Below are positions 1 to 64,000 of a stretch of 64,000 bases of DNA, piece by piece. This DNA is from a virus: positions 98 to 64,097 of the IMG/VR virus record IMGVR_UViG_3300050499_000294. The stretch is one strand, 5' to 3'. Both the position numbers and the translations under genes were made by a program. Positions within the stretch are counted from its first letter, which is position 1, and each line of letters opens with the position of its first letter. Below the pieces are notes generated by a model. The model made no database searches, was not told where the DNA came from, and worked only from the letters and a program-made list of their open reading frames with translations.

Positions 1-779
1 GGCTCACCCCGCTGGGAGTCCCGCATGACCTGACACACTTCCTGCCCAGATAACGCCCGATTGTAGAGTTTAATGTCATCCATGGCGCCGGGAAAATAGA
101 GCGACGGCGCTGCCACGTCTAACGTGCCCACCACGGTCGGCAGCGTGGTCACCGGGTACATCGTCCCCGAGGCCCCATTAAACGTGGTGGGGAGACAGTT
201 GGTATACCCTTGCAAGCCCGTGGCACTACTGTAGGTATAGGCCAGATGCGTCCAGACCCCCACAGGAATGGCGCCAGGATTGGCATTGTCTTGTTGCAGG
301 TAACTGGACGTCGACGTGACAAACGACACGTTCATGCCTCCACTGGATCGCACGATAATATCGCGGAATCCACTATTATTCCCCCCCGTCACGAGGCCTT
401 GATAGTCGTTGCCGGTGGCGGTCCGCTTCATCCACAAGAGGATACTGACGGCGGGGGGCCACAACTGCGCAGTGACCGGATGGGTGGCATAATCATTCGT
501 TCCGTCGAAGCGCATTTCGCCCTGCCCGCCAGGCCGCGTCGTCGCCCCCGCGCCACTACTCCCCGCCGTGTCGATATTGGTCACGGCTAGCGGGAAGCGC
601 CCGGTAAGATCGTACCAGGTGCGTCCCCCGCTCACGCCTGCGACCACGCGCCACCAAGCGAGGAGCCCCTGGGCGGTCGGCGCATTCCGGTCCAGCCGGG
701 GTTGCGCGAGCGCTGGCGTACTCAGCAGCGTTAGCAGCAGGAGCAGCGCTAGGGTATTTGTAACACGTACGGGGTGCAT
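1..779 (-). CDS. Exported LamG/concanavalin-A-like domain protein, runs off the left edge
   Basis: Not in the ORF track because it has no stop in the window. Manual translation: MHPVRVTNTLALLLLLTLLSTPALAQ...MRFDGTNDY...GVWTHLAYTY...YFPGAMDDIKLYNRALSGQEV, typical LamG motifs after a signal peptide. Confidence 0.75.
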   Translation of the reverse strand, partial: MHPVRVTNTLALLLLLTLLSTPALAQPRLDRNAPTAQGLLAWWRVVAGVSGGRTWYDLTGRFPLAVTNIDTAGSSGAGATTRPGGQGEMRFDGTNDYATHPVTAQLWPPAVSILLWMKRTATGNDYQGLVTGGNNSGFRDIIVRSSGGMNVSFVTSTSSYLQQDNANPGAIPVGVWTHLAYTYSSATGLQGYTNCLPTTFNGASGTMYPVTTLPTVVGTLDVAAPSLYFPGAMDDIKLYNRALSGQEVCQVMRDSQRGE

Positions 780-1249
780 CGTAAGGTCCATGGGGCGCCC
801 TGGAGGGTCACGCCCGTGCCGTCATTTTTGAGGAGAGCCTTGAACACCCCCCGCGGGAGTTCAATGCTCGGAATCACAATGCGCTGGGCCGTGCTAACCG
901 CGCGCAGGGGAAAGATGAAATCAGGGATCCTGGCTGGATCAGCGCCAGTAGTACCGTCTTCAAAATTGGTGCCGTCTGCTTGCCGAATGAGCCACACCAC
1001 GACCGCCGTATTGGCTGCCACAGTCCCACTCCAGGCCCCAGTACTCAGCTCACAATCTGCGCGGGTGTAGTTGGCACTTGCAAGCGTAATGTTGCCAGAA
1101 AGCACGCTGGAGCCACTCGCCAATCCGGTACTCGTGGTAATCCAGGTGTCGATCGTGCCCCGGAGCCACACGAAGGGGGACGCGGCCCAGAGCGGTGACA
1201 CCCAGAGCACAAGACTCAGGAAAAGGAGGGAAGCAAGACGTGTCCTCAT
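749..1249 (-). CDS. Exported hypothetical protein, paralog of the C-terminal part of 25583..26332
   Basis: Signal peptide MRTRLASLLFLSLVLWVSPLWA; ITLAS...VWLIRQADGTNFED resembles ITLAS...VYGVQALDDTPTWPD. Confidence 0.7.
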   Translation of the reverse strand: MRTRLASLLFLSLVLWVSPLWAASPFVWLRGTIDTWITTSTGLASGSSVLSGNITLASANYTRADCELSTGAWSGTVAANTAVVVWLIRQADGTNFEDGTTGADPARIPDFIFPLRAVSTAQRIVIPSIELPRGVFKALLKNDGTGVTLQGAPWTLRCTPYVLQIP

Positions 1250-1881
1250 GGCAGTGGCCCTCCTCGGAGCGCGTACCGGATATCGTGCTGCGTCAAGAAG
1301 CCTTCCCAGACAAGAAAGCCTGGATCCGCAGTCGTGCCGGCATTGGTTCCGGTGACATAGATTTTTTCTGCGCGGGTGACGGCGCGTGACGACTGCTGTT
1401 TAATGTGGTTGCGATTATTCGTGGCATTGCCCGGGAGTTTGAAAATCGCATCGAGGGCACTGTGGACATTGGGCAAACTCGCGTCCATCACCAGGCTCGG
1501 GCCATCAAAAAAGTCATGAAAAGTCATCAACTCCTGAACAGTCAAGGTCAAGTAGCCATTGCCCTCAAAGATAAAGCTCGTATTGGCAGGAGACTTCTCA
1601 AAAAGAATCGTCTTGCGCGTCACGGCCGTTTTGTAGACCTGGAACGTGGGCGTCACTGGTTGGTTGTACCTGTCCGCAATGACCTGATCCCGCCCGGCGG
1701 CGACATCGGCTTGATTCTCGTTCACGTCCGTCACCGTAATTTGGGTCTTCAGTTGCTGATACTGCGCCTCGGTGAGGGTCGTTGCTGCGCCGCCCCAGAC
1801 TACCCAAGGCACTAAGAGGAGCAGCCCGCACACCAGCGTTATGCACCATCCTGAGCTAAAAAGAGTTCTTTGAGTCGCCAT
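1246..1881 (-). CDS. Exported hypothetical protein, paralog of 26344..26862
   Basis: Hydrophobic N-terminus; TRAEKIYVTGTNAGTTADPGFLVWEGFLT aligns with SQAEKLLIVPSSGTGTTASPAVMGFQGNLT. Confidence 0.75.
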   Translation of the reverse strand: MATQRTLFSSGWCITLVCGLLLLVPWVVWGGAATTLTEAQYQQLKTQITVTDVNENQADVAAGRDQVIADRYNQPVTPTFQVYKTAVTRKTILFEKSPANTSFIFEGNGYLTLTVQELMTFHDFFDGPSLVMDASLPNVHSALDAIFKLPGNATNNRNHIKQQSSRAVTRAEKIYVTGTNAGTTADPGFLVWEGFLTQHDIRYALRGGPLP

Positions 1882-1893
1882 GCATACACTCCA

Positions 1894-2865
1894 TCAGTTC
1901 GTAGCAATCACCTGATGTTTGCCGTCCGCTTGCGAATAGGACAAACCAATATCAAACCAGCCCATCCCGGCAGCCGTGGCAGGACAGGTCATGGCGAGAG
2001 GAATATTGGGCGACGGCAAAAAGCCTGCTGTGCTCAGCGTCAAGGTCTGCGCGTTGGTGCATTTGAGACTAATACGCGTCAGCGTGCCATCCGTCACCGT
2101 GCCACTCACGGTAATGGTGAGCGTCCCCGCCGCCCCGGTCATGGTGTGCCGGCACAGGGCGGCGATCTGCGCATTGCAGTTCAGGCTGGTGGCCGTGCCT
2201 GTACTCGTGGTAATGCCGCGCCCAATGCCCCGCGTGGTGGCCACGGCCCCATACTTGGCGGAGACCGCATTGTAGAGCACTTTCACGCGATCCGTCGTGG
2301 TGCCGTCTCCGGTGGTGGCACTCGGGAGCGGAATGCCGTTTTCGGTGGTATAGATGGCGTGCCACGTGAGCGCCCGGGGCGTGGTCGACTTAAACCGAAA
2401 CGAGACCTCTTGCTCCTCGGTGGGATTGCCGCCCGTGCCGATGGGCGCGTTGATCGTGAGGTCCCCGGTAATGCCATCGACCACCACGACATCGGTCGTA
2501 TCCAGATTGGGCGTAATGGACAACGGCGTCCCCGCCGGCGTATACGCGACCGCCTTGGGAACGATTTGCTTATTCGTGACCTTTTGCGGGGCTGTGAGCA
2601 TGACCACATTGCTAATATCGAGGGCGAATGCGGTACAAATCGTCGTGCCATCGGGGCGCCAGCCGCTCACAAAGTTGTTGCTGCCGCAATTAGTGAGCGT
2701 GCCCGCCCGCAGCTTGTTCAGGCGCAGGTTGCTACTATGCATCCGACCGCCCAGTTGCTGCGCCTCGCTGAGGGCGAACGTGCCGCTAGTGAGCAGGAAG
2801 AGCAGACAGAGCAGGCATCGTCGCATCATGAACACTCCCATAGGACAATACGGCCTAAAACTCAC
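1894..2865 (-). CDS. Exported Thr/Gly-rich tail-fibre-like protein
   Basis: Signal peptide MMRRCLLCLLFLLTSGTFALSEA; beta-rich fibre-like repeats; six Cys in the mature part; true start may be slightly downstream. Confidence 0.7.
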   Translation of the reverse strand: MSFRPYCPMGVFMMRRCLLCLLFLLTSGTFALSEAQQLGGRMHSSNLRLNKLRAGTLTNCGSNNFVSGWRPDGTTICTAFALDISNVVMLTAPQKVTNKQIVPKAVAYTPAGTPLSITPNLDTTDVVVVDGITGDLTINAPIGTGGNPTEEQEVSFRFKSTTPRALTWHAIYTTENGIPLPSATTGDGTTTDRVKVLYNAVSAKYGAVATTRGIGRGITTSTGTATSLNCNAQIAALCRHTMTGAAGTLTITVSGTVTDGTLTRISLKCTNAQTLTLSTAGFLPSPNIPLAMTCPATAAGMGWFDIGLSYSQADGKHQVIATN

Positions 2866-3382
2866 CGCAGCTTACAATAAGATTAATCCGGGTGGCCGCC
2901 GTCAGCGCGATCGTATAGGTGGCCTGGAGCGTATCGCCGCTGGCCAGTTGGATATAGGGATTCCCGTCGCTATCGAGCGGCAAGCCCGGCCAGAGCGTCG
3001 GCGCCAACAGGTTGAGGGCGGGTGTCCCACTGGCAAAGCCTTGACTCACGAGCGTCTGAGCCGCCACCCCGCCGAACCGGATGCCGCCGCTCACGATTTG
3101 CACCGTCACGAGATGCGTCGTCGTCCCGTCATCCGTGGTGAGCCACATCGCATTACAGCGCGCCCCGTTCGTGCCCGCGGCATAGAGCGTTTTATAGGTC
3201 CCTGCCGTGTCGGTGCCCTGGAGAAATTGCACCTTGCCCACCGTGGGCGTCTGCATGAAGACCGGACTATTGGGCGTGACTGCCGCCCAGCTTGACCCCG
3301 CCAGGAAGGCCCCTAGCAGGGCCAGGAAGCCCATCACTCGTCGTCCGCGCATCCTAGAGTCCTCCCGCGTTGGCATGGGCAC
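2855..3382 (-). CDS. Exported hypothetical virion-like protein
   Basis: Signal peptide MRGRRVMGFLALLGAFLAGSSWA; coupled to neighbouring genes. Confidence 0.7.
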   Translation of the reverse strand: MPMPTREDSRMRGRRVMGFLALLGAFLAGSSWAAVTPNSPVFMQTPTVGKVQFLQGTDTAGTYKTLYAAGTNGARCNAMWLTTDDGTTTHLVTVQIVSGGIRFGGVAAQTLVSQGFASGTPALNLLAPTLWPGLPLDSDGNPYIQLASGDTLQATYTIALTAATRINLIVSCGEF

Positions 3383-3827
3383 TGAGGGCCGTCGTGGCGG
3401 TCACAAAGGCCGGGACGCCGCCGCCCCCGCCCCCCCCGCCGGCGCCACCCGGCCCGCCGCCCGTCAGTTGCATGTTGGTGCCGTCATAGCAGACCGTGAT
3501 GATCTGTCCATTCGCAATGTCATTCGCGGCCAGGTCCGTCGACACCGTCGACACAAACTTCCGCAGCGCCTTCACGCCCCGGGCATTGATATTGAGCGTC
3601 GCCGCGCCCGTCACGGTATGGTTGGCCTGAAACATAAAGCATTGATTGGTCACATAGGCCCCAATCGGCGGGTTGAGCGTCAGCACATAGGCATTGCCGC
3701 TCCCCGTGGCCGTCCCGGCGTTGATCGTGCCTGCTACGGTCAAGTTCGAGTTAAAAAACTGCCCTTGTGCCCAGGCGGGCGTGCTCCACAGGGCCATCAG
3801 GAGCAGGGGGATCCCCAGGCGTCTCAC
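3354..3827 (-). CDS. Exported protein carrying a tail-fibre-type domain
   Basis: Signal peptide MRRLGIPLLLMALWSTPAWA; AYVLTLNPPIGAY...ATLNINARGVKALRK...DLAANDIANGQIITVCYDGTNMQL resembles a common phage fibre module. Confidence 0.75.
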   Translation of the reverse strand: MRRLGIPLLLMALWSTPAWAQGQFFNSNLTVAGTINAGTATGSGNAYVLTLNPPIGAYVTNQCFMFQANHTVTGAATLNINARGVKALRKFVSTVSTDLAANDIANGQIITVCYDGTNMQLTGGGPGGAGGGGGGGGVPAFVTATTALSAHANAGGL

Positions 3828-5317
3828 GCAAGACCTCCTTTCTGGGCGAGGGCTTCGAGCACCGTCACACGCTCGGCCAATTGCTCTTTCTCCTGGCGCA
3901 CCGTCTCCAGGAGCTGATACACCGTTTTGAGCGCATTGAGGAGCAGGTACGGCAGGGCCTCGGTATCGAGCGCCAGGAGGTCCGTCTCCTCGCTGTTAGG
4001 CGTCAGCACGCCCCGGCGACTCGTCACCATATAGGGCGCCACAGCCTGCACGACTTGCGCCCGCAGGCCGATGTGCCGCTGGCGCGTAATCGGGATGCCG
4101 CCCTGGCCGTTATAGCGAAACCAGATCGGATCGAGCGCCAGGAGCACCTCAAGCCCCTCCACAAACGGCTCGATATCCTTTTTGAGCCGTTCGTCTGAGG
4201 GACTGAGCCAACTGCCGCCACCCGGTTTGGTCGCTGTGCCGGTAATCATCAAATTGCCGCTATTATCGGTCCGCTGCACGACCGTCCCGGTTTTGTTCAG
4301 GGTTTCCACGGCCTCGCCGCTGCCCATCTGGAGGAGGAGTGCACCGTCGTCACTTAAGACGCGCACGGCTGAGGCATTCGTGACGCCCGCGTCCCGGATT
4401 TCAAAATCGGTCCCGGTAATGGCGGTGGCTTTGACGATGATCAGCCGCCCGCTCGTGGGGGTTACGAAGGTCATGACCACGTCATGCGAATTCGGATCTA
4501 CTGTAATGCTGTTGGGCAGCAGGCTCTGGCGCGGACTCGCGTTGTCATAGACAGCAAAGAGCAACGCGGACGTCCCGAGCCCATGCGTGGCGCCGGGCAC
4601 GCTCACCGTCGTGGCACTGGCAAAGGTGGCCACAAACCGTGGGCCGGCCGCACTGACAATGATCGTGCCACTCGCAGGCGTGACAAAAGTGACTGTTACA
4701 TCCGCCGTCGCCGGGGCAATACTGACGGGCACCTGCGTCAGGATATTCTGGCTGCCGCTCACGGTATAGACGCGTACGAGGAGGTCTGCAGTCCCCAGGG
4801 CGTGCGTACTGCCGGGAATACTCACGGTCGTCTGATTGGTAAAGGACACCGTATATTGCGGACTCGGCGCCGCGAGACTGATGATCCCCGTTTGCGGCGT
4901 GAGGAAGGTAAACGTGGCATCATAGGTGAGCGTATCAATGGCTACGGTATTGGGCTGAATCACCTGGCGCGGGGTTTCCGCATTGTACGCCTGGAAAAGC
5001 GGTGCGGGCGTGCCGAGGCGATGCGTGGTCCCCGCAATGGTGACGCTCGTGGTGGCATTGAAGGTAAAAAAGAGCGGGCTCTCGCCACCCCCAGGGAGAA
5101 ACTGCTGGAGCCGCGCGGCGAGCGAGCCAAACGTGCCTTGCGGATTGGAGCCGAGGACCGTCTGGACCGCGACCATGGCCGCCAAGGCATCGTTGATGAC
5201 TTCCGAATCCAGGCGACTGGCACTATCGGGAGCCATCGGCGGCGCATTGATAAACGTCTGCCGTGTGTCGATGACTCCTGGGTAGCCAGTCCCGATTCCC
5301 GCGCCGAGTTGAGCCAC
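3824..5317 (-). CDS. Tail fibre with C-terminal peptidase S74 intramolecular chaperone
   Basis: SDERLKKDIEP...IWFRYN...HIGLRAQVVQAVAP...C-terminal coiled coil; three internal repeats of about 70 aa. Confidence 0.85.
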   Translation of the reverse strand: MAQLGAGIGTGYPGVIDTRQTFINAPPMAPDSASRLDSEVINDALAAMVAVQTVLGSNPQGTFGSLAARLQQFLPGGGESPLFFTFNATTSVTIAGTTHRLGTPAPLFQAYNAETPRQVIQPNTVAIDTLTYDATFTFLTPQTGIISLAAPSPQYTVSFTNQTTVSIPGSTHALGTADLLVRVYTVSGSQNILTQVPVSIAPATADVTVTFVTPASGTIIVSAAGPRFVATFASATTVSVPGATHGLGTSALLFAVYDNASPRQSLLPNSITVDPNSHDVVMTFVTPTSGRLIIVKATAITGTDFEIRDAGVTNASAVRVLSDDGALLLQMGSGEAVETLNKTGTVVQRTDNSGNLMITGTATKPGGGSWLSPSDERLKKDIEPFVEGLEVLLALDPIWFRYNGQGGIPITRQRHIGLRAQVVQAVAPYMVTSRRGVLTPNSEETDLLALDTEALPYLLLNALKTVYQLLETVRQEKEQLAERVTVLEALAQKGGLA

Positions 5318-5353
5318 TTTAAACTCTCTTCTTACAAACTATGTTGTGTCATA

Positions 5354-5680
5354 TTAAGACTGTACTTTCAAGGCTTCGAGGGCCTCCACCCGCGTCGTCA
5401 GTGCCGCCACCTGCTCCGCCAGCGTCGTCAGCGTCACGCCTGTCCCAGTGAGAGAGGGACCCTGCGGCTGGAGGGTACGCGGGCGGACGTCCTGGACCAC
5501 CTGGTCCCCCAGCACGCGCCACTGCTCCTGCATGCGGGACGGCGCCGTCTCGTCGCGGATGAGATACCCATAGCCGGGCTCGTCCGCGCCGCGCTGGGCT
5601 TCCAGAAAGACCCGCGCATTACTTTCCCAGAGCCCGACAATGGTCCCGTCATCCGTGCGGTATTTGACCAGATAGGCCAT
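5354..5680 (-). CDS. Hypothetical tail-associated protein with C-terminal coiled coil
   Basis: Co-oriented between tip protein and fibre; LAEQVAALTTRVEALE. Confidence 0.65.
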   Translation of the reverse strand: MAYLVKYRTDDGTIVGLWESNARVFLEAQRGADEPGYGYLIRDETAPSRMQEQWRVLGDQVVQDVRPRTLQPQGPSLTGTGVTLTTLAEQVAALTTRVEALEALKVQS

Positions 5681-5683
5681 ACG

Positions 5684-8600
5684 CTAGCGCTGCCTCCGAA
5701 AGCCGACCATCTTGATATGATCGGCGCCGATGGAATTCCCGGCCACGCCTCCATTCTTAAACGTGCCCACAAAGGCTTTCGTCCCGCTAAAGCCACTGGG
5801 GGCGGTATAGACGCCCTGGCACACCATCGTACTGCGCCCCGGGTTATTCGTTTGGCCATACGCGAGTTCTGGCGACCCCGAAGCCGCGCTATTTTCCCGA
5901 ACGCGCAGCTCACACGCGTCGTCGAGCGTGGCCACGCTCACGGTGGCGGTGAGGGTCACCCAGACTTGATCGCCCTCGTTCAAATCAAACACAAGCGACG
6001 CCAGCGCCGTCTCACTGATCGTCACACTGAGCCCCACAATGTCCGTATACGACACGCTGTTGGTGACGGCGTTGACGTAGATCTTCTCCGTGACGACCGC
6101 GGACGGGGCAATGCCGGGCGTTTGCGCCCCGGTCTCCGGGCTCCACATGAGGGAGCCATCCGCGTGGTAAATCAGGATGCTATAGTTGGTCGGCCCTGCC
6201 GCAATCCGCCCAATCCAGACGCGAATCGTGCCGTTATCGTCCCGGAGAATGATCTGGCGATTGACGCCGTCAAGGACAATCGGGGCAATGGATCCGGCTA
6301 CCGGCCCCCCCAGGAACACCTGCGCGTTAATCGTGCCCGCAATGATTTTGTCAGCAGCCAGGTCCAGAATATGCGCATTGCGGATCAGCGCATCTTGGAT
6401 TTGAGCCACGCCCGTAATGACCGCCGTATCGGTGCGCAGATGCCCCGCATTAATGACCCCGGTTTTAATTCCGGCTGCCGTGACACCGCTCTCATTCGCG
6501 TCAAACATGAGGCCGCCGCCACTATTAAAAATCTGAATGCCGTACTGATCCGAGAGCGGCCCGAGCTTCCCCAAGAGGACGCGGTTATTGCCCAGGTACT
6601 GATCGCGGATGACCATCAGACTATTGGTGCCATCAATATAGACGCGATCCGCCACGCCAATACTGACCAGCGCCGTGAGCTTCCCGGTAAGGATTTTGGT
6701 CGCCACCAGGGAGCTAATGAAGGTGTCGTCCAGTTGCCCAGCGACGGCCGTCACCCCTGCCGTGGCCGAGACGGGGTGAAACGGCCCAATATTGCCCGAG
6801 GTATCTACTGGACGAATCCAATAATAGGCCCGCTGATTGGCGACAAACCCCGTATGTTCAAAGCTGTAGCTGCCTTGCCCAATCACCCCAGCCGTGCTGC
6901 GATCGTTGAGCCCCGACGTCCAGACCTCACAGTAGTCGTAATCCAGATCGCCCGGCGGCGTCCAGAGCAGCGCAATCTTTTGCACGGTGCCGACGGCATA
7001 GAGGTTCGCGGCGGCGCTCGGTGGCGTCCCATCGCGGCCCGTCGTAATGGACACCTCGGGATCGGTAAACGCACTGAGATTCGCCAGGCGATCAATCGCG
7101 GCAATTTTGGCAAAGACCGTCACATTGCCGGGGACAAAAATTTTGTAGGTACTATCAAACCGTCCCGGCTGCACGACGGTCGGGATGTTGGGTGATGCCA
7201 CCCGAAACACGAGTTGAAAGCCGTTGAGATCCTCTTCTCCCTGGGGGTTCCAGTGCGCCTGCACCCAGGTCATCACCGTCCCGTCCGCACTGGCATCCGT
7301 CCCCGTCGTAAGGCGGAGGCCGGTCGGCACGGCTGGTGGCGTATTGTCCAGTTTGTCGGCCGTGAGGGCCACGGGCGTAAAGGAGGCAATGGCACTCGGA
7401 ATGCCAATGCCAAACGAGTCATAGGGAATAATCTGGACATAATAGGTGATGCCCGCGAGCAGATCCGGAATGAGCAGCACCTGGAAATCAATGCCGACCG
7501 TCTGATTAGGGATCGTGGGCGGGTTCCCGGCATCGAGTAACACCAGGAAATGATCAAAATCCCGCGGGCGGATCCATTGTTTCCAATCAATCCGCACCGC
7601 CTCAAAGAGCGCCTGGGCTTCCGGTAAGATATTACTCATGTCGGGCGGCGCATTGGTCACGACGATCACCGCAGGATCGAGCGACAAGAGCCCGGTATTG
7701 GTGACTGCCCACACCATCACCTGGAGATCGCGTCGCGCCCCGGCGTAGCCGCTGCGAATCTGGTCTTCTTCGTTTTGCTGATGGGTATACGTCCACTGCA
7801 CGCTCTGGCCTGCGGGCGCCAGGGCCGCATTATAGGCCCGCAGCAAGTAGAGTTGCCCCGGCGCCCAGACTTGCACCACGTAGAAGGCCACAAAAAACGT
7901 CTCGCTAAAGAGCGGGCTATCCGCCACCGCATCCCACTCGACATGCAGGTCCCGGCCTTCCCACAGGGACACGCCCACGGCCTGGCCCTGGAGACGCAAG
8001 TTCCGCGGCGTCGCGGGGAAGTAGCCGGGCGTCGTGGGGCCGGCAATATGAATGACGACTTCCCGCGCACCGATATTATTGGGGACCCCCAGGTGCGAGA
8101 TGGGGACGACGCGGTACTGATACGTCGAGCCACTAATGGCCGTATAGTCATCCCAATCCAGCACATGCCCCCGGACCTGGGTGAGCGGCGTATAGTTATA
8201 GTTGGGGTCATTGGGGTCACTAATCGCTCCGGCGCCAATCGTCCCGGCCTCCACCTGCCCCATTTGCCCCGTCGCCAGGAGCACGCGGCGCAAGATCATG
8301 GCGCCCCCGTAGAGCGCATAGCCACTACTCAAGGGGGCGACGTCCCATGAGAGATTAATGACGCGCAGACTCGCGCCGCTCGTCTGAATCCGCGTCACTT
8401 CGGTTGCCACGAGCGAGAGGAGCGGCGGCGGCGGGCCTTCCGGGTTAAAGAGCGTCGTAATGACCCCCAGCGGCGACGCCACGGCCTCATCATAGATGCT
8501 CGGGTTGTGAATCAGCGCTTCGAGACTCACGGTCAAATCATTTTTGCGCCGCAGACTGGTCACCCGGAACGTGCGCGTATTGGCATTGGTGGCCAGCGTC

Positions 8601-10981
8601 CCAAACATGAACGTGGAGGTGCGCGGGACCGGAAAGAAACTGAGCTGCGCGGCCAGATGGAGCGTGCGCGTCGGGCCCAACGTGATGGTCAGGACCTCGC
8701 GGGCTTCGAGCGTATCGTCCTCATGACGCACGTACACGACATACGTGAGGTCCTGCTCAAAGAGGCAATCTTCATCGACGTGGAGGATGGCGGCATCGGA
8801 GCCTTGCTGGATGCGCCCGGACGTGCCCCAGCCCGGCAAGGGATGGGCAAAGCGAAAGAGATCATGCATCTGCAGCGGCAGCGCTTCCAGGGAACAGTCC
8901 ATCTCCAGGAGCACATTTTCAAAGCGCCGCCGATTGAGTTCATACTGGAGGGCGCGCATGACCCGGCTTGGCTTGGTCACGCCGCGCAAATCAAAGCTGT
9001 GCTTATGGACCTCAGGGGGCCAGTTGGCCAGCGTCGGCCAGGTAATGACGTCTTGCTCAAAGTCCTGATCTTCACTGGCAAAGCGCGCCTCCACGACGTT
9101 AATGGCGTCCACGTCCTGGATATAGGTGAGGCGCACATTCGTCACGGAGGTCCAGGAGAGGAGACACGTGGGCGTTTCGTCCCGCGTCGGGCGTGGTGTC
9201 CAGAGCCCGGCCGTTTTGAGGAGAATGCCGCGCGATCCGCCCATGGTTTCTAAGAAAAATTGCTGCGCCCGCGTTTCGCGGTCCAGCACGTAATTCAGCG
9301 TATGGCGCCGCTCACCCTGCATTTGCTGGTCACAATAGGCGGCGTAGAGGGCAAAGGCGGTGAGGTCCACCTCGCTATCTGGCACCCCCGTCCCATAGCG
9401 CCGATTGGTGAGCGCATCGAGCACACACCAGGCGGGGTTATCGGACCACGTTTCCGGGACCGCGAGGGAGCCCACGCGCACCTGACGCCCCCGCACCTCG
9501 ACCGTGATATTGGGTAAGGCCCCCCGCAAGGCATCGGTAGCCAGTGCGCGCAAGCCCAGCCAGGCCGTGTACGGATAGGCATACGTATCCGGGACGTATT
9601 CGGTCACACTTTCCAGGATACTCTTATACCGTGCCCGGAGTTCGTCCGTATTCCCCGCGCGGAGGTGCTGAATCTGAATATCGTAGGCTTGATACGGGAG
9701 CCCTTCGCGGCGGATCCCCAGGCGCACCGCCGCCGTGCGGTCGGCATTGACCTGAAAGGGCGTCCACGCGGACCAACTGCCCGTGCCGCGCGGCGCATAG
9801 CGATACTGGAGCACGGCATTATTGCTGTGCTTTTCGCCCTTGTCGTTGAGAAAATACAAGCCCTCGGGCCAGGCCAGGTTGAGGACAAAGGCATGCAACG
9901 CGGCGTTGGAGGTATAGGTGAGGGGGCTCTCGCCGATGTCGCGGCCGTCGGCAAACGTGTTGCGCGCCCCGCCAAACTCGGCAAAGGCCGGTTGATTGGC
10001 CGTGCCGAGGCCGGTATAGACCTGCACGCCCGGAAAGTTGGCCACGGGTTGGCCATTAATCTGAATCGTGTCCGTCAGGATGGCCTCAATCGGGCCTTCA
10101 CAGAGCCCGATCATGAGCGTCAGCGTGGGCGGATTGGTGATGGCCTGGTAGTTGCGCGAGCCCTGATTGTAGAGCATGGCCGTGCCGCCGCCCTGGTAAG
10201 GATGCGTGATACCCACGGCCCACGAGCTATCGAGGACAAACGTATCCGCATCGCCCACGTGAATCGCCCAGGTGGTATTTACTTCTGTTTTGCCTTGAAC
10301 GCCCTGGATCAACACAATCTGGCCCGTGACAAAGCCGTGATTGGGGGCGGTCACATACACAATGTCCGAGGGTTCCCCGTGCGTGACGTCACTAATCGTA
10401 GCGGTGTGGGCCGTGGTGCCATCGTCCACGACGACGGCGGCTTGATCGACAGTGGCCAGGAGGAGTTGCCCGCCAATGCGGTGGCGACCATACACGACCG
10501 GGACGACGGCGCCCGGCCCCACGGCGGTGCGAATCCCCTCAAAGCTAAAGGTGCGTTCGGCCTCGCCGCTCATCTGGTTTTGCTGCGGCAGCAGGAGCGG
10601 CTTCGGACGAAAGAGAAAATGGGACGCCGCCGAAACCGCGAGGCCGACCAGCAACGAGATACCAATCCCAATCAACGTCGCCGGTTCGCCCCACGTCGGC
10701 CAGAGCCAGAGTTCATCCCCGGCCTTCGGCACGTAGCGCGCGTAATGCTCAGGCAGGATCGTGGCCCCGTTCACGGTGACATGCCGCAAGTCTTCGCCCT
10801 CGGGCAGATAGGCATCGAGCGGATCGCCTGCCGGAAAGACCTCCCGCTGCACGCGCAAGTGTCCATCGGCGGCCCGCAGGGGCGACAGGACCAGGATACA
10901 GGTAACGGTGGCTACAGGAGCCGCCGCAACCGCGCAATCTGCATCAGGCGGGGCGCCCAACGCTTCGTCAACTCCATACAT
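5684..10981 (-). CDS. Tail tip/host-specificity protein (lambda gpI-gpJ-like fusion, FN3-like domains)
   Basis: 1765 aa; VPVVYGRHRIGG, GLCEGPI, WSDNPAWCVLDALTNRRYG motifs; position after the NlpC gene. Confidence 0.9.
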   Translation of the reverse strand: MYGVDEALGAPPDADCAVAAAPVATVTCILVLSPLRAADGHLRVQREVFPAGDPLDAYLPEGEDLRHVTVNGATILPEHYARYVPKAGDELWLWPTWGEPATLIGIGISLLVGLAVSAASHFLFRPKPLLLPQQNQMSGEAERTFSFEGIRTAVGPGAVVPVVYGRHRIGGQLLLATVDQAAVVVDDGTTAHTATISDVTHGEPSDIVYVTAPNHGFVTGQIVLIQGVQGKTEVNTTWAIHVGDADTFVLDSSWAVGITHPYQGGGTAMLYNQGSRNYQAITNPPTLTLMIGLCEGPIEAILTDTIQINGQPVANFPGVQVYTGLGTANQPAFAEFGGARNTFADGRDIGESPLTYTSNAALHAFVLNLAWPEGLYFLNDKGEKHSNNAVLQYRYAPRGTGSWSAWTPFQVNADRTAAVRLGIRREGLPYQAYDIQIQHLRAGNTDELRARYKSILESVTEYVPDTYAYPYTAWLGLRALATDALRGALPNITVEVRGRQVRVGSLAVPETWSDNPAWCVLDALTNRRYGTGVPDSEVDLTAFALYAAYCDQQMQGERRHTLNYVLDRETRAQQFFLETMGGSRGILLKTAGLWTPRPTRDETPTCLLSWTSVTNVRLTYIQDVDAINVVEARFASEDQDFEQDVITWPTLANWPPEVHKHSFDLRGVTKPSRVMRALQYELNRRRFENVLLEMDCSLEALPLQMHDLFRFAHPLPGWGTSGRIQQGSDAAILHVDEDCLFEQDLTYVVYVRHEDDTLEAREVLTITLGPTRTLHLAAQLSFFPVPRTSTFMFGTLATNANTRTFRVTSLRRKNDLTVSLEALIHNPSIYDEAVASPLGVITTLFNPEGPPPPLLSLVATEVTRIQTSGASLRVINLSWDVAPLSSGYALYGGAMILRRVLLATGQMGQVEAGTIGAGAISDPNDPNYNYTPLTQVRGHVLDWDDYTAISGSTYQYRVVPISHLGVPNNIGAREVVIHIAGPTTPGYFPATPRNLRLQGQAVGVSLWEGRDLHVEWDAVADSPLFSETFFVAFYVVQVWAPGQLYLLRAYNAALAPAGQSVQWTYTHQQNEEDQIRSGYAGARRDLQVMVWAVTNTGLLSLDPAVIVVTNAPPDMSNILPEAQALFEAVRIDWKQWIRPRDFDHFLVLLDAGNPPTIPNQTVGIDFQVLLIPDLLAGITYYVQIIPYDSFGIGIPSAIASFTPVALTADKLDNTPPAVPTGLRLTTGTDASADGTVMTWVQAHWNPQGEEDLNGFQLVFRVASPNIPTVVQPGRFDSTYKIFVPGNVTVFAKIAAIDRLANLSAFTDPEVSITTGRDGTPPSAAANLYAVGTVQKIALLWTPPGDLDYDYCEVWTSGLNDRSTAGVIGQGSYSFEHTGFVANQRAYYWIRPVDTSGNIGPFHPVSATAGVTAVAGQLDDTFISSLVATKILTGKLTALVSIGVADRVYIDGTNSLMVIRDQYLGNNRVLLGKLGPLSDQYGIQIFNSGGGLMFDANESGVTAAGIKTGVINAGHLRTDTAVITGVAQIQDALIRNAHILDLAADKIIAGTINAQVFLGGPVAGSIAPIVLDGVNRQIILRDDNGTIRVWIGRIAAGPTNYSILIYHADGSLMWSPETGAQTPGIAPSAVVTEKIYVNAVTNSVSYTDIVGLSVTISETALASLVFDLNEGDQVWVTLTATVSVATLDDACELRVRENSAASGSPELAYGQTNNPGRSTMVCQGVYTAPSGFSGTKAFVGTFKNGGVAGNSIGADHIKMVGFRRQR

Positions 10982-11295
10982 GTGCCCAGGTTCTTTCTCG
11001 TGTGCACAAACTGCCGACCATCACAAACAATCCCCACATGACTACTCGCCATGCCACGGGGACGGAAGATCAAAATGTCCCACACTTGCACCAGCGTGAG
11101 CGGATCACGGGGATCCTCCTGAAACCAGATCTCTTGGACTTGGGCGACCGCCGCTGCCGGGTCGGCGTCCAGATCAATGCCCCAGCCTTTGCCATACAGA
11201 TCCCGCAGGAGGTTCCAACAGTTATAGTCGTCATAACTGCGCCCGAGAATCGCATCCACGAGTGGGAAGATGTCAGGAACGACAATGCTGGTCAT
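10912..11295 (-). CDS. NlpC/P60 tail assembly protein (gpK-like)
   Basis: YNCWNLL (catalytic Cys) and HVGIV...FVH motifs. Confidence 0.8.
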   Translation of the reverse strand: MTSIVVPDIFPLVDAILGRSYDDYNCWNLLRDLYGKGWGIDLDADPAAAVAQVQEIWFQEDPRDPLTLVQVWDILIFRPRGMASSHVGIVCDGRQFVHTRKNLGTCMELTKRWAPRLMQIARLRRLL

Positions 11296-11307
11296 AATAT
11301 AACTTTT

Positions 11308-11814
11308 CTAGCTAAGCCTTCTAGGTATGTTCGGAAAGCCCCCGGACTGCGTGAACCGTCTTTTTGGTATTGTTCCTGAAAGAGTTATACCCTCGGCCTG
11401 GAGGTCGACCACCGCCGTGAGAAAGTCCGTCGCCACCTGCACGACCTGGAAGACTTCGCCTGTGCCAAAGGGCGTCGCGTCGGGCTGCTGCGTATCAATG
11501 GGCCAGATGGTCACCTCCCAGCGGCTATCCGGCCCCCAGTAGTGCTCGAGTAACGAGATAAACGCCTGATCCACATTGCCTACCGTCCCCCGCAGACGCA
11601 CCAGGGATTGACTCGTGGCGTCTTCGAGGGCGTCCACGTCCACGCTGGCACGGTTGTACCAGATGCCATGAAACGGAATATCCTGATCGTAATTGACCAA
11701 ACGATACGGGACGGGAGCGCCTGGTATAAATAGCTCGAAAAGCCAGGTAATGACATGATCCGATTGCAACTGATTTTTTTCCCGCACGAGCGCCGCTGAG
11801 AGAATACGGGGCAC
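11308..11814 (-). CDS. Minor tail protein (gpL/DUF1833-like)
   Basis: Position between Dit and NlpC; RLVNYDQDIPFHGIWY, IPKRRF motifs. Confidence 0.7.
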   Translation of the reverse strand: MPRILSAALVREKNQLQSDHVITWLFELFIPGAPVPYRLVNYDQDIPFHGIWYNRASVDVDALEDATSQSLVRLRGTVGNVDQAFISLLEHYWGPDSRWEVTIWPIDTQQPDATPFGTGEVFQVVQVATDFLTAVVDLQAEGITLSGTIPKRRFTQSGGFPNIPRRLS

Positions 11815-11848
11815 TAGACTTTCTCCGCTGCATAGAGGATACTCAGAG

Positions 11849-11907
11849 GTACGGCTATAAGCGGGGTTGCTACCGCTCGACCACCAGTCTCCACACTGGC
11901 GCCGTAC
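11849..11907 (+). promoter_or_regulatory. Three-way-junction RNA leader of HNH gene 1
   Basis: P1 GTACGGC/GCCGTAC, P2 AGCGG/CCGCT, P3 CCAGT/ACTGG; starts just after a -10-like GATACT at 11838. Confidence 0.45.
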
Positions 11908-11948
11908 GTTCTCCTTGTGGAGCCCTTCTCAACGTGGAGGTTGAGCCC

Positions 11949-12764
11949 ATGCCCGTGCTCTGTGTGTGCCTGAATCCTACCTGTCACAAGTCCTTTACTG
12001 CTTCTGCCTATCGTGTCCAACGTGGCCTGGTCAAATACTGCTCGCGCCAATGTGCTGGAGAGATAGCAAGTGCGCAGACCAGCACGCGTTTTTGGAACCG
12101 TGTCGCTGTGTGCGCGCATGGATGGGAGTGCCCCTATTGCTGCCACGTATGGACTGGCTTTCGGAATAAAGGCGGTTATGGCATCTTTCCTCTCAAAGAG
12201 GACGGACACTGGAACAACCGTCTGGCATCGCGTATGGTCTGGGCGTTGATTAACAACCGCCCGATTCCTGCTGGGCTGAATGTCCTGCATCATTGCGACA
12301 ACCCGCCGTGTACTAATTTGTACCATATCTATCTTGGGACACATAAGCAGAATACGACTGATGCGAAGAAGCGAAAACGCCTTGCCGTTGGCGAGCAACG
12401 AAGCCATCTGCGAGAACAAGACATTGCAGACATTCACCTGCTGTATCAACAAGGAGCGAAGTTGCGCGAATTGGCGGAACAATTTCAGCTTGATGGAACG
12501 TCTATTGGCGCCATTGTCCACGGCAAAACCTGGCAGCATATCGAACGGCCCTTTAGCGAAGAACAGGTGCTTACTTTTGTTTATGCACATCGACAGCGTG
12601 GAGCGAGCCACTCGCGAGCCAAGTTGACGGAAGAACAAGTACGTTCCATACGAACCATGCGAACGCAGGGCATAAGTGCTAGAGCCTTGGCGCAACAGTT
12701 TCAGGTGAGCCTGACCCAGATTAAAGATATTCTGAGAAGAAAATCGTGGAAGCATTTGCCCTAG
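11949..12764 (+). CDS. HNH homing endonuclease (antisense insertion)
   Basis: VLHHCDNPPCTNLYHIYLGTHKQN; N-terminal Zn-ribbon; two C-terminal HTH-like repeats; RBS GGAGG. Confidence 0.9.
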   Translation: MPVLCVCLNPTCHKSFTASAYRVQRGLVKYCSRQCAGEIASAQTSTRFWNRVAVCAHGWECPYCCHVWTGFRNKGGYGIFPLKEDGHWNNRLASRMVWALINNRPIPAGLNVLHHCDNPPCTNLYHIYLGTHKQNTTDAKKRKRLAVGEQRSHLREQDIADIHLLYQQGAKLRELAEQFQLDGTSIGAIVHGKTWQHIERPFSEEQVLTFVYAHRQRGASHSRAKLTEEQVRSIRTMRTQGISARALAQQFQVSLTQIKDILRRKSWKHLP

Positions 12765-12766
12765 GC

Positions 12767-13360
12767 CTAAAATTGTTCTTGGATTAGTACTACTAGATTG
12801 AATCTCCCGCGCCCTTGCGTGAAGACATCGGCGGCCTCGGGGCCAATCAACTTCACGGCGGGTTCCATCACGTCCTGAGCAAATCGGGCGGTCGCATTGG
12901 GGAGATACGGGACCGCGATCGCACTCCCCGTCCCGCCCTGAGCGGCCGAGCCATTGAGCGCAAAACTCGTGGAATCGAAGCGCGTCAGCGTCCAGAAGCC
13001 GTTGAGCCCGGCATGCGTCGCACTGTTGAGCCAGAGCCACTGATTGGTGACGTAGCTGTGCTGGAGCGTACAGACCACGGGCGTCGTGTTCGAGTAGTTG
13101 ACGCGATCCCCACCCGTGCGGTGCAGCCACTCAAACGACAGTACGCCCAGGCGTTGCTGGAGCAAGAAGTCGCGGAGCACGCGCATCTGCGGCGTCGTGA
13201 GCCCCAAATACTCCAACTGATACTGGCGCAAGGCCCGACTATGCTTGGGCCGACGCAGTTCGTACCCTTGGTCTGACTCGAACTGGTGCATTGGGTCATG
13301 TATGGCGGCAACCGAGATACTCGACGGTATGGGATCGATCGGATAGACGGCCATCCTCAA
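12767..13360 (-). CDS. Distal tail protein (gpM/Dit-like) with inserted beta-domain
   Basis: Immediately after the tape measure; ESDQGYELRR...RQYQLEY...LSFEW motifs. Confidence 0.65.
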   Translation of the reverse strand: MRMAVYPIDPIPSSISVAAIHDPMHQFESDQGYELRRPKHSRALRQYQLEYLGLTTPQMRVLRDFLLQQRLGVLSFEWLHRTGGDRVNYSNTTPVVCTLQHSYVTNQWLWLNSATHAGLNGFWTLTRFDSTSFALNGSAAQGGTGSAIAVPYLPNATARFAQDVMEPAVKLIGPEAADVFTQGRGRFNLVVLIQEQF

Positions 13361-13368
13361 CCTCGCCC

Positions 13369-16300
13369 TTAGCGCAGCGCCTGTAACGTCCGCGCAATGC
13401 GCGAACCTGACCCTTGACTGATTTCATTAAGAACTTCGTTGATAATCACCGCTTTCCCTAACGCGCGTTCCCGTGACGCCTCTTGCGCGGCCTGTTCCCG
13501 ATTGGCCACGTTGATCACGGTGACGCCCCCCATGGCTTGCCCCCCGGCCGTGGGTGCTGCGCGCATGGCGCCACTCATAAGCGCTTGCATTTGCGGCCGA
13601 TTGAGCACGTACTCGGGATTCATCGCGGGATTTTCGCCGGCGAGGATGGCCGTGGGGCGGTTGACAATCGCGCCGCCCTGGGCCTGCTGAAAAAACGTGG
13701 TCCCCGGCGCAATCCCGAGGGCAGCCTGGTTCCCGGCAGCGGTGCCAGTCGCTCCAGCCGCTCCAGGCGCGAACGCCGCGCCAATCGCCGTAATGCCCAG
13801 CCGTATGAGCATGCGGAAGCCCTCGTTCAGCGCAATCTGGGCCACCGAGTCGAGGATGCTCTTGGCCATGAGCCGGAAGGCATCGCTCACACGTTCCGTC
13901 CCGTCAATAATGCTGAGGAGCCCCTGCGTGATGGTCTGCGCGGCAGTATCGCCAATCCGCTCGGTGATCTGCATAATGTCGTTAAAGCGTTCTTGCGCGG
14001 TAATCGCGCGCAGCCGTGCTTCGTCGTCGGGGGTCAACTCCACCCCTTGCCGCCGCGCTTGTGCCCGGAGGCGGAGTTCGGCTCGCTCCTCGCGCGGTGC
14101 CCGGAGCCGTTCCAGTTGCGCCTCAATGCTCTGCGTCATCGCGTCGGAGGCCGCTTGCGCCTCGCGCTGCGCATCGGTACGGGCCTTGATCGCCGCAAAA
14201 CTGCTCTCCATCGCTTGTTTTTCTTCAATGAGCAGCCGGACATTTTCCGCCCGTGTCTGGATTTCCGCATCCTGGGGAAACTGCGCTGCCAGGCGCGCCG
14301 CCTCGCCTTCCTTGCGGGCATCCGCCGTGAGCGAATATTGCCGCTCCAAGCTCTTCAGGCTCTCCACGGCCTGAAAGCGCTTCTGCACTTCCTCCTCAAG
14401 GGCGCGAATATATTCCCGGCCCGTCGCCATGACCTGTTGGCGCCGTTCCCGCGCGTCGACGTCGCGCTGCCGCTCTTCCTCCTCAATGGCCTGGAGGTAT
14501 TCGCGGCCCGTCGCCCTGGTTTGCGCCAGCCGCTCGGTGTCAGGGGTTTGCGCTTCTTGCCCCGCGGCCAGGGCGCGTTGCTGGCGGCCAGCGGCATCGA
14601 GCATGCCCTGGATGGTCTGCGGGACACGCCGCAAAACATCCTGCGCAAAGGTCGCGTTTTCGCCGGTAGGAAGCGGGATGCCCCCGCGCGCCGGTCCCGC
14701 ATTGTAAGCAGTGAGCGCCCGCTCGACATTGCCATTGAACTTCTGGAGGAGTTCCGCAAAATAACTCATGCCCGCCCGGAGATTGGCTTCGGGCTCAAAC
14801 TCCCGGCCCCCGGCGCCATACGCGGCGGCCGTCCCCGGCATGAGTTGCATGAGGCCCTTGGCGCCCGCACGGGAGACAGCCTGCGGATTAAAGCCGGATT
14901 CCTGCTCGATTAAGGCGCGCATCAGGTTCGGATCGAGGCCTTTTTCGCCGGCAATCCGCTCAATCAGGGCATCAAGGGAGTTGGGCGCGCCACTCGGCGT
15001 AATCGTCCGGCGCAACCCTTCGCCCAGCTTGCCGATTTCTTCCTGCACGGCCTTGAGGGTCTTTTCCCAGGCTTTGAATTTCTGGTCTGCAATGTCGAGC
15101 GCGGAGAGAAAGGGCGCATTCAGCTCAATATCACGGATTTGCTGGCGCCCTTGGTCCAGGATTTTCGCTATGCGCTCTTCCGCCGCTTGCAGCGGCCGTT
15201 CGTCCGCCGCAATCTCAAACTTAAAGCCGACTTGCCCCCCCGGCCCAAAGCCTTCCGCTTGCAGCTTCTGTTGAAACTCGGCCATTGCCTTGCGCTGTTC
15301 GGCATCAACGGCTTGCAGCTTATCCCGAATGGCCCGCCGCTCCTCCGTCGTAAGCGGTCCCGCAAAGCCGGGGAGCATGCTCTCGACCAATTGCGAGGCC
15401 TGGGCGCCCGTAATCTGCGCCTGCAAGCGCTCCAACTCGGCCTGACGTTCCCGAATCGCGGGCGGGAAGCCCACACCGCCTCGCGGCAGAGCACCCACCG
15501 GGGGACCCGCTTCCCGACTACGTTCTTCCTGGACTTTACGCAAGGTAGCCAGCAGCGTCGTGGCAGCCTCGGCCAGGCTCCGGAGCGTGTCCAGGAGCCC
15601 GGAGGCCGCGATGGTTTCCCCAGCCAGCTTGATCTCGTTGCTCAGGCGCTGAAATGCGGCGGCGGCGGTATCGGTCGCGGTCGCCACGGCCCCGCCGAAC
15701 TCCATGCGAAAGCGCTCACTGAAGCGCCGGACGAACTCAATACTGTCCGTCCCCTTCTCGATCATCTTATTCAGTTCTTGCGTCGTCACCCCAAAGGCCC
15801 GCGCCGCAATCTGCGTGGCCCCAGGAATCGCTTCCGCCAGCTGTTGGCGTAATTCCTCTTGCGACACGATGCCTTTGGAGACCATCTGCTGGAGGGCGAG
15901 GAGCCCGCGCTCGGTCTGCTGCGAGCTTGCTCCCATGGCCCGCATGCCCACTACCATGTTTTCAAAGATGCGGGCGGCCTGCTCGCCCTGAATGGACGTG
16001 CCACGGGTCGCGGCGTCAAAGCGCCGGAAGTTTTCGGCGAGCGGGATGACTTCGATCCCCAACCGCTGCGCCAGGTTGATCATCTGCTGGAAGGCCGCAG
16101 CGCCGGCGCTCACGCCCTGGATGGCCGTAAATTGCTGGCGTAACTGTTGGAATTGCACGCCGACCGCGACGATACTCGTCGCCAACTCTTTCATCTGACT
16201 GATGATGGCGCCAATACTGGTGGCAATCCCGATGCCCCCGGCCACACTGAGCGCCGTACTCAGGGCCGCGCCCAGCCGTCCCGCATTCTGCGCCGCGTCT

Positions 16301-17463
16301 TGAGCGGCTTGCTGCTCCGCCGCCCGGCGTTCTTGGGCGAGTTGCCGTGCCTCCTGGGCCGCTTGGCGCGCGGCCACTTGCTGTTGTTGCACGGCGGCTT
16401 GTTGGGCCTGCGCTGCACGTTGGGCCGCTGCCGCGACTTCTTGCGCCGACTGCCGTGCCTCCTGGGCTGCTTGGCGGGACGCCACTTGCTGTTGTTGCAC
16501 CGCGGCTTGTTGGATTTGGGCCGTGCGCTGCGCCGCTGCCGCGACTTCTTGCGCGGCCTGGCGGGCTTCCTGAGCCGCGAGACGGGACGCGACTTGTTGT
16601 TGCTGCATCGCGGCCTGTTGCGCTTGCGCCGCGCGTTGGGCGGCGGCCGCGATGTCTTGGGCCGCCTGGCGGGCTTCCGTGGCCGCCGTGCGGGCCGCGA
16701 CTTGTTGTTGCTGGACGGCGGCTTGTTGGGCTTGCGCGGCCCGTTGCTGCACGGCGGCGACATCTTGCGCCGCTTGACGGGCGTCCGTCGCCTGTTGTTG
16801 ACTCGCCGCCTGCGCCAGCGCCTGCGTCTGCTGCCGGGTGCTCTGCGTCACCTGCTGCATGGCACTGGCCGTCTGGGTTGCCAATTGCGCGTACTGACTC
16901 GTCGCCTGCGAGAGCGCCGTATACGCTTGTGTCTGCGCCACTAGGGCCTGCGTGAGACTGGTCGAAGTTTGGGTCGTCTGCGGATCGACTTGCGAACGAC
17001 TCCCTGCCGCAGGAGCGGCGGGAAGGGACGCGCCAACGATCGCGGGTGCCTGCGCTTGCACGGATCTGACGGCAGCCTGGGCTTGCGTCAATTGTTGATA
17101 CGCACGCGCCTGGGCCGTGATGGCTTGCGTGAGGGCCGTCGCCGCCTGGGCCGATTGCTGCGTACTCTGCGCGATACTGGCCTGGCCCTGGCTCGCGGAC
17201 ATGAGCGCCTGGGTGAGCTGCTGAAGCGCACTGGCGGCCTGCGTAACGACTTGCACCTGTTGACTGAGCGCTTGGGCCAGCGCGAGCAAGGCTTGGGCGG
17301 TTTGCTGCGTCGTCTGCGCCGCCTGCGTCTGGCCCTGGCGGAGTTGGCCCATCGTCTGCTGGAGTTGCGAGAGCCGCTGCTGGGCCTGCGTCAGCGCCTG
17401 GTCAAAACCGCTGGCATCGATACGGAGGCGTGCCACCACATCGCCGACCACAATCTCCGCCAT
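13369..17463 (-). CDS. Tape measure protein with lytic transglycosylase (SLT) domain
   Basis: 1364 aa Ala/Gln-rich; tape-measure domain GIVSQEELRQQLAEAIPGA; SLT motifs IEQESGFNPQAVSRAGAKGLMQLMP and ALTAYNAGP. Confidence 0.95.
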   Translation of the reverse strand: MAEIVVGDVVARLRIDASGFDQALTQAQQRLSQLQQTMGQLRQGQTQAAQTTQQTAQALLALAQALSQQVQVVTQAASALQQLTQALMSASQGQASIAQSTQQSAQAATALTQAITAQARAYQQLTQAQAAVRSVQAQAPAIVGASLPAAPAAGSRSQVDPQTTQTSTSLTQALVAQTQAYTALSQATSQYAQLATQTASAMQQVTQSTRQQTQALAQAASQQQATDARQAAQDVAAVQQRAAQAQQAAVQQQQVAARTAATEARQAAQDIAAAAQRAAQAQQAAMQQQQVASRLAAQEARQAAQEVAAAAQRTAQIQQAAVQQQQVASRQAAQEARQSAQEVAAAAQRAAQAQQAAVQQQQVAARQAAQEARQLAQERRAAEQQAAQDAAQNAGRLGAALSTALSVAGGIGIATSIGAIISQMKELATSIVAVGVQFQQLRQQFTAIQGVSAGAAAFQQMINLAQRLGIEVIPLAENFRRFDAATRGTSIQGEQAARIFENMVVGMRAMGASSQQTERGLLALQQMVSKGIVSQEELRQQLAEAIPGATQIAARAFGVTTQELNKMIEKGTDSIEFVRRFSERFRMEFGGAVATATDTAAAAFQRLSNEIKLAGETIAASGLLDTLRSLAEAATTLLATLRKVQEERSREAGPPVGALPRGGVGFPPAIRERQAELERLQAQITGAQASQLVESMLPGFAGPLTTEERRAIRDKLQAVDAEQRKAMAEFQQKLQAEGFGPGGQVGFKFEIAADERPLQAAEERIAKILDQGRQQIRDIELNAPFLSALDIADQKFKAWEKTLKAVQEEIGKLGEGLRRTITPSGAPNSLDALIERIAGEKGLDPNLMRALIEQESGFNPQAVSRAGAKGLMQLMPGTAAAYGAGGREFEPEANLRAGMSYFAELLQKFNGNVERALTAYNAGPARGGIPLPTGENATFAQDVLRRVPQTIQGMLDAAGRQQRALAAGQEAQTPDTERLAQTRATGREYLQAIEEEERQRDVDARERRQQVMATGREYIRALEEEVQKRFQAVESLKSLERQYSLTADARKEGEAARLAAQFPQDAEIQTRAENVRLLIEEKQAMESSFAAIKARTDAQREAQAASDAMTQSIEAQLERLRAPREERAELRLRAQARRQGVELTPDDEARLRAITAQERFNDIMQITERIGDTAAQTITQGLLSIIDGTERVSDAFRLMAKSILDSVAQIALNEGFRMLIRLGITAIGAAFAPGAAGATGTAAGNQAALGIAPGTTFFQQAQGGAIVNRPTAILAGENPAMNPEYVLNRPQMQALMSGAMRAAPTAGGQAMGGVTVINVANREQAAQEASRERALGKAVIINEVLNEISQGSGSRIARTLQALR
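16300..16830 (-). repeat. About five tandem 108-nt (36-aa) repeats in the tape measure
   Basis: Repeated QQQQVAARQAAQEARQxAQEVAAAAQRAAQAQQAAV; boundaries approximate. Confidence 0.75.
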
Positions 17464-17820
17464 TTAAGCCTTCCTCTCCCCATTGGCCGTATACAAGCTA
17501 TGCAGTATCCCGATCCGCGCCTCCATCTCCTCCAGGCGTGGAGGCGGTGGCGGAGGCGGGGGCGGCTCGGGATACCCCAGCACGGCTAACATCTCGTCCA
17601 GCGTAAACGGGTCGCGGCGCTGATCCGTATCCCGGTGCACGTTCCAATACGCTTGCAGCAACATCGCCATCGGTCGTACCTGCCGGGTCTGCTGCTGCCA
17701 GTACGCCTCAGCCAGCAGGTGCCCTTCGAGAAACGTCATGCCCCAGAATTCGCCGTCGCTGACACCAAGACAGGTCCGTTCAAAGGCCCAGAGCTTGCCC
17801 CAGTCGATCCGGCCAAAGGG
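17464..17820 (-). CDS. Tail assembly chaperone T segment (GT fusion via -1 frameshift)
   Basis: The -1 frame is open from the slippery site: FGRIDWGKLWAFERTCLGVSDGEFWGMTFLE..., a typical T-segment motif. Confidence 0.75.
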   Translation of the reverse strand, partial: PFGRIDWGKLWAFERTCLGVSDGEFWGMTFLEGHLLAEAYWQQQTRQVRPMAMLLQAYWNVHRDTDQRRDPFTLDEMLAVLGYPEPPPPPPPPPRLEEMEARIGILHSLYTANGERKA

Positions 17821-18206
17821 TCGGTGTCGACGGCCTCCGCTGTGACGGCATCCACGGCGGCCTGCGGGCTCGCATGGCTCCAGGCCTGAAGGATCAGACC
17901 CACATAGGGAATAAGCCCCGTGGGATCCGCGTAGGGCAGGGCTTCTTCGACCTGGGCGAGCGTCAACGTCGGGTCTTCATGGAGGCAGCCTTGGTGCAGC
18001 ATCACGGAAATGTTAATATAGCTTAGTTTACTTAAGTCATTATCCAAGAGCATTTCACTGAGGCGCCGCACCCCTTCAAAGAACGTGTAGTCCCGCCCCC
18101 AGATCCGCGTGAGGGCCAACTCAATGTTCTTGACCGCCGCCCGTGTAAAGAGCAGCTGACGCGGCTTGTCGAGCTCAATGGGCACGAGGGCGACAATAGA
18201 GGGCAT
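17736..18206 (-). CDS. Tail assembly chaperone G
   Basis: Upstream of the tape measure; PIELDKPRQLLFT motif; slippery heptamer near its 3' end. Confidence 0.8.
   Translation of the reverse strand: MPSIVALVPIELDKPRQLLFTRAAVKNIELALTRIWGRDYTFFEGVRRLSEMLLDNDLSKLSYINISVMLHQGCLHEDPTLTLAQVEEALPYADPTGLIPYVGLILQAWSHASPQAAVDAVTAEAVDTDPLAGSTGASSGPLNGPVLVSATANSGA
17814..17820 (-). promoter_or_regulatory. Programmed -1 frameshift slippery site CCCTTTG
   Basis: G frame GAC CCT TTG shifts to CCC TTT, joining the open T frame. Confidence 0.75.
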
Positions 18207-18214
18207 AGCAACTC

Positions 18215-18667
18215 CTAGGCTGACGGCTTCAGTTCGGGCTCCCCTGCCGAGAGTCCCAGGTTGGCCGCCATGGGCGAGGCCACGTGCACGGTGGCCGTAT
18301 CCATAATGGTCACGGTCCCGTCGCCCATATCGGCATCGGCACTGACGGTCACGACGCTATCCCCGACGGTACTGCCCGCATTGACCCAGACAGAGGTCGC
18401 ATCAATCGTGTCGAGGGTGCATGTCCCCTCGACGCTCCACTGCGCCTCGCCATCAATCGGGGCGGGTTGGTCGCCGGGCGTCATCGGCTCAATCGCTAAC
18501 CGGATGCGCTCTTCCGTACTGATATGCAGATCCAGCGGCATGCTGCCTCCTGTTGTCGCCTGCACCGGCCCGACATGCCAGCGGAGACTGGGCGCGGCCG
18601 GCGTCGTCATGACCACCTGGTCAATGTGAATGGTGTCAATCGTAATGGTCGTGCCCATGCATGGCAC
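18215..18667 (-). CDS. Hypothetical Ig-like tail decoration protein
   Basis: Beta-rich acidic protein next to the tail tube gene; start uncertain. Confidence 0.5.
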   Translation of the reverse strand: MPCMGTTITIDTIHIDQVVMTTPAAPSLRWHVGPVQATTGGSMPLDLHISTEERIRLAIEPMTPGDQPAPIDGEAQWSVEGTCTLDTIDATSVWVNAGSTVGDSVVTVSADADMGDGTVTIMDTATVHVASPMAANLGLSAGEPELKPSA

Positions 18668-18685
18668 TTCCTGCGAGAGGATAGT

Positions 18686-19087
18686 TTAAAAAGTCACTGC
18701 CCCATCAACCGTCAGCTCGAATTCCAGGGGCAGCGCGCCATTGACCGGTGCGGACGGCACGCGGTAGCGCGTCACAAACGCGTTAAAAGTCCAGGTCGTG
18801 GCGCCGGTATTGGGAAAAACCACGGTAAAGACCGTCGAGGCGCGGTTAATCATCGCGGTCCGCAGGGCCACATGCTGCGCATTGGCGGGGACAAAGTTCG
18901 CGGACACGCGGATGGTGCCACCGTCGAGCAAGGTGGGGATTTTGCTAGCCCAATCACCGCCGTCGTGCGCGCTCACATCGACCACATTGAACTGTGCCCC
19001 GATTTCCGACACGTTAGTTATTTCTGGGATAGGCGTTCCCGCCATAGTAACAACTAAGCCAGTGGCCGCTATAGCCTGAGTCGGCAT
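18686..19087 (-). CDS. Major tail tube protein
   Basis: VVDVSAHD...IPTLLDGGTIRVSANFVP...WTFNAFVT...FELTVDG (lambda gpV-like). Confidence 0.85.
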   Translation of the reverse strand: MPTQAIAATGLVVTMAGTPIPEITNVSEIGAQFNVVDVSAHDGGDWASKIPTLLDGGTIRVSANFVPANAQHVALRTAMINRASTVFTVVFPNTGATTWTFNAFVTRYRVPSAPVNGALPLEFELTVDGAVTF

Positions 19088-19173
19088 AGTATAATCTTTC
19101 CTATAATAAGATAGTCTACATATATGATGCTTTTCCCTGTTTTTTCAGCCCCTCCTCGGCTATACTGAGAGGG

Positions 19174-19240
19174 TACTTGGTGAACGCCTTGCTAGCGTTC
19201 GTCAAAAGTCTCGTGTACTCACTTGCATGGGAGCCAAGTA
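19174..19240 (+). promoter_or_regulatory. Three-way-junction RNA leader of HNH gene 2
   Basis: P1 TACTTGG/CCAAGTA, P2 GAACGC/GCGTTC, linker GTCAAAAGT, P3 CTCGTGTA/TGCATGGG; TATACT at 19161. Confidence 0.5.
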
Positions 19241-19269
19241 CTCACCTTTACCTCAGTGAGGAGGCCCCT

Positions 19270-19950
19270 ATGGAAACCCCTGTGCACAAAGTCTGTCGTG
19301 GATGCGATCTGCTGAAATCCCTCGATGAGTTTGGTATTGACAAGTACACCAGCGATGGCAAAGCTACGCGCTGTATCCTGTGTAAGCGCCAAGGAAGTCT
19401 GAGATATCGTACCCAGCATCCTGAGAAGGTGCGTGCAGCTGTCGCACGCTGGCAACGCGAGAATCCTGAGAAACGACATGCCTATGAACAGGCGCATAAA
19501 GCGGAAAAACAGGCGCGAGGCAAAGCTCACTACCGGCAAAACAAAGCTTTGATGAATGCCCAAAGTGCGGCGTATTATGCAGCGCACCGGATGGCCCTGC
19601 GCCAAAAGCATGCCGACTGGTACGCGGAGCATCCTGACTGGATACAGGCCAAAGCCGATCGCCGGCGTACCGCAATGACTACGAGCTCTACCAACGACTT
19701 GACCGCCGCACAGTGGGAAGAAATCAAAAGTGCCTACGGTCATCGGTGTGTCTATTGCCGTCGCAAGATGAAACGCCTGACCCAAGACCACCTTACCCCC
19801 ATCAGTAAGGGCGGCGCGCACACACTGGCGAATGTGGTTCCTGCCTGCCAATCCTGCAACTCCAAGAAACATGCGAAGGCGCCTCTCATTCCTGTCCAAC
19901 CCTTACTGCTGACACTCGCTCCAGCCAAACCCTACAACAAGAGGGCCTAG
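19270..19950 (+). CDS. HNH endonuclease (antisense insertion)
   Basis: CVYC...TQDHLTPISKGGAHTLANVVPACQSCNSKK; RBS GGAGG before ATG 19270. Confidence 0.9.
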   Translation: METPVHKVCRGCDLLKSLDEFGIDKYTSDGKATRCILCKRQGSLRYRTQHPEKVRAAVARWQRENPEKRHAYEQAHKAEKQARGKAHYRQNKALMNAQSAAYYAAHRMALRQKHADWYAEHPDWIQAKADRRRTAMTTSSTNDLTAAQWEEIKSAYGHRCVYCRRKMKRLTQDHLTPISKGGAHTLANVVPACQSCNSKKHAKAPLIPVQPLLLTLAPAKPYNKRA

Positions 19951-20603
19951 GCTAAGATAGGCGCTCCATCAAATTCAAACGTGACTTGCCCCGTCAGTGC
20001 CCCTGCGACCGGCGCCTGATCGCGCCAACCCGTGACCCAACCAGACATCCACCATGTAGTCTTCGTCGCATTAGGCAGTACGAGGAGGTACGGACGACGA
20101 ATGCGATTTTCCATGAGATAGAGGAGGCCGGTGACTTCATTGTGCGTGCCATGTTCAGGGACGTGGTTGAGGACTAACCGCATGCTGTTATTGGAAAGCA
20201 TCGTCGGGATTTGCGAGCCCCATCCACCGATCCCGTCGTGAGCACTTACGTTAATCACCGACGCCATGATGCCCGCGTCCTGGATGTCCGTCACTTCCGC
20301 AATCGTGGCATACGTACTATCGAGGGTGAATACCCCACCCGACGTGTAGGCCCCGGTCCCCACTGAGCCCCGGAGCCGGGCGGTCGTGGGCGTCACGGCC
20401 TCAGCAATCCAGGTTCCATTCGCCCCGGTATTCCCGGCAACGCTGGTGACGGTCACCTTGGAGACATCGACAATCCCATGGACGGCTGCGGTGGTCACGA
20501 CAATCGGCGTGGCGTTGGTGGCAGCGGTAATGTTCAAAACAGCTGGAATACCGTCCCCGAGGCGCAGGGCTATTCCAAATGCGCTTATGGCAAGGGTTGG
20601 CAT
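19947..20603 (-). CDS. Second tail tube paralog with inserted FCCH-like beta-domain
   Basis: INVSAHDGIGGWGSQIPTML...WMSGWVTGWRDQAPVAGALTGQVTFEFDG is homologous to 18686..19087, plus an insert of about 70 aa. Confidence 0.8.
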   Translation of the reverse strand: MPTLAISAFGIALRLGDGIPAVLNITAATNATPIVVTTAAVHGIVDVSKVTVTSVAGNTGANGTWIAEAVTPTTARLRGSVGTGAYTSGGVFTLDSTYATIAEVTDIQDAGIMASVINVSAHDGIGGWGSQIPTMLSNNSMRLVLNHVPEHGTHNEVTGLLYLMENRIRRPYLLVLPNATKTTWWMSGWVTGWRDQAPVAGALTGQVTFEFDGAPILA

Positions 20604-20606
20604 GTG

Positions 20607-20855
20607 CTAGGCCCCCGCAGGCGTCGGCTGGGCCGGTTCGGGCTCGTCATCGGGGGCGGGTTCGTCGTCCGGAGCGGGCTCAGGAGGCGGAAACGGCGAT
20701 GGGGGTTCTCCCGCCGCGATGGCTGCCTGCAAGCGGACACAGTGCGCAATGTGGGCATCCATCCGCGCTTGTAGCAGCGTATCGTAGCCACAGGCGGGAC
20801 AGCGGAATTGGATGAGACCGGACCAGGATTCGGAGCGGTAGGGGGCATCGTCCAT
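20607..20855 (-). CDS. Small CxxC protein with acidic Pro-rich tail
   Basis: FRCPACGYDT...HIAHC; RBS GGAGG. Confidence 0.55.
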   Translation of the reverse strand: MDDAPYRSESWSGLIQFRCPACGYDTLLQARMDAHIAHCVRLQAAIAAGEPPSPFPPPEPAPDDEPAPDDEPEPAQPTPAGA

Positions 20856-20874
20856 GACGTGACCTCCAGCAACG

Positions 20875-20929
20875 ACAAAACCGCCGACAGCGACGAAGCA
20901 AACCGGTTGCTTCGAAACTCTGCGGCGGT
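20875..20929 (-). terminator. Long hairpin followed by TTTTGT, downstream of the CRISPR mini-array
   Basis: ACCGCCG...CGGCGGT outer stem with GAAGC/GCTTC inner stem; short U-run on the minus strand. Confidence 0.4.
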
Positions 20930-20974
20930 ATGTGTTACCTGGAGGATGCCAGGCGACCAGTGACTACCGTAGGA

Positions 20975-21064
20975 TTCACTCCCCCCACCATCGTGGGGAA
21001 CAGCACACGTACAGACACAGCGTCAAGCCATGTATCGGGTCATCCCCACACACGTGGGGAAGGC
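20975..21064 (-). CRISPR. Type I-E-like mini-array: repeat - 32-nt spacer - degenerate repeat, no cas genes
   Basis: Minus-strand repeat GCCTTCCCCACGTGTGTGGGGATGACCCG (21064-21036, 29 nt), spacer 21035-21004, second repeat CTGTTCCCCACGATGGTGGGGGGAGTGAA; 61-nt period. Confidence 0.7.
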
Positions 21065-21150
21065 CACCCTCTCAGCACTGCCTCTCAAAAGATATCGTGA
21101 GCCTAGCATACCCCCATACAAATCACACGACTTTTTTAGTAGTGCTCATC

Positions 21151-21543
21151 TCAGACAACAAAGGCCATATTTTCCACCGCAAACTGGACCTGAAAGGCGT
21201 CATGGCGCGTCCCGCTATCCCAGGTCCAGCGAAATTGCGCGACGCGGTACTCCAGCGCCAACTCGGGATCCACCATCGCCGTATCAGCAGGTTGAATCTG
21301 CCATTCGATGGTCGTGACGGCAGGAGAGCCAGCCGTCGTCACACTCACATCATTGGCATTCAGGACATTCTGGGCATTACGGCTATTGACGATCGTGCCG
21401 CTAATCACATCATAGTACGTGAGCGTCAGGGTCGTGAGCATGGACACCGGCACGCCTTCGCCCACACTATCGACGAGCAGAAACGTAAGGAGGCCAGTCG
21501 TCGCTTCGAGCAAGGTCGTGGACAACAAGGGAATCGTCGGCAT
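21151..21543 (-). CDS. Hypothetical structural protein
   Basis: Co-oriented in the tail module, beta-rich. Confidence 0.6.
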   Translation of the reverse strand: MPTIPLLSTTLLEATTGLLTFLLVDSVGEGVPVSMLTTLTLTYYDVISGTIVNSRNAQNVLNANDVSVTTAGSPAVTTIEWQIQPADTAMVDPELALEYRVAQFRWTWDSGTRHDAFQVQFAVENMAFVV

Positions 21544-21546
21544 AGA

Positions 21547-24500
21547 TCACCTCAAATCAGGATCGCGCGGGGACGCGGTACGCCGGAGAGTGCCGGCCTG
21601 CCCGTCCCCGCGCCGCAATGTTGGGCTGGTACCGGGGCTGGTACGCATGAGCGTGCCTGCCGTCTGGCTGCGCGTCAACGTGGCGGTCGTCGCTTGCCCC
21701 GTCCGTTGCAGCAGGGCGCCTGTGCCCATGAGGAGCAGGGGCATGTCGAGCATCGTGGCCCGCGCATTCGGCGTCGCACTACTCCCGCTGAGCGCACTGA
21801 GGAGCGCCCGCAGGCTCGTCTGAGTACTCAGCGGCGTGAGACTCACGGCGAGGAAAGCTGCGGCCAGATCGCGTAGTAGAGAGGCGGACGCGAGCGGCGT
21901 CTGACTGGCGAGGGCGAGCGTTGCCTGGAGGAAGCGGACGTAGGCCGCACTCGTCGGCGGCGTGAGACTCGCCGCGGCGAGGAAGGCCGTCAAACGCCGG
22001 AGGCTCACGGCCTGGGCAAGGGGCGTCTGGCTCGGGCCACTGAGGAACGCCTGGAGCCGTCGCACCAGTTGCCGGGCACTCACCGGCGTCGTACTGGTCC
22101 CGAGGAGACCCGCCTGGAAGGTCACACGCTTGGCCAGGATCGCGGCCGGGGTGGTACTGGTCCCCACGGCGATCACCCGCAACGCCCGGATCTGCCGGAG
22201 CACCGTGGCAGGCGTGGCACTACTCGGGGCAACTTGTGCCGTGAGGCGACGCCCCATCTGCCGCGCACTGGCGGGCGTCGTACTCGCCCCAAGGAGACTC
22301 GCCGTGAGGGAACGCACCCCGGCCTGTGCCGCCGTGGCGGGGGGCGTGACGCTCGCGGCAATGAGCACTGTACTGAGGCGTCTGGTCAGCGTGCGCGCAA
22401 CCGCAGGCGTCGTACTGGCGAGAGCGAGGTTCGTACTCAGGCGCCGTGCCAGGGAGCGGGCACTGGCCGGGGTCGTACTCGTTGCCGCCAGCGTCGCCGT
22501 GAGGGAGCGCACGGCACCCATGCTGGCGGTGGCCGTGGGCGTCTGGCTCGCCCCCAGGACCGCTGCCGTCAGCCGTCGCGCGAGTGTCCGGGCGCTGGCT
22601 AGCGTGAGACTGCTGGGCGCGAGCTGTGCCACGAGATGCCGGAGCGTGCCCATGGTCGCGGTCGCGGCGGGAGTCGTACTGGCCCCGCTGAGCGTTGCCT
22701 GGAGGCGGCGCGTGAACGTTGTCTGGCTGGCGGACGTGGTACTAGCGCCCAGCACTGCAGTCGTCAGCCGTCGCATCACCGTCCGCGCTGTCGTGGGCGT
22801 GGTACTCGTGCCACTGAGCGCGGCGCTGAGAGAGCGTACGGCGGTCACGGAGGCTTGGGCGGGTGGGGTGGTACTGGCTCCGGGCAGGGCAGCCGCAAAG
22901 CGATGCAGGACCGTCACCGCGCTCGTGGACGTCGTACTGGTCACAGGAAGCCCCGCGGCGAGGCGCCGTGTCACCGTGCGCGCACTCGCCGGGGTCGTGC
23001 TCTGGCCGCTGAGAACCGCCGTCAGACGCCGCAGGGTGAGCACAAGAGCCGTGGCACTGGGCGTCGTACTGGCCGCAGGCAGCGCGGCCTGGAGACGGCG
23101 TACGCTCGTCTGCGCACTGGTAGGTGTGGCGCTACTGCCAGGAAGGACACCCGTGAGGCGCCGGACCGTGGTGGGCCGGGCAGCGGCGGGGGTGGTACTC
23201 GCCCCGGCGAGCGTCGTCGTCAGGCGTCGCGTGAGCGTCCGGGCGGCAACGGGGGTGGTGCTGGCCCCGGCGAGTTGGCCGGTCAGGCGCCGCGTCAGCG
23301 TGCGCGCACTGACGGGCGTGGTACTGGTTCCAGCCAGCGCCGCCGTGAGCCGCCGCGTAGTCAGCAGCGTGGCCGTCGCTGCAGGGGTGGTACTACTGCC
23401 GAGCGCCGCCGCACTGAGGCGCCGCGTCACGGTCCGGGCACTTGTCGGGGTCGTACTCGTCCCCACCAGGTTCGCGGCAAAATGGGCGCCGGGGGGCGCC
23501 GGCGGCTGATACTGGAGAAACAGCACCGTGACATAGGGCGGCAGCATATCCGCCACGCTGTCCAGCGTCGGCGTGGTGGCGCCCGAGGTGGGAGCGGTCG
23601 AACCTGTATTGGGCCAGGTATGGGTATGCGTATCAGGCGGCGCGTTGGTGGCGCCAACGGTCCGCGCTTCCGAGGCACCCACCCCACCCGTCACCGTATG
23701 CACATGCGCGGCAATCGCGTGCGTATGCCCCGTCGCCGTGTGTCCATGGCTCGCGGTCGAGCCGCCACTACCGCCAATGGCGGCGACGGTAGAGGCACCT
23801 TTGACAAAGAGGCTGCGCAGGTCGGGAGTGCTGTTCGTGCCGTCACACAATACCCAATCTGTAGGAATCGTGGCGACTGTGCCGAGCCAGAGAGCGATAA
23901 TGCCGCTGGTCTTTTGCAGCGCGCCACTGACGTTTTGGAGATAGGCGAGGAGCCAGTACGGCGGCTCCGGGATACTGGCGCTGGTGGTACTATCCGTTTG
24001 CGCCGTCACGACTGGCGCAGGCGTACTGAAGGTAAGGGCGTGTGTGTGCGTGGCCGTCGCCACATTGGCCGTGGCCCCGCCGATGCTGCCGGTAGTGAGG
24101 GCTTCCGTGCGCTGACTACTGGTCACGCCGGGATGCGTATGGCTATACGTGCCGCCGTGACTGTGACTGGCAATGGTATGCGCATGGGTCGTGGCGCCGC
24201 CGCCCGTCCCGCCCGGTGCCCCGGCCGCCGGTGCCCCTTTGAGAAACGTTCCCCGGTAGTCCGGTCGTCCCCCGGCGCCATCACACAGGGACCAGTTAGC
24301 GGGCGCTCCGGCACTATCCGCCCACAGGCCAATGGTGGAGGCCGGAAAGCCATGAGTCACACCCTGGGACATGAGAAAGAGGGTTTCGACATACGCCGGC
24401 TCATGGTTCACCGTATCCGTACTGGGCGCCTCGGTCGTGAGCGTCGTCACGGGGTTGGGCGCGGCGGGATTCGAGCCGTGCGTATGCACCATAGGCGGGT

Positions 24501-25563
24501 TCGTGGTGCCCGTATCGCGCGTTGAGGGTGTCCCTCCCGTCCCCGTCGTATTGGGCGTCGTATGGGTATGCGCCGTGGTGTGGTCATGGGTCGTCGTGGG
24601 ATGCGTATGCGTGGCGCTCCCGCCCGTGGCACCCCCATTGGCACTCGCCGCGGCGCCCCGTGGATAGCGGCCATCAAGGGCGGTGGCGCGTGTCCACCCG
24701 GCAGGAATACTGGCGACGCTGCCGCTCCAGAGGACCGTAATCCCGGTAGCGATGGCGTCAGGATCGACGGGGACGGATATCCCGACAGGGACGACATGCA
24801 GCGGCGCGCGCCAGCGCAACTCCTGCGGATAGCGGAGGCAGGAGTCGCGGTAGAGGCGCCGCACCTCACTCGCACTCAAGGCCCGATTGTAGAGGCGGCA
24901 ATCGTCGAGTTGCCCTGGCAGATAAATATTGTTATAGCCACGCCCGAGCCACACGGTCCCGCTCACGGAGCCGGTCGCGGTACTGGCGATGCTCCCCCCC
25001 AGGACGCCATTCTTATAGATACTCAGCGTGCTACTGTCATGCGTCAGGGTGAGATAGGTCCAGGCCCCGACCGTATAGGGCACGCCAATGTGGGTATCTG
25101 AGCCCGTCCAGTTAAACGCCCACAGGCGGTCGTCCCCGGTCAGACTGGTGCGGTAGAGGCCAAAATACCCGGCATTCTCGGCGACAATGCCTTGCCCAAA
25201 ATAGACAGAGCTAATGGAGGGCGCCGTTCCCAGCGGCAAGACCCAGAGACTGACCGTGGCGGCCGTGGGGGTAATGTAGGTGGCCAGCGTTCCGGGGACG
25301 GCCAGGTGATCGTCCGTCCCATCAAAGCGCAGCGCGGCCCACCCGCCCGGACGTGTCGAGGCACCCCACCCGCTCGTGGCGGTCGAGGCACTCATGCCCG
25401 TCAAAGTGGCCGGAAGACGCTTCGCCAGATCGACCAGGCGCCGGCCCCCCACGCGCTTGGGGAGGAGCAACCACCAGGCCGTGAGCCCACGGTTCAGCGG
25501 TGCCTCCCAGGCGATGGGCTGGCCATAGTCCAGGCTGCGGGGACCCAGCAGATGCAGCGGCAT
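21547..25563 (-). CDS. Large tail appendage protein: LamG domain + three tail-collar-like modules + long repeat region
   Basis: LRFDGTDD...LDDCRLYNRALS; IPAGW, NWSLCDG...PDYRGTFLKGA, DWVLCDG...PDLRSLFVKGA; many RRLxAxLxGxSTTP repeats. Confidence 0.8.
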   Translation of the reverse strand: MPLHLLGPRSLDYGQPIAWEAPLNRGLTAWWLLLPKRVGGRRLVDLAKRLPATLTGMSASTATSGWGASTRPGGWAALRFDGTDDHLAVPGTLATYITPTAATVSLWVLPLGTAPSISSVYFGQGIVAENAGYFGLYRTSLTGDDRLWAFNWTGSDTHIGVPYTVGAWTYLTLTHDSSTLSIYKNGVLGGSIASTATGSVSGTVWLGRGYNNIYLPGQLDDCRLYNRALSASEVRRLYRDSCLRYPQELRWRAPLHVVPVGISVPVDPDAIATGITVLWSGSVASIPAGWTRATALDGRYPRGAAASANGGATGGSATHTHPTTTHDHTTAHTHTTPNTTGTGGTPSTRDTGTTNPPMVHTHGSNPAAPNPVTTLTTEAPSTDTVNHEPAYVETLFLMSQGVTHGFPASTIGLWADSAGAPANWSLCDGAGGRPDYRGTFLKGAPAAGAPGGTGGGATTHAHTIASHSHGGTYSHTHPGVTSSQRTEALTTGSIGGATANVATATHTHALTFSTPAPVVTAQTDSTTSASIPEPPYWLLAYLQNVSGALQKTSGIIALWLGTVATIPTDWVLCDGTNSTPDLRSLFVKGASTVAAIGGSGGSTASHGHTATGHTHAIAAHVHTVTGGVGASEARTVGATNAPPDTHTHTWPNTGSTAPTSGATTPTLDSVADMLPPYVTVLFLQYQPPAPPGAHFAANLVGTSTTPTSARTVTRRLSAAALGSSTTPAATATLLTTRRLTAALAGTSTTPVSARTLTRRLTGQLAGASTTPVAARTLTRRLTTTLAGASTTPAAARPTTVRRLTGVLPGSSATPTSAQTSVRRLQAALPAASTTPSATALVLTLRRLTAVLSGQSTTPASARTVTRRLAAGLPVTSTTSTSAVTVLHRFAAALPGASTTPPAQASVTAVRSLSAALSGTSTTPTTARTVMRRLTTAVLGASTTSASQTTFTRRLQATLSGASTTPAATATMGTLRHLVAQLAPSSLTLASARTLARRLTAAVLGASQTPTATASMGAVRSLTATLAATSTTPASARSLARRLSTNLALASTTPAVARTLTRRLSTVLIAASVTPPATAAQAGVRSLTASLLGASTTPASARQMGRRLTAQVAPSSATPATVLRQIRALRVIAVGTSTTPAAILAKRVTFQAGLLGTSTTPVSARQLVRRLQAFLSGPSQTPLAQAVSLRRLTAFLAAASLTPPTSAAYVRFLQATLALASQTPLASASLLRDLAAAFLAVSLTPLSTQTSLRALLSALSGSSATPNARATMLDMPLLLMGTGALLQRTGQATTATLTRSQTAGTLMRTSPGTSPTLRRGDGQAGTLRRTASPRDPDLR
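21760..23480 (-). repeat. More than 20 tandem repeats of about 21-23 aa (RRLTAALAGTSTTPASARTLT)
   Basis: Visible in the translation and as recurring gtcgtactg/gtggtactg in the DNA; boundaries approximate. Confidence 0.8.
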
Positions 25564-25582
25564 GGCACGGCCCCCTTCGGAC

Positions 25583-26332
25583 TCAGATGGCGGTCAGATA
25601 GGCCCCGATATAGGCGAGACTATGCAGCGAGCCAGTGGCGTGCAGGTTCTGGCCGGTATTATGCGACACGAAAACACTGAAGCGTTTGGGGACAAAGCCA
25701 AAGGCTTCCGCGAGGGTCAAAGTCCGGATGGGATAGTCCACGGCCGTGGACGCGCTCACGGCAGTGACCCCGAGGAGGATGAAGGCACTATCGAGGATGT
25801 AGGCATTGGTGACGGTGCACCCGGCATCGCTGCCCGTCATGGTGTCGGGCCAGGTCGGGGTATCGTCCAGGGCCTGCACGCCATAGACGCGGATTTCGGT
25901 ATCCACCGTCGGGGCGGAGGTGCCGGTAGTAATGGCCACAGTGATACGCCCGTCAATATAGAGATCCGAGGTATTGACGATGGCCGCCGATTCCCGTCCG
26001 ATCAGAAAGGTGGCGGAGGTAGCGAGCGAGGCGAGCGTAATCGTCAGCGGGGTCGAGGCCGCGTAGGCAATTTTGACGTTGGCGTTCTCTTTCAAGGCCA
26101 ACCACCAGGGGGCCTCGCCGGTCTGCTGGTAGGGCCGGTCATCGAAGTGTGGTGGTAGGCGCCGAGCAGGGGAAAGAAATTCAAAGTCGTGCCCCCGGTG
26201 CTTGACCTCCCACTCCCAGAGTTCCGCCGTAAAGTCCTGGAGCGTACGCCCGAGACGATGCCGGTGCTGGCAGGTCCAGCAGTACGCATCGAGGTCGAGC
26301 CGCACGCGGGCGTCTGGGGCACTAGGCGTCAT
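25583..26332 (-). CDS. Tail-associated protein with N-terminal CxxC..H motif; signal-less paralog of 749..1249
   Basis: YCWTCQHRH...KHRGH, then ITLASLA... domain. Confidence 0.65.
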   Translation of the reverse strand: MTPSAPDARVRLDLDAYCWTCQHRHRLGRTLQDFTAELWEWEVKHRGHDFEFLSPARRLPPHFDDRPYQQTGEAPWWLALKENANVKIAYAASTPLTITLASLATSATFLIGRESAAIVNTSDLYIDGRITVAITTGTSAPTVDTEIRVYGVQALDDTPTWPDTMTGSDAGCTVTNAYILDSAFILLGVTAVSASTAVDYPIRTLTLAEAFGFVPKRFSVFVSHNTGQNLHATGSLHSLAYIGAYLTAI

Positions 26333-26343
26333 GACGGTCTCCT

Positions 26344-26862
26344 CTAGGGAATGGCCCAGGCTTGTTCCACATCACTCCCGGTGAGGTTGCCCTGAAAGCC
26401 CATGACGGCAGGACTGGCCGTGGTGCCCGTACCACTGCTGGGGACGATGAGGAGCTTTTCGGCCTGCGAGGCTTTCTCGCGGCCCAGGGCGAGAAGAAAA
26501 TTGACCTGGGTCTGCGAGGCGCCCTGCCCGCCAAAAATGGCCTGCCAGCCGGCACGGGTTTGCGCCAGCGACGGATTGACGACCCCTGGATTAAACATGC
26601 GCGCCCAGGCATCCCGGTCTTGCACCGTTTGCGCCTTGTAGGTGGCCCAGTTCCACAGGGTATCGTCAGGGGAGGTCGCTTCGTACACCTCTTGTTCCGC
26701 CAGTGCCGTGCGCCAGACCCAGAAATCGGGCGATGCCACCTGGTTATAGCCAGCCGCAATCGTATAGGCGTTTTCGCCCGTGTGCGCCAGGGATCCATAC
26801 ACCGGATGCGCGGCAATGTCGGCTTTGAGGAGCGTCAACTGCTGGGTGGTCAGTGGCACCAA
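26344..26862 (-). CDS. Tail-associated protein; signal-less paralog of 1246..1881
   Basis: Shared LTxxQxxxLK...I, AEK..V..GTGTTASP...G.LT..D motifs. Confidence 0.75.
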   Translation of the reverse strand: MVPLTTQQLTLLKADIAAHPVYGSLAHTGENAYTIAAGYNQVASPDFWVWRTALAEQEVYEATSPDDTLWNWATYKAQTVQDRDAWARMFNPGVVNPSLAQTRAGWQAIFGGQGASQTQVNFLLALGREKASQAEKLLIVPSSGTGTTASPAVMGFQGNLTGSDVEQAWAIP

Positions 26863-27022
26863 TCTATCCTTCTCATGGCGGCGTGTGCTACACTACGCCC
26901 GCCCTCGCGCCAGAGTGGGAGCCAGGCGCGTCCTCGCGGGGCCCCCGGATACGATGACGTCCGCGCAAGCCCTCCAACGGTGCGACCAGGACGACCGCAG
27001 CGACAACCACAGCCCGAGGGTC

Positions 27023-27862
27023 CTACGTCATTGACACGTCAAAAGCCCCTATATCAAACTGAACTGTGTCAGATGCGTTTACAGTTTGATCGACAATCGA
27101 GGCATTATCATACCCAATAATATTCCCGGCTCCACTCGCGCTATCGATAATAAAGCAGCTCGTAATGGTGCCCCACGTCGCCGTCGGCGTCGTAAACGTG
27201 ATGGCGGCGACATTATCGAGCGCGCCGCCGCTGGCGTTGGTCCAGGTCGGCGCCGCCCCGCCGTTGATATTGACAAGTTTGCGGCTGTACCCGGTGGCCG
27301 CGGTGCTCACCTCCGTCACGTTCGCCTCGGTCGCCGCAGTATCGGCAATCGTCGCCGTCGCTAGGCCGATGTACGTGGCCGGCTTCGTATACGCCTGGTT
27401 ACGAAACATGCGATTCAGGAGCAGGTGCACACAGACATCGACAAAGCCCGCGCCTGATGAGGCGTTGAATTGGACCTGGAGTTCACCGCTGGGAATCGTG
27501 GGCGTATTCCCCGTGACCGGCGCAAAGGAGGCCGTAAACGAGCCATACGCCAGGACATTGCCCGCGCCATGCGTGTTGGTATCGACAATGGCCCAGTCCG
27601 TCACGGTGCCCCAGGCGCCCGAGGCCTGCGGAAAGGTCACGGCGCCGCTCTGAATGACGCGGCGGGTGGCGGCGGCGCCAAAGGTCACGGCCGTGCGCGC
27701 ATACCCGTTGGCATTGGTGACTTCGCTCATGCTCGCACCCGTGGACGTGTCGGTCAGCGTGCCGGTCGAGAGCGCCACATACACGGTCGCAACACTAGTA
27801 TAAGCAGTATTAAATATATGGTTCAATAAGGCATTTTCGGCATAGTCTGATAAGGACCCCAT
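27023..27862 (-). CDS. Tail protein made of two tandem copies of one domain
   Basis: LLNHIF...YVAL...EVT..GYAR...ITFP...WGTVT...D...GN.L occurs twice. Confidence 0.75.
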   Translation of the reverse strand: MGSLSDYAENALLNHIFNTAYTSVATVYVALSTGTLTDTSTGASMSEVTNANGYARTAVTFGAAATRRVIQSGAVTFPQASGAWGTVTDWAIVDTNTHGAGNVLAYGSFTASFAPVTGNTPTIPSGELQVQFNASSGAGFVDVCVHLLLNRMFRNQAYTKPATYIGLATATIADTAATEANVTEVSTAATGYSRKLVNINGGAAPTWTNASGGALDNVAAITFTTPTATWGTITSCFIIDSASGAGNIIGYDNASIVDQTVNASDTVQFDIGAFDVSMT

Positions 27863-27873
27863 CGCTTTGTCCT

Positions 27874-28281
27874 TTACAACGCCCGTGCACAGCGCACGTT
27901 AAAGAGCAGCACGGGCCGCTGAAAATCATCGGTGCGCAGCCAGTAGGGACTCTGGAGCGCCTGGAGCCAGAGATAAAACGTGCCACTGAGCGACGCATTC
28001 TGCACGCCGTCGAGCACGTCCCAGGCCGCCTGTGCTGCCGCCCGTGCCGCCGGATAGCCGTAGGGTGCCCCACGCGTGGCGACTTGCACCACGGGCTGCT
28101 CGTAGCGCGCCACCGGCACGTCATGGCTGCGCATGGGCGGCAACCCCGGCACTTCGATCAAGGCCAGAATGGGCGCCGTGTTCTCGATCGTATCGAGTGG
28201 GAACCCCCCCTTAAACAGCGTATTCCCCACGGCGCCCACGCCTTGACTCTGGAGATATGCGCCTAACTCGTCCAGCAGCAT
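27874..28281 (-). CDS. Tail terminator / minor capsid-type protein
   Basis: YEQPVVQVATRG...FNVRC; position after HK97 gp10-like gene. Confidence 0.7.
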   Translation of the reverse strand: MLLDELGAYLQSQGVGAVGNTLFKGGFPLDTIENTAPILALIEVPGLPPMRSHDVPVARYEQPVVQVATRGAPYGYPAARAAAQAAWDVLDGVQNASLSGTFYLWLQALQSPYWLRTDDFQRPVLLFNVRCARAL

Positions 28282-28284
28282 ACG

Positions 28285-28554
28285 CTACTCATCCTTCACA
28301 CTGCGGTAGACATGCGTTTCGGTCAGCGCCACGTCGGGCTGAATGAGCCCGTCCCGCACGTAAAAGGTGAGCGTCACGTCGCCGTGCATGCCCTTGCGCA
28401 GCAGCTCGCGCCATTGTTCCTCGAGTAACTGGAGGATGGTCCGCCGTTGCTGGACATTAAAGGGTCGCTCATACAGCACAGCTTTACGGGCGTCGGCCAG
28501 CTCAGGGAGCGGGTTGCCATAGCCGTCGTGGCGCATAAACTGGGGCATGCTCAC
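28285..28554 (-). CDS. Hypothetical protein
   Basis: Overlap-coupled to neighbours. Confidence 0.5.
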   Translation of the reverse strand: MSMPQFMRHDGYGNPLPELADARKAVLYERPFNVQQRRTILQLLEEQWRELLRKGMHGDVTLTFYVRDGLIQPDVALTETHVYRSVKDE

Positions 28555-28985
28555 CCTCGCAGGGCCGGGCCAATGATGGCGCCAAAGCGTTCGGCCATGC
28601 CGCCGGTCGCGGCGAAAAACGGCGATGAGAGATAATGCGCCTGTCCGCCGTTGGGATGGTTGAGCGTGGTATCTTCATGAATACGGATCGCATAGGGCGC
28701 GAGCCCATGGCCTCCCGACCGAATGATCATCTCCAAGACGGCCCCGCGCTCGACCGGCCCTTCCGTCATGCCGCTCGACACCAGCAACCCGGTATCAATA
28801 GGAGTAAGAAACCGACTCTCTTCCAGAATGCGATCGGCTTCCGTCATGAGGGCACGCGCCGCCCCATCCCGCGCCTGTGGCAGGAGCCGCTGCCAGGCTT
28901 GGCGCAGGGCCTCGATCCCTTCAAGCTCAATGGTGATCACACTATTGCCTCCCAATGGTCCTTCGCCCCTTGCGGCGTCTTCCAC
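28551..28985 (-). CDS. HK97 gp10-like head-tail joining protein
   Basis: TPIDTGLLVSS...YAIRIHE...GQAHYL motif. Confidence 0.8.
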   Translation of the reverse strand: MEDAARGEGPLGGNSVITIELEGIEALRQAWQRLLPQARDGAARALMTEADRILEESRFLTPIDTGLLVSSGMTEGPVERGAVLEMIIRSGGHGLAPYAIRIHEDTTLNHPNGGQAHYLSSPFFAATGGMAERFGAIIGPALRG

Positions 28986-29251
28986 AGATCAAGCCGCTCG
29001 ATGGCCGGGCTCGTGCCGTCTTCGAGCGTCAGTTTGTGGCGAATATCCAGCGCCACCGTGCCGTCAAAGAAGAGCAGCGCCCGGCTGACCCGCTCTTGCC
29101 CTTGCGCATTGGTAAAGACCTGTGTGCGGTATTCGACCCGGCAGGGCGTCGCCACAGGCGTGCCATACGTGGGCGCGCCATAGCCGTCCTGGCCCGTGTA
29201 GGGGGCTACCAGGACCGTATCCGTTAAGAAAGCGACGAGGGCGCTATGCAT
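28937..29251 (-). CDS. Head closure protein (SPP1 gp16-like)
   Basis: DGYGAPTYGTPVATPCRVE motif and position. Confidence 0.75.
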   Translation of the reverse strand: MHSALVAFLTDTVLVAPYTGQDGYGAPTYGTPVATPCRVEYRTQVFTNAQGQERVSRALLFFDGTVALDIRHKLTLEDGTSPAIERLDLWKTPQGAKDHWEAIV

Positions 29252-29258
29252 CGGCCCC

Positions 29259-29789
29259 TCATGTGCGCAGAATGGGAATAGCGATCATGCCCGCCATGAC
29301 GCCATAGCCTTTGAGCAACGCGCGGACCTCACTGGGGACGCTCGTTACCGGTGAGGCCCCCACGACGGGATTCGGGTTATCCTGGTACGTGATCGTCGTC
29401 CCGCCAATCTTCGTGGACTTAATCCCTGCCGTCTGCCCGCCGTTGGGCTGACTCAGCGTCGTATCGCCCAAGAGCGCCAGCGCATAGACCGCCGTTGCCT
29501 GCTCCAGCCGAACGGGAATGAGCAGCGGATCAATCGGCTGCCCGTAGCGATCCACCTGCCCCGTTTGCGGCCAGGCGAGGGCCTGCGTCGGTGTCGTGGG
29601 CGTGCCGTACCAGTGGACCAGGCTATCGAGCAGGCTCGTGGCCCACATCAGCGCCGGGGCCGCATCCCCACTCACCAGCGCAGCGTCCCACGCGTCGTGA
29701 TACGGGCGCTGCTGGAGGTACAGGGTCGCATCGGCTACAGTCACGTAACTGTTACTAGAAATACCACCTGGCGTCGCATCCAGCGCCAT
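29259..29789 (-). CDS. Head-tail adaptor (DnaT-like/gp15-like)
   Basis: NSYVTVADA...QALAWPQ...IP..LEQAT...KSTKIG; start trimmed to ATG 29789. Confidence 0.75.
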   Translation of the reverse strand: MALDATPGGISSNSYVTVADATLYLQQRPYHDAWDAALVSGDAAPALMWATSLLDSLVHWYGTPTTPTQALAWPQTGQVDRYGQPIDPLLIPVRLEQATAVYALALLGDTTLSQPNGGQTAGIKSTKIGGTTITYQDNPNPVVGASPVTSVPSEVRALLKGYGVMAGMIAIPILRT

Positions 29790-29985
29790 GACTAAGAGCC
29801 TCCCACTGTGGCCGAGCGCTTCCAGCGTATCCGCACACAGAAATGACCCAACTCCAGACTCCACACCACATACGGCGCCTCTTCCACGTCGAGACAATAC
29901 CACCAGCGCCAGTCTGACAGCTCAGGATACCAACCCCAGGACAGCCAGGGCGTGACGTGATGCGCCACGGCGTCTGCATCCTTCC

Positions 29986-30393
29986 CTATTCACTACGCCG
30001 CGAGGCAGGCGGCGTCGCCGGGGGCGTACTACTACTCGCGGTCGCCTGGTGGCTCCGCGTGGTACTGCGGGCGCTCGGACTCGCGGCCGGTGTCGGCGCC
30101 ATCACGACCACCTGCGCGCCTTCGGGCACGCCCGCGAGCAGCTCCGCCTGCTCATTCGCCTTGGCACGGGCCTCCTCGCGCTCCTCCTCGGTCTGGAGCT
30201 CAGGATGCGTGGCGCCCTGGCCGGTCCGGAAGCGGCTCATCGCCGAGGCGCGGGCCTCGGGCTCCACCTCCTTGCCGCCTGGCGGGACGGGCGTATAATC
30301 GCCCAGGCGCACGGCTTCGGCGGCATCGACGGTGTGCATGTAGGTGGGGGAGCCACCTTCTTTCTCGTACACAATAACTGGATTTTGCGGCAT
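29986..30393 (-). CDS. Hypothetical head-associated protein
   Basis: Co-oriented after the capsid decoration gene; low-complexity C-terminus. Confidence 0.55.
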   Translation of the reverse strand: MPQNPVIVYEKEGGSPTYMHTVDAAEAVRLGDYTPVPPGGKEVEPEARASAMSRFRTGQGATHPELQTEEEREEARAKANEQAELLAGVPEGAQVVVMAPTPAASPSARSTTRSHQATASSSTPPATPPASRRSE

Positions 30394-30423
30394 TTTATAC
30401 TACTCCTCTCAAATATATACCAG

Positions 30424-30852
30424 TTAGATAAATGTAAAAATATCCCCAACGTCCACCGCAAGGCCGTTATTATTACTTGTCTTAGTAATAAAAGATCCAG
30501 CGACTATGCCAGGCGTGGTCCCGCCGATGGCATAGTTGACGCGGATGAATTTACTATCATTGTCGAGCCCCTGCGCCACATTGCCCTGCATCGGAATATG
30601 CACTCGCCCTGCAGCCGTCGTCGGCGTAACGGTATAGGACGCTATGGTTGTATACGTTCCACCCACAAGGTCACTCACTTGCAAATTGAACGTATAGGTC
30701 CCAGTGGCAACGGTGCCGGACCAATGGAGCACCCAATCACACGTTGGGAGGGTACGGGGGTAGGCGAGAATGCCTGTTCCAGAGCCGTTGGCGGCAAGGG
30801 CAGCGCCAGGTGTCAGGAGCGAAAGCGCGGCGTCATAAACCGCAGTCGTCAT
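30424..30852 (-). CDS. Probable capsid cement/decoration protein (Bbp16-like)
   Basis: Follows the MCP; beta-rich; LQVSD...KFIRVNY motif. Confidence 0.6.
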   Translation of the reverse strand: MTTAVYDAALSLLTPGAALAANGSGTGILAYPRTLPTCDWVLHWSGTVATGTYTFNLQVSDLVGGTYTTIASYTVTPTTAAGRVHIPMQGNVAQGLDNDSKFIRVNYAIGGTTPGIVAGSFITKTSNNNGLAVDVGDIFTFI

Positions 30853-30911
30853 AGTACTATCTCCTTTAGAACCTTCTCGTGTGAGAGCATATGTTGTATA
30901 CTCTAGCGTTG

Positions 30912-30976
30912 GTTAGGTTGGAGGTCGCTCCTCCCGATAAAGTCCTGCGTGGTCCTTGTCCATGTGGGAGCCTAAC
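30912..30976 (+). promoter_or_regulatory. Three-way-junction RNA leader of HNH gene 3
   Basis: P1 GTTAGGTT/AGCCTAAC, P2 GGAGG/CCTCC, linker CGATAAAGT, P3 CCTGCGTGG/CCATGTGGG; TATACT at 30897. Confidence 0.5.
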
Positions 30977-31009
30977 TACCCCACTCTGACCATACAAGGA
31001 GGTCATTCC

Positions 31010-31894
31010 ATGCCTGCTCATCGTGTGCCCCGTGTCCAACTCCTCTGTGCCTACGAGCCATGTGCGAAGCCCTTTGAGGCCATGCCTGGCGAAGCCAAGC
31101 GTGGAGGAGTCCGGTATTGTTCGCCCACATGCCGAAGCTTGGCGAGACAGCAACCTCGCGTCTTTCCTCAAATGCTGGCCTGTGCCTATGCCCCATGCGG
31201 TCAAACCTTTGCCGTGATGCCGTGGCAAACCACCATCTGGAAATACTGCTCGACGGCGTGTTACCACGCAGCCCGGCTGACACAGAGCCACGAGGCCTTT
31301 GCGGCACGCTTCTGGAGTAAGGTCGACAAGACCCCTGGCTATGGCCCTCAAGGTCTCTGTTGGCTGTGGAGAGGCGCAACCCATGCGAACGGCTACGGGA
31401 ATTTTCGCGCCACACCCTACAAGGAAGGGAATGTGAGCGCGCACATCGTCAGCTGGTTCCTCAAAACAGGAGAATGGCCCCCAGAAGGCCTGTTTGTGCT
31501 CCATGCATGCGATGTCAAGGCATGCGTCAACAACGAAGCGTGCCTCTTTCTTGGTACGCACATAGAGAATGTGCAGGACATGATGAGCAAGGGGCGGGGA
31601 ATCATGCAGACAAACCCTGAGCGTGTCCATGCAGGGGTACGCCGATGGAATCTTGAGAATCCTACGCGCCCGCAGACAAGTGGCGATAGGAACGGTATGC
31701 GCTTGCATCCTGAGTCTATCCTGCGTGGCGACAACAGCCCCGTACACAAGATTACTGAGGCACAAGTCGAAGAGGCACGCAGGTTGTATGCAACTGGAGA
31801 GTGGACCCTGAGCCAATTGGGTTTGCGCTATGGGGTTACAGCTCCAGCTATTCGCTACCGCATACGTCTTCATAAGCAGCCTTCTAATGACTAG
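31010..31894 (+). CDS. HNH homing endonuclease (antisense insertion)
   Basis: VLHACDVKACVNNEACLFLGTHIEN; two N-terminal Zn-ribbons; C-terminal HTH. Confidence 0.9.
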   Translation: MPAHRVPRVQLLCAYEPCAKPFEAMPGEAKRGGVRYCSPTCRSLARQQPRVFPQMLACAYAPCGQTFAVMPWQTTIWKYCSTACYHAARLTQSHEAFAARFWSKVDKTPGYGPQGLCWLWRGATHANGYGNFRATPYKEGNVSAHIVSWFLKTGEWPPEGLFVLHACDVKACVNNEACLFLGTHIENVQDMMSKGRGIMQTNPERVHAGVRRWNLENPTRPQTSGDRNGMRLHPESILRGDNSPVHKITEAQVEEARRLYATGEWTLSQLGLRYGVTAPAIRYRIRLHKQPSND

Positions 31895-31899
31895 ATATA

Positions 31900-32835
31900 C
31901 TATACCACAACGGCTGCATCTTTTATGCCTCGTAGTCTTGCAACTGATCTACCATGGAATACTGCAATGGAGGCGAACCACTCGACCCTGGTCCTAAAGA
32001 CCGGTTTTGCTTCTAATTCTCCTAGGTCTCTTACGTCTAAAGGCCCATTTTGTATCCCTACTACGCCGCCGTCGCCAAACTGGACCGCATAAACGCTGGT
32101 ACTGGCGGCGGCGCCCCCGCCCGGATTCGCCTCGGTAAACGGCAGGATGTCGTTCCCAACATTATCTTCGCGGGCAATGAGGATCGGAATGCCGTTGTAG
32201 GCCATGACGCGCTGCCCGAACTGATTGGGGTCCCATGTAATGAACCCGCCCACCGCCGTATTGCGCGCTGCCTGCGCCAACCTGAGTGCCATCGTGTTGT
32301 TCATAATGAGGTAGTTAGGGTCATCGACCTTGCTGATCAGCGTATCGAGCTTGAACAAGGAGAGCGCATCCCCGCCCGACGTGGCCCCGGCATCGAGGAG
32401 TTGTGAACTCCCTGGCGGGATACGCCGTTGCAGCCCATCAAATTCTCGAGGGTCGGCTGAACTGTCACCTTTTATAAAAGCGAGGGTCCAGCGGTGGGCA
32501 AGGGCCTTGACCTTCAGACCCTCCTGCACGCTGCGTTGGTTGGCTCCCATCGTTCGCGTGATAAACCGGTCAACATCGAGGTCTCCGCCAGCAATGACAA
32601 GGGATTCCGTGATGGGGTTCAGCACTCCAACCGACTCCGTAAAACCTTCGTTCACTCCGCGAAATCCCACGCCGGGCAAAATATCCTCACGATTATACTT
32701 CAGCGCATTGCCAGCGATTCCTTCAAAAGGTAACACTCTGAGGATGTCAGAATTCCTCGCGTACATTTCCACAATTGCCGTGCGGGCGACATCGCCCGAA
32801 TTGAGCTTGGACGCTTCCACGATGGTCAGGGCCAT
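31900..32835 (-). CDS. Major capsid protein (BPP-1 Bbp17-like HK97 fold)
   Basis: ILRVLPFEGIAGNALKYNRE..LPGVGFRGVNEG; EFDGLQRR; RTRVEWF. Confidence 0.9.
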   Translation of the reverse strand: MALTIVEASKLNSGDVARTAIVEMYARNSDILRVLPFEGIAGNALKYNREDILPGVGFRGVNEGFTESVGVLNPITESLVIAGGDLDVDRFITRTMGANQRSVQEGLKVKALAHRWTLAFIKGDSSADPREFDGLQRRIPPGSSQLLDAGATSGGDALSLFKLDTLISKVDDPNYLIMNNTMALRLAQAARNTAVGGFITWDPNQFGQRVMAYNGIPILIAREDNVGNDILPFTEANPGGGAAASTSVYAVQFGDGGVVGIQNGPLDVRDLGELEAKPVFRTRVEWFASIAVFHGRSVARLRGIKDAAVVV

Positions 32836-32907
32836 AGGGATGTTTCCTCCACGGATGTGCCCTCGCCCTGCCTCAGCGCCCTGCCAGGAGGCTCGTCAGG
32901 GGAGGAG

Positions 32908-33687
32908 TTAGCGGGTTTGCGTCGCCTGCCACTCACGGAAGCGGGTCAGGCGTTCTGCCGGATTCGTGATACTGTTCCAGTCGATGCCCGCGCCATTGCC
33001 GCTATGACTTGCCGGGGCACCACCGCCGGACGACGGCGGCCACAGGTGCGGCGCCTGGCCACTGGCTTTGAGCGTGGTAATCCACTCGCTCGGATTCAGG
33101 GCATTGACGCCATCTTTGCCGTAAATCGTATCATCACCGTTTTTGGCGATCACATTCCCTTTATCGTCCAGGTCGGTGAACACGGACAGCCCGCGTTGTA
33201 CCGCATCGTCAACTGCTTTCTCATACACACCGTTTTTTGTGACCGCGTCAAGGAGTGCCGTTTTGATGCGGTCCTGGCGCCAGCGGCGATCCAGATCGGC
33301 GGCGGTCGTTTTCAGCTGATCATTCTCGCGTTTCAGGGTGCCTACCTGGCGTTCATGATCGGCCCGCATGCTGTCGGTACGTTTAGCGATGAGCACCTCG
33401 ATGCCTTGACGGTCGTAAATATCGGCATCGTCCAAGCCCTTGACGCGCTCTTGCATCTTCCGGTGTTCATCAGGATCGATGCCTTCATAGCGCGTCTTCA
33501 TATCTACGAGCTGCTTCTCGACTTCCCGACGTACCGTGCGCTCGGTCGTCAGGGCTTCTTGCAGCTTGGGAATGCCATCGAGTGAGGGTTCGGTCTGGAG
33601 AATCCATTTCCCCTCATGCTCGGCATAGAGTTCGCGGAAGCTGTCAGGAATCTCTCCCGCAGCCGTATACCATTGTTTCAGCGCCAT
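32908..33687 (-). CDS. Capsid scaffolding protein
   Basis: Coiled-coil protein upstream of the MCP; LYAEHEGKWIL, APHLWPPSSGGGA; start trimmed to MALKQWY. Confidence 0.8.
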   Translation of the reverse strand: MALKQWYTAAGEIPDSFRELYAEHEGKWILQTEPSLDGIPKLQEALTTERTVRREVEKQLVDMKTRYEGIDPDEHRKMQERVKGLDDADIYDRQGIEVLIAKRTDSMRADHERQVGTLKRENDQLKTTAADLDRRWRQDRIKTALLDAVTKNGVYEKAVDDAVQRGLSVFTDLDDKGNVIAKNGDDTIYGKDGVNALNPSEWITTLKASGQAPHLWPPSSGGGAPASHSGNGAGIDWNSITNPAERLTRFREWQATQTR

Positions 33688-33904
33688 ACAGCACCCTCTC
33701 GGTGTGTGTGGTTGGGCCGGCATCTCGCCAGCCATGGACCAAAGACCGCTGCATCTCACAGCGGGAGCGGGGCACCAAAAAAAGCGGCCTCCAGGAATCG
33801 TGTTCCCGAAGGCCGCTTGCGAGACAGAGGCGGATCTCACCCGAGGGCAAGAGCGAATTATGCGCTAAGGTTGTGGATAACTTGGGGAAAAGTCAAGAAA
33901 TATT

Positions 33905-34132
33905 TCACGGCTGGCGTTGTTCCAACGCACGCACCCGCTGCTCCAAGCTATTGAGCTGGTGCTGCAGTGGAAAAGGCTCGGGCACCGTAGCGGCACGGCG
34001 CAGGTCGTGGAGGGTGAGCCCCAGGATGGCCCCACACATGAAGATCGTGAAGAGCAAGATGCCCACCCAGATCCGATCCGCCAGGGGAGGGATCGCGTGG
34101 AGGACGCGGCGAGACCAGGGATCGGGGGGCAT
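33905..34132 (-). CDS. Small single-pass membrane protein
   Basis: IWVGILLFTIFMCGAILGLTL segment plus coiled coil. Confidence 0.55.
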   Translation of the reverse strand: MPPDPWSRRVLHAIPPLADRIWVGILLFTIFMCGAILGLTLHDLRRAATVPEPFPLQHQLNSLEQRVRALEQRQP

Positions 34133-34140
34133 AGGGGCTC

Positions 34141-34500
34141 CTAGTGCGATGTCTTGCGGAATTGGACGGTAGACCCATCCTCATAGGCTTGCATGATCGC
34201 CGGGATTTCCTCCGCCATCGCGCGGAGTTTCTTGTCGTCCCACTTCGGCCTGTGCACGTACGTGACCGTCACGTAGGGCACCTTCTGCGTCTGCTTCAAC
34301 GTCAGAATGGCGGGCTTAATGAGGGCTTGCAGGGTCTCCATCTGGAAGGTCAAGGCTGCGGTATGCTGGGCAAGCTCCCCTTCAAGACGGGTAATCTGTG
34401 TTTGGTATGGGGCGGCTATCTCCTGATACGTCTTGGAGAGGTGAGAAAGCTCCGCTAACCAGCCGCGTAGGTCTTCGAGGGTAGGGTCGGCCATACGCAT
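34141..34500 (-). CDS. Coiled-coil protein, Gam/Gp157-like
   Basis: Helical N-terminus then VTYVHRPKWDDKKL...STVQFR; family call tentative. Confidence 0.4.
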   Translation of the reverse strand: MRMADPTLEDLRGWLAELSHLSKTYQEIAAPYQTQITRLEGELAQHTAALTFQMETLQALIKPAILTLKQTQKVPYVTVTYVHRPKWDDKKLRAMAEEIPAIMQAYEDGSTVQFRKTSH

Positions 34501-34506
34501 TGCTCC

Positions 34507-35703
34507 TTAGACGGTAGGCCGTACGGCTACCTGAATAGATTTGACGGCATTCACCGCAAACCGTGCATGTTTGGCACCCGCCATAGCGACAGGGCTCATA
34601 CTGAGAAAATTGCGATTGAAGTTATAGAGCGTCGTCATGAGTTGCCAGCCTTCCTCTTCGAGCAAGCTCACGACTTTATAGCCAAGAGGTATATGCTGTT
34701 GCTTACGCAAGAGATCATCGGTCATGATGACCAAAATACCCTCAGGGGTGAGGCAGCGAGCAACTTGGTTGATAGCCGCTTTGAGGCCCTCCCGCCACTC
34801 TGCAAAGACATGCCCTAGCTCAGTATATTTGCCTTTCGCTATTGTCAGATAGGGGGGGTCGCAGATAGCGAGGTGGGCACATTGATCAGGAAACGGGAGA
34901 CTTATACGGGCATCGGCCTGTACAATCGCTGGATGCTGCGGGGCAATGTCCGCCATGAGGGCATAGCGTGGTCCGCTAAATTCTGCCTGCGTCACGTGCT
35001 GAAAATGGGTGTACCGCTTGAGAGTGGCTGCGAGGAGACCACCACCTGCGAAGGGATCAAGCACGGTATCGCCGGGATTGGAGAAGTAATGGATGAGGTT
35101 CGCATACAGGGCGGGATTGACCCCGCCTTCAAAGCCATCGAGGCGCTTATCGTCAGCGGCAAAGACCCAATGATTTGACACCTTGAGATCAAAGTCAGGG
35201 CGATACACGCCCTGTGCGGCATCGACACGGGCACGAATGGCACGCCGCAGTTCTGTCCGAAGAGGGCGAGTCTCTTCCGCCCAAGCGCGGACTTCTTCTT
35301 TTTCTGTACGTGGCAAATTACAGTTTGCCATGTGTCGATAGGCTTCATAGGGCAAGATATTATTGCCGGCAATAATATCTGGCCACGTTGCAAAGAGTTT
35401 GCGTGCATTAGCAAGAAACGAGGGCCGCACGGCAGGTTGCCGTTGCGTCTCCAGCCATGCTCGCAGGTCCATATTGGCCTTCTTGCTGATCTCATGCCGC
35501 GGTTTTCCATGCATCGCCGGATGGCGAAGTACTTCTTCGTCAAAGTCTCTCACTAATTGCGCTTTGTCCCAGCTCGTCGTCGCCTCGCGTGCTTCAATCG
35601 CAATGAAGGCTTGCCCATAGCGAGCAATAAGAGCTTCCCATGTTTCCTGGCTGGGGTCCTTTAGAGAAACGTCGACAAGATGTAATGCTGGAGCAGTGGC
35701 CAT
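34507..35703 (-). CDS. Amino-DNA methyltransferase (m6A/m4C) with helical N-terminal domain
   Basis: PGDTVLDPFAGGG (motif I) and ICDPPY (motif IV); TAATG-coupled to the ATPase. Confidence 0.85.
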   Translation of the reverse strand: MATAPALHLVDVSLKDPSQETWEALIARYGQAFIAIEAREATTSWDKAQLVRDFDEEVLRHPAMHGKPRHEISKKANMDLRAWLETQRQPAVRPSFLANARKLFATWPDIIAGNNILPYEAYRHMANCNLPRTEKEEVRAWAEETRPLRTELRRAIRARVDAAQGVYRPDFDLKVSNHWVFAADDKRLDGFEGGVNPALYANLIHYFSNPGDTVLDPFAGGGLLAATLKRYTHFQHVTQAEFSGPRYALMADIAPQHPAIVQADARISLPFPDQCAHLAICDPPYLTIAKGKYTELGHVFAEWREGLKAAINQVARCLTPEGILVIMTDDLLRKQQHIPLGYKVVSLLEEEGWQLMTTLYNFNRNFLSMSPVAMAGAKHARFAVNAVKSIQVAVRPTV

Positions 35704-37340
35704 TAGTGCCGTCTCCTAAAGATTGCAGGATTCGCGGCAATTAACGCCGCTGTTGCATCCCCACCGAAGGGATGGACCGTCGTAAAGTTGCCTTCCGTAC
35801 CGAGATTGTTCTCCTGGCCCTTGCCCACCCAGAAAAAGCCGCCCTGGAGTTCGAGGCGGTCATAGGTTTCCAGCCCTTCTTTGAGCAACACCTCTTCTAA
35901 ATGGCGCCGGTCTGTTCCGCTGCCCAACCCGCGACCAAACCACACCATCTGCGACTGGGTTAAGACCGTTTTCGCCACTTCGGCAATGCGTTGGGCAATA
36001 ACCATCCAGCCGACGCCATATTTACGCGTTTCACGGTAGGCCCGATTCACGACCGACCGTGTTTCATTGGTATCATCGACTCGCGCTTCGGGGACCCACC
36101 GCGTCCCCTCATCCAAAACCACGAGGGCATTGTTTTGTTGCCCCTGGGTATAGCGCCTTTGAGCATGCTGCGTCAGATGCTCCATGAGTTCCCTCATGAC
36201 GTAGACTTGTTCTTTTTCCCGGAGATACCGCGAATCCATCCGTATAACCACCTTGCGCCCATGCTCTAAAATACTCTGGACAAGATCACCCATGCGTTCG
36301 CGGCCATCAAAGAACTGCCTGACGCGCTCAAAGTCACGCTCAAAAGCCCGACGCCGAGCAGGCTGTGTCTGCAATTGAGCGACTTCTTGCAGCTTGGCTT
36401 TCTGGGTATTGCCGCCCCCGGCATAACAGGAGCCAATATGGACGCCAACGGCGTCAAGCACGCGCTCACTCGTCAGTTCCGCAATGGTGACATCCTTCTC
36501 ACCAAAAATCTCTTCGCTCACAAGCTCCCCCAACCTATAGGCAATGTCGTCGCGCATATTCCCTATATGCCGATGGAACGGAAACACCAGGAGATCAGCC
36601 AACGTGGCTCGATCGGTCATGCAAATGTCCTGGACATTGAGCACCTCAACCTTGATCCCCGCAGCCTGACAGACCTCCAGATAATTCCAATGGAAGTCGC
36701 CTCGATCATGGCGCGTGGCATCCGAGAGATCGCCCGCCGTATCGGGCATAAGTAAGCCCATCTGTGGATGTGCGCAGAGCTTCCCAGCGATCAACATCAG
36801 CGCAAAAACCGTTTTGCCTGATCCCGTTTGGCCATAAACCGCATACAAGCGGGCCTCCCCATACCCACCGTCTTCAACTCGGCCAAAATTGCGATTGATA
36901 ATCGTTGCGAGAATCTCTGGGGTATTGGGAATATGGCCCAGTGCGAGCCGATACCGCTCATCTTTCTCATTGTAGAGTCGTGTGAGATGGTCACTATCTG
37001 CGAGGGCAATGAGCGTCCCAGTCGATGGCCAGGCTTGTTGCGGGATTTTGACGTTTTTGGCATCGACCGTCCCAATAATCTGAATGGTCGATTGCTCAAT
37101 ATCGACTTCGCGGGACCATTGCTCCACGCGACCATGAACCATGAGATAGGGCTTGAAGGCAGGATCGTCATGAATCGGATTGCTCAGATTAATAGGCCCC
37201 ATGCGTCCCACAATGAGATTTAACTCGACCGGCAAGGCGACATATTGTCCTGTCAGCGGGGTTCCACGAGCCTCGTGGAGAATCGTACAGTAAATAAGGC
37301 CATCTTTGACACCATCGAGCGTCGCAATCCATCGTTCCAT
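35703..37340 (-). CDS. herA: HerA/FtsK-family ATPase
   Basis: N-terminal HAS-barrel-like region; Walker A GQTGSGKT; Walker B LVVLDEG; RETRKYGVGWMVIAQR; RBS AAGGAG before ATG 37340. Confidence 0.85.
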   Translation of the reverse strand: MERWIATLDGVKDGLIYCTILHEARGTPLTGQYVALPVELNLIVGRMGPINLSNPIHDDPAFKPYLMVHGRVEQWSREVDIEQSTIQIIGTVDAKNVKIPQQAWPSTGTLIALADSDHLTRLYNEKDERYRLALGHIPNTPEILATIINRNFGRVEDGGYGEARLYAVYGQTGSGKTVFALMLIAGKLCAHPQMGLLMPDTAGDLSDATRHDRGDFHWNYLEVCQAAGIKVEVLNVQDICMTDRATLADLLVFPFHRHIGNMRDDIAYRLGELVSEEIFGEKDVTIAELTSERVLDAVGVHIGSCYAGGGNTQKAKLQEVAQLQTQPARRRAFERDFERVRQFFDGRERMGDLVQSILEHGRKVVIRMDSRYLREKEQVYVMRELMEHLTQHAQRRYTQGQQNNALVVLDEGTRWVPEARVDDTNETRSVVNRAYRETRKYGVGWMVIAQRIAEVAKTVLTQSQMVWFGRGLGSGTDRRHLEEVLLKEGLETYDRLELQGGFFWVGKGQENNLGTEGNFTTVHPFGGDATAALIAANPAIFRRRH

Positions 37341-37359
37341 CAGACTCCTTTCGTCCGGG

Positions 37360-38394
37360 TTAGATGAGTGTTCTAGCCGGATCGAAAAAGGGCGTACGTG
37401 GAAAATTGAACATGCCGTAGAGCGTCGCAATGGCTGATAACCGCTTCGTCGTCCAATCCGCCAGAAACTGGGGCCAGGGCTCCACGCTTCGATCTGCCGT
37501 ATGGTACGTGAGGGCGGAAAGTAACGGCATCAGCCATGTATCATCACAGAGCCTCTCTAGCCGTGCTTCAATACGTAAGGCCCGTGAAAACGGATGGGGT
37601 TTAAAATAGGTCATGCCTAAGCGCCGCTCATAGAAATCACGCAGGGCCTGCCGCTCGTCATGCTTGAATCCACGCTTTTCCACGCCAAACCGGCCTTTAG
37701 TCCCTGTGACAAGCGGCTCTGGCGCGAGAAATTCTCCTGGCTGGAGTATCTGTCCAAGGAGTTCACGATCGGAGACAAGCGCACGATCAAACTGGTGTGT
37801 TCTGGCCTGAAGAGCCGCAAGCGTAATACGCTCACTACTCTTGCTCATCGCAATCACTTCAGGATTCTCAAGCAGGGCGAGAAAGCCGCCATCAACGACC
37901 AACCTTTCATACGCTCGATTAATACCAGCATTCCTCGTCCCACCGTTTATACGCCGCGTAATCGTTTGATTCACTTCCATGAGCATCGACCAGAATGACG
38001 TATCGGCAATCGTGGGCGTACAGCTGTCGACCAACAAGATATTTTCCGCGAGCATACGTAAAGGCGTACGGGCCAAGCTCAATTCTTCACCATTAATACC
38101 AGTTTCACGGATAGGGTCGCCGAACGACGTTTGGCCATCGGCATCGACACGGACTGCTTGAATCAAAATAGAACAGATATCGCCGAGCGGGACATCAATG
38201 ACCGCCGCATCCACTGCACCTAATGACGTGGGAGGCGCTGCTTCCACCGTGCGGATATGGAGCAAATCGCGCAACTCAGTGGCATCTTCCAGGAGGTTCA
38301 GTCTTTCGCCAATTTGACGAAGGAAGTCCTGATTGTCGGCAATCCATGGCGCGATTAGCCGTTCAGGAATAGGCCGTGACTCCTCCGCCATCAC
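37360..38394 (-). CDS. nurA: NurA-like nuclease (RNase H/PIWI-related fold)
   Basis: GAVDAA, RMLAE, IADTS, AMSKSS, LRIE and PWPQFLAD correspond to NurA motifs; directly upstream of HerA. Confidence 0.7.
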   Translation of the reverse strand: MMAEESRPIPERLIAPWIADNQDFLRQIGERLNLLEDATELRDLLHIRTVEAAPPTSLGAVDAAVIDVPLGDICSILIQAVRVDADGQTSFGDPIRETGINGEELSLARTPLRMLAENILLVDSCTPTIADTSFWSMLMEVNQTITRRINGGTRNAGINRAYERLVVDGGFLALLENPEVIAMSKSSERITLAALQARTHQFDRALVSDRELLGQILQPGEFLAPEPLVTGTKGRFGVEKRGFKHDERQALRDFYERRLGMTYFKPHPFSRALRIEARLERLCDDTWLMPLLSALTYHTADRSVEPWPQFLADWTTKRLSAIATLYGMFNFPRTPFFDPARTLI

Positions 38395-38573
38395 TCCTCC
38401 TCTCTATGCATAGAGGAATGCCGTGCCTGCTGCTGGCGTTCCTGTTCAGCCTGGACAAGCCCCTCCTCAAGAAAGCGGCGCAACAATTCTGCTTGTTTCA
38501 TTCCAAGCACGTCAGCCAGCGCCTTGAGCCGTACATATTGTTGTGCCGCAATATGGACAGTAATTTTTTTCAT
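38391..38573 (-). CDS. Ribbon-helix-helix (CopG-like) regulator heading the NurA-HerA operon
   Basis: MKKITVHIAAQQYVRLKALADVLGMKQAELLRRFLEEGL. Confidence 0.75.
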   Translation of the reverse strand: MKKITVHIAAQQYVRLKALADVLGMKQAELLRRFLEEGLVQAEQERQQQARHSSMHREEE

Positions 38574-38622
38574 GATATCATTGTATGGCGAAAAGACTGA
38601 TGAAAGCAAGAGGAAAACCGTG

Positions 38623-38820
38623 ATGTGTGACGACGCCGACCTGCCCGACCATGACTTCGAATCCATCTACGGCCATGCCGCCCTGCACGCACGGACCCTG
38701 GCCCGCCTCGATGCGATTGCCCGCAAGATGGAGGCGCAGGCGCATGACTTCCACGCCTGGCTCGCCACGCGGGAGGTCCCACGACACTCGGCCCCGCCCA
38801 CGGGCGTGCAGGACCGGTGA
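38623..38820 (+). CDS. Small hypothetical protein
   Basis: RBS GAGG; divergent from the RHH gene. Confidence 0.4.
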   Translation: MCDDADLPDHDFESIYGHAALHARTLARLDAIARKMEAQAHDFHAWLATREVPRHSAPPTGVQDR

Positions 38821-38995
38821 GGATCTGCTACACTCCTGGCTACTCGTGAATGCTTGTGTAGTCACTGGGGCGGGCCGGAACCCGCCCTGGTCGCTTCTCT
38901 CGCCTCCCTCCGCTTGCCTAGCACAATCTCTTCGTGTAGGGTAGCCCCGCATCGCCGTTTACACGACATACCTGTCTAGCACAAGGAGACACGTC

Positions 38996-39520
38996 ATGAT
39001 CCGTCACCCTCGCTCCCGGCTCGTCGCCAGCTTCCTGGCCCTGTGCCTGAGCGCCACCGGCGCCCTGGCCGCCATCACGAGCAGCCTCGATCCGTCGCAA
39101 GCCCCCTCGGGGACCCATCTGCAAACGGGCACCATTGGCTGTAGCGTCAATGCCGACCAGTCCGTCACCTGTAGCACGTTTGAACTGGCGGGCGTCGGTC
39201 ATACTGACGCGAACGTCAGCCTGAACGCCAGCTACAGCGCCACCGTGGATTGTTTCAACCACGGCGCGAATCGAAATAATCCGATTGAGTCACACACGAC
39301 GAGTTTTAGTGCAAGTACGCAGATTACCGTCACGTCGGGAAAGAATGGCCGGTTGAGCGTGCCAGCACAGAGCGTCAATCCTACCATTGTCGCGCAGGGC
39401 TGCCCTAATCCGAACTGGACGCCGGTTATTCGTGCAGGGACGCTGGCGTTGGTGAGTTTTAGCTATGAGCTGACGTTTGAGGACTTTAACGACCCGTATA
39501 TTCTGATCACAGGCCCATAG
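38996..39520 (+). CDS. Exported moron protein with four Cys
   Basis: Signal peptide ...LVASFLALCLSATGALA; strong RBS AAGGAG; opposite strand to flanking genes. Confidence 0.8.
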   Translation: MIRHPRSRLVASFLALCLSATGALAAITSSLDPSQAPSGTHLQTGTIGCSVNADQSVTCSTFELAGVGHTDANVSLNASYSATVDCFNHGANRNNPIESHTTSFSASTQITVTSGKNGRLSVPAQSVNPTIVAQGCPNPNWTPVIRAGTLALVSFSYELTFEDFNDPYILITGP

Positions 39521-39645
39521 TTCGTATAAAACTATGGGATATAGACATGGCAAGGCATCGCCGTCTAGGCACGGCGCGACGTGACGTGTCGAGGCTGGCC
39601 AAGGCAAGGCCCCGCTGGCCTGTCCCATGCGAGCTGCCCGCCGCC

Positions 39646-39978
39646 CTAGCCCAAGTCCGGGGGACATGCGGAGGGCGGCTGCTTCTCTAAGCCAATCAAC
39701 CGATTATCGGCCGCATCAATCGCTTTAATCAACTCGTCAACCTTGGTCTGAAGCGCCGTCTCTTGATGCGTTTGGGTATGTTGAATCAAAATGACGAGAA
39801 TCCAGGTTGTCCACGTGAGCAAACTGGTGGGGATGAGATTCCAGAGGTCGCCCCAGTGGAAGACGGGGCCTAATGCTAGCCAGAGCCCAAAGGCCAACAC
39901 GGACCCGAGAAACATCCAGGCCGACCCGGCAACCAGGCTCGCCGTCGTGGCTAGGCGATAAAACCAGTCCGCCTGCAC
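39646..39978 (-). CDS. Low-affinity iron permease (Fet4-like) family membrane protein
   Basis: Two TM segments, then LIQHTQTHQETALQTKVDELIKAIDAADNRLIGLE, matching the family LIQNTQNRD..A.Q.KLDELI motif. Confidence 0.75.
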   Translation of the reverse strand: MQADWFYRLATTASLVAGSAWMFLGSVLAFGLWLALGPVFHWGDLWNLIPTSLLTWTTWILVILIQHTQTHQETALQTKVDELIKAIDAADNRLIGLEKQPPSACPPDLG

Positions 39979-39993
39979 GCAGTCTCCTCCACG

Positions 39994-40221
39994 CTAGCGG
40001 ACCACGCTTGCGCCGTCCAGCACCGCGTCGCTGATCCGTGACAACTCATAGCTTTTTGAGGGCATCACGAGCCGCAGATCACATTGCGAGAGATACCCGT
40101 GCGCGAAGTGCCAGGCGAGGGAGCCATTCTTTTGCAGCTCCAGCGCACACGCCAGCATGCGCAGGTGCTCTTCGGTCACGCCATGCAGTTCAAGTCGTTC
40201 CCACACGAGCGCATCAAGCAT
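39994..40221 (-). CDS. Hypothetical protein
   Basis: MLDALVWERLELHG...; coupled in the small-gene cluster. Confidence 0.5.
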   Translation of the reverse strand: MLDALVWERLELHGVTEEHLRMLACALELQKNGSLAWHFAHGYLSQCDLRLVMPSKSYELSRISDAVLDGASVVR

Positions 40222-40423
40222 CGGGCACCTCCCGGCGCGGGTTGAGGCATTCCCAGCCCGCAAAGTGTTCGGGCTGCATCGACTCCTGGGTATACGTCGC
40301 CACCCAGCAGGTTTCGCCCACCCACAGCCAGCCGGGGGCCGCAGGGAGGCGCGGCAGATGCGCCCGCACGAAGGCCTCCAGCGTCGCACTAATGGGCGGC
40401 AGGAGCCGACCCTCGAATAGCAT
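40214..40423 (-). CDS. Hypothetical protein
   Basis: RBS GGGAGG; MLFEGRLLPP... Confidence 0.45.
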   Translation of the reverse strand: MLFEGRLLPPISATLEAFVRAHLPRLPAAPGWLWVGETCWVATYTQESMQPEHFAGWECLNPRREVPDA

Positions 40424-40500
40424 AGTGTCCCTCCCGCTCACGCCGCCTGGCCGCAGACGTGGGCGCCGCCTCAAAGCCCTAATCCGTCCACAACAGGCAC

Positions 40501-40719
40501 TCATGCCGACGTCTCCGGGAGTTCCTCGGGCAATGTGAAGGTATACGTCAGCCGGTAACTCCCCGGCGTTTCCGCATCGAGGCGCCAGCGCAGACTCTGC
40601 GCCTGCTGCGGGAGGGCGCCATGCGCATGCAGGAGGGCCTCAATGGCCACCATCGTGCGCCCGGCCATGAGCCGCGCGGGGAGCCACACCTCGCCCGTGA
40701 GCGTCAGGGTTCCAGGCAT
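40501..40719 (-). CDS. Hypothetical protein
   Basis: RBS AGGAGG; MPGTLTLTG... Confidence 0.5.
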   Translation of the reverse strand: MPGTLTLTGEVWLPARLMAGRTMVAIEALLHAHGALPQQAQSLRWRLDAETPGSYRLTYTFTLPEELPETSA

Positions 40720-40901
40720 GGATCCTCCTGCGCCTCTCGGAGACAATGCGCGGCGTGCAGCTGCCGTTCTAAGCGCTCCAGGACTGTTTGTGGATCTGGA
40801 GGCGCCTCCTCGCGTGCGTAGAAGCCGGGCTCGGGCTCATAGTCCAACTCGTCGTCCGGCTGTTGCTGCCAATGCGTGTACCGGGCATCGCGCGGGGTCA
40901 T
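40704..40901 (-). CDS. Hypothetical acidic protein
   Basis: RBS AAGGA; MTPRDARYTHW... Confidence 0.45.
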   Translation of the reverse strand: MTPRDARYTHWQQQPDDELDYEPEPGFYAREEAPPDPQTVLERLERQLHAAHCLREAQEDPCLEP

Positions 40902-40938
40902 GAGTGGAGATCCTTCGCCGGGAGCCGCATGACACTCA

Positions 40939-41223
40939 TCATGGTCGCTCCTTGTGCTGCAACACGTCCTGCGCCCAGGTCGGGGCCGGGAACACCGTGG
41001 CAATCCCGCTCAAATTCCCATGGCGCCCATAATAGGCCCGCAAGGCGTGGAGGGAGACCTGGCTCAGCATGGAGACCCCCGCACGCTGAGCCAGGGTCCA
41101 CACAATCTGGCGCACGCGGGTCGCGGACAGGCCATAGTCGTGGGCCACACGCCCATACGAAGCGCCCTGGCGCACGCGGGTCGCAATGGCCAGATCGCGT
41201 AGCGCACGGGTGGGGTCGCTCAT
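40939..41223 (-). CDS. Small HTH-like protein
   Basis: GASYGRVAHDYGLSATRVRQIV (sigma-70 region 4-like). Confidence 0.6.
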   Translation of the reverse strand: MSDPTRALRDLAIATRVRQGASYGRVAHDYGLSATRVRQIVWTLAQRAGVSMLSQVSLHALRAYYGRHGNLSGIATVFPAPTWAQDVLQHKERP

Positions 41224-41420
41224 GGCGCTTCCTTCGCGGTCTGCCCGTAGGGACCTTGGGCGGGATCATACGTCCTGGGGACCCGCTCCAGGTAAACGTG
41301 GCAGACGACACAGTAGGCAAAATCAATATCCTGGACATGGAAACTGATACTATTGCACAGGAGACAGAGGAGCGCGGGTTTTTCCGCAAGCGTGAGGATG
41401 CGGTACGCGTCGGTGATCAT
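41220..41420 (-). CDS. Small Zn-ribbon protein
   Basis: CLLCNSISFH..D...YCVVCH. Confidence 0.6.
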   Translation of the reverse strand: MITDAYRILTLAEKPALLCLLCNSISFHVQDIDFAYCVVCHVYLERVPRTYDPAQGPYGQTAKEAP

Positions 41421-41653
41421 GCGCCGAACTCCTCGAGCGTCAACGGCTGGCCCGTGGCCGCCTCCAAGGGTTGAAGCCAGGCCAGGAGGTCTGGGGTATC
41501 CACCGGATAGGGGCGCTCATAGTCGTAGACCACATACCGATCGTTGATGTCACGTCCCCACAAATAGGGGACGAGCATGGCACACTCGTCGGTCGTAAAA
41601 ACGGGGACGCCCCGACGCAGAATGACATAGCGATGTCGGGCATTCAAGCTCAT
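41417..41653 (-). CDS. Hypothetical protein ending in a copy of the minor-head C-terminus
   Basis: Ends TGQPLTLEEFGA; ATGA-coupled on both sides. Confidence 0.55.
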   Translation of the reverse strand: MSLNARHRYVILRRGVPVFTTDECAMLVPYLWGRDINDRYVVYDYERPYPVDTPDLLAWLQPLEAATGQPLTLEEFGA

Positions 41654-42693
41654 GCCCCGAGCTCCTCCAGCGTCAATGGCTTGCCCGTAGCCGCCTCGAT
41701 TAATTGTTTCACCGTGAGCGATCCAGCACGAAACATGCGTGCCCGCGTTGGCCCTAAGACCGCATCCTGATAGGCCGTATCGCGGCGTGCCAGCCAGCTA
41801 CTCACGCTGTCGTTTGGCACGCGACCTCCTCCCGGTACCACCGGGATAAAGCTCGAACGTCAGGCGATATGGTACGGCACACCGGAGAGATAGGGAATGC
41901 TATGCCCCACCGGCGTATGATCGGCATCGGCGGTATACCGGAGGCCATTACGCGCCAGGCAGACGTGTGACGTGCGCGAATCGAGAATCGAATGATGTTC
42001 AATTTGAACTGCATCACTATTCACCATTGCCGTTGCAACGCGCGCCTCACTCACCGCATTGGTCGTCTGCGTGCGTAAGAGGCGTGCGGCATCCTCTTTC
42101 GCCTTCGCCATAATCCCATCTTGAAAGCCGTTCGCCGCCGTCCCTTGCACCCGTGCCGCGAGAGTCGGGAGGGGCTCCTCCAGGCTGACCCCCACCATGA
42201 GCGAATCGCCCACGCGGGTCACGAGCCCAGCGGCGGCGCGGCTCCACCAGTCGTCCCCGGTCGTGCTCAAGTCCGTGGGTGTGGCCGGGCTGGGGATGAG
42301 CGTCTGACGCACGGCCCGGCGCAAGGTCGTCTCGCTGGGCATCTCGTCAATGGTGCGGATCTCCGTCTCGGTATTCACAATGCGCCGCGTGACACGGGCC
42401 TCTTGCTCGGCCAGGGCCACGAGAAACGCGTCCACGTCGCGGGCAATCTGGGCGTACCGGGTCGTTACAAGGGGATCAATCTCATCCCGCACCAGGAATT
42501 GCACCGCCCGGCGCCGCGCCACGAGAAAGCTAAACTGCGCGGGATCGGCCTCCCGGAGTGCATGCAACAGATCCTGCTCCAGCAAGAGCAAGACCGCCCA
42601 GACCTCCTGGCGCTGGTGCGTCTCGGCCCGGCCCACCTGGAGCAAGCGCGCGGTGAAAGCGTCGGCAATCTGCGCATTGACGGGCTCGGTCAT
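41650..42693 (-). CDS. Minor head morphogenesis protein (SPP1 gp7/Mu gpF family) with one in-frame TGA at 41862-41860
   Basis: SILDSRTSHVCLARNG...VPYHIA*RSSFIP...YQDAVLGPTRARMFRAG; both track ORFs share one frame (1044 nt total). Confidence 0.85.
41830..41859 (-). promoter_or_regulatory. Candidate bacterial SECIS hairpin
   Basis: After TGA: 13 nt, then TCCCGGT-GGT-ACCGGGA perfect stem with G at the start of the loop. Confidence 0.5.
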
Positions 42694-42965
42694 GCGACGC
42701 CGTCGTCTGCGGCACGCCTAGCGTCTTCGGCATCAAGCCAGGCTTCCAGAGCCCGCATCCGCGTCGCCGGGGAAACGAGTGAGAGGTCCGCATCGCCGCC
42801 TCGGCGGTCTGCGGCGATAAACGCCGCCCGGAGGGCCTCCAGAGAGGCCATCGCGCCCTCTAGCGTCCCATCAGCGCCCGGATACACCGTGGGCTTCCCG
42901 TCTCCTAACGTACTCATATGTTGCACTCTCCCACCCCGTCGTGGGGCATTTACGGACTCGGCCAT
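42690..42965 (-). CDS. Hypothetical protein
   Basis: Coupled to the minor head gene. Confidence 0.45.
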   Translation of the reverse strand: MAESVNAPRRGGRVQHMSTLGDGKPTVYPGADGTLEGAMASLEALRAAFIAADRRGGDADLSLVSPATRMRALEAWLDAEDARRAADDGVA

Positions 42966-43204
42966 AATACCTCATCGAGCACTTCGAAACATTCGACCCG
43001 CCCATCGGTGTGTAGCTTGTACCGGGCCACCACGATCGACTCTCCCGCCTCGTCAAGGGCCTTGGCCTCCACCAGGACATCCTCGGCAGGGGCGTACGCG
43101 GCCATCACGTGGGCAATCGTTTCTTCGAAGACGCGACGGGCATGGGCACGGTCATCACGCATTAGCCACCTCTGGCGCGATACGGCCGTGGCATACTCCG
43201 CCAT
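42950..43204 (-). CDS. Hypothetical protein
   Basis: Co-oriented small ORF. Confidence 0.5.
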   Translation of the reverse strand: MAEYATAVSRQRWLMRDDRAHARRVFEETIAHVMAAYAPAEDVLVEAKALDEAGESIVVARYKLHTDGRVECFEVLDEVLWPSP

Positions 43205-43270
43205 GACCGTGGCGATAGTCTCTTCAAAGTTTCAATCCCTTCCAGGGAAGTGACGACCATACCCATGCCG

Positions 43271-43690
43271 CTACACCGTGAGCCGCAGCCGACTCGTCTC
43301 GGGCAGCGCTTCGTCATGCCGCTCCCACTCACCACCCCCGACAGGTATCTGGATTTCTCCGCTAAAACCCGCCGGCTGAACAATCGATGAGGCCCAGCGA
43401 AATAATTCGCGCTCGACACTTGCTTGGAGCCGCTGCAAGACCTGGAGATACTCCAACTCGGCATCGCCCGCCTTGGGGTCGAGATGCCCCAACGCCTGGC
43501 GCATGACCTGCTCTTCTTCCGGCGTGGTCTTGGGATCAGGCGGGGTCTCGCCAATGAGCCCATGCCCCTCGGGATCGGCCAGCATATGCTGGAGCGTCAC
43601 CACGAGTTGGCGGAGCTTATCCACGTAGCCTTGCGTCATGTCGGCGTCGTGATCAAGGGCCTGAATCATCGCATCGACTAAGGCTTCCAT
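43271..43690 (-). CDS. Hypothetical protein
   Basis: MEALVDAMIQ..., helical. Confidence 0.5.
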   Translation of the reverse strand: MEALVDAMIQALDHDADMTQGYVDKLRQLVVTLQHMLADPEGHGLIGETPPDPKTTPEEEQVMRQALGHLDPKAGDAELEYLQVLQRLQASVERELFRWASSIVQPAGFSGEIQIPVGGGEWERHDEALPETSRLRLTV

Positions 43691-43710
43691 CGTTGGATCG
43701 TAAGGTTCCA

Positions 43711-43914
43711 CTAGGGCTCTCCTAACGTTTGCAATTCTTCGGTAACACACGTCTGCACGTCCACCAGGAGTTGACGATAAGAACGGGGTGATTCCGCCCG
43801 GGGGCGAAAGGTCATGAGGAGCCGCTGCAACGCATAGGCCCGGTCTTCCTGGAGCATGCGCAGACGGATTTCCTCCTGGAGGATCTCAAAGTTCGCCGTG
43901 GTGTGCTCAGCCAT
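43711..43914 (-). CDS. Hypothetical protein
   Basis: Co-oriented small ORF. Confidence 0.5.
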   Translation of the reverse strand: MAEHTTANFEILQEEIRLRMLQEDRAYALQRLLMTFRPRAESPRSYRQLLVDVQTCVTEELQTLGEP

Positions 43915-43917
43915 CGA

Positions 43918-44109
43918 CTATCCTCGCTTGCGCAAGCCCCGACGGGCAAGGCGTTTGCGGCCGGCCGCACCGGCACGCTTGGCAATATACGTCGCCAGGG
44001 CAAAGGCATTCCCTTTCCGCAACCCCCGACGCTTCAGTTGTTCGGCGACTTTACCCCGAGCGGCTCGGGCCTTGGTCCCCGTCTTAAAGGATACCTTCTT
44101 CTTGGCCAT
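43918..44109 (-). CDS. Small very basic protein
   Basis: 23 of 63 residues Lys/Arg; RBS GGAGG directly after the portal stop. Confidence 0.6.
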   Translation of the reverse strand: MAKKKVSFKTGTKARAARGKVAEQLKRRGLRKGNAFALATYIAKRAGAAGRKRLARRGLRKRG

Positions 44110-44118
44110 CGCACCCTC

Positions 44119-45669
44119 CTAAGCCACCTGCCGCGTCGTCCCATTGCGTCCCGGTGGTGGGGTTCCTGGTCCTGGAGGCAGCATGGCGAGCGGCCGTTGG
44201 GCTTGCTCGTCTTCAATCAGCGCCTGTTCTTCCTCTACAGGCACAAGTGGCCTTGCAATCTCCCCACGTTGTAAACAGAAATAGAACGTTTCGTACGAAA
44301 TAGTACCGTTGAGCAACGCTTGCATCAAGGCCAGGAGCATCTGCGGTTGCATCACATTCGATACGAGGTCCTTGTTGAGGACCACATGCACGGACGGATC
44401 ATCCACATTTTCAGTGAGGCCCTGCCACCACGCGTGCACTTGCAGTGCCCACGTGAGCCCTTGACTGACGCTGCTCACGAGGCTCTGCACGGGGCTATCG
44501 CTGCCCGCCATGCGCCACTGCACACCCGTGGCCGTTTCCTGGGTCTCCGGTGGACCTTCGAGGAGCCGCGCGCCCATCGCGGCCATCATTTGCAGATCGG
44601 CTTTGAGGGCGTTCTCGTGCGGCTGGAGGCCCTGCCCGTGAAACTCGACGATCCCCACCTTGGCTTGATTATCGGGCAGGAAGAGGGCCGAGCTGGCCCC
44701 CACGTACAGCTCCGGGGGCGCTTCCATGTTGGCGGCAATGTAGAACTGCGGCATGGCGGTCAAGTGTAAGGCATGCTCGTAGTCCGCGCTGTGGCGCCAG
44801 TTCAAAAAGTTCCTTTGGACTAAGCCTTCGAGGAGCGACTTCTCGGGCGTCGGCTCGAGCGAAAACGGCGCCATGAAGCAGAACGGGAGGAAGTCGAGCG
44901 GTTGCCCCTGGCGGGTCGGCATCCACACCCGCTGGAGCGTTGCGGCCTGGGCATTGGTACGCTGGCCAATCGGATCTTCCAGCCACAAGCTCACCTCGTA
45001 GAGCCCCCGTTCATTCAAGCGCAGCACGCGGTACTGAATCTGGTCTTTGACCACAAAGAAGTCGGGCGTCCCCCACGGGCCTTGTGGGACCTGCACACAT
45101 TCCCGCAGCACCACGAGCGACAGGATCGTATCGCCCCCCCGCTGCATCGTGCGCCAGTTAATAATCTCCTCGGCCTGGTACGCCACCCAGTACGGGCGAC
45201 TCTGCGGCGGCGGCGGGAGCAACTGACCATCGGGCGTGAGGTCACCGGTCGGGAAGTCGACCAGGATGCCGAAGCGCCCCATGAGTAAGGTCTCACGCAC
45301 CGCCTCTTCACAGAACATGCGCAGCGAAATGCCGGTCTGCGTAATGTCGGCCAGTTGCGGCTCTAAGGCAGCAGGCCCTACGAGTTGCGGCTCGTGGCGG
45401 AATACCGAGCCGGTAATCCCATGCACGGCGTGTTCTGTGGCACTCGTCCACGCGGGGCGATCCCGATACGCGGCGTACTGTTCATCGCGGCGCATCCCCG
45501 CTGGGCGTGGCAGATACGCCGTCCCATTGCGCGCTGTGGACGTACTGCGGCGGACGGCATCGAGGGGCTGTGCCGACTTGACGGCGGCTTCGCCCAGGTA
45601 GCCGTCGCGCAGCATCGCCCAGAGCGGCAGCATGGCACGATACGCCGGATGCGGAAGCGTGACACTCAT
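44119..45669 (-). CDS. Portal protein (DUF4055 type)
   Basis: After the terminase; RPYWVAYQAEEIINW, NWRHSADYEHALHLTAMP motifs. Confidence 0.9.
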   Translation of the reverse strand: MSVTLPHPAYRAMLPLWAMLRDGYLGEAAVKSAQPLDAVRRSTSTARNGTAYLPRPAGMRRDEQYAAYRDRPAWTSATEHAVHGITGSVFRHEPQLVGPAALEPQLADITQTGISLRMFCEEAVRETLLMGRFGILVDFPTGDLTPDGQLLPPPPQSRPYWVAYQAEEIINWRTMQRGGDTILSLVVLRECVQVPQGPWGTPDFFVVKDQIQYRVLRLNERGLYEVSLWLEDPIGQRTNAQAATLQRVWMPTRQGQPLDFLPFCFMAPFSLEPTPEKSLLEGLVQRNFLNWRHSADYEHALHLTAMPQFYIAANMEAPPELYVGASSALFLPDNQAKVGIVEFHGQGLQPHENALKADLQMMAAMGARLLEGPPETQETATGVQWRMAGSDSPVQSLVSSVSQGLTWALQVHAWWQGLTENVDDPSVHVVLNKDLVSNVMQPQMLLALMQALLNGTISYETFYFCLQRGEIARPLVPVEEEQALIEDEQAQRPLAMLPPGPGTPPPGRNGTTRQVA

Positions 45670-47123
45670 ATATGCAACTCCATCGCCAAACTCCTACGCG
45701 GCGGCGGCGCAAACGTACAGCCGAGTGCATCGGCAAGATCACACGAATGCCCGAGACGCTTGCGGATATGGTCTTTATCTTCAACCACGAGTTGTCCCTG
45801 GCTATCAAACCCATACCCCACACTCGCCAATTCCCCCGCGAGGTCCTCGCACGCGTTCGCAGCCGGTGCACAAAACACCGGCTGGGCCGTCCGCAGCCAC
45901 TCCGCCACTTCCAGCCAGAGATAATCGCGGAGGAGACGTGGCTTCGCCTCCGCAGGATGACGCACGACGGGAGCCTTCTCCGCCACATTCACCGCCGTAA
46001 TGCCGACACGGATCACGCCCTGACGTTTTAACTCCGCAAGGCGATCATAGACACCTGCACCCAACCCAATGACATCAATGGCGACTTCTTCCACCTGCCA
46101 GGGCTCCAAGACCGCGAGAATACAGCCGACCGTGGCCATGGTGTCCTGACGTGCATAGACCTTGATCTGGTCAATGAGACTCCCATGCCGCAAGACAAGC
46201 GCTGTACGATCTGAACCCAGTCGCGCCACATCTACGCCAAGCCGCCGCACCCCACCAGGCTCGCGTCGTTCACGAGTCAGACAGGGCTCGGTGAGCTCCA
46301 GGGAGATCAGCACGTCGTCGGCTTGGCGCGGGAATTCGCCGTCCGCGCGCACGCGCACCACATTGGAGCCTTCGCCCCACTTCGCCACGAGGCGGGGGCG
46401 GTAGGAGGCATCCACCAACGGCGAATCCTGCGAGCGAAAGTGCAGCGTGGTATAACTGCCCCGGTCCTTGTGATGGGAGGCGTAGAACGTGCCATTGGTG
46501 CGGGTGGGATTCCCCAACATGAGGACGCGGGCCTCGGGCGTCGAGAGCGCCCCTTCCGCCGCCTCAAACACTTCTTCGGGCATGCCGCTGGCTTCATCAA
46601 GGACGAAGAGCAGATGCGTCGCATGAAAGCCCTGGAGGGCTTCGGGGTTTTCCTTGCGAGCGGTGCGGGCGAACGCGCCCCATTCTTTCGCGCTGGGGTC
46701 CACGAGACTATCCGTGAGGAGCTTAAAAAGCCGCGAGAGCCAGAAGCGCGGCGGGTCGCCACGGGCGGCGCTGAGGGCATCCGCATGCCGACGCCACTTA
46801 CTGAGCTCGCCCCACAAAATGTCGCGGAGCTGATGCGAGGAAGGAGCCGAACAGGGGACTTTGGCATAGTCGTGGGTTTCGAGCATCCAACTCACCGCCC
46901 AGGCGGCACTCGAACTTTTGCCAATGCCGTGCCCAGAGCGCACCGAGACTTTCGCGCCGGGAGGGAGGATGGCCTCCAGAATCTGGGACTGCTGCAGCGT
47001 GGGCTCCATACCAAAGCGTTGGCGGACATAGAGGACGGGGTTCTCGCGCCAGCGGTCGCGCAGTTCGAGATACTGCTCGAAGGCCGACGCGGGCTCCGCG
47101 AGGTCAGTGAGGAGTGTCGCCAT
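45666..47123 (-). CDS. terL: Terminase large subunit
   Basis: VRSGHGIGKS (Walker A), LDEASG (Walker B), GVDVARLGSD and DLADAL nuclease motifs. Confidence 0.95.
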   Translation of the reverse strand: MATLLTDLAEPASAFEQYLELRDRWRENPVLYVRQRFGMEPTLQQSQILEAILPPGAKVSVRSGHGIGKSSSAAWAVSWMLETHDYAKVPCSAPSSHQLRDILWGELSKWRRHADALSAARGDPPRFWLSRLFKLLTDSLVDPSAKEWGAFARTARKENPEALQGFHATHLLFVLDEASGMPEEVFEAAEGALSTPEARVLMLGNPTRTNGTFYASHHKDRGSYTTLHFRSQDSPLVDASYRPRLVAKWGEGSNVVRVRADGEFPRQADDVLISLELTEPCLTRERREPGGVRRLGVDVARLGSDRTALVLRHGSLIDQIKVYARQDTMATVGCILAVLEPWQVEEVAIDVIGLGAGVYDRLAELKRQGVIRVGITAVNVAEKAPVVRHPAEAKPRLLRDYLWLEVAEWLRTAQPVFCAPAANACEDLAGELASVGYGFDSQGQLVVEDKDHIRKRLGHSCDLADALGCTFAPPPRRSLAMELHI

Positions 47124-47535
47124 TGGGAGCCTTTCGCGCTTGAGCCAGGAGGCTGGCCAGCCCGTCACTCAGTTCCACATCGAGACGTTGCTTCGCGGGA
47201 GCCAACTCGGGGTCGATCCGTTCGAGGACTTGGAGCGCGAGCAGCCCATTGCCGTCTTTAATAGTCCGCAGGAGTGCCGCACGGGAGGCATGTTCGAGAT
47301 CGACCAGCCAGCGCTTGCGGGCTTCGGCAAGCGCCAAGGCCCAGTGGTCTTTGCGAGATTCCCACGTGGCAATAGTGCGGATCGACCGCCCCACTGCACG
47401 CGCTGCATCCAACTGGGTAGCGCCCATCATCCGAAGATACGCGGCAAGGATACATTTTTCCCAATAGGGGATAGGCGGCGGGTTGGCACGCTGCGCATAG
47501 GCAACTTTTGGGGGAGGCCGGTGAGCAAACGCCAT
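47104..47535 (-). CDS. terS: Terminase small subunit
   Basis: N-terminal HTH (GATQLDAARAVGRSIRTIATWE) upstream of terL. Confidence 0.7.
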   Translation of the reverse strand: MAFAHRPPPKVAYAQRANPPPIPYWEKCILAAYLRMMGATQLDAARAVGRSIRTIATWESRKDHWALALAEARKRWLVDLEHASRAALLRTIKDGNGLLALQVLERIDPELAPAKQRLDVELSDGLASLLAQARKAPNGDTPH

Positions 47536-47539
47536 CGCA

Positions 47540-47878
47540 CTACACCGGCGCCGGAACCGGCAGCGGGGTCGTGGGCGCGGGCGTGGCGTCCTGCGGGAGC
47601 ACCGTCACCGCCAGCCAGGGGCCGACGTCTGCAGTCGGCACGACCGTCTTCAGCGTCGCACCGAGGCGCGCTTCATAGGCATCGCTGCTCATCGTGGCGG
47701 CATGCATCGTATCGCCCACAAAGCCCGGCGGCAGTTCGAACGTCAGCGGGATGGTACACGCGGCACAGCGCAGGCGCACGAGGACCTGATAGCGCTGACC
47801 CTGGGGGAGCATAGCCGTGGGCCGGGCCTGGACCTGGGCTTCAATGTTGGTGTGCGGACACGCGGGCTTTTCCGCCAT
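47540..47878 (-). CDS. Hypothetical CxxC protein
   Basis: RBS GGAGG; LRCAACTIP. Confidence 0.5.
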   Translation of the reverse strand: MAEKPACPHTNIEAQVQARPTAMLPQGQRYQVLVRLRCAACTIPLTFELPPGFVGDTMHAATMSSDAYEARLGATLKTVVPTADVGPWLAVTVLPQDATPAPTTPLPVPAPV

Positions 47879-48147
47879 CGACCGCCTCCTCGGGGAATAG
47901 ACGCACCAAGAGCAAGTCTCTTCTCTCTAGGAGAGAGAGTAGGGATGGGGTGAGATGGGCGTGCTCGACGTGCGCGAGCCAAGAGGGCGGTTGAGGCCCC
48001 CTCGCCACTGTGGCGCCCAAGCCAAACGCAAGACCAACGGTCAAAGCGGATACCACAGAACAGAATCAAATACGCCCTACTAGTGTGCGAGAGACGGAGG
48101 GGGGATGTCAAGCGAAAAAGGAAGGCGGAAGAGGCGGGAAGCCGCAG

Positions 48148-48363
48148 TTACGCCTCCGTCAAACCAAGCAGATAATCGGTACTCACCTTGAGTGCCGACG
48201 CCAAGCGCACAAAGCGCGGCAGATTCGGCATCGCTGTCCCACGCTCATACTTACTAATATCCGTCTTAAAGACCTGCGCCTTTCCAGCAAGGGCTTCCTG
48301 GCTCAGATCGGCCCGCCGCCGCGCCAGTAACAGGCGCTCCTGAAAGATATGCAATCGCTCCAT
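48148..48363 (-). CDS. XRE-family HTH repressor/Cro-like protein
   Basis: LSQEALAGKAQVFKTDISKYERG...LASALKVSTDYLLG. Confidence 0.9.
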   Translation of the reverse strand: MERLHIFQERLLLARRRADLSQEALAGKAQVFKTDISKYERGTAMPNLPRFVRLASALKVSTDYLLGLTEA

Positions 48364-48381
48364 GTCGTACCTCCTGTATCA

Positions 48382-48410
48382 AGAATACCAAAAAGTGAAA
48401 TTATTTTCAA
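48382..48410 (-). promoter_or_regulatory. Sigma70-type promoter for the XRE gene
   Basis: TTGAAA-17 nt-TATTCT on the minus strand. Confidence 0.65.
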
Positions 48411-48438
48411 GTTTTAATTCTTTGTTGCTCTTTTCTGC

Positions 48439-48467
48439 TTGCCAATGTAAGCGAAGTCAGCTATACT
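48439..48467 (+). promoter_or_regulatory. Sigma70-type promoter of the early operon
   Basis: TTGCCA-17 nt-TATACT, back-to-back with the repressor promoter. Confidence 0.7.
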
Positions 48468-48665
48468 AGTAATCAGTTGGTTGGTTGATTGACAAGGCGA
48501 TGGGCGCTACAGAGTTGAGTACCTCATGTGTGCCGGCACTTAAGAAACCGGGGAGGGAAAGACAGAGCCAGGGCGAGAACGGGAACAGACCCCCGGAAGG
48601 CTACTGAAGACAAACGCCCCACCAGGAGAGCATTGAACGCGACGATCCTGGCGACGAGAGACAAC

Positions 48666-48715
48666 GGTGTCTGAGGCTGTGGGCCTCACTGACGAGTTGG
48701 AAACAACGAAACACC
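48666..48715 (+). ncRNA. Hammerhead ribozyme (type III)
   Basis: GGTG-TC^, stem I TGAGGC/GCCTCA, core CTGACGA, stem II GTTG-GAAA-CAAC, GAAA, stem III CACC; predicted cleavage after C48671. Confidence 0.9.
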
Positions 48716-48730
48716 AAGGAGAATGAGACG

Positions 48731-48940
48731 ATGACCACCACAACCCTCGACACCACCATTGCCCGCATCCTGACGGCCCTCGACAACGATTCAACGACCT
48801 GTATGGCCGTGCTGGAGGAGGTCCAGGCCTACCGCTGGGCGCATCCGTCTGATGGTGTGGCGGACGCGATCACCGACGCCGTGCGCACCTGGCATGCCGC
48901 GTATGCACGCCGGATGCAGGAATGGTGGAGGCAGGTGTGA
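48731..48940 (+). CDS. Small hypothetical early protein between the two ribozymes
   Basis: RBS AAGGAG; 69 aa. Confidence 0.7.
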   Translation: MTTTTLDTTIARILTALDNDSTTCMAVLEEVQAYRWAHPSDGVADAITDAVRTWHAAYARRMQEWWRQV

Positions 48941-49000
48941 GACGACCCCGGAAAACGACCAGACGACCCACGGTAACGCCTGTGTATGTCCCTGAATAAC

Positions 49001-49066
49001 GCAGAGTGCGCCAGCCCCACGCTGGCGGAATGCGGCCCCGCACGGTGCGGGACGGTCACAAGCCCG
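49001..49066 (+). ncRNA. Twister ribozyme (P5-type permutation)
   Basis: GCA-GAGTG-P1(CGCCAGC/GCTGGCG)-G^AA-TGC-GGCC-P3-CGG-TCACAAGC-CCG; CAC/GTG pseudoknot complementary; predicted cleavage 49028/49029. Confidence 0.85.
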
Positions 49067-49088
49067 AACAACCAAGGAGACACGAACC

Positions 49089-49283
49089 ATGATTCACGTA
49101 AACACGCGCCAGTACGAAGTCTGCCACGGCCACACGCCCCGGCAACCCCGCGGCGCACCGACGGCTTTGTGGGCCATCCAGATCGATGACGATCCGGCCC
49201 CGCGCTATCTCCGCATGCACCTCCGGGACGCGATCGCCCAAGCCAAAGCCTGGGCGACGACCTCCATCACCATTCTCCCCTAA
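49089..49283 (+). CDS. Small hypothetical early protein
   Basis: RBS AAGGAG directly after the twister. Confidence 0.65.
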   Translation: MIHVNTRQYEVCHGHTPRQPRGAPTALWAIQIDDDPAPRYLRMHLRDAIAQAKAWATTSITILP

Positions 49284-49307
49284 CCGCACCACCAAGGAGA
49301 CACGACC

Positions 49308-49841
49308 ATGACGATCACCCAGTTTGACACCGACCTCCGCGCCCTGGCTGAGCGGGCCAGCACCAAGTACCCTGCCGATACGAAGCGCATCGCCAAAGCG
49401 CTCCTCCTCGCCCTGAACGGCCATGTCCACGTCAACCCCGATAGCACCTGTGTCGTCACCTCGCAGGCAGACCCGGAGGTGGTCTACCGGGTCGCGCACG
49501 GCACGTGCGACTGTCCCGATGCCGTGCAGCATCCAGAGACGGCCTGCAAACATCGCTATGCCGCCGCGATGGTCAAACGCGCGCAGCGCCCCCGCATCAC
49601 CTATCGGGCGACGTACAAGGGCGACCAGGGCCAGGCGATCCGCGACGAGCAGATGCGCGTGTGGTTTCAGAGCGATGCCACGGATGAGGTCACGCGCCTG
49701 TATGACCACGACCGAGCCAATCTGCAACTTCATGGGCACCTGGGGTTAGTGGCCGAAGCCAAGCTGGCAGATCTTCAGCAAGGCGCGGACCTTGCTCGCC
49801 TTGAGGCCCACAAGACCGAGGCAACTATCCTCAACGCCTAG
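49308..49841 (+). CDS. SWIM zinc-finger-like protein
   Basis: GTCDCPD...ACKHRYAA. Confidence 0.7.
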   Translation: MTITQFDTDLRALAERASTKYPADTKRIAKALLLALNGHVHVNPDSTCVVTSQADPEVVYRVAHGTCDCPDAVQHPETACKHRYAAAMVKRAQRPRITYRATYKGDQGQAIRDEQMRVWFQSDATDEVTRLYDHDRANLQLHGHLGLVAEAKLADLQQGADLARLEAHKTEATILNA

Positions 49842-49857
49842 GAGGGGCAGACAGCCA

Positions 49858-50805
49858 ATGGAGGTAGCGTGCGATATCTGTGGGCAGCGGTTTCCCACCA
49901 ACCGGCCCCGACAACTACGCTGCTCACCAGCTTGTAGCAAAGCGGCGAAGGAGCGCTGGGGACGTACCAAGAGAGGCGTCATCCCAGCGCGTATGCGCGG
50001 GGCCATCATGCAATGCCTCATCTGTGGCAACGACTTGATGCGAAAAGGCGCGACACAGCAATACTGTGCGGTATGCAAAAAGATCCACGAAAAAGCCTAT
50101 GCGCGACGCTATAAAGGCAGTGCAGAAGAGAGATGCATTGGCGCGATCTTCTCCTGTGTCGTCTGCGGAACAAGCACCGCGCGCACAGGAGCGCATCAGA
50201 AGTATTGCTCAGATACCTGTTATGCCATAGCCAACGTGCGCCGAGACAGGATGCGACATGCTCGTGTACTAATCGTCGGCTCACTTTTCTCGTGTCATAC
50301 CTGTGGCAAGACGAGCAGGCGCGGGCGCAATTGGCGACAAAAATACTGCTCAGACGTCTGCCGAAGAGCAGGAGAGCGCACAGCAAAACGTGAGCGATTA
50401 GGGCGAACACAATTTGTTGGTGCCCTCTTTGCCTGTGCTATCTGCGGCACGGAAGCCCTGCGGACGACTGGATCACAAATTTATTGCTCAGAGGAGTGCT
50501 ATCAGACCGCCGCCTATCGTCATCGGGCAGCACGCATCAAGACAAGCATAGGCACGCGCTATACGCGACGACACATCTTTACCAGAGATGGCTGGCGCTG
50601 CCAATCGTGCTGGAAAAAGGTGCGAGATAACGTGCCGCTTCGCCATAGCGCACGTGCCACCATTGACCATATTCTCCCCCTCACGAAAGGCGGACTTGAA
50701 TGTGAAAGTAACGTCCACACGCTCTGCTGGCCCTGTAATCACGCCAAAGGAAACCGCGTAGGATCGAATGATCAATTACGGCTGGCACTGGGCGAGATCA
50801 TATAA
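49858..50805 (+). CDS. HNH endonuclease with five tandem Zn-ribbon modules
   Basis: Repeated CxxCG...Q.YCSxxC; C-terminal TIDHILPLTKGG...NVHTLCWPCNHAKG. Confidence 0.85.
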   Translation: MEVACDICGQRFPTNRPRQLRCSPACSKAAKERWGRTKRGVIPARMRGAIMQCLICGNDLMRKGATQQYCAVCKKIHEKAYARRYKGSAEERCIGAIFSCVVCGTSTARTGAHQKYCSDTCYAIANVRRDRMRHARVLIVGSLFSCHTCGKTSRRGRNWRQKYCSDVCRRAGERTAKRERLGRTQFVGALFACAICGTEALRTTGSQIYCSEECYQTAAYRHRAARIKTSIGTRYTRRHIFTRDGWRCQSCWKKVRDNVPLRHSARATIDHILPLTKGGLECESNVHTLCWPCNHAKGNRVGSNDQLRLALGEII

Positions 50806-50821
50806 CAAAGGAGACGACCCC

Positions 50822-51061
50822 ATGACCACGATTCCCGCTTTCTGGCAGGACCTCGATACCTGGACAATCAGCGCTGACGTGCGCCCGTCCCTCACGACCC
50901 GCGCCCTGGTACGCCCCGAGACGTATTACCAGAGCCTCTATGACGCTGACCTGCTGTGCTATGTGTGCACAGACCGCCCCTGGACGCGGCAGGCCCGCTG
51001 GTGTACCGCGCTCATATGTGCGGACTGTGCCGAGGGCGAACCGAACCCCGAAGAAGACTAG
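50822..51061 (+). CDS. Small Cys-containing protein
   Basis: RBS AAGGAG; CYVC...ICADC. Confidence 0.55.
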   Translation: MTTIPAFWQDLDTWTISADVRPSLTTRALVRPETYYQSLYDADLLCYVCTDRPWTRQARWCTALICADCAEGEPNPEED

Positions 51062-51169
51062 GCAGAGGCACGCAGAGGCAGAGGGCGAGGTGGTCGCAGT
51101 CACCCCGCCCTCTCACATGGAAAGACATGCAACATTCACCCAAGCAGTATACCACGAAAGGATGACCCA

Positions 51170-51565
51170 ATGACCCGCAAAAGTATTGCCCTCTGGACAC
51201 TCGCCTGGACGCTCGCAGCCCTGCTCCTCATCGCGTGGGTTGCCCTGGCTGAGGCGGGCGGCGCGCCCAAAAAACGACCATCGACCGCAACGGACGCGCT
51301 GCCTGTGAACCTGACACGGATGTGTCCCCTCCTCGGGGAATATGCGGCCACGGTCGCCGCGTCCCGCGATGCGGGGACCACGCTCAGTGGCAGTCTCCAC
51401 CTCATTCGGCAGGAGACAAGGATGCAGGGCATGGATAGCAATTTACAGGCGATCCTCCAAGAGATTGTCTACCAGGTCTACCGCTATCCGTCCATCACCC
51501 CGCGCCAGGTGCAACAGGTAGCCGAGCGCGCTTGTTGGGAAACCCAGGCAGGCGCAACGCACTAG
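51170..51565 (+). CDS. Exported two-Cys protein
   Basis: Signal peptide; paralog of 51813..52229. Confidence 0.7.
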   Translation: MTRKSIALWTLAWTLAALLLIAWVALAEAGGAPKKRPSTATDALPVNLTRMCPLLGEYAATVAASRDAGTTLSGSLHLIRQETRMQGMDSNLQAILQEIVYQVYRYPSITPRQVQQVAERACWETQAGATH

Positions 51566-51578
51566 GAGAAAGAAGAGA

Positions 51579-51791
51579 ATGGCTATGACCCTGCGTCTGC
51601 ACGTCCTCACGACCACGGCCGCGCCCGATGGCAGCCGCCTGTGCCTGCTCCAAGTCGACGGCCTCTACCGGGTGGTCCACGTCGCCCCGGACGGCCTCCT
51701 GACGCGCCTGCCCCCGCCGCCCACGGCGGACTTAGAAGAGGCGTATACGCACCTGATTGCCGCTGTGCGCGCCCGCGCAAGGCGGTCCTAA
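51579..51791 (+). CDS. Hypothetical protein
   Basis: Co-oriented small ORF. Confidence 0.5.
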   Translation: MAMTLRLHVLTTTAAPDGSRLCLLQVDGLYRVVHVAPDGLLTRLPPPPTADLEEAYTHLIAAVRARARRS

Positions 51792-51812
51792 CACCACCAC
51801 GAAGGAGATCCC

Positions 51813-52229
51813 ATGTCCCGCACCACCACGACCCTGGCTCTGGCTCTGAGCACGCTGCTCCTCGCCGGGACGACCACCCTGGCCGGGCCGAAACGCCCGC
51901 CTGCTGCCGCCACCACGGCGCTGCTCACGACGTATCTGACGCCGATGGAGCAACTCTGCCAGGCGCGTGGCCACGCCACGCGCACCCTCGCGCAGAACCG
52001 TGATCGCGGGATCAGCCGCTTTACGGCCCTGGCCCTCGTACGCCGCGAACAGGCGACCAGCGGCATTCCGCCGGTCATTCTGGCCACCTATGAGGCACTC
52101 ATCCGCCTCGTCTACGACTTCCCGGACCTCCCCCCCACCCTGCTGCAACACGCGATTGAACGCGAGTGCCTCAAGGTCGCAGCTGCCCTGCCAGCCACCG
52201 AGGCCGACGCCGCACGGCTGCGCTACTAA
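51813..52229 (+). CDS. Exported two-Cys protein
   Basis: Signal peptide; C...A..RD.G......VY.YP...ER.C shared with 51170..51565. Confidence 0.7.
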   Translation: MSRTTTTLALALSTLLLAGTTTLAGPKRPPAAATTALLTTYLTPMEQLCQARGHATRTLAQNRDRGISRFTALALVRREQATSGIPPVILATYEALIRLVYDFPDLPPTLLQHAIERECLKVAAALPATEADAARLRY

Positions 52230-52347
52230 CGTGACCCCGACTGGGATTGACGCCCGCATTTGGGCTTGTCTCTCGGATCCCCACGGACTAGGATGCCCCC
52301 GTGCCTCGCCCGCCCTGAGCATGCCCCATGCGGTGAGAAGGAAACGT

Positions 52348-52770
52348 ATGCGACCGCAGCATCGATGGACCGAAGCTGACGCGATTGCCCACGCGCAACG
52401 CCACGGGTTGACGCTTGACCCGGCGCTGACGGTGCGCCCGCCTGACCTCCCCGATGACACCCCAGAAGGCAGCCTGCTGGCACGAGTGAGACGGCTGGCG
52501 ACCGATAATGGCTGGCTCACTTTTCATACGCACGACTCCAGGCGCAGCGAATACGGTTTTCCGGATCTGGTGTGCACGGATGGCACGGCTGTACTGATGT
52601 ATGAGCTCAAGACGAACAGCGGGAAACTGACGCCCGAGCAACAGCGCTGGCTGTCCCTGCTCGAGCACACAGGCAAGGTCGAGGCAGGAATCTGGAGACC
52701 ACGAGACTTTGCCCAGATAAGCGCACGCTTAACCCGCAAGGAGACCCAGCATGAAACAGACACCGTATAG
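52348..52770 (+). CDS. VRR-NUC domain nuclease
   Basis: GFPDLVC...YELKTNSGKLTPEQQRW. Confidence 0.85.
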   Translation: MRPQHRWTEADAIAHAQRHGLTLDPALTVRPPDLPDDTPEGSLLARVRRLATDNGWLTFHTHDSRRSEYGFPDLVCTDGTAVLMYELKTNSGKLTPEQQRWLSLLEHTGKVEAGIWRPRDFAQISARLTRKETQHETDTV

Positions 52771-52803
52771 CCCCGAGGAGATCTCCATGACCACCGACGA
52801 CTG

Positions 52804-53298
52804 TTGGCAGGTGATGGCCAGCCTGGGCGACTGGATGGAGGGCAGGCATTGACCATAGCACGGAATATCAATGAACGATTCTTTGAAAAGGTCCGTCACG
52901 ATGCAAGTGGGTGTTGGCTCTGGGAAGCTGGCCTAACAGACCACGGCTATGGAACATTTCGTCTAGGCGGACGCAGCGATGGCAAAATCTATGCCCATAT
53001 TTATACGTATGAACTCTTGATTGGTCGTGTACCAGATGGGCTTGAATTAGATCATCTCTGCCGCACTCCCTCTTGTTGTAATCCATGGCATCTTGAGCCA
53101 GTAACGCACCGCATCAATAGTCTTCGTGGCATCTCGCCTACTATCCTGATGCATCGAGCCAATCTCTGTAAACGCGGCCATTCTCTGCTTGGTGACAATG
53201 CCTATGTCAGACCTAGTGGCGAGCGCAACTGCCGTATCTGTCTGCGTATGCGCAAAAGTATTGTCTGGAAAACCCGCACACGCGAGGAGCTTGTATGA
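52804..53298 (+). CDS. HNH endonuclease
   Basis: GCWLWEAG...YAHIYTYEL...ELDHLCRTPSCCNPWHLEPVTHRIN; real start probably TTG 52849. Confidence 0.9.
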   Translation: MAGDGQPGRLDGGQALTIARNINERFFEKVRHDASGCWLWEAGLTDHGYGTFRLGGRSDGKIYAHIYTYELLIGRVPDGLELDHLCRTPSCCNPWHLEPVTHRINSLRGISPTILMHRANLCKRGHSLLGDNAYVRPSGERNCRICLRMRKSIVWKTRTREELV

Positions 53299-53507
53299 TG
53301 CAGGATGAAACGTGTTGGTTATGTTCCACGCCTCCGGGCACGATGACGCGCAAGCTGCACGAGACGTGCTGTACCTGTGGCTTTGCCCTGACCGCCCACC
53401 GCTACGGCCATCCCCATGCGCTGGCCGTAGTAGGCTGTGCGGCCTTTCTGGCGGCGCTGCCACTGCCACCGCAACCCGAGACAAACGCGCAACCGGCGCT
53501 CTTTTGA
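53295..53507 (+). CDS. Small Cys/His protein ending AQPALF
   Basis: Coupled to the HNH gene; CCTCG..HRYGH. Confidence 0.5.
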   Translation: MMQDETCWLCSTPPGTMTRKLHETCCTCGFALTAHRYGHPHALAVVGCAAFLAALPLPPQPETNAQPALF

Positions 53508-53521
53508 AAGGAGGCCCTCCC

Positions 53522-53839
53522 ATGCGACGTCCGCCCGTCCTCGGTCCTATCAACGGCGGTCTGCTCGTGCTGCTCGTGGCAGCGTATCTCCTCGCCACCG
53601 TTGTGCGCGACACGACCGTACCTCTCTCCGCGCCCCCCGTCCAGACGCGCGCCCTGACCGATGGCGATGTGCTCCACTTGCTCGATCGCGGCGACCCGTA
53701 CACGACGCAAGTGCTGCGCGATATTTACCACATCTACCGCCGACGCGGTCAGGACGTGCCGACGGCGTATCAGGGGACCATGGAGGCATGGCGGCAGGCG
53801 CTCAATGCTGCACCACCGCCGCGCCTGCGCTCCCTCTAA
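53522..53839 (+). CDS. Membrane-anchored hypothetical protein
   Basis: RBS AGGAGG; GLLVLLVAAYLLATVV. Confidence 0.55.
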   Translation: MRRPPVLGPINGGLLVLLVAAYLLATVVRDTTVPLSAPPVQTRALTDGDVLHLLDRGDPYTTQVLRDIYHIYRRRGQDVPTAYQGTMEAWRQALNAAPPPRLRSL

Positions 53840-53887
53840 AGACGGCAACGACTGGAAACCGCTGGCGCCGCCACCACCACCTGAACT

Positions 53888-54200
53888 GGACGCGCAACCG
53901 GCGCTGTTCTGAGGAGAAACGTGATGTCTGAACTCATGCCATTCGCTGTTCGGCAATTAGGCAGTGATACCGTGAATACCGTGAATGCGCGTGATCTCTA
54001 TAGCTACCTGGAACTGACTAAACCGTACGCCGATTGGATCAAGATGCAGCTTCGGCGTGCCCATCTCCTTGAAAATAGGGATTATGTAGTTTATCACCAA
54101 GAAGTGAAAAACCCCCAAGGAGGCCGCCCGGCACGCGAACACCATCTCACCCTGAAACGGACGCGCAAGTCGCGTTGTTCTGAGGAGAAACGTGATGTCT
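53888..54200 (+). repeat. 42-nt direct repeats (53888-53929, 54159-54200) flanking the AntA fragment
   Basis: GGACGCGCAAnnnGCGyTGTTCTGAGGAGAAACGTGATGTCT, 38/42 identical; partial third copy at 53485-53507. Confidence 0.85.
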
Positions 54201-54202
54201 AA
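53921..54202 (+). pseudogene. Truncated AntA/AntB antirepressor N-terminal domain
   Basis: TVNARDLYSYLE...YADWIK...ENRDY...GGRPAREHHLTL, then runs into the repeat. Confidence 0.7.
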
Positions 54203-54899
54203 TCTGATTCCATTTCACTTTGGCACGCGTGAAGTCCGCATACAACTTGATGAGAACGGTAAACCATGGTGGGTAGCAAAAGATGTCTGTGAAGTTTTAG
54301 ACTTGCGCAATGTTTCAGATGCCGTCGGGAGGCTAGAGACAGGCGAGAAGGGTATCGCTCTGGTCGATAAACTGTTGATTATTAATGAATCAGGACTCTA
54401 CCGTTTGATTTTCAGGAGTGATAAGCCTGAAGCCAAACGGTTTCAATCGTGGGTTTTTGAAGAGGTCCTACCCCAAATCCGTAAGACCGGCACATATGCC
54501 CCCCCCCAGGTGAAAAACCCGGCCCACCAGTTGCTCATTGATACCGTGGTCCGTCTCGATGCCGTCGAGCAACGGGCGCTGGAAGCGGAGCACCGTGCCG
54601 AGGAAGCGAACGCGAACGCCCGCCGCGCCTTAGAAACGCAACTCTTTTTCACTATTGCGGAGTATGTCTATATCAACCATCTACAGAAGCAGATCCCGGA
54701 ATCGGCCTACAAAGCCTGTAGCGATCATCTGCGCGCGTACTGTCTCGACCACGGCATCCCGTTCCGTAAGGCGGCGGTGGGCGGGAAACGCTGGGAGGAC
54801 GAGTATAGCTTTCACACGAACGTCTACACCGAAGCGTTGCCCGGCTGGCTCAAACGCCGCTTCTCGCAGGCCACGTTGCATATCATGCCTACGAGTTAG
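54192..54899 (+). CDS. Bro-N family antirepressor
   Basis: PWWVAKDVCEVLDL...INESGLYRLIFRSDKPEAKRFQSWVFEEVLPQIRKTG. Confidence 0.9.
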   Translation: MMSNLIPFHFGTREVRIQLDENGKPWWVAKDVCEVLDLRNVSDAVGRLETGEKGIALVDKLLIINESGLYRLIFRSDKPEAKRFQSWVFEEVLPQIRKTGTYAPPQVKNPAHQLLIDTVVRLDAVEQRALEAEHRAEEANANARRALETQLFFTIAEYVYINHLQKQIPESAYKACSDHLRAYCLDHGIPFRKAAVGGKRWEDEYSFHTNVYTEALPGWLKRRFSQATLHIMPTS

Positions 54900-54968
54900 C
54901 AGCGTCCCGCTCAGTCCGACGCCGTACCCCAACCTAGGCGCGCCGCTGGCGCTATCTGAAGGAGCAAC

Positions 54969-57033
54969 ATGCATCAGCCACGAAAGGATCTGGGCGAAGT
55001 GCTTCAGGACACCTGGTCGGCCTGTTATGACACAGGCTGGCAAGGCTTGATCTGTCCTGAAGCCTTCGCCCACTGAGGACCCCGCCAAATTTTCCCGCAG
55101 CTTGATCCAGCGTATCTATCAGCACTGCGCCGCCGAGGGATGGCTGGCACCAGGATCAACAGTACTAGATTGCTTCGCGGGTACCGGACTCGGGGGGTTG
55201 GATGCCGCCCTCGCCGGCTATCGTTTTATCGGTGTAGAGTTGGAGGCGCGTTTTTGCGCCCTGGCCCACGGCTTTGACTGTGGCGGCTCGGACGCCAAGC
55301 ACGAGGCCTGTAGCCAGCAAGAATCCCACGAGCCGCACCACGTCACGGGAAACCTGGAGTTGTGGCAACGGCGCTACGGGCACCTCCCGCAGTGGGTGGC
55401 GCCGACGCTGCTCCAAGGCGATTCGCGGGCACTGGGGACCGTACTGCGGGACCAGATCACGGCATGCGTGGCCTCGCCACCATTCGGTGCAGAACAATCA
55501 GGCGGGGGCATTGCGATAACCGGCACTCCTAGCCAACGCAAGTCCCCTGGCTCTACGTCACCTGTAGGCTATCAGCATCAGGGCACGGCCCCCGGTCAGC
55601 TCGGCGCGCTCCCCCCCGGCTCGCTCGATGCGGCGATCGCCTCCCCGCCCCATGTCCACGGCCTGGGCAAAGAGCATACCTACTCCGACCACGCCAAGCG
55701 CGAGCGGGACAGCCACAGCGGCATCTACCGCGACAAGGGCATTGCCGACCCGTACTATGGCAGTGACCCGGCGCAACTGGGGAACCTGCCAGCGGGGTCG
55801 CTCGATGCGTGCCTGAGTAGCCCGCCGTACGCAGACGGTTGTCACCGCACAGGCGGGACAAATACCCCCCCCGCAGTACGCGGCGATGGGACGGCCTTCA
55901 GAGAAGGGCAAAGCATGGCGTTTACTCACTACGGCAGCGCCCCGGCGCAGCTGGGGAACCTGCCAGCGGGGTCGGTGGAGGCGGCGATCTCGTCGCCCCC
56001 GTATGAGGCCAGTGTCACGGTAGGCCATGCACCAGAGAAGGACATTGCCAGGGCTGTCGCCGCAGGGCATACGCTTGCCTCCATGGGGAATCCCGGCGGG
56101 CAACTCCGCTATGCCTTTGAATATGGCACCGACCCGGCTCAGCTTGGCAACGAGCACGGCACCACGTTTTGGGAAGCCAGTAAGCAGATACTCGAGCAAG
56201 TAGTGGCCCTATTAAAACCAAATGGCATTGCCGTATGGGTGGTCAAATCATACGTGCGCGAAGGGCAAATTGTTGATTTTCCAGGACAATGGAGAACTTT
56301 ATGCGAATCCCTGGGCCTGGTCACGCTACACGAGCACCACGCGCTCCTGGTCGAGGACCACGGCACGCAGGGTTCGCTGTTTGGCGCCGACACCACACAC
56401 CGCACCGAGCGCAAGAGCTTCTTCCGCCGCCTGCATGAGAAGAAGCGCCCCGACCTGGCGATTGATTATGAGGTGGTCCTGTGTATGCAGAAGCGCGAGG
56501 GGACGACAGCAGGGAATGTTGAGGTGTGCGTAAGTTCCCCACCGTATGCGGCCCACACCGTCCACGGCAACGATGGTATTGACTGGGCACGCGCCAGCAA
56601 TGACGGCCAAACACGGGGCCAGTCGGCGGCAGCCGACTATGGTCACACTGAGGGCCAACTGGGGGCGATGCCCGCCGGCAGCCTCGACGCGTGTGTGAGT
56701 AGCCCCCCGTATAACCTCCCCATGTCCCAGGACCATAACGGCAGTCGGGGCGGCGCTCGGGGCACAACCCCGAGCGAGCAGGGCGCATTCGTGAAGTATG
56801 GCAGCACGCCGGGACAACTCGAAGGCATGCCCCCCGGCAGCCTGGACGCCGTGGTGAGTAGCCCGCCCTATGCCGCGTCCTTCCGTGGACAGACGGAGAC
56901 GGCGACGCGCATAGAACTGGAGAAACGGTTTCCACACTGGCACACCGGTGGACGCTCGCAACTTGATACGCCACGTGGCTACGGCACCACGCCGGGCAAC
57001 CTGGGCAACCTCCCCGAGGGCCTGACGCCCTAG
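54969..57033 (+). CDS. Modular amino-DNA methyltransferase with seven SPP(Y/F/H) modules; frame interrupted at 55074-55080
   Basis: RBS and ATG 54969 give ...EAFAH then TGA; the +1 frame resumes PAKFSRSLIQRIY...VLDCFAGTG (motif I); seven SPPx blocks. Confidence 0.8.
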
Positions 57034-57046
57034 CAAGGAGTCCTCC

Positions 57047-57295
57047 ATGCGCCGCACCTCCACCGCCCGGCGCCGTGCCTATCGGCAGTTGCTGCGCGAT
57101 CCGCGCTGGCAGCAGACGCGCCTGCGCATCTTCGCCCGCGATCACTGGACCTGCCAAGCGTGCGGGGCCACGACGCGGGAGTTGCAGGTGCACCACAAGT
57201 GGTACGTGGCGGGGGTGTTGCCCTGGGAGGTCCCGCCCCAGGCGCTGGTGACCCTCTGTGTGGACTGCCACAGGAAGCAGAAGAAGCGGCACTAA
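57047..57295 (+). CDS. Small HNH nuclease
   Basis: CQACG...LQVHHKWY...LVTLCVDCH. Confidence 0.85.
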   Translation: MRRTSTARRRAYRQLLRDPRWQQTRLRIFARDHWTCQACGATTRELQVHHKWYVAGVLPWEVPPQALVTLCVDCHRKQKKRH

Positions 57296-57569
57296 CGGTC
57301 AGGGACCTCCTGCTGCCAGGGCCAGGCATCGGTCGGGACGCCCAGACAGAATAGCAAGCGTTTGTGGGGATAGAGCCGTACCGCCGTGGCTTCGGCGAGG
57401 GCTTGCATGGCCAAGTCGTGGACCACGATGGTGTCCCCGTCCAGGGCGCCGTCGAGGGCGTCGGCCAACGCAGTGGGCCAGTTCCCCGAGGGCAGGAGAT
57501 GGACGAGGCTATGGGCCTCCAGGCGCGGGTACTCAGGCATTGGGACCTCCATCGGAGAAAGGATACGTG

Positions 57570-57806
57570 ATGAGCCCGACCCAGCACCAGGCGCTGCCCG
57601 CCGCGCATCGCCGCCACCTCTGGCTGCCCGCCAGCACTACCACGCTCACGCTGATGATGCCGTCGGGCGAGAGCTACGCCTTCCAGACGTGGCGTGATCC
57701 CATCCGGCGCCTGGTCGCCGATCATGTCATGTGTACGGAAGCGCCGGAGCCGCACTGGTTGCACAAACAGGTGCAGGCGGAGCCGCTGCTGCCGCTGTCG
57801 CGCTAA
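57570..57806 (+). CDS. Hypothetical protein
   Basis: RBS AAAGGA; the overlapping minus ORF 57292..57552 is an alternative or additional gene. Confidence 0.4.
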   Translation: MSPTQHQALPAAHRRHLWLPASTTTLTLMMPSGESYAFQTWRDPIRRLVADHVMCTEAPEPHWLHKQVQAEPLLPLSR

Positions 57807-57818
57807 GAAGAAACGGGG

Positions 57819-58022
57819 CTAGAGCGCCCCGTCGCGGTCGCCGGGCGCGACGAGTTGGTGGAACAAGACACGCTCGGGCATGACCTTGTCCCGCTTCGCT
57901 TTCTCCCGCAAGGCAATTTCCATGATGGCCGAATGACTCAAACAGTGCAGCTCGCTTAAGAGTTCCAGGAGTTCCTTGGCACTCGCCGAGAGCCGCACCG
58001 TCGTGGTGACTCTCTTGAGCAT
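57819..58022 (-). CDS. Ribbon-helix-helix protein
   Basis: TTTVRLSASAKELLELLSELHCLSHSAIMEIALRE. Confidence 0.75.
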   Translation of the reverse strand: MLKRVTTTVRLSASAKELLELLSELHCLSHSAIMEIALREKAKRDKVMPERVLFHQLVAPGDRDGAL

Positions 58023-58094
58023 ATTTTCTCCTTGCTAATCGACTTCATTGTGCCTTAATATTGCTATAAGTATGACACAAAATCGTCTGCCATG

Positions 58095-58298
58095 CTAGGA
58101 GGTTTGTGTTTTGCGGCGCTCCTCGGTGAGCAAGCGCCGGATCATAGGAGAAAGCCGCTCGGGTTGATGCTTCGCCCACTCCAGTAACTCTGCTGGCAGG
58201 TGGATATGGGTATCCACCATACCCGCCTGCTTCACCGGCCCGCGCTTTTTATGCACACGCTCAGAAGGAGGTGTATCCGTGGGATATAGATTAGCCAA
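58095..58298 (-). CDS. RHH/BrnA-like DNA-binding protein
   Basis: KKRGP...THIHLPAELLEWAK...LSPMIRRLL. Confidence 0.65.
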   Translation of the reverse strand: MANLYPTDTPPSERVHKKRGPVKQAGMVDTHIHLPAELLEWAKHQPERLSPMIRRLLTEERRKTQTS

Positions 58299-58358
58299 TT
58301 ATTTACCCTCTCGCAAGCTAGGGGTGGTAGCCACGCATGCCGCCAAGAGGATACACCT

Positions 58359-58937
58359 ATGACGCCACTCTCAGAACACCGTTGGTACACCCCCGCCGAG
58401 TGTAGTGCCCTCGTGCTGGGGGTGCAGCATGGCAGCCGCTACTGTGCCCCTTGCCCCGCCTGCCAGTCCTCGCGCACGGACGCCTTAAGTATCACCGAAG
58501 GCAAAGATCGCGACGGCCACCCGATGACGCTGCTCTACTGCTTTGCGCACCAGTGCCCCATTGAAGATATCTGTGCCGCCATGGGGATCGAGGTCCGCAA
58601 CCTATTTTGTATCCATCCTGACTACGCCAGGGCCACCCGCTACGCCCCCAGAGCCAGGAGCCCACGCATCGACCGGCTCAAGAGCCTGGAGGAGCCGACG
58701 CCTGACGAGATTGCCCAGATATTGCTGGAAGAGATGATCGTCTCAGACCCCCAGTGGATACAGGTATGCGCACCCGCCAGGACAAAGCTATGGGAGTTGG
58801 CCCAAGCGAGTCCGAAGACGAAGGAGGCGATCACGAAAGCGCTCTACGATGCCCACCTTTCACCCGTCTATTTCTGGGAGACCCTGGCTGCTGACGTGGA
58901 AAGGGGGGGCGATGGCCATAACGTTACACCAAGCTGA
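58359..58937 (+). CDS. Primase-type zinc-binding domain protein
   Basis: CPAC...DALSITEG...LLYCFAHQCPIEDICAAMGI. Confidence 0.7.
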   Translation: MTPLSEHRWYTPAECSALVLGVQHGSRYCAPCPACQSSRTDALSITEGKDRDGHPMTLLYCFAHQCPIEDICAAMGIEVRNLFCIHPDYARATRYAPRARSPRIDRLKSLEEPTPDEIAQILLEEMIVSDPQWIQVCAPARTKLWELAQASPKTKEAITKALYDAHLSPVYFWETLAADVERGGDGHNVTPS

Positions 58938-60123
58938 GTTGCTCGAACTGTTAGAGAAGAAAGGCACGAGTCCTGAGACCTGGGTTGATCCGCACAACCT
59001 GATGGAGTTGGGACGGATGCTTGAGGAGAAGAGTCTCAATGCGCGCATCTTCCGCGCCGCCAGGCTAGCGAGCTACAGCCGGCAAGACATTCTTGAGGCG
59101 ATTGCCGATGCGCAACGGCGCAACAATGGGCACTCTCCCACACGCCTCGCCCATGAAACGCTGACCGAACTCCTTGCGGCTGACATCCCGGCACCGCTCC
59201 AACTGTTTGAAGGGCTGATGCACGAAGGCATGTTGCTGTTTGGTGGCAAGAGCAAGCGCGGGAAGTCCTGGCTCATGTTCGACCTTGCCCTGAGCCTGGC
59301 CGTGGGGCGGGCGGGTTTTCGGCATTTCCCCTGCCCAGAGCCCCGCCCCATTTTGTACCTCGCCCTTGAAGACGGACGTGCCAGGCTCCAGGGACGGGCG
59401 CGGACGATCCAGCCAAACCTGACGACCGCCAACGCCTTTCATCTCATGTACAACTTTCCCGCCCTCGCCGATGGTGGCCTAGAACTCTTAGCCGAGGCGA
59501 TTGCGCAGGAGCACTACGGCCTGGTCGTTATTGACGTGCTCGGGAAACTGGAGTCCCCCAAGAACGGCAGAACCGAGAAGAATTACCATGATATTTACGA
59601 GATGTTTACCCCTCTCCAGGACTTGCGCAAGCAACATCCCTTCTGCTTAGCCATGCTGACCCACTTACGCAAACAGGATGCCGATGACATCTTTGATAGC
59701 CTGCTCGGCTCGGTGGCCTATCAGGGCGCGCAAGATGTCTTGTGGGTCTTGGAGCGCAAACCCAAAGATGATTATGCGTTCCTGCATATTCGGGACAAGG
59801 ACGCCGACGATACGACCATTGCCTTGCGCTTCTTAGAGGGGCATTGGGAATACATTGGTGAGGGGGATGAATATCAGATGACCCGTGATCAACGCAAAAT
59901 CATCAAAATTCTGGCGGAAGAACATCGAGAGATGGGGATCGAAGAGATACGCAAAGCCTGTGAATGGCCTGACGCAAAATATGGCTACACTCGCAAACTG
60001 CTCGTCACTATGGTCAAAGATGATCTCATTCATCATTCAAGCTATGGAAAATACAGTGCGACGGTCCGTGCAACCAAAGAGATGATCTTAGAGGATGAAG
60101 CCGATGATTCGGTCCCATTTTAG
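58912..60123 (+). CDS. AAA_25/RepA-like replicative helicase
   Basis: GGKSKRGKSW (Walker A), LYLALED, LVVIDVL (Walker B), THLRK; C-terminal winged-helix-like region. Confidence 0.85.
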   Translation: MAITLHQAELLELLEKKGTSPETWVDPHNLMELGRMLEEKSLNARIFRAARLASYSRQDILEAIADAQRRNNGHSPTRLAHETLTELLAADIPAPLQLFEGLMHEGMLLFGGKSKRGKSWLMFDLALSLAVGRAGFRHFPCPEPRPILYLALEDGRARLQGRARTIQPNLTTANAFHLMYNFPALADGGLELLAEAIAQEHYGLVVIDVLGKLESPKNGRTEKNYHDIYEMFTPLQDLRKQHPFCLAMLTHLRKQDADDIFDSLLGSVAYQGAQDVLWVLERKPKDDYAFLHIRDKDADDTTIALRFLEGHWEYIGEGDEYQMTRDQRKIIKILAEEHREMGIEEIRKACEWPDAKYGYTRKLLVTMVKDDLIHHSSYGKYSATVRATKEMILEDEADDSVPF

Positions 60124-60139
60124 CGTGTTGCGTTCAAAA

Positions 60140-60375
60140 GTAACACTTCACAACTTGGGCAACTTGGACAACTTTGGCAACTCTACAAGAGGACATTTAT
60201 GCCTAGGAATATGTTAACTATGATATCTATAAGTTGTACTAATGCTGTATTAGTGCAACTTATACACCTTTATATTCATAGGGTTATGGGGAAGTTGTCT
60301 TTTTTGTCCAAGTGGCCCAACTGTTACTTTTGACTCGAAGACGCGCGCGCGCGTGAAGATACCTCGCGCGTGAAG
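60140..60375. repeat. Candidate replication origin (iteron-like repeats plus AT-rich stretch)
   Basis: CAACTTGGG/CAACTTGGA/CAACTTTGG/CAACTC run, AT-rich core and (C)GCGCGTGAAGA repeats, directly after the helicase. Confidence 0.5.
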
Positions 60376-60396
60376 ACGTCTTAGGAGGAAATCACT

Positions 60397-60858
60397 ATGG
60401 CACAAACAATGCGACAGCGGATCGCTTCAGATTGGCGGGAGTGGTGGGACGAACGAGTAGCCATTATGGAAATTGATGGCGGTCTGTCACACGAGAAAGC
60501 TGAGGAAAAGGCAACCGTCTGTCTGTTGGATTGGGCAAAGACCCATAAGCCCCTTGATTATTCACATGAGGGAAAAGTGTATGTGATCCATGAAGAGGGT
60601 ACCGCGCTCTACAAGATTGGGCGGAGCTGGTCTCCCTGGAATCGTCGGAAGCAACTCCAAGAAGGCGCCGCCAGGCCCTTGCATCTCCTGCGTGAAATCT
60701 ATCATTACGATTGCTTTACCTTAGAGCGGGAACTGCACAAACGCTACAAGAAGTACCGTGTTCGTGGCGAATGGTTTGCCTTGCCTCAACAGCTACTTAC
60801 CGCATTGCTCGAAGAAGACTTTACCTGTAACCGTGGCAAAGGAGTGCAAGACCTATGA
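60397..60858 (+). CDS. GIY-YIG (T5orf172/MUG113-like) domain protein
   Basis: VYVI...YKIGRS...RRKQLQ...LERELHKRY...RGEWF. Confidence 0.8.
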   Translation: MAQTMRQRIASDWREWWDERVAIMEIDGGLSHEKAEEKATVCLLDWAKTHKPLDYSHEGKVYVIHEEGTALYKIGRSWSPWNRRKQLQEGAARPLHLLREIYHYDCFTLERELHKRYKKYRVRGEWFALPQQLLTALLEEDFTCNRGKGVQDL

Positions 60859-61124
60859 CACCTCCTCTTCCCACCTGGCTCACACCAGCACAGCGCGCCG
60901 TCTATATCGCCTGTGCCCACATCTCGAACCGCACCATGGCGGACGCCACCATCGCCGAGTGCCAGGCCGTCAGTGCCGATGCCCACGTTGGTGCGACCTA
61001 CGCGCGGCTCAGCGACGTCGCCCTGAGCGGGGATGTGCTGGGCACCCAGGCAGCCGCCCAGGCCTACAACGCCGCGCTGCGCGAGGCCCTGACGCGCGTA
61101 CGAGCGAGGGAGGCCCATGGATAG
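60855..61124 (+). CDS. Hypothetical protein
   Basis: ATGA-coupled. Confidence 0.55.
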   Translation: MTPPLPTWLTPAQRAVYIACAHISNRTMADATIAECQAVSADAHVGATYARLSDVALSGDVLGTQAAAQAYNAALREALTRVRAREAHG

Positions 61125-61395
61125 AGTCTACAAAGAGCTGCGGCAGGGCGAGGCCCCCGACGTCCCCGACCCTGCCGTGCGGGACTGCGTGCTACGCCTG
61201 GCGCTCGTGTGTATGGCCCTCGACCCTACGAGCGCCCTGACGCCCGACCAGCGCGCCTGGGTGAGAGCCCTCCAGCAGCGCACGACGCCGTTTACTGAGG
61301 GCGAACGTACCCGGCTCAAGGCACCCATCCTCACCTGGGTCGGAGCGCGGATGCCGCGGTGCCTGGATGTCGTGAAAAAACAGTTTGACGGGTAG
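61117..61395 (+). CDS. Hypothetical protein
   Basis: RBS GGAGG. Confidence 0.55.
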   Translation: MDRVYKELRQGEAPDVPDPAVRDCVLRLALVCMALDPTSALTPDQRAWVRALQQRTTPFTEGERTRLKAPILTWVGARMPRCLDVVKKQFDG

Positions 61396-61455
61396 CGCAG
61401 CATGGAATACACTCTATTCACTTTATTCATGCGTGCCACATAGAAAGGATGCGCC

Positions 61456-61641
61456 ATGGCCCCGAGCCCAACGAGTCAAATTACGATAGTGTTTGACCGC
61501 GAACGGATGCGCGAGTTTCGTGCGGAATGTATCCGCCGCGATACGACGCCGACTGAGGAGTTACGCCGCTTCATGGATCAACGCTTAGACGAGTGGCTGC
61601 ACGCCACCCAAGGAGCCCCCGATGGCCGAGACCGCCGTTAG
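61456..61641 (+). CDS. Small RHH/ParG-like protein
   Basis: ITIVFDRERMREFRAECIRRDTTPTEELRRFM. Confidence 0.65.
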   Translation: MAPSPTSQITIVFDRERMREFRAECIRRDTTPTEELRRFMDQRLDEWLHATQGAPDGRDRR

Positions 61642-62719
61642 TCGCAAGTCGGCGCTACTGCCTGCACCCGTGGTGAGCACCATGCGCGACCTCATGCCCG
61701 ATGTCTACAAGCTGCTCCCCCCCGACATCACCAGCGAGCAATTCCGCGCCGCCTGCTGGCTCGAACTCACCGGCAACAAAGACGTGTCCGAGTGCGTCGT
61801 TGAAAGCATTCGGGACGCGATCATTTACGCCGCCAATTATGGCCTCATGCCGGGCAGAGATGCCCACTTTATCGCCTACAAACAGAAGAAATACCGGAAC
61901 CAGAAGGGCCTACAGTGCATCCCGACCTACTTTGGCGTTATCCGCACGCTGGACCGCACCGGCAAAGTGCGCCGGGCCTTCGCCCATCCCGTCCACGAGG
62001 GGGACGAATGGTCCTTTGATATGTTCCAGGATCGTCCCGTGCATCGCCCTGCCGTCACGCTGGGCAAGAAGCCCGGTGCCGAGTTGTTTTATTACGGCGC
62101 GGTCATGTTCAAGTCGGGCGACTGCGCCTTTGAGGTCCTGACGCTGGAGGACCTGGACGCGATTCGCCGCCGCGCGCCTGGGCATGAAAGCGGTCCCTGG
62201 GTGAGCGATACGGTCATGATGAAGCGCAAAACTGCCATTAAGCGCGTCGCCAAGTACGTGCAGCTGACGCCAGACCTGCGCCAGTTCTTTGAGGGAGACG
62301 ACGAGCGCGAGAAAGAAGACATCCCCCAGGCACGCCACCAGCAAAATGTGATTGATCTCTTTGGTGAGGGGGCCGACCCCACCGCCCACGGTGCTCCGGC
62401 GGCCGTCCCGCAGCCCGTCCCGCAGCCCGTAGAACCCGACAACCCGCTCATCGTGCGCATTGAGGAGGTGCTGACGCAGCGCGGCCTGGAGTATGACGCC
62501 CGTGCGGACTGGTGGGAACGGATGGCGGCGACGTACCCCGACCTGGGGGAACCGACCACTCTGGCGATGCTCTATGATGCGCTTGTGAGCGAGAATGCCC
62601 CTAGAAACCCCCAGGATGGCCCAGGAGCCACGAAGTCCCCCAGGGAAGGGGGTACGGACGTCAGGACGCCAGAAGCTGCCAAGCAGCCTGACGAGGACAT
62701 CGACTTCTTTTCTGAGTAG
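61622..62719 (+). CDS. recT: RecT-family single-strand annealing recombinase
   Basis: AANYGLMPG...AHFIAY...PTYFGVI...GPWVSDTVMMKRKTAIKRVAKY; acidic C-terminal DIDFFSE. Confidence 0.9.
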   Translation: MAETAVSRKSALLPAPVVSTMRDLMPDVYKLLPPDITSEQFRAACWLELTGNKDVSECVVESIRDAIIYAANYGLMPGRDAHFIAYKQKKYRNQKGLQCIPTYFGVIRTLDRTGKVRRAFAHPVHEGDEWSFDMFQDRPVHRPAVTLGKKPGAELFYYGAVMFKSGDCAFEVLTLEDLDAIRRRAPGHESGPWVSDTVMMKRKTAIKRVAKYVQLTPDLRQFFEGDDEREKEDIPQARHQQNVIDLFGEGADPTAHGAPAAVPQPVPQPVEPDNPLIVRIEEVLTQRGLEYDARADWWERMAATYPDLGEPTTLAMLYDALVSENAPRNPQDGPGATKSPREGGTDVRTPEAAKQPDEDIDFFSE

Positions 62720-62794
62720 ACGGATAACACGCGGTTGTTCGACCTACTAATGTGACAGATTTTAGTATGAAATTAGTAGAGAGAAAGGAGCCCC

Positions 62795-62994
62795 ATGCTG
62801 ACGCCCTGCCATGAGCGACACCCCCACAGGAGCATACCTATACGCCACAGATTCGTGATGATGGTGAGGCCAATATCTGGAAATGTGGCCGCTGTGGATA
62901 CAGGACGCCGTGGACAGTCGGCGACTATGCGGAAGCCTATGTCGAGGGCGACAGGATATCCCGTGCGCAATCAAAGCACAGACACCACCTGTAA
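62795..62994 (+). pseudogene. Small CxxC protein with apparent frameshift near 62820
   Basis: Plausible frame PQEHTY...WKCGRCGYRTPW...* has no in-frame start; the ATGs at 62795 and 62811 are in other frames around a C5 run. Confidence 0.35.
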
Positions 62995-63006
62995 AGGAGA
63001 CTACCC

Positions 63007-63228
63007 ATGCATCCCAATGACGAAAGCGTGCGCTATGTGCGCGGGGAGCAGCACCACCACGCGACCATTACCAATGCGGTCGCGCAGGACATTCTGCGCC
63101 TTTGGCAGGCACGTCGCAAGGAGTACGGCATCCAAACGGCACTGGCCCGGCAGTTCCAGGTGTCCCACGGCGTCGTGCACAATATTATTCACGGCAAAAG
63201 CTGGCGCGTCGCCACACGCCAGCCCTGA
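63007..63228 (+). CDS. Stand-alone HNH-associated HTH domain
   Basis: RGEQHHHATIT...LARQFQVS...NIIHGKSW resembles the C-termini of the HNH genes at 11949 and 31010. Confidence 0.65.
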   Translation: MHPNDESVRYVRGEQHHHATITNAVAQDILRLWQARRKEYGIQTALARQFQVSHGVVHNIIHGKSWRVATRQP

Positions 63229-63254
63229 GAGGATCCACGCTAAGGAGGGAACCG

Positions 63255-63493
63255 ATGCCCCTGCCCACCCCCTATCGTCGCCTCGAGTTTCGCGCCCACG
63301 AGTTGGCCCGCGTCGAGCACTCCCTGGCGGATTGTATTGCCGCCGCACTCGCCCTGGTCCACGACACCTTGCGCCCCTGGAAGGTGTGGTGTTTGCCTAC
63401 GATGGGGTGGATGTCTTTCTCGACAGCACGTCCCGGAGCGTTGACCAACTGGTAGCAGAGTATACGTGCCTCGTCCAGGAACGCGGGCACTAG
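63255..63493 (+). pseudogene. Small protein with apparent frameshift near 63378
   Basis: MPLPTPYRRLEF...HDTLRP continues plausibly only in another frame (EGVVFAYDGVDVFLD...). Confidence 0.35.
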
Positions 63494-63503
63494 GACGGAC
63501 CTC

Positions 63504-63743
63504 ATGGCTACATCATACTGTCCCGCCCTGCACCCCGAGCAGCACGCCCACGACCTTGCCCATGCCCGCTACGCCACCCCGAGCCAGGACGGTTGGTGGA
63601 TCTATCTGTGCTGCGGCAACTGTGGCACGTGCTACCGCGAGGCGGTGAGTGTCTGGGAGACCGAGCTCCGACGCCGCGAGCAGCACGCCGCCATCGTCGC
63701 CGCCGCCGTGCCACACGATCGCTTTTATCGGCACGGCATCTAG
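63504..63743 (+). CDS. Small CxxC protein
   Basis: YLCCGNCGTC. Confidence 0.55.
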   Translation: MATSYCPALHPEQHAHDLAHARYATPSQDGWWIYLCCGNCGTCYREAVSVWETELRRREQHAAIVAAAVPHDRFYRHGI

Positions 63744-63767
63744 GCAGCCACTACGCGAGGAGTCTCT

Positions 63768-63986
63768 ATGAGCAGTCCGCTCTGGGGATGGTGGCCCTGG
63801 ACCACGCCCCTCATGGGCCTGATCGTGGTCCTTCTGGCCTGTCTCTGCGCCGCCGGCTGTGTCAGGAGCCTGCACCGGGGAGCGTCTCGGCCTCTGCGCA
63901 GTCTCACGATGGCCCTGGGCTCCTTCGCGCTGATGCTTGGGTGTCTGCATGATGCGTTGCTCTTGCTGGAGCCCCTCTTGCCGTGA
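63768..63986 (+). CDS. Small two-TM membrane protein
   Basis: RBS GAGGAG; two hydrophobic segments. Confidence 0.55.
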   Translation: MSSPLWGWWPWTTPLMGLIVVLLACLCAAGCVRSLHRGASRPLRSLTMALGSFALMLGCLHDALLLLEPLLP

Positions 63987-64000
63987 TAGGAGGATTCCTG

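Follow-up and report, generated by a model that had tools for sequence, protein, structure and literature searches.

We identified a type-P5 twister ribozyme at positions 49000-49067 on the plus strand of the window, the 64,000-nucleotide stretch of viral DNA analysed here, which comprises nearly the whole of a 64,380-base IMG/VR provirus record. The element belongs to the Twister-P5 family by Rfam's own cut-off and its core is intact, and we consider it probable that the ribozyme is active and would split the polycistronic RNA transcribed rightward from the early region of a temperate phage. A type-P5 twister had been proposed at this site in an earlier note, which named a cmscan search against Twister-P5 as a way to check it. 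When we ran cmscan with Rfam 15 over both strands of the whole window and 4227 Rfam families, Twister-P5 (RF02684, clan CL00120) gave a full-length match (model positions 1-58) with 44.9 bits and an E-value of 4.1e-6, which is above the gathering score of the family, 37.6 bits. At the curated thresholds, it was the sole Rfam family to exceed its own cut-off on either strand of the 64 kb. We also built a covariance model of our own, R1, which was trained on 24 other phage twister-P5s and does not contain P3. R1 returned a single match in the window, at the same twister site, with 34.4 bits and an E-value of 2e-6, and the lower score is explained by the absence of P3 from the model. The proposed class is thus borne out by both models. 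What is new here is one further twister-P5, and the family and the type of context were both already known; the twister class itself was reportedly described by Roth et al. in 2014.

The structural examination, by reading of the residues, located every part that the earlier note had named, namely P1, P2, P3, P4 and the conserved GAG. P2 consists of 4 bp between CGCA (49000-49003) and UGCG (49031-49034). It is followed by the L1 strand GAGUG (49004-49008), in which GAG occupies 49004-49006 and GUG (49006-49008) forms one strand of the T1 pseudoknot. The conserved active-site guanine, G49008, adjoins the P1 hairpin, whose 7 bp are formed by CGCCAGC (49009-49015) and GCUGGCG (49021-49027) around a CCCAC loop. 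When the element is aligned with the Rfam consensus (...ggU^AAUGC), the predicted scissile bond falls between G-1 and A+1 (49028/49029), with A49029, the proposed general acid, and A49030 directly 3' of it. The T2 pseudoknot pairs GC at 49035-49036 with GC at 49062-49063 in the P4 loop. The optional P3 hairpin comprises 6 bp between CCCGCA (49037-49042) and UGCGGG (49046-49051) with a CGG loop and shows up as 15 inserted nucleotides in the match to the Rfam model; a groundwater contig (L148) has the same P3. After A49052, between P3 and P4, the P4 helix of 3 bp (CGG 49053-49055 and CCG 49064-49066) encloses an 8-nt loop, UCACAAGC, and CAC at 49057-49059 within this loop completes T1. All of these features lie on the plus strand. 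P1, P2 and P4 follow each other in the P5-permuted order with every pair Watson-Crick, neither of the two catalytic residues, A49029 and G49008, is missing, and the minimum free energy fold of the isolated 68 nt consists of exactly P2, P1, P3 and P4. The element shares with the Twister-P5 family the permutation from the 3' strand of P2 to after P4, the core GCAGAG-G, AAUGC-GC and GGUC-CAAGCC, and the layout of P1, P2 and P4 with T1, T2 and an optional P3. It differs from the family in having G instead of U at position -1, and its outermost P1 position is a C-G pair adjoining GUG, whereas most phage members have A-G or G-U there.

All 13 of the 13 contigs with the locus are essentially identical, and thus no covariation could be drawn from this copy itself. 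A pattern scan of IMG/VR yielded at least 143 twister-P5 matches on at least 119 stretches, and for a covariation test we used a gapless alignment of 24 listed phage twister-P5s over five helices including both pseudoknots. In this alignment, 93.9% of the cells were paired, compared with 79.8% after shuffling and 25-42% with the partners slid. Changes on both sides of a pair were found in 58 cells, while 18 were expected after shuffling, and all six aligned P1 pairs change on both sides. T1 was 100% paired in the 24 sequences, and other model-detected loci contain the T2 variants GG/CC and AC/GU. Among the 143 matches listed, the middle pair of T1 is UA in 94, GC in 39 and AU in 5, and the GUG/CAC of the window is the commonest phage form of T1 among them. 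The CAC/GUG pairing of the earlier note is real, but it is no unusual compensatory change, as a U-A middle pair is the majority form.

With respect to the surroundings of these elements, a Shine-Dalgarno-like motif lies at most 25 nt downstream of 55% of 139 phage twister-P5s, compared with 20% of random 25-mers, indicating that phage twister-P5s typically sit immediately in front of a ribosome-binding site. We also considered a P5 helix formed from the flanks, which might mask the ribosome-binding site, and rejected it as a general feature: the flank-to-flank duplexes of 136 phage twister-P5s gave -3.3 kcal/mol and mismatched flanks -3.4 kcal/mol. The flank-to-flank duplex in the window (-8.7 kcal/mol) is unconvincing as a P5 helix, and in having no detectable P5 helix in its flanks the window twister resembles phage twister-P5s in general. 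In several contigs (L124:3754-7000 and L016:2681-5405, both on the plus strand, L103 and L111), five to seven twister-P5 copies are found per contig with a spacing of about 300-650 nt, one copy between neighbouring small genes. One of the six copies in L124 has G at -1, and its neighbours do not fit the G-1 pattern. A further twister-P5, at L038:1875-1992 on the minus strand, has a P1 loop enlarged by about 80 inserted nucleotides and a C at -1, and still scores 54.8 bits with R1.

The residue at position -1 is G49028, in place of the common U, as the earlier note had pointed out; U is the consensus base at this position and is non-essential. When we counted the -1 base in 115 distinct phage twister-P5s, which were detected with R1 at loci fetched regardless of this base, we found U in 102, C in 11, G in one and A in one, a share of about 1% for G. 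The G is both present and rare, but it deserves less weight than it was given, as it recurs in at least 16 independent natural examples. A pattern specific for G-1 found two loci besides the window in all of IMG/VR, four loci in 185,579 species genomes, of which two or three are probably due to chance, and 21 loci in JGI/ENA metagenome contigs. Together these represent 22 distinct sequences, at least 16 of which score 24-73 bits with R1, and the P1 stems of these further G-1 twister-P5s are unrelated in sequence yet well paired. The pattern hits L125, L127 and L133/L149 possess no P1 hairpin and were missed by R1, and we attributed them to chance and left them uncounted. A Shine-Dalgarno motif and a start codon were found about 10-25 nt downstream in six of the six G-1 twisters whose flanks were read. 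One G-1 locus lies on a 74-kb viral contig (L052), where the twister-P5 at 9961-10028 on the plus strand is 2 kb from about 25 tRNA genes at 5209-7859 on the minus strand.

Comparison of individual G-1 twisters with their relatives was informative. A single U-to-G change is essentially all that separates L135 (G-1) from the twisters of L012 and L075, which have U-1. In L148, G-1 is kept and the 3' 39 nt are nearly identical to those of the window twister; its P1 has an entirely different sequence that nevertheless pairs, and the genes on either side, including the one that follows the ribosome-binding site, are different ones. Contigs from two of the four rhizosphere runs compared (X1 and X2) contain a second twister with the P2, P1 and G-1 of the window, which diverges from the window at 48998 and 49034 and shows a 1-nt deletion in the P1 loop, another P3, a compensatory AC/GU T2 and another upstream context. 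The compensatory changes in L148 and in the second twister, with G-1 retained, indicate that G-1 copies are maintained.

In the CHiTA study of about 2000 natural twisters, each of the four bases was reported to be tolerated at -1 (PMC11662667), and G-1 therefore does not exclude membership of Twister-P5. The mean cleaved fraction was 0.68 for G-1 compared with about 0.76 overall, as measured on type-P1 twisters (PMC11662667). In crystal structures of the env22 twister, the -1 base is extruded and solvent-exposed, and the chemistry of twisters has been attributed to the adenine 3' of the cut site and the conserved guanine (PMC5408937). The mutational scan of Kobori and Yokobayashi covered positions other than -1 (PMC5113685). 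G-1 is thus a rare, known and tolerated natural variant that poses no mechanistic difficulty and would slow cleavage at most moderately.

A second, putative ribozyme, a candidate type III hammerhead, is located at 48664-48717 on the plus strand, 283 nt upstream of the twister and on the same strand. In a permissive Rfam scan, it matched RF00008 with 43.1 bits and an E-value of 4e-6, below the cut-off of 48.5 bits. The core is complete (CUGACGA, GAAA and the GUC triplet), stem I contains 6 bp, stem II 4 bp with a GAAA loop and stem III 5 bp, with C48671 as the last base before the predicted cut. Stem III directly adjoins the ribosome-binding site of orf69 (AAGGAG, 48716-48721). Likewise, the AAGGAG of orf64 (49074-49079, plus strand) starts 6 nt past the Rfam end of the twister at 49067, in agreement with the spacing given in the earlier note, and 7 nt past 49066, where that note had ended the element. 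Both ribozymes lie on the plus strand, which is the coding strand, each directly 5' of a ribosome-binding site.

The two ribozymes belong to what appears to be the early operon of the provirus. A divergent gene similar to XRE/HTH repressors (48148-48363, minus strand) matches Pfam HTH_19/HTH_3 with an E-value of about 1e-11 and PHROG families of transcriptional regulators and repressors, and an AT-rich region lies between it and the rightward operon. A promoter-like sequence, TTGCCA-17-TATACT, is found at 48439-48467 on the plus strand with 10 of 12 consensus matches; three promoter-like sites were found where 0.2 were expected, and there is no terminator-like site in 48100-49400. The promoter-like site is followed by a leader of about 200 nt, the hammerhead, orf69, the twister, orf64 and orf177, the three genes each with a ribosome-binding site, and then an HNH endonuclease gene. 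The orphan gene orf69 (48731-48940, plus strand, 69 codons), which lies between hammerhead and twister, has no Pfam, PHROG or Atlas match and no homologue but itself among 5.8 billion proteins. The 64-codon orf64 (ATG at 49089 to stop at 49283, plus strand), which was called in JGI contigs, would be the first gene on the predicted 3' cleavage product; sibling phages possess a homologue with 94% identity, and Pfam, PHROG and Atlas gave no lead to its function. The following orf177 (49308-49841, plus strand) has relatives in L121-L123 and L150-L157 and the same ACCAAGGAGACAC initiation context, with no ribozyme in front. Both orf64 and orf177 encode phage proteins with no assigned function. The ACCAAGGAGA translation-initiation element occurs before three consecutive early genes, at 48713-48722, 49071-49080 and 49291-49300.

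The terminase and portal genes are on the other side of the locus and on the opposite strand, the best terminase match in known phages shows less than 40% identity, and no tRNA genes were found. The same DNA is present in several rhizosphere metagenomes, and the locus was identical across the four DNA runs compared. The stretch was detected in 11 of 12 sequencing runs, nine of them apparently of rhizosphere DNA, while two wastewater runs labelled as RNA-Seq contained only 5-6% of the sampled words of the stretch; all 11 appear to be DNA metagenomes.

We then compared the locus with that of sibling phages (L150-L157 and L121), which have the same repressor, the 94% identical orf64 and orf177, and some of which occur in the samples of the window phage. 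DNA homology to the siblings ends at 48679, within stem I of the hammerhead, and resumes at 49071, three bases past the twister, and the siblings have 45 nt in place of the 391 nt between these points (48680-49070), a stretch that takes in orf69, the twister and most of the hammerhead. In a further relative, 48564 is joined directly to 49306 and 741 nt are skipped, leaving it without both ribozymes, orf69 and orf64. No Rfam ribozyme was found at E <= 0.1 in the orf177 relatives L121-L123 or the orf64 relatives L150-L158, and a pattern with the exact P1 of the window twister had no match in metagenome contigs. These breakpoints indicate that the early region is a mosaic, in which the block of hammerhead, orf69 and twister is an accessory piece that was either inserted or put in place of other DNA, and the twister seems dispensable for the operon, as close siblings manage without it. 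The breakpoints fall at the ribozymes and at the ACCAAGGAGA element, and this element, which coincides with the 3' breakpoint of the block, is a plausible recombination site.

At the place of the hammerhead, the siblings carry a 65-nt element with a layout like that of a type-P1 twister (L150:2924-2988, plus strand; also in L121 and L152-L157). It contains P1 (GGUG/CACC), U^AA, P2 (UGAG/CUCA), P3, and P4 with an 8-nt loop, together with T1 (UGA/UCA) and T2 (CC/GG). An A replaces the conserved guanine next to P1, a loop reads CA instead of AA, and Rfam gives only 14 bits (twister-P3, E-value 6.7). Its outer helices are common to stems III and I of the window hammerhead. We suggest that this element represents a twister that has either decayed or diverged.

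For the window twister, we infer from sequence its co-transcription with the neighbouring genes, its cleavage and any effect on expression, and we suggest the following course of events. Transcription would start near 48467 and proceed through the leader, the hammerhead, orf69, the twister, orf64, orf177 and onward. The twister would fold co-transcriptionally, with P2, P1, P3 and P4 locked by T1 and T2, and, through internal transesterification, would break the bond between G49028 and A49029. A 2',3'-cyclic phosphate would then terminate the upstream RNA, which closes with the GC-rich P1 hairpin, and the downstream RNA would begin with a 5'-OH followed by 39 nt of ribozyme, including the P3 and P4 hairpins, so that 45 nt would precede the ribosome-binding site of orf64. 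In combination with cleavage of the hammerhead at 48671/48672, this would give a leader, a single-gene orf69 mRNA of 357 nt (48672-49028) and a distal operon mRNA. With structured and non-standard ends on each piece, stability and translation could differ between the pieces and be uncoupled.

A twister in which the structure is intact and the catalysis crippled or very slow would act mainly as a folded spacer or a cluster of hairpins before the ribosome-binding site and would be in the process of decay, like the degenerate twister-like element of the siblings. We regard this as rather unlikely, although G-1 is strongly under-represented (one of 115 phage twister-P5s, against 102 with U and 11 with C), its mean cleavage in CHiTA is slightly lower at 0.68 (PMC11662667), and the loss of consensus bases in the twister-like element of the siblings, at the neighbouring junction, suggests that such ribozymes may decay in the lineage. 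All other conserved positions of the window twister fit the consensus, the persistence of G-1 with compensatory changes in P1 and T2 (L148 and the second metagenome twister) is a signature of selection on a working fold, and a base that is extruded and solvent-exposed in crystal structures (PMC5408937) argues against such a defect. That GC-rich DNA resembles a twister here by chance, with no ribozyme present at all, seems extremely improbable to us. The folding energy would allow it, with z-scores of -0.9 for the 68 nt (not significant) and 0.0, and so would the G+C content of the region, 75%. The z-scores are uninformative here, as the fold energy is ordinary for such GC-rich sequence, and the case therefore rests on the covariance model and on the complementarity of the pseudoknots. 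Against chance stand an E-value of 4e-6 over 64 kb, both strands and 4227 families, the finding of only this same site by R1, the pseudoknot partners, which make no contribution to the covariance-model scores and are complementary as well, and a genetic context that is typical, beside a hammerhead.

The fate of the excised RNA and the mobility of the block also have to be considered. Hammerhead and twister cuts both leave ligase-compatible ends, and the excised 357-nt orf69 RNA might be circularised by a host RtcB-type ligase; or else the ribozyme-bounded block might be a mobile gene cassette. The presence or absence of 48680-49070 as one stretch among siblings of the same sample, with breakpoints in or at the ribozymes, is in line with these possibilities, and so is the module of twister and ribosome-binding site in common with the otherwise unrelated groundwater contig L148. 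However, ordinary recombination between copies of the ACCAAGGAGA element would account for the indel equally well, orf69 has an ordinary stop codon, and when Perreault et al. sought spliced or circular products of clustered hammerheads, they found none (PMC3088659). We consider this explanation very unlikely. A broader proposal is that the block of hammerhead, orf69 and twister is a self-contained, exchangeable expression cassette, in which the ribozymes would serve as portable insulators and as recombination sites and G-1 would mark a tuned, working sub-lineage. We put this forward as a speculation that is unlikely to be right as it stands. If it were true, the ribozymes would enable a foreign operon to express a gene that it had newly acquired.

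The env22 and Oryza sativa Osa-1-4 twisters share with the window element the expected adenine/guanine pair of the active site and the double-pseudoknot fold (PMC5408937); they differ from it in being type-P1 constructs with a U-A site, whereas the window element is of type P5 with P3 and a G-A site. The twisters without U-1 in the CHiTA study likewise have in common with it a natural G-1 in an otherwise canonical core, while that set consists of type-P1 permutations and the window element, being of type P5, apparently falls outside it (PMC11662667). As for the genetic arrangement, clustered prophage hammerheads cleave in vitro and in E. coli, and their processing of transcripts into single-gene mRNAs has been proposed (Perreault et al. 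2011, PMC3088659). In those prophages, as in the window, the ribozymes lie between consecutive small genes and bracket one gene of unknown function, and ribozymes flanking single prophage genes have accordingly been known since 2011. The bracket in the window is formed by two classes, a type III hammerhead and a type-P5 twister, unlike the all-hammerhead clusters of Perreault et al., and other ribozyme classes including twister, also in mixed combinations, have been reported in the same contexts (PMC8782182).

Based on these observations, the window adds one more securely identified phage twister, which by itself changes little. The at least 16 independent G-1 relatives represent a panel for measuring the influence of the -1 base on cleavage by P5-permuted twisters, and the co-occurring phages with and without the block provide a clean natural comparison for the effects of ribozyme cuts on phage gene expression.

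Follow-up and report, generated by a model that had tools for sequence, protein, structure and literature searches.

The window analysed here is a stretch of 64,000 nucleotides that makes up nearly the whole of a 64,380-nt provirus record in IMG/VR. The provirus is siphovirus-like and carries tape measure, GpJ-like tail tip, portal and Mu-F genes. Its early region encodes, in this order, HNH, VRR-NUC, HNH, AntA, Bro-N, a methyltransferase open reading frame (ORF), HNH, AAA_25 and RecT.

The methyltransferase ORF lies at positions 55102-57033 on the plus strand. Its translation is 643 residues long, and residue numbers (aa) refer to this translation. It consists of two halves of a methyltransferase core and seven repeated units, called cassettes. 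A short leader ORF precedes it in another frame. The features of the locus are as follows.

54969-55076, plus strand: leader ORF of 35 codons, with a good ribosome site (AGGAG-N5-ATG); it encodes the conserved N-terminus W..CY..W.GLI.PEAFAH and ends with TGA within AHPAK
55074-55080, plus strand: 7-nt insert TGAGGAC, after the His codon and before the Pro codon of AHPAK; it places the body in the +1 frame
55102-55452, plus strand: N half of the Rossmann core, aa 1-117, with the rest of motif X, motif I, the acidic VELE of beta2 and GDSR (motif III); assigned from Pfam, pLDDT >90 and near-invariant residues
55453-55620, plus strand: cassette 1, aa 118-173, with strand ITACVA, SPPF, loop type 34 and closing GQLGALPPG
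55621-55797, plus strand: cassette 2, aa 174-232, with SLDAAIA, SPPH, loop type 6 and closing YGSDPAQLGNLPAG
55798-55971, plus strand: cassette 3, aa 233-290, with SPPY and loop type 90, flanked by exact 22-nt direct repeats
55972-56148, plus strand: cassette 4, aa 291-349, with SPPY, loop type 29 and closing YGTDPAQLG, leading into helix alphaD
56149-56511, plus strand: C half of the core, aa 350-470, with helix alphaD, beta5-beta7 and the KSFFRRL motif; phrog_12517
56512-56679, plus strand: cassette 5, aa 471-526, post-core, with NVEVCVS, SPPY and loop type 91
56680-56838, plus strand: cassette 6, aa 527-579, post-core, with SPPY and loop type 2
56839-57033, plus strand: cassette 7, aa 580-643 and the stop codon, post-core, with SPPY, loop type 25 and closing YGTTPGNLGNLPEG at the protein end

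Motifs and Domain Content

The initial annotation described one SAM-binding motif and seven motif IV modules, four before and three after the core, and a regular-expression search of the translation finds just this. SPP(Y/F/H) occurs at aa 125, 181, 240, 298, 479, 534 and 587. Four of these units lie N-terminal and three C-terminal of the conserved C-terminal half (aa 350-470). Motif I is present once, as DCFAGTG at aa 23-29, with VELE and GDSR downstream; its residues D23, F25 and G27 are at least 90% conserved across the family.

Each unit of the window protein begins with a short hydrophobic strand (xLDAxxSS), followed by SPP(Y/F/H), 28-40 variable residues, YGxxPxQLG and finally (L/M)PxG. 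The seven cassettes are of seven different loop types, of which types 6, 2 and 25 appear as the first cassette in other proteins. The window protein carries several tandem, exchangeable and mutually different modules on one core.

Near-identical DNA had also been noticed at the module borders near 55780 and 55955, and it contains an exact 22-nt repeat. The string GGGGAACCTGCCAGCGGGGTCG is found in exactly two copies, at 55779 and 55953, where 0 are expected (100 shuffles). Both copies sit within 56-nt junction repeats that are 88% alike, and their spacing of 174 nt equals one cassette length.

Recognizable similarity to known methyltransferases is concentrated at the N-terminus. The Pfam model N6_N4_Mtase (PF01555) matches only aa 16-55, with 35.8 bits against a gathering cut-off of 26.7, and the alignment covers only profile positions 180-219 of 221, that is, the motif X-I segment. 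The CcrM NCBIfam model, phrog_67 and the PDB chains 8urk, 2zie (E 5e-4) and 6pbd align only within aa 16-56. In class-beta enzymes this same segment is the end. The linear order here is X-I-II-III, cassettes (IV), V-VIII, cassettes, which is gamma-like; the class-beta order (IV-VIII, recognition domain, X-I-III) is not found in the window protein.

The C half (aa 350-470) has a single match, phrog_12517, of unknown function. It has no match in Pfam or among PDB sequences, also when searched as a core profile, and a PDB sequence search with cassette 4 plus the core returns nothing meaningful. The N half carries a Cys/His-rich insert at aa 57-83.

Family and Distribution

An exhaustive phmmer search against 1.84 billion cluster representatives yields 2245 matches at E<=1e-3, 951 of them at E<=1e-30. 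The number of modules in homologues, which the initial annotation had named as a check, ranges from 2 to 11, so that the repetition is a trait of the family rather than an oddity of one genome. Four to five junctions per protein are commonest (junction HMM, best 213 proteins). The usual architecture is an N half, n cassettes and a C half, with the protein ending ~2 residues past the core. In a subclade that includes the window protein, 1-4 additional cassettes follow the core.

Members are nearly all metagenomic and mostly viral, and are labelled "hypothetical" or "DNA methylase". Genomes were scanned with a core-only alignment, the full alignment (A1) being too diverse; a scan of IMG/VR with the whole-protein pattern gives zero matches. 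The core-only search finds 73 family loci in IMG/VR. In 185,579 species genomes it finds only 3 loci, all in metagenome-assembled genomes, and tblastn, with either the whole protein or the core as query, finds no match in 50,697 GenBank phage records.

The literature searched contains no description of an amino-methyltransferase family with tandem motif IV. Published mentions of "DPPY motifs" refer to single motifs. This phage-borne methyltransferase-like family is undescribed in the literature searched.

Conservation of the Cassettes

Among 968 units in the family, 917 (95%) read SPP[YFW] and 12 read SPPH. SPP[YFW] makes up 94-96% of the units whether their position is first, middle, last pre-core or post-core, and the period is ~57 residues. 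Over 1290 junctions the consensus is Y100 G95 x [TS] x G85 [QN]99 L89 ... [ML]91 ... G78 x h [DE] A h h S74 S99 P98 P98 [YFW]97. Terminal cassettes keep the closing YG..QLG although nothing lies beyond it.

Repeats of this kind could in principle be neutral tandem duplications in decay, of which a single unit matters. The low order predicted for the cassettes would suit such an origin. Against it, SPP[YFW] is retained at every position, loop types are conserved across backbones whose cores are only 30-55% identical, and types are non-redundant within proteins. The 95% retention in 968 units, together with the junction consensus, practically rules out decaying duplicates, and this explanation is next to impossible. 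Judged by conservation, every cassette is under selection.

Exchange and Turnover of Cassettes

The variable loops fall into discrete types. Clustering of 1086 loops gives 126 types with several members and 230 singletons, and each type has a tight length range. A given type can be found at first, middle, last or post-core positions. Type 2, for instance, has 41 members, 9 of them first, 24 middle and 8 post-core; type 6 has 29 members, at all positions. Type 29 is the last before the core in all 7 of its members.

Types are rarely repeated within a protein. Repetition is seen in 6 of 275 proteins, compared with 21.8 +/- 4.2 (minimum 11) when the labels are shuffled 500 times.

The aromatic residue of the SPPx that precedes the loop is type-specific. 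Phenylalanine is found in 34 of 35 members of type 4 and in 16 of 16 of type 13. Type 9 has 15 members with W and 6 with F. Across the family as a whole, the residue is Y in 66%, F in 24% and W in 6%. Some loop types also have their own closing motif. The inherited unit therefore appears to be SPPx, loop and closing motif together.

In both halves of its core, the window protein shows 79-90% identity to relatives with unrelated cassettes, and the C half alone is 81-90% identical to that of close relatives that differ in their cassettes. Conversely, single window cassettes are 74-96% identical to cassettes in backbones with 53-63% identical cores. Cassette 4 is 94% identical to two family proteins (P0154 and P0157). 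Pairs of proteins with 85-94% identical cores have only 1-3 of their 4-7 types in common. Cassette turnover, by these comparisons, outpaces backbone divergence.

Cassettes also move across the core. At the DNA level, post-core cassette 7 is 83% identical to a pre-core cassette of a related locus (L002, 1068-1211), a level no different from that of the backbone (82-84%). Cassette 6 is 86% identical to a post-core cassette of L002 and 78% identical to a pre-core cassette of another locus (L020). Cassette 2 has 85% DNA identity to L002 1200-1415.

The initial annotation had proposed that catalytic loop and recognition segment are shuffled as a unit. The discrete, position-independent types, the rarity of repeats, the type-specific aromatic residue, the few types shared by close relatives and the relocation between pre-core and post-core positions support unit-wise shuffling, with cassettes apparently inherited, exchanged and repositioned whole.

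Contig joints were also considered as cassette deletions within the window phage, and this was rejected. The pieces were matched at a 90% likeness cut-off (many at 90-95%), with short sides and unknown letters between them, and probably represent related genes of the same communities.

A Possible Multispecific Enzyme with Exchangeable Catalytic Cassettes

The gene quite possibly encodes the body of a phage orphan amino-methyltransferase with several target specificities. Such an enzyme would have one Rossmann core, split into an N half (motifs X, I, II and III) and a C half (alphaD, beta5-beta7). The core would lack a fixed central strand, which would instead be supplied by an array of 2-11 self-contained cassettes. 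Each cassette would provide a beta4-like strand, SPP(Y/F/W), a type-specific loop of ~17-50 residues and a closing YGxxPGQLGxMPxG, and would act both as catalytic loop and as target-recognition module.

Both halves of the core are nearly constant, and family members have no other variable region or recognition domain. Any differences in target choice must therefore lie in the cassettes, and the array would give one enzyme several target specificities. Several methylation specificities could in turn protect phage DNA against several restriction systems.

One cassette would occupy the single beta4 slot of each folded core. The slot might be filled in cis while the protein folds, by what would be a natural version of alternate-frame folding, or in trans when subunits form an oligomer. 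The full version of this idea is a natural "alternate-frame" enzyme whose split core seats any of up to eleven cassettes, on whichever side of the C half they lie, in cis or in trans. This version is somewhat unlikely. If it held, one polypeptide would give rise to a mixture of methyltransferases, and phages would re-equip themselves by swapping 57-residue cassettes.

To our knowledge, no natural enzyme swaps a central strand among alternatives. In engineered alternate frame folding proteins, and in serpin loop-to-strand insertion, a duplicated or mobile segment competes for or enters one central position of a fold. Alternate frame folding is artificial and serpin insertion is one-way, and neither selects among different catalytic loops.

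Structure Predictions and the Seat of the Catalytic Strand

Structure prediction, also suggested with the initial annotation, is confident for the core of the window protein and uninformative for its modules. In an AlphaFold2 model of the seven-cassette protein (122-sequence alignment), aa 1-120 and 350-470 have pLDDT >90, and all seven cassettes have low confidence (pLDDT ~30-65), with no beta4 seated. An ESM Atlas model is poor (pTM 0.30), and Foldseek gives only weak matches for the seven-cassette model.

A relative with two cassettes (328 residues) is predicted better, with pLDDT 81 and pTM 0.78. Its model has the seven-stranded Rossmann-like fold, of which only the two halves are confident in the window protein. 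The strand and SPPF of the first cassette are seated as beta4 (pLDDT 93), and the second cassette is disordered.

The model of this relative suggests a different arrangement, with one fixed catalytic centre. Only the cassette set by its position in the chain, such as the first after helix alphaC, would be seated and catalytic, and the others would form a modular DNA-binding or base-reading array in place of the missing target-recognition domain, or serve in oligomerization. The beta4-alphaD loop, where the pre-core cassettes are located, faces DNA in known amino-methyltransferases (reviewed in PMC7544214). An additional point in its favour is that no member with fewer than two cassettes is found among the best family matches; a multispecific enzyme does not require this absence and leaves it unexplained.

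The distribution of the cassettes fits a fixed centre less well. The same loop types appear at first, middle, last and post-core positions, and cassettes move between pre-core and post-core sites. No type is reserved for the seated position, and the order of types is not conserved, unlike what a composite binding surface would need. An unseated cassette would also have no obvious need to keep a buried-type strand and SPP[YFW] at 94-96%. A fixed centre is the main alternative, somewhat less likely than the multispecific enzyme.

Position independence, non-repetition and retained beta4-slot features fit equivalent self-contained units better than a fixed composite binding surface. Together they favour the multispecific enzyme with alternative seating, of which the seating itself is the less probable part.

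A three-chain prediction places residues 525-537 of cassette 6 (strand and SPPY) against beta1/motif I (aa 19-26) and beta5 (aa 375-382). The prediction was run without alignments, and its score of 0.53, compared with 0.02 for the best control, is rated as weak support, in a range (scores <=0.60) where only 5 of 78 solved complexes fall, along with each of the 4 passing mismatches. The mark for a complex is reached by 51 of the 78 solved complexes and by 2 of 108 mismatched pairs. The result weakly supports the compatibility of a post-core strand with the canonical slot, which is compatibility and not binding, and the score may merely reflect likeness to a canonical beta4. Taken together, the predictions give no consistent seat for the catalytic strand and no support for more than one seat.

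Substrate

DNA is the most likely substrate, to judge from motifs and gene neighbourhood. The first residue of motif IV is Ser in 99% of the family, and SPPY is typical of N4-cytosine DNA methyltransferases (PMC8885841). SPPY thus suggests an N4-cytosine target, although it is not decisive.

Alternatively, the enzyme could act on RNA, at an exocyclic amino group as in the m2G type of Trm11/TrmN, or on glutamine in a protein, with cassettes that fit several such substrates. The fold of the two-cassette model points in this direction, as its best Foldseek matches are the class I methyltransferases TrmN, Trm11 and Trm14 (E ~1e-8, TM 0.43). Homologues match PF01170, PF03602 and PF05175. The motif (D/N/S)PP(Y/F) is itself also used by m2G and glutamine methyltransferases.

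This alternative is very unlikely, however. The motif X-I region matches models of DNA methylases (PF01555, the CcrM NCBIfam model and phrog_67), and there is no THUMP or other RNA-binding domain. In the window the gene sits among phage replication and recombination genes, and the loci L002 and L003 have a matching early-region setting with VRR-NUC, primase-type genes and RecT.

Comparison with Known Systems

Multispecific C5-cytosine methyltransferases. DNA methyltransferases of this kind, from the Bacillus phages SPR, phi3T, rho11s and H2 (Trautner and co-workers, EMBO J 1992 and 1996; refs 86-87 in PMC7544214), are the closest precedent. Like the window family, they are phage-encoded orphans with one core and tandem, interchangeable, non-redundant modules. 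In the Bacillus phage enzymes each module corresponds to one target and the role is anti-restriction; both may apply to the window family. The Bacillus phage recognition domains are placed between motifs VIII and IX, lack the catalytic motif and depend on a single catalytic loop common to all, with C5 chemistry. The modules of the window family, in contrast, each carry a central strand and a catalytic SPPx, and are found before or after the C half.

Class-beta amino-methyltransferases. These enzymes (PF01555; TTHA0409, PDB 2ZIE/2ZIF/2ZIG; CcrM; M.PvuII) resemble the window protein in the sequence of the motif X-I region and in an "LP..S.D....SPPY" signature ahead of motif IV. The window protein differs in having motif I before motif IV, seven copies of motif IV instead of one, and no separate recognition domain.

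Trm11, TrmN and Trm14. Fold, motif order (I...IV) and the amino-methyltransferase chemistry of (D/N)PP(Y/F) are alike (PDB 3TMA, 5E71, 6ZXW, 3TM5). These proteins differ in having a THUMP domain, an RNA substrate and a single motif IV, and in sequence they are just 11-14% identical.

Type I HsdS and phase-variable Type III Mod. Here too, discrete recognition cassettes are swapped between conserved methylase genes (PMC3311624, PMC1557822). However, Mod has one and HsdS has two cassettes per polypeptide, which are for recognition only, and the catalytic motif is never in tandem (PMC3311624, PMC1557822).

If each cassette is a catalytic and recognition unit, the multispecific C5 enzymes would have in this family their first counterpart among amino-methyltransferases. 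The family would follow a different building principle, in which the active-site strand itself is the swapped part. This would bear on how phages keep pace with diverse restriction systems, on how target recognition can be encoded in ~30-40 residues beside motif IV, and on whether one of several alternatives can be picked as the central strand of a Rossmann fold. The cassettes would then also supply ready-made parts with which methyltransferase specificity could be engineered. Should a single cassette be catalytic, the literature searched would still offer no explanation for a family of >900 clusters with a conserved array of pseudo-active-site loops.

Interruption near the N-Terminus

The ORF at 55102-57033 described in the initial annotation is open throughout, but TTG at 55102 is merely the first start codon after a stop. 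The annotated extent of the gene also missed an interruption near the N-terminus. The 35 N-terminal residues of the family are encoded in another frame, by the leader ORF at 54969-55076. The TGAGGAC insert follows the His codon of AHPAK, ending the leader ORF and shifting the frame. No ribosome-binding site of its own precedes the body ORF. The window copy may therefore not yield a full-length protein.

A seven-cassette ORF that is decaying or silenced in the provirus, leaving an inactive copy or only a fragment, would account for this arrangement. Through the frame break at 55074-55080, the body is cut off from the first 35 codons, in which part of motif X is encoded. The TTG at 55102 lacks a Shine-Dalgarno sequence where the leader ORF has AGGAG, and the stretch is found in no RNA run. 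On the other hand, no stop interrupts the 643 codons of the body, and all its motifs are intact. Identical DNA (0 differences) is present in contigs of three other rhizosphere runs (X2, X3 and X5), which are independent metagenome runs. An inactive copy is accordingly unlikely.

TGA reassignment was considered for the N-terminal stop and rejected: in the window, ordinary genes terminate at TGA as well as at TAG and TAA, and tRNA genes are absent.

Inserts at exactly the same codon are found in seven related loci, each starting with a stop codon. Two are 6 nt long, three are 9 nt (with those of L003 and L007 being the same), one is 7 nt and one is 5 nt. The cores of these loci range from 91% down to 37% identity to that of the window. 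The recurrence of stop-led inserts at one codon over this range suggests a split or recoding site under selection and not decay. The stop is adjacent to, or overlaps with, a GTG start codon in L003, L007 and L038.

Possible variation in the cassette set

The methyltransferase ORF (55102-57033, +) carries exact direct repeats within its run of pre-core cassettes.

55779-55800 and 55953-55974: exact 22-nt direct repeats, spacing 174 nt

Recombination between these repeats would remove exactly one cassette, cassette 3, and would do so in frame.

Contigs from rhizosphere metagenome runs X2-X5 match the junction sequences at 55425-55930 and 56494-56980 of the window, and then run on into cassettes that are different from those of the window. 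For instance, the loose end of one contig at 55632 reads CLSSPPYAAL. Judging by these sequences, the same communities probably hold related genes with differing cassette sets.

Interruption of the AHPAK motif

Of about 66 loci, 8 (the window among them) have the conserved AHPAK motif near the N-terminus of the methyltransferase broken, always at one identical codon. Related IMG/VR loci are given with the position in the locus after the colon.

Sites of the AHPAK inserts
Window 55074-55080
L002:669
L003:5998
L007:4122
L018:4416
L053:4023
L038:~4200
L068:~3844

The inserts in these eight loci are 5, 6, 7 or 9 nt long, and the first codon of every one is a stop (TGA, with TAG once). Inserts of 6 and 9 nt keep the reading frame; those of 5 and 7 nt shift it. 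L003, L007 and L038 each have a GTG start codon that lies directly against the stop or shares nucleotides with it. The insert could mark a point where the gene is split and its parts are translationally coupled, or else a recoding site, with readthrough or a +1 shift at the stop.

Stops or frame changes also occur within the methyltransferase gene of two relatives, L008 (5370-5974) and L019 (629-1084). In L008 the post-core cassettes are out of frame, behind a TAA, and in L019 the frame shifts after motif I and ahead of the cassettes. Either gene may be a broken copy or an additional case of recoding.

Cys/His-rich insert in the core

The N half of the core contains a small insert between beta2 and the next helix.

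55270-55350 (+): Cys/His-rich insert, aa 57-83 of the ORF, with C60, H67, C70, H75, H78 and H79

It is predicted with high model confidence as a small hairpin, and may be a zinc knuckle. A longer, CPxC-type insert is found at the equivalent site in some relatives (locus L024 and proteins P0105 and P0107).

Other genes in the window

34507-35703 (-): second amino-methyltransferase, 398 aa, motif I VLDPFAGGG followed by a single DPPY
35703-37430 (-): HerA/Zot-like ATPase
49792-50805, 52804-53298 and 57047-57295 (+): three HNH endonucleases, early region

By its motifs, the second methyltransferase, which adjoins the ATPase gene, is of the ordinary single-cassette kind. The last HNH gene lies directly downstream of the seven-cassette ORF; the counterpart position in L002 is occupied by an 81-aa gene (2348-2593).
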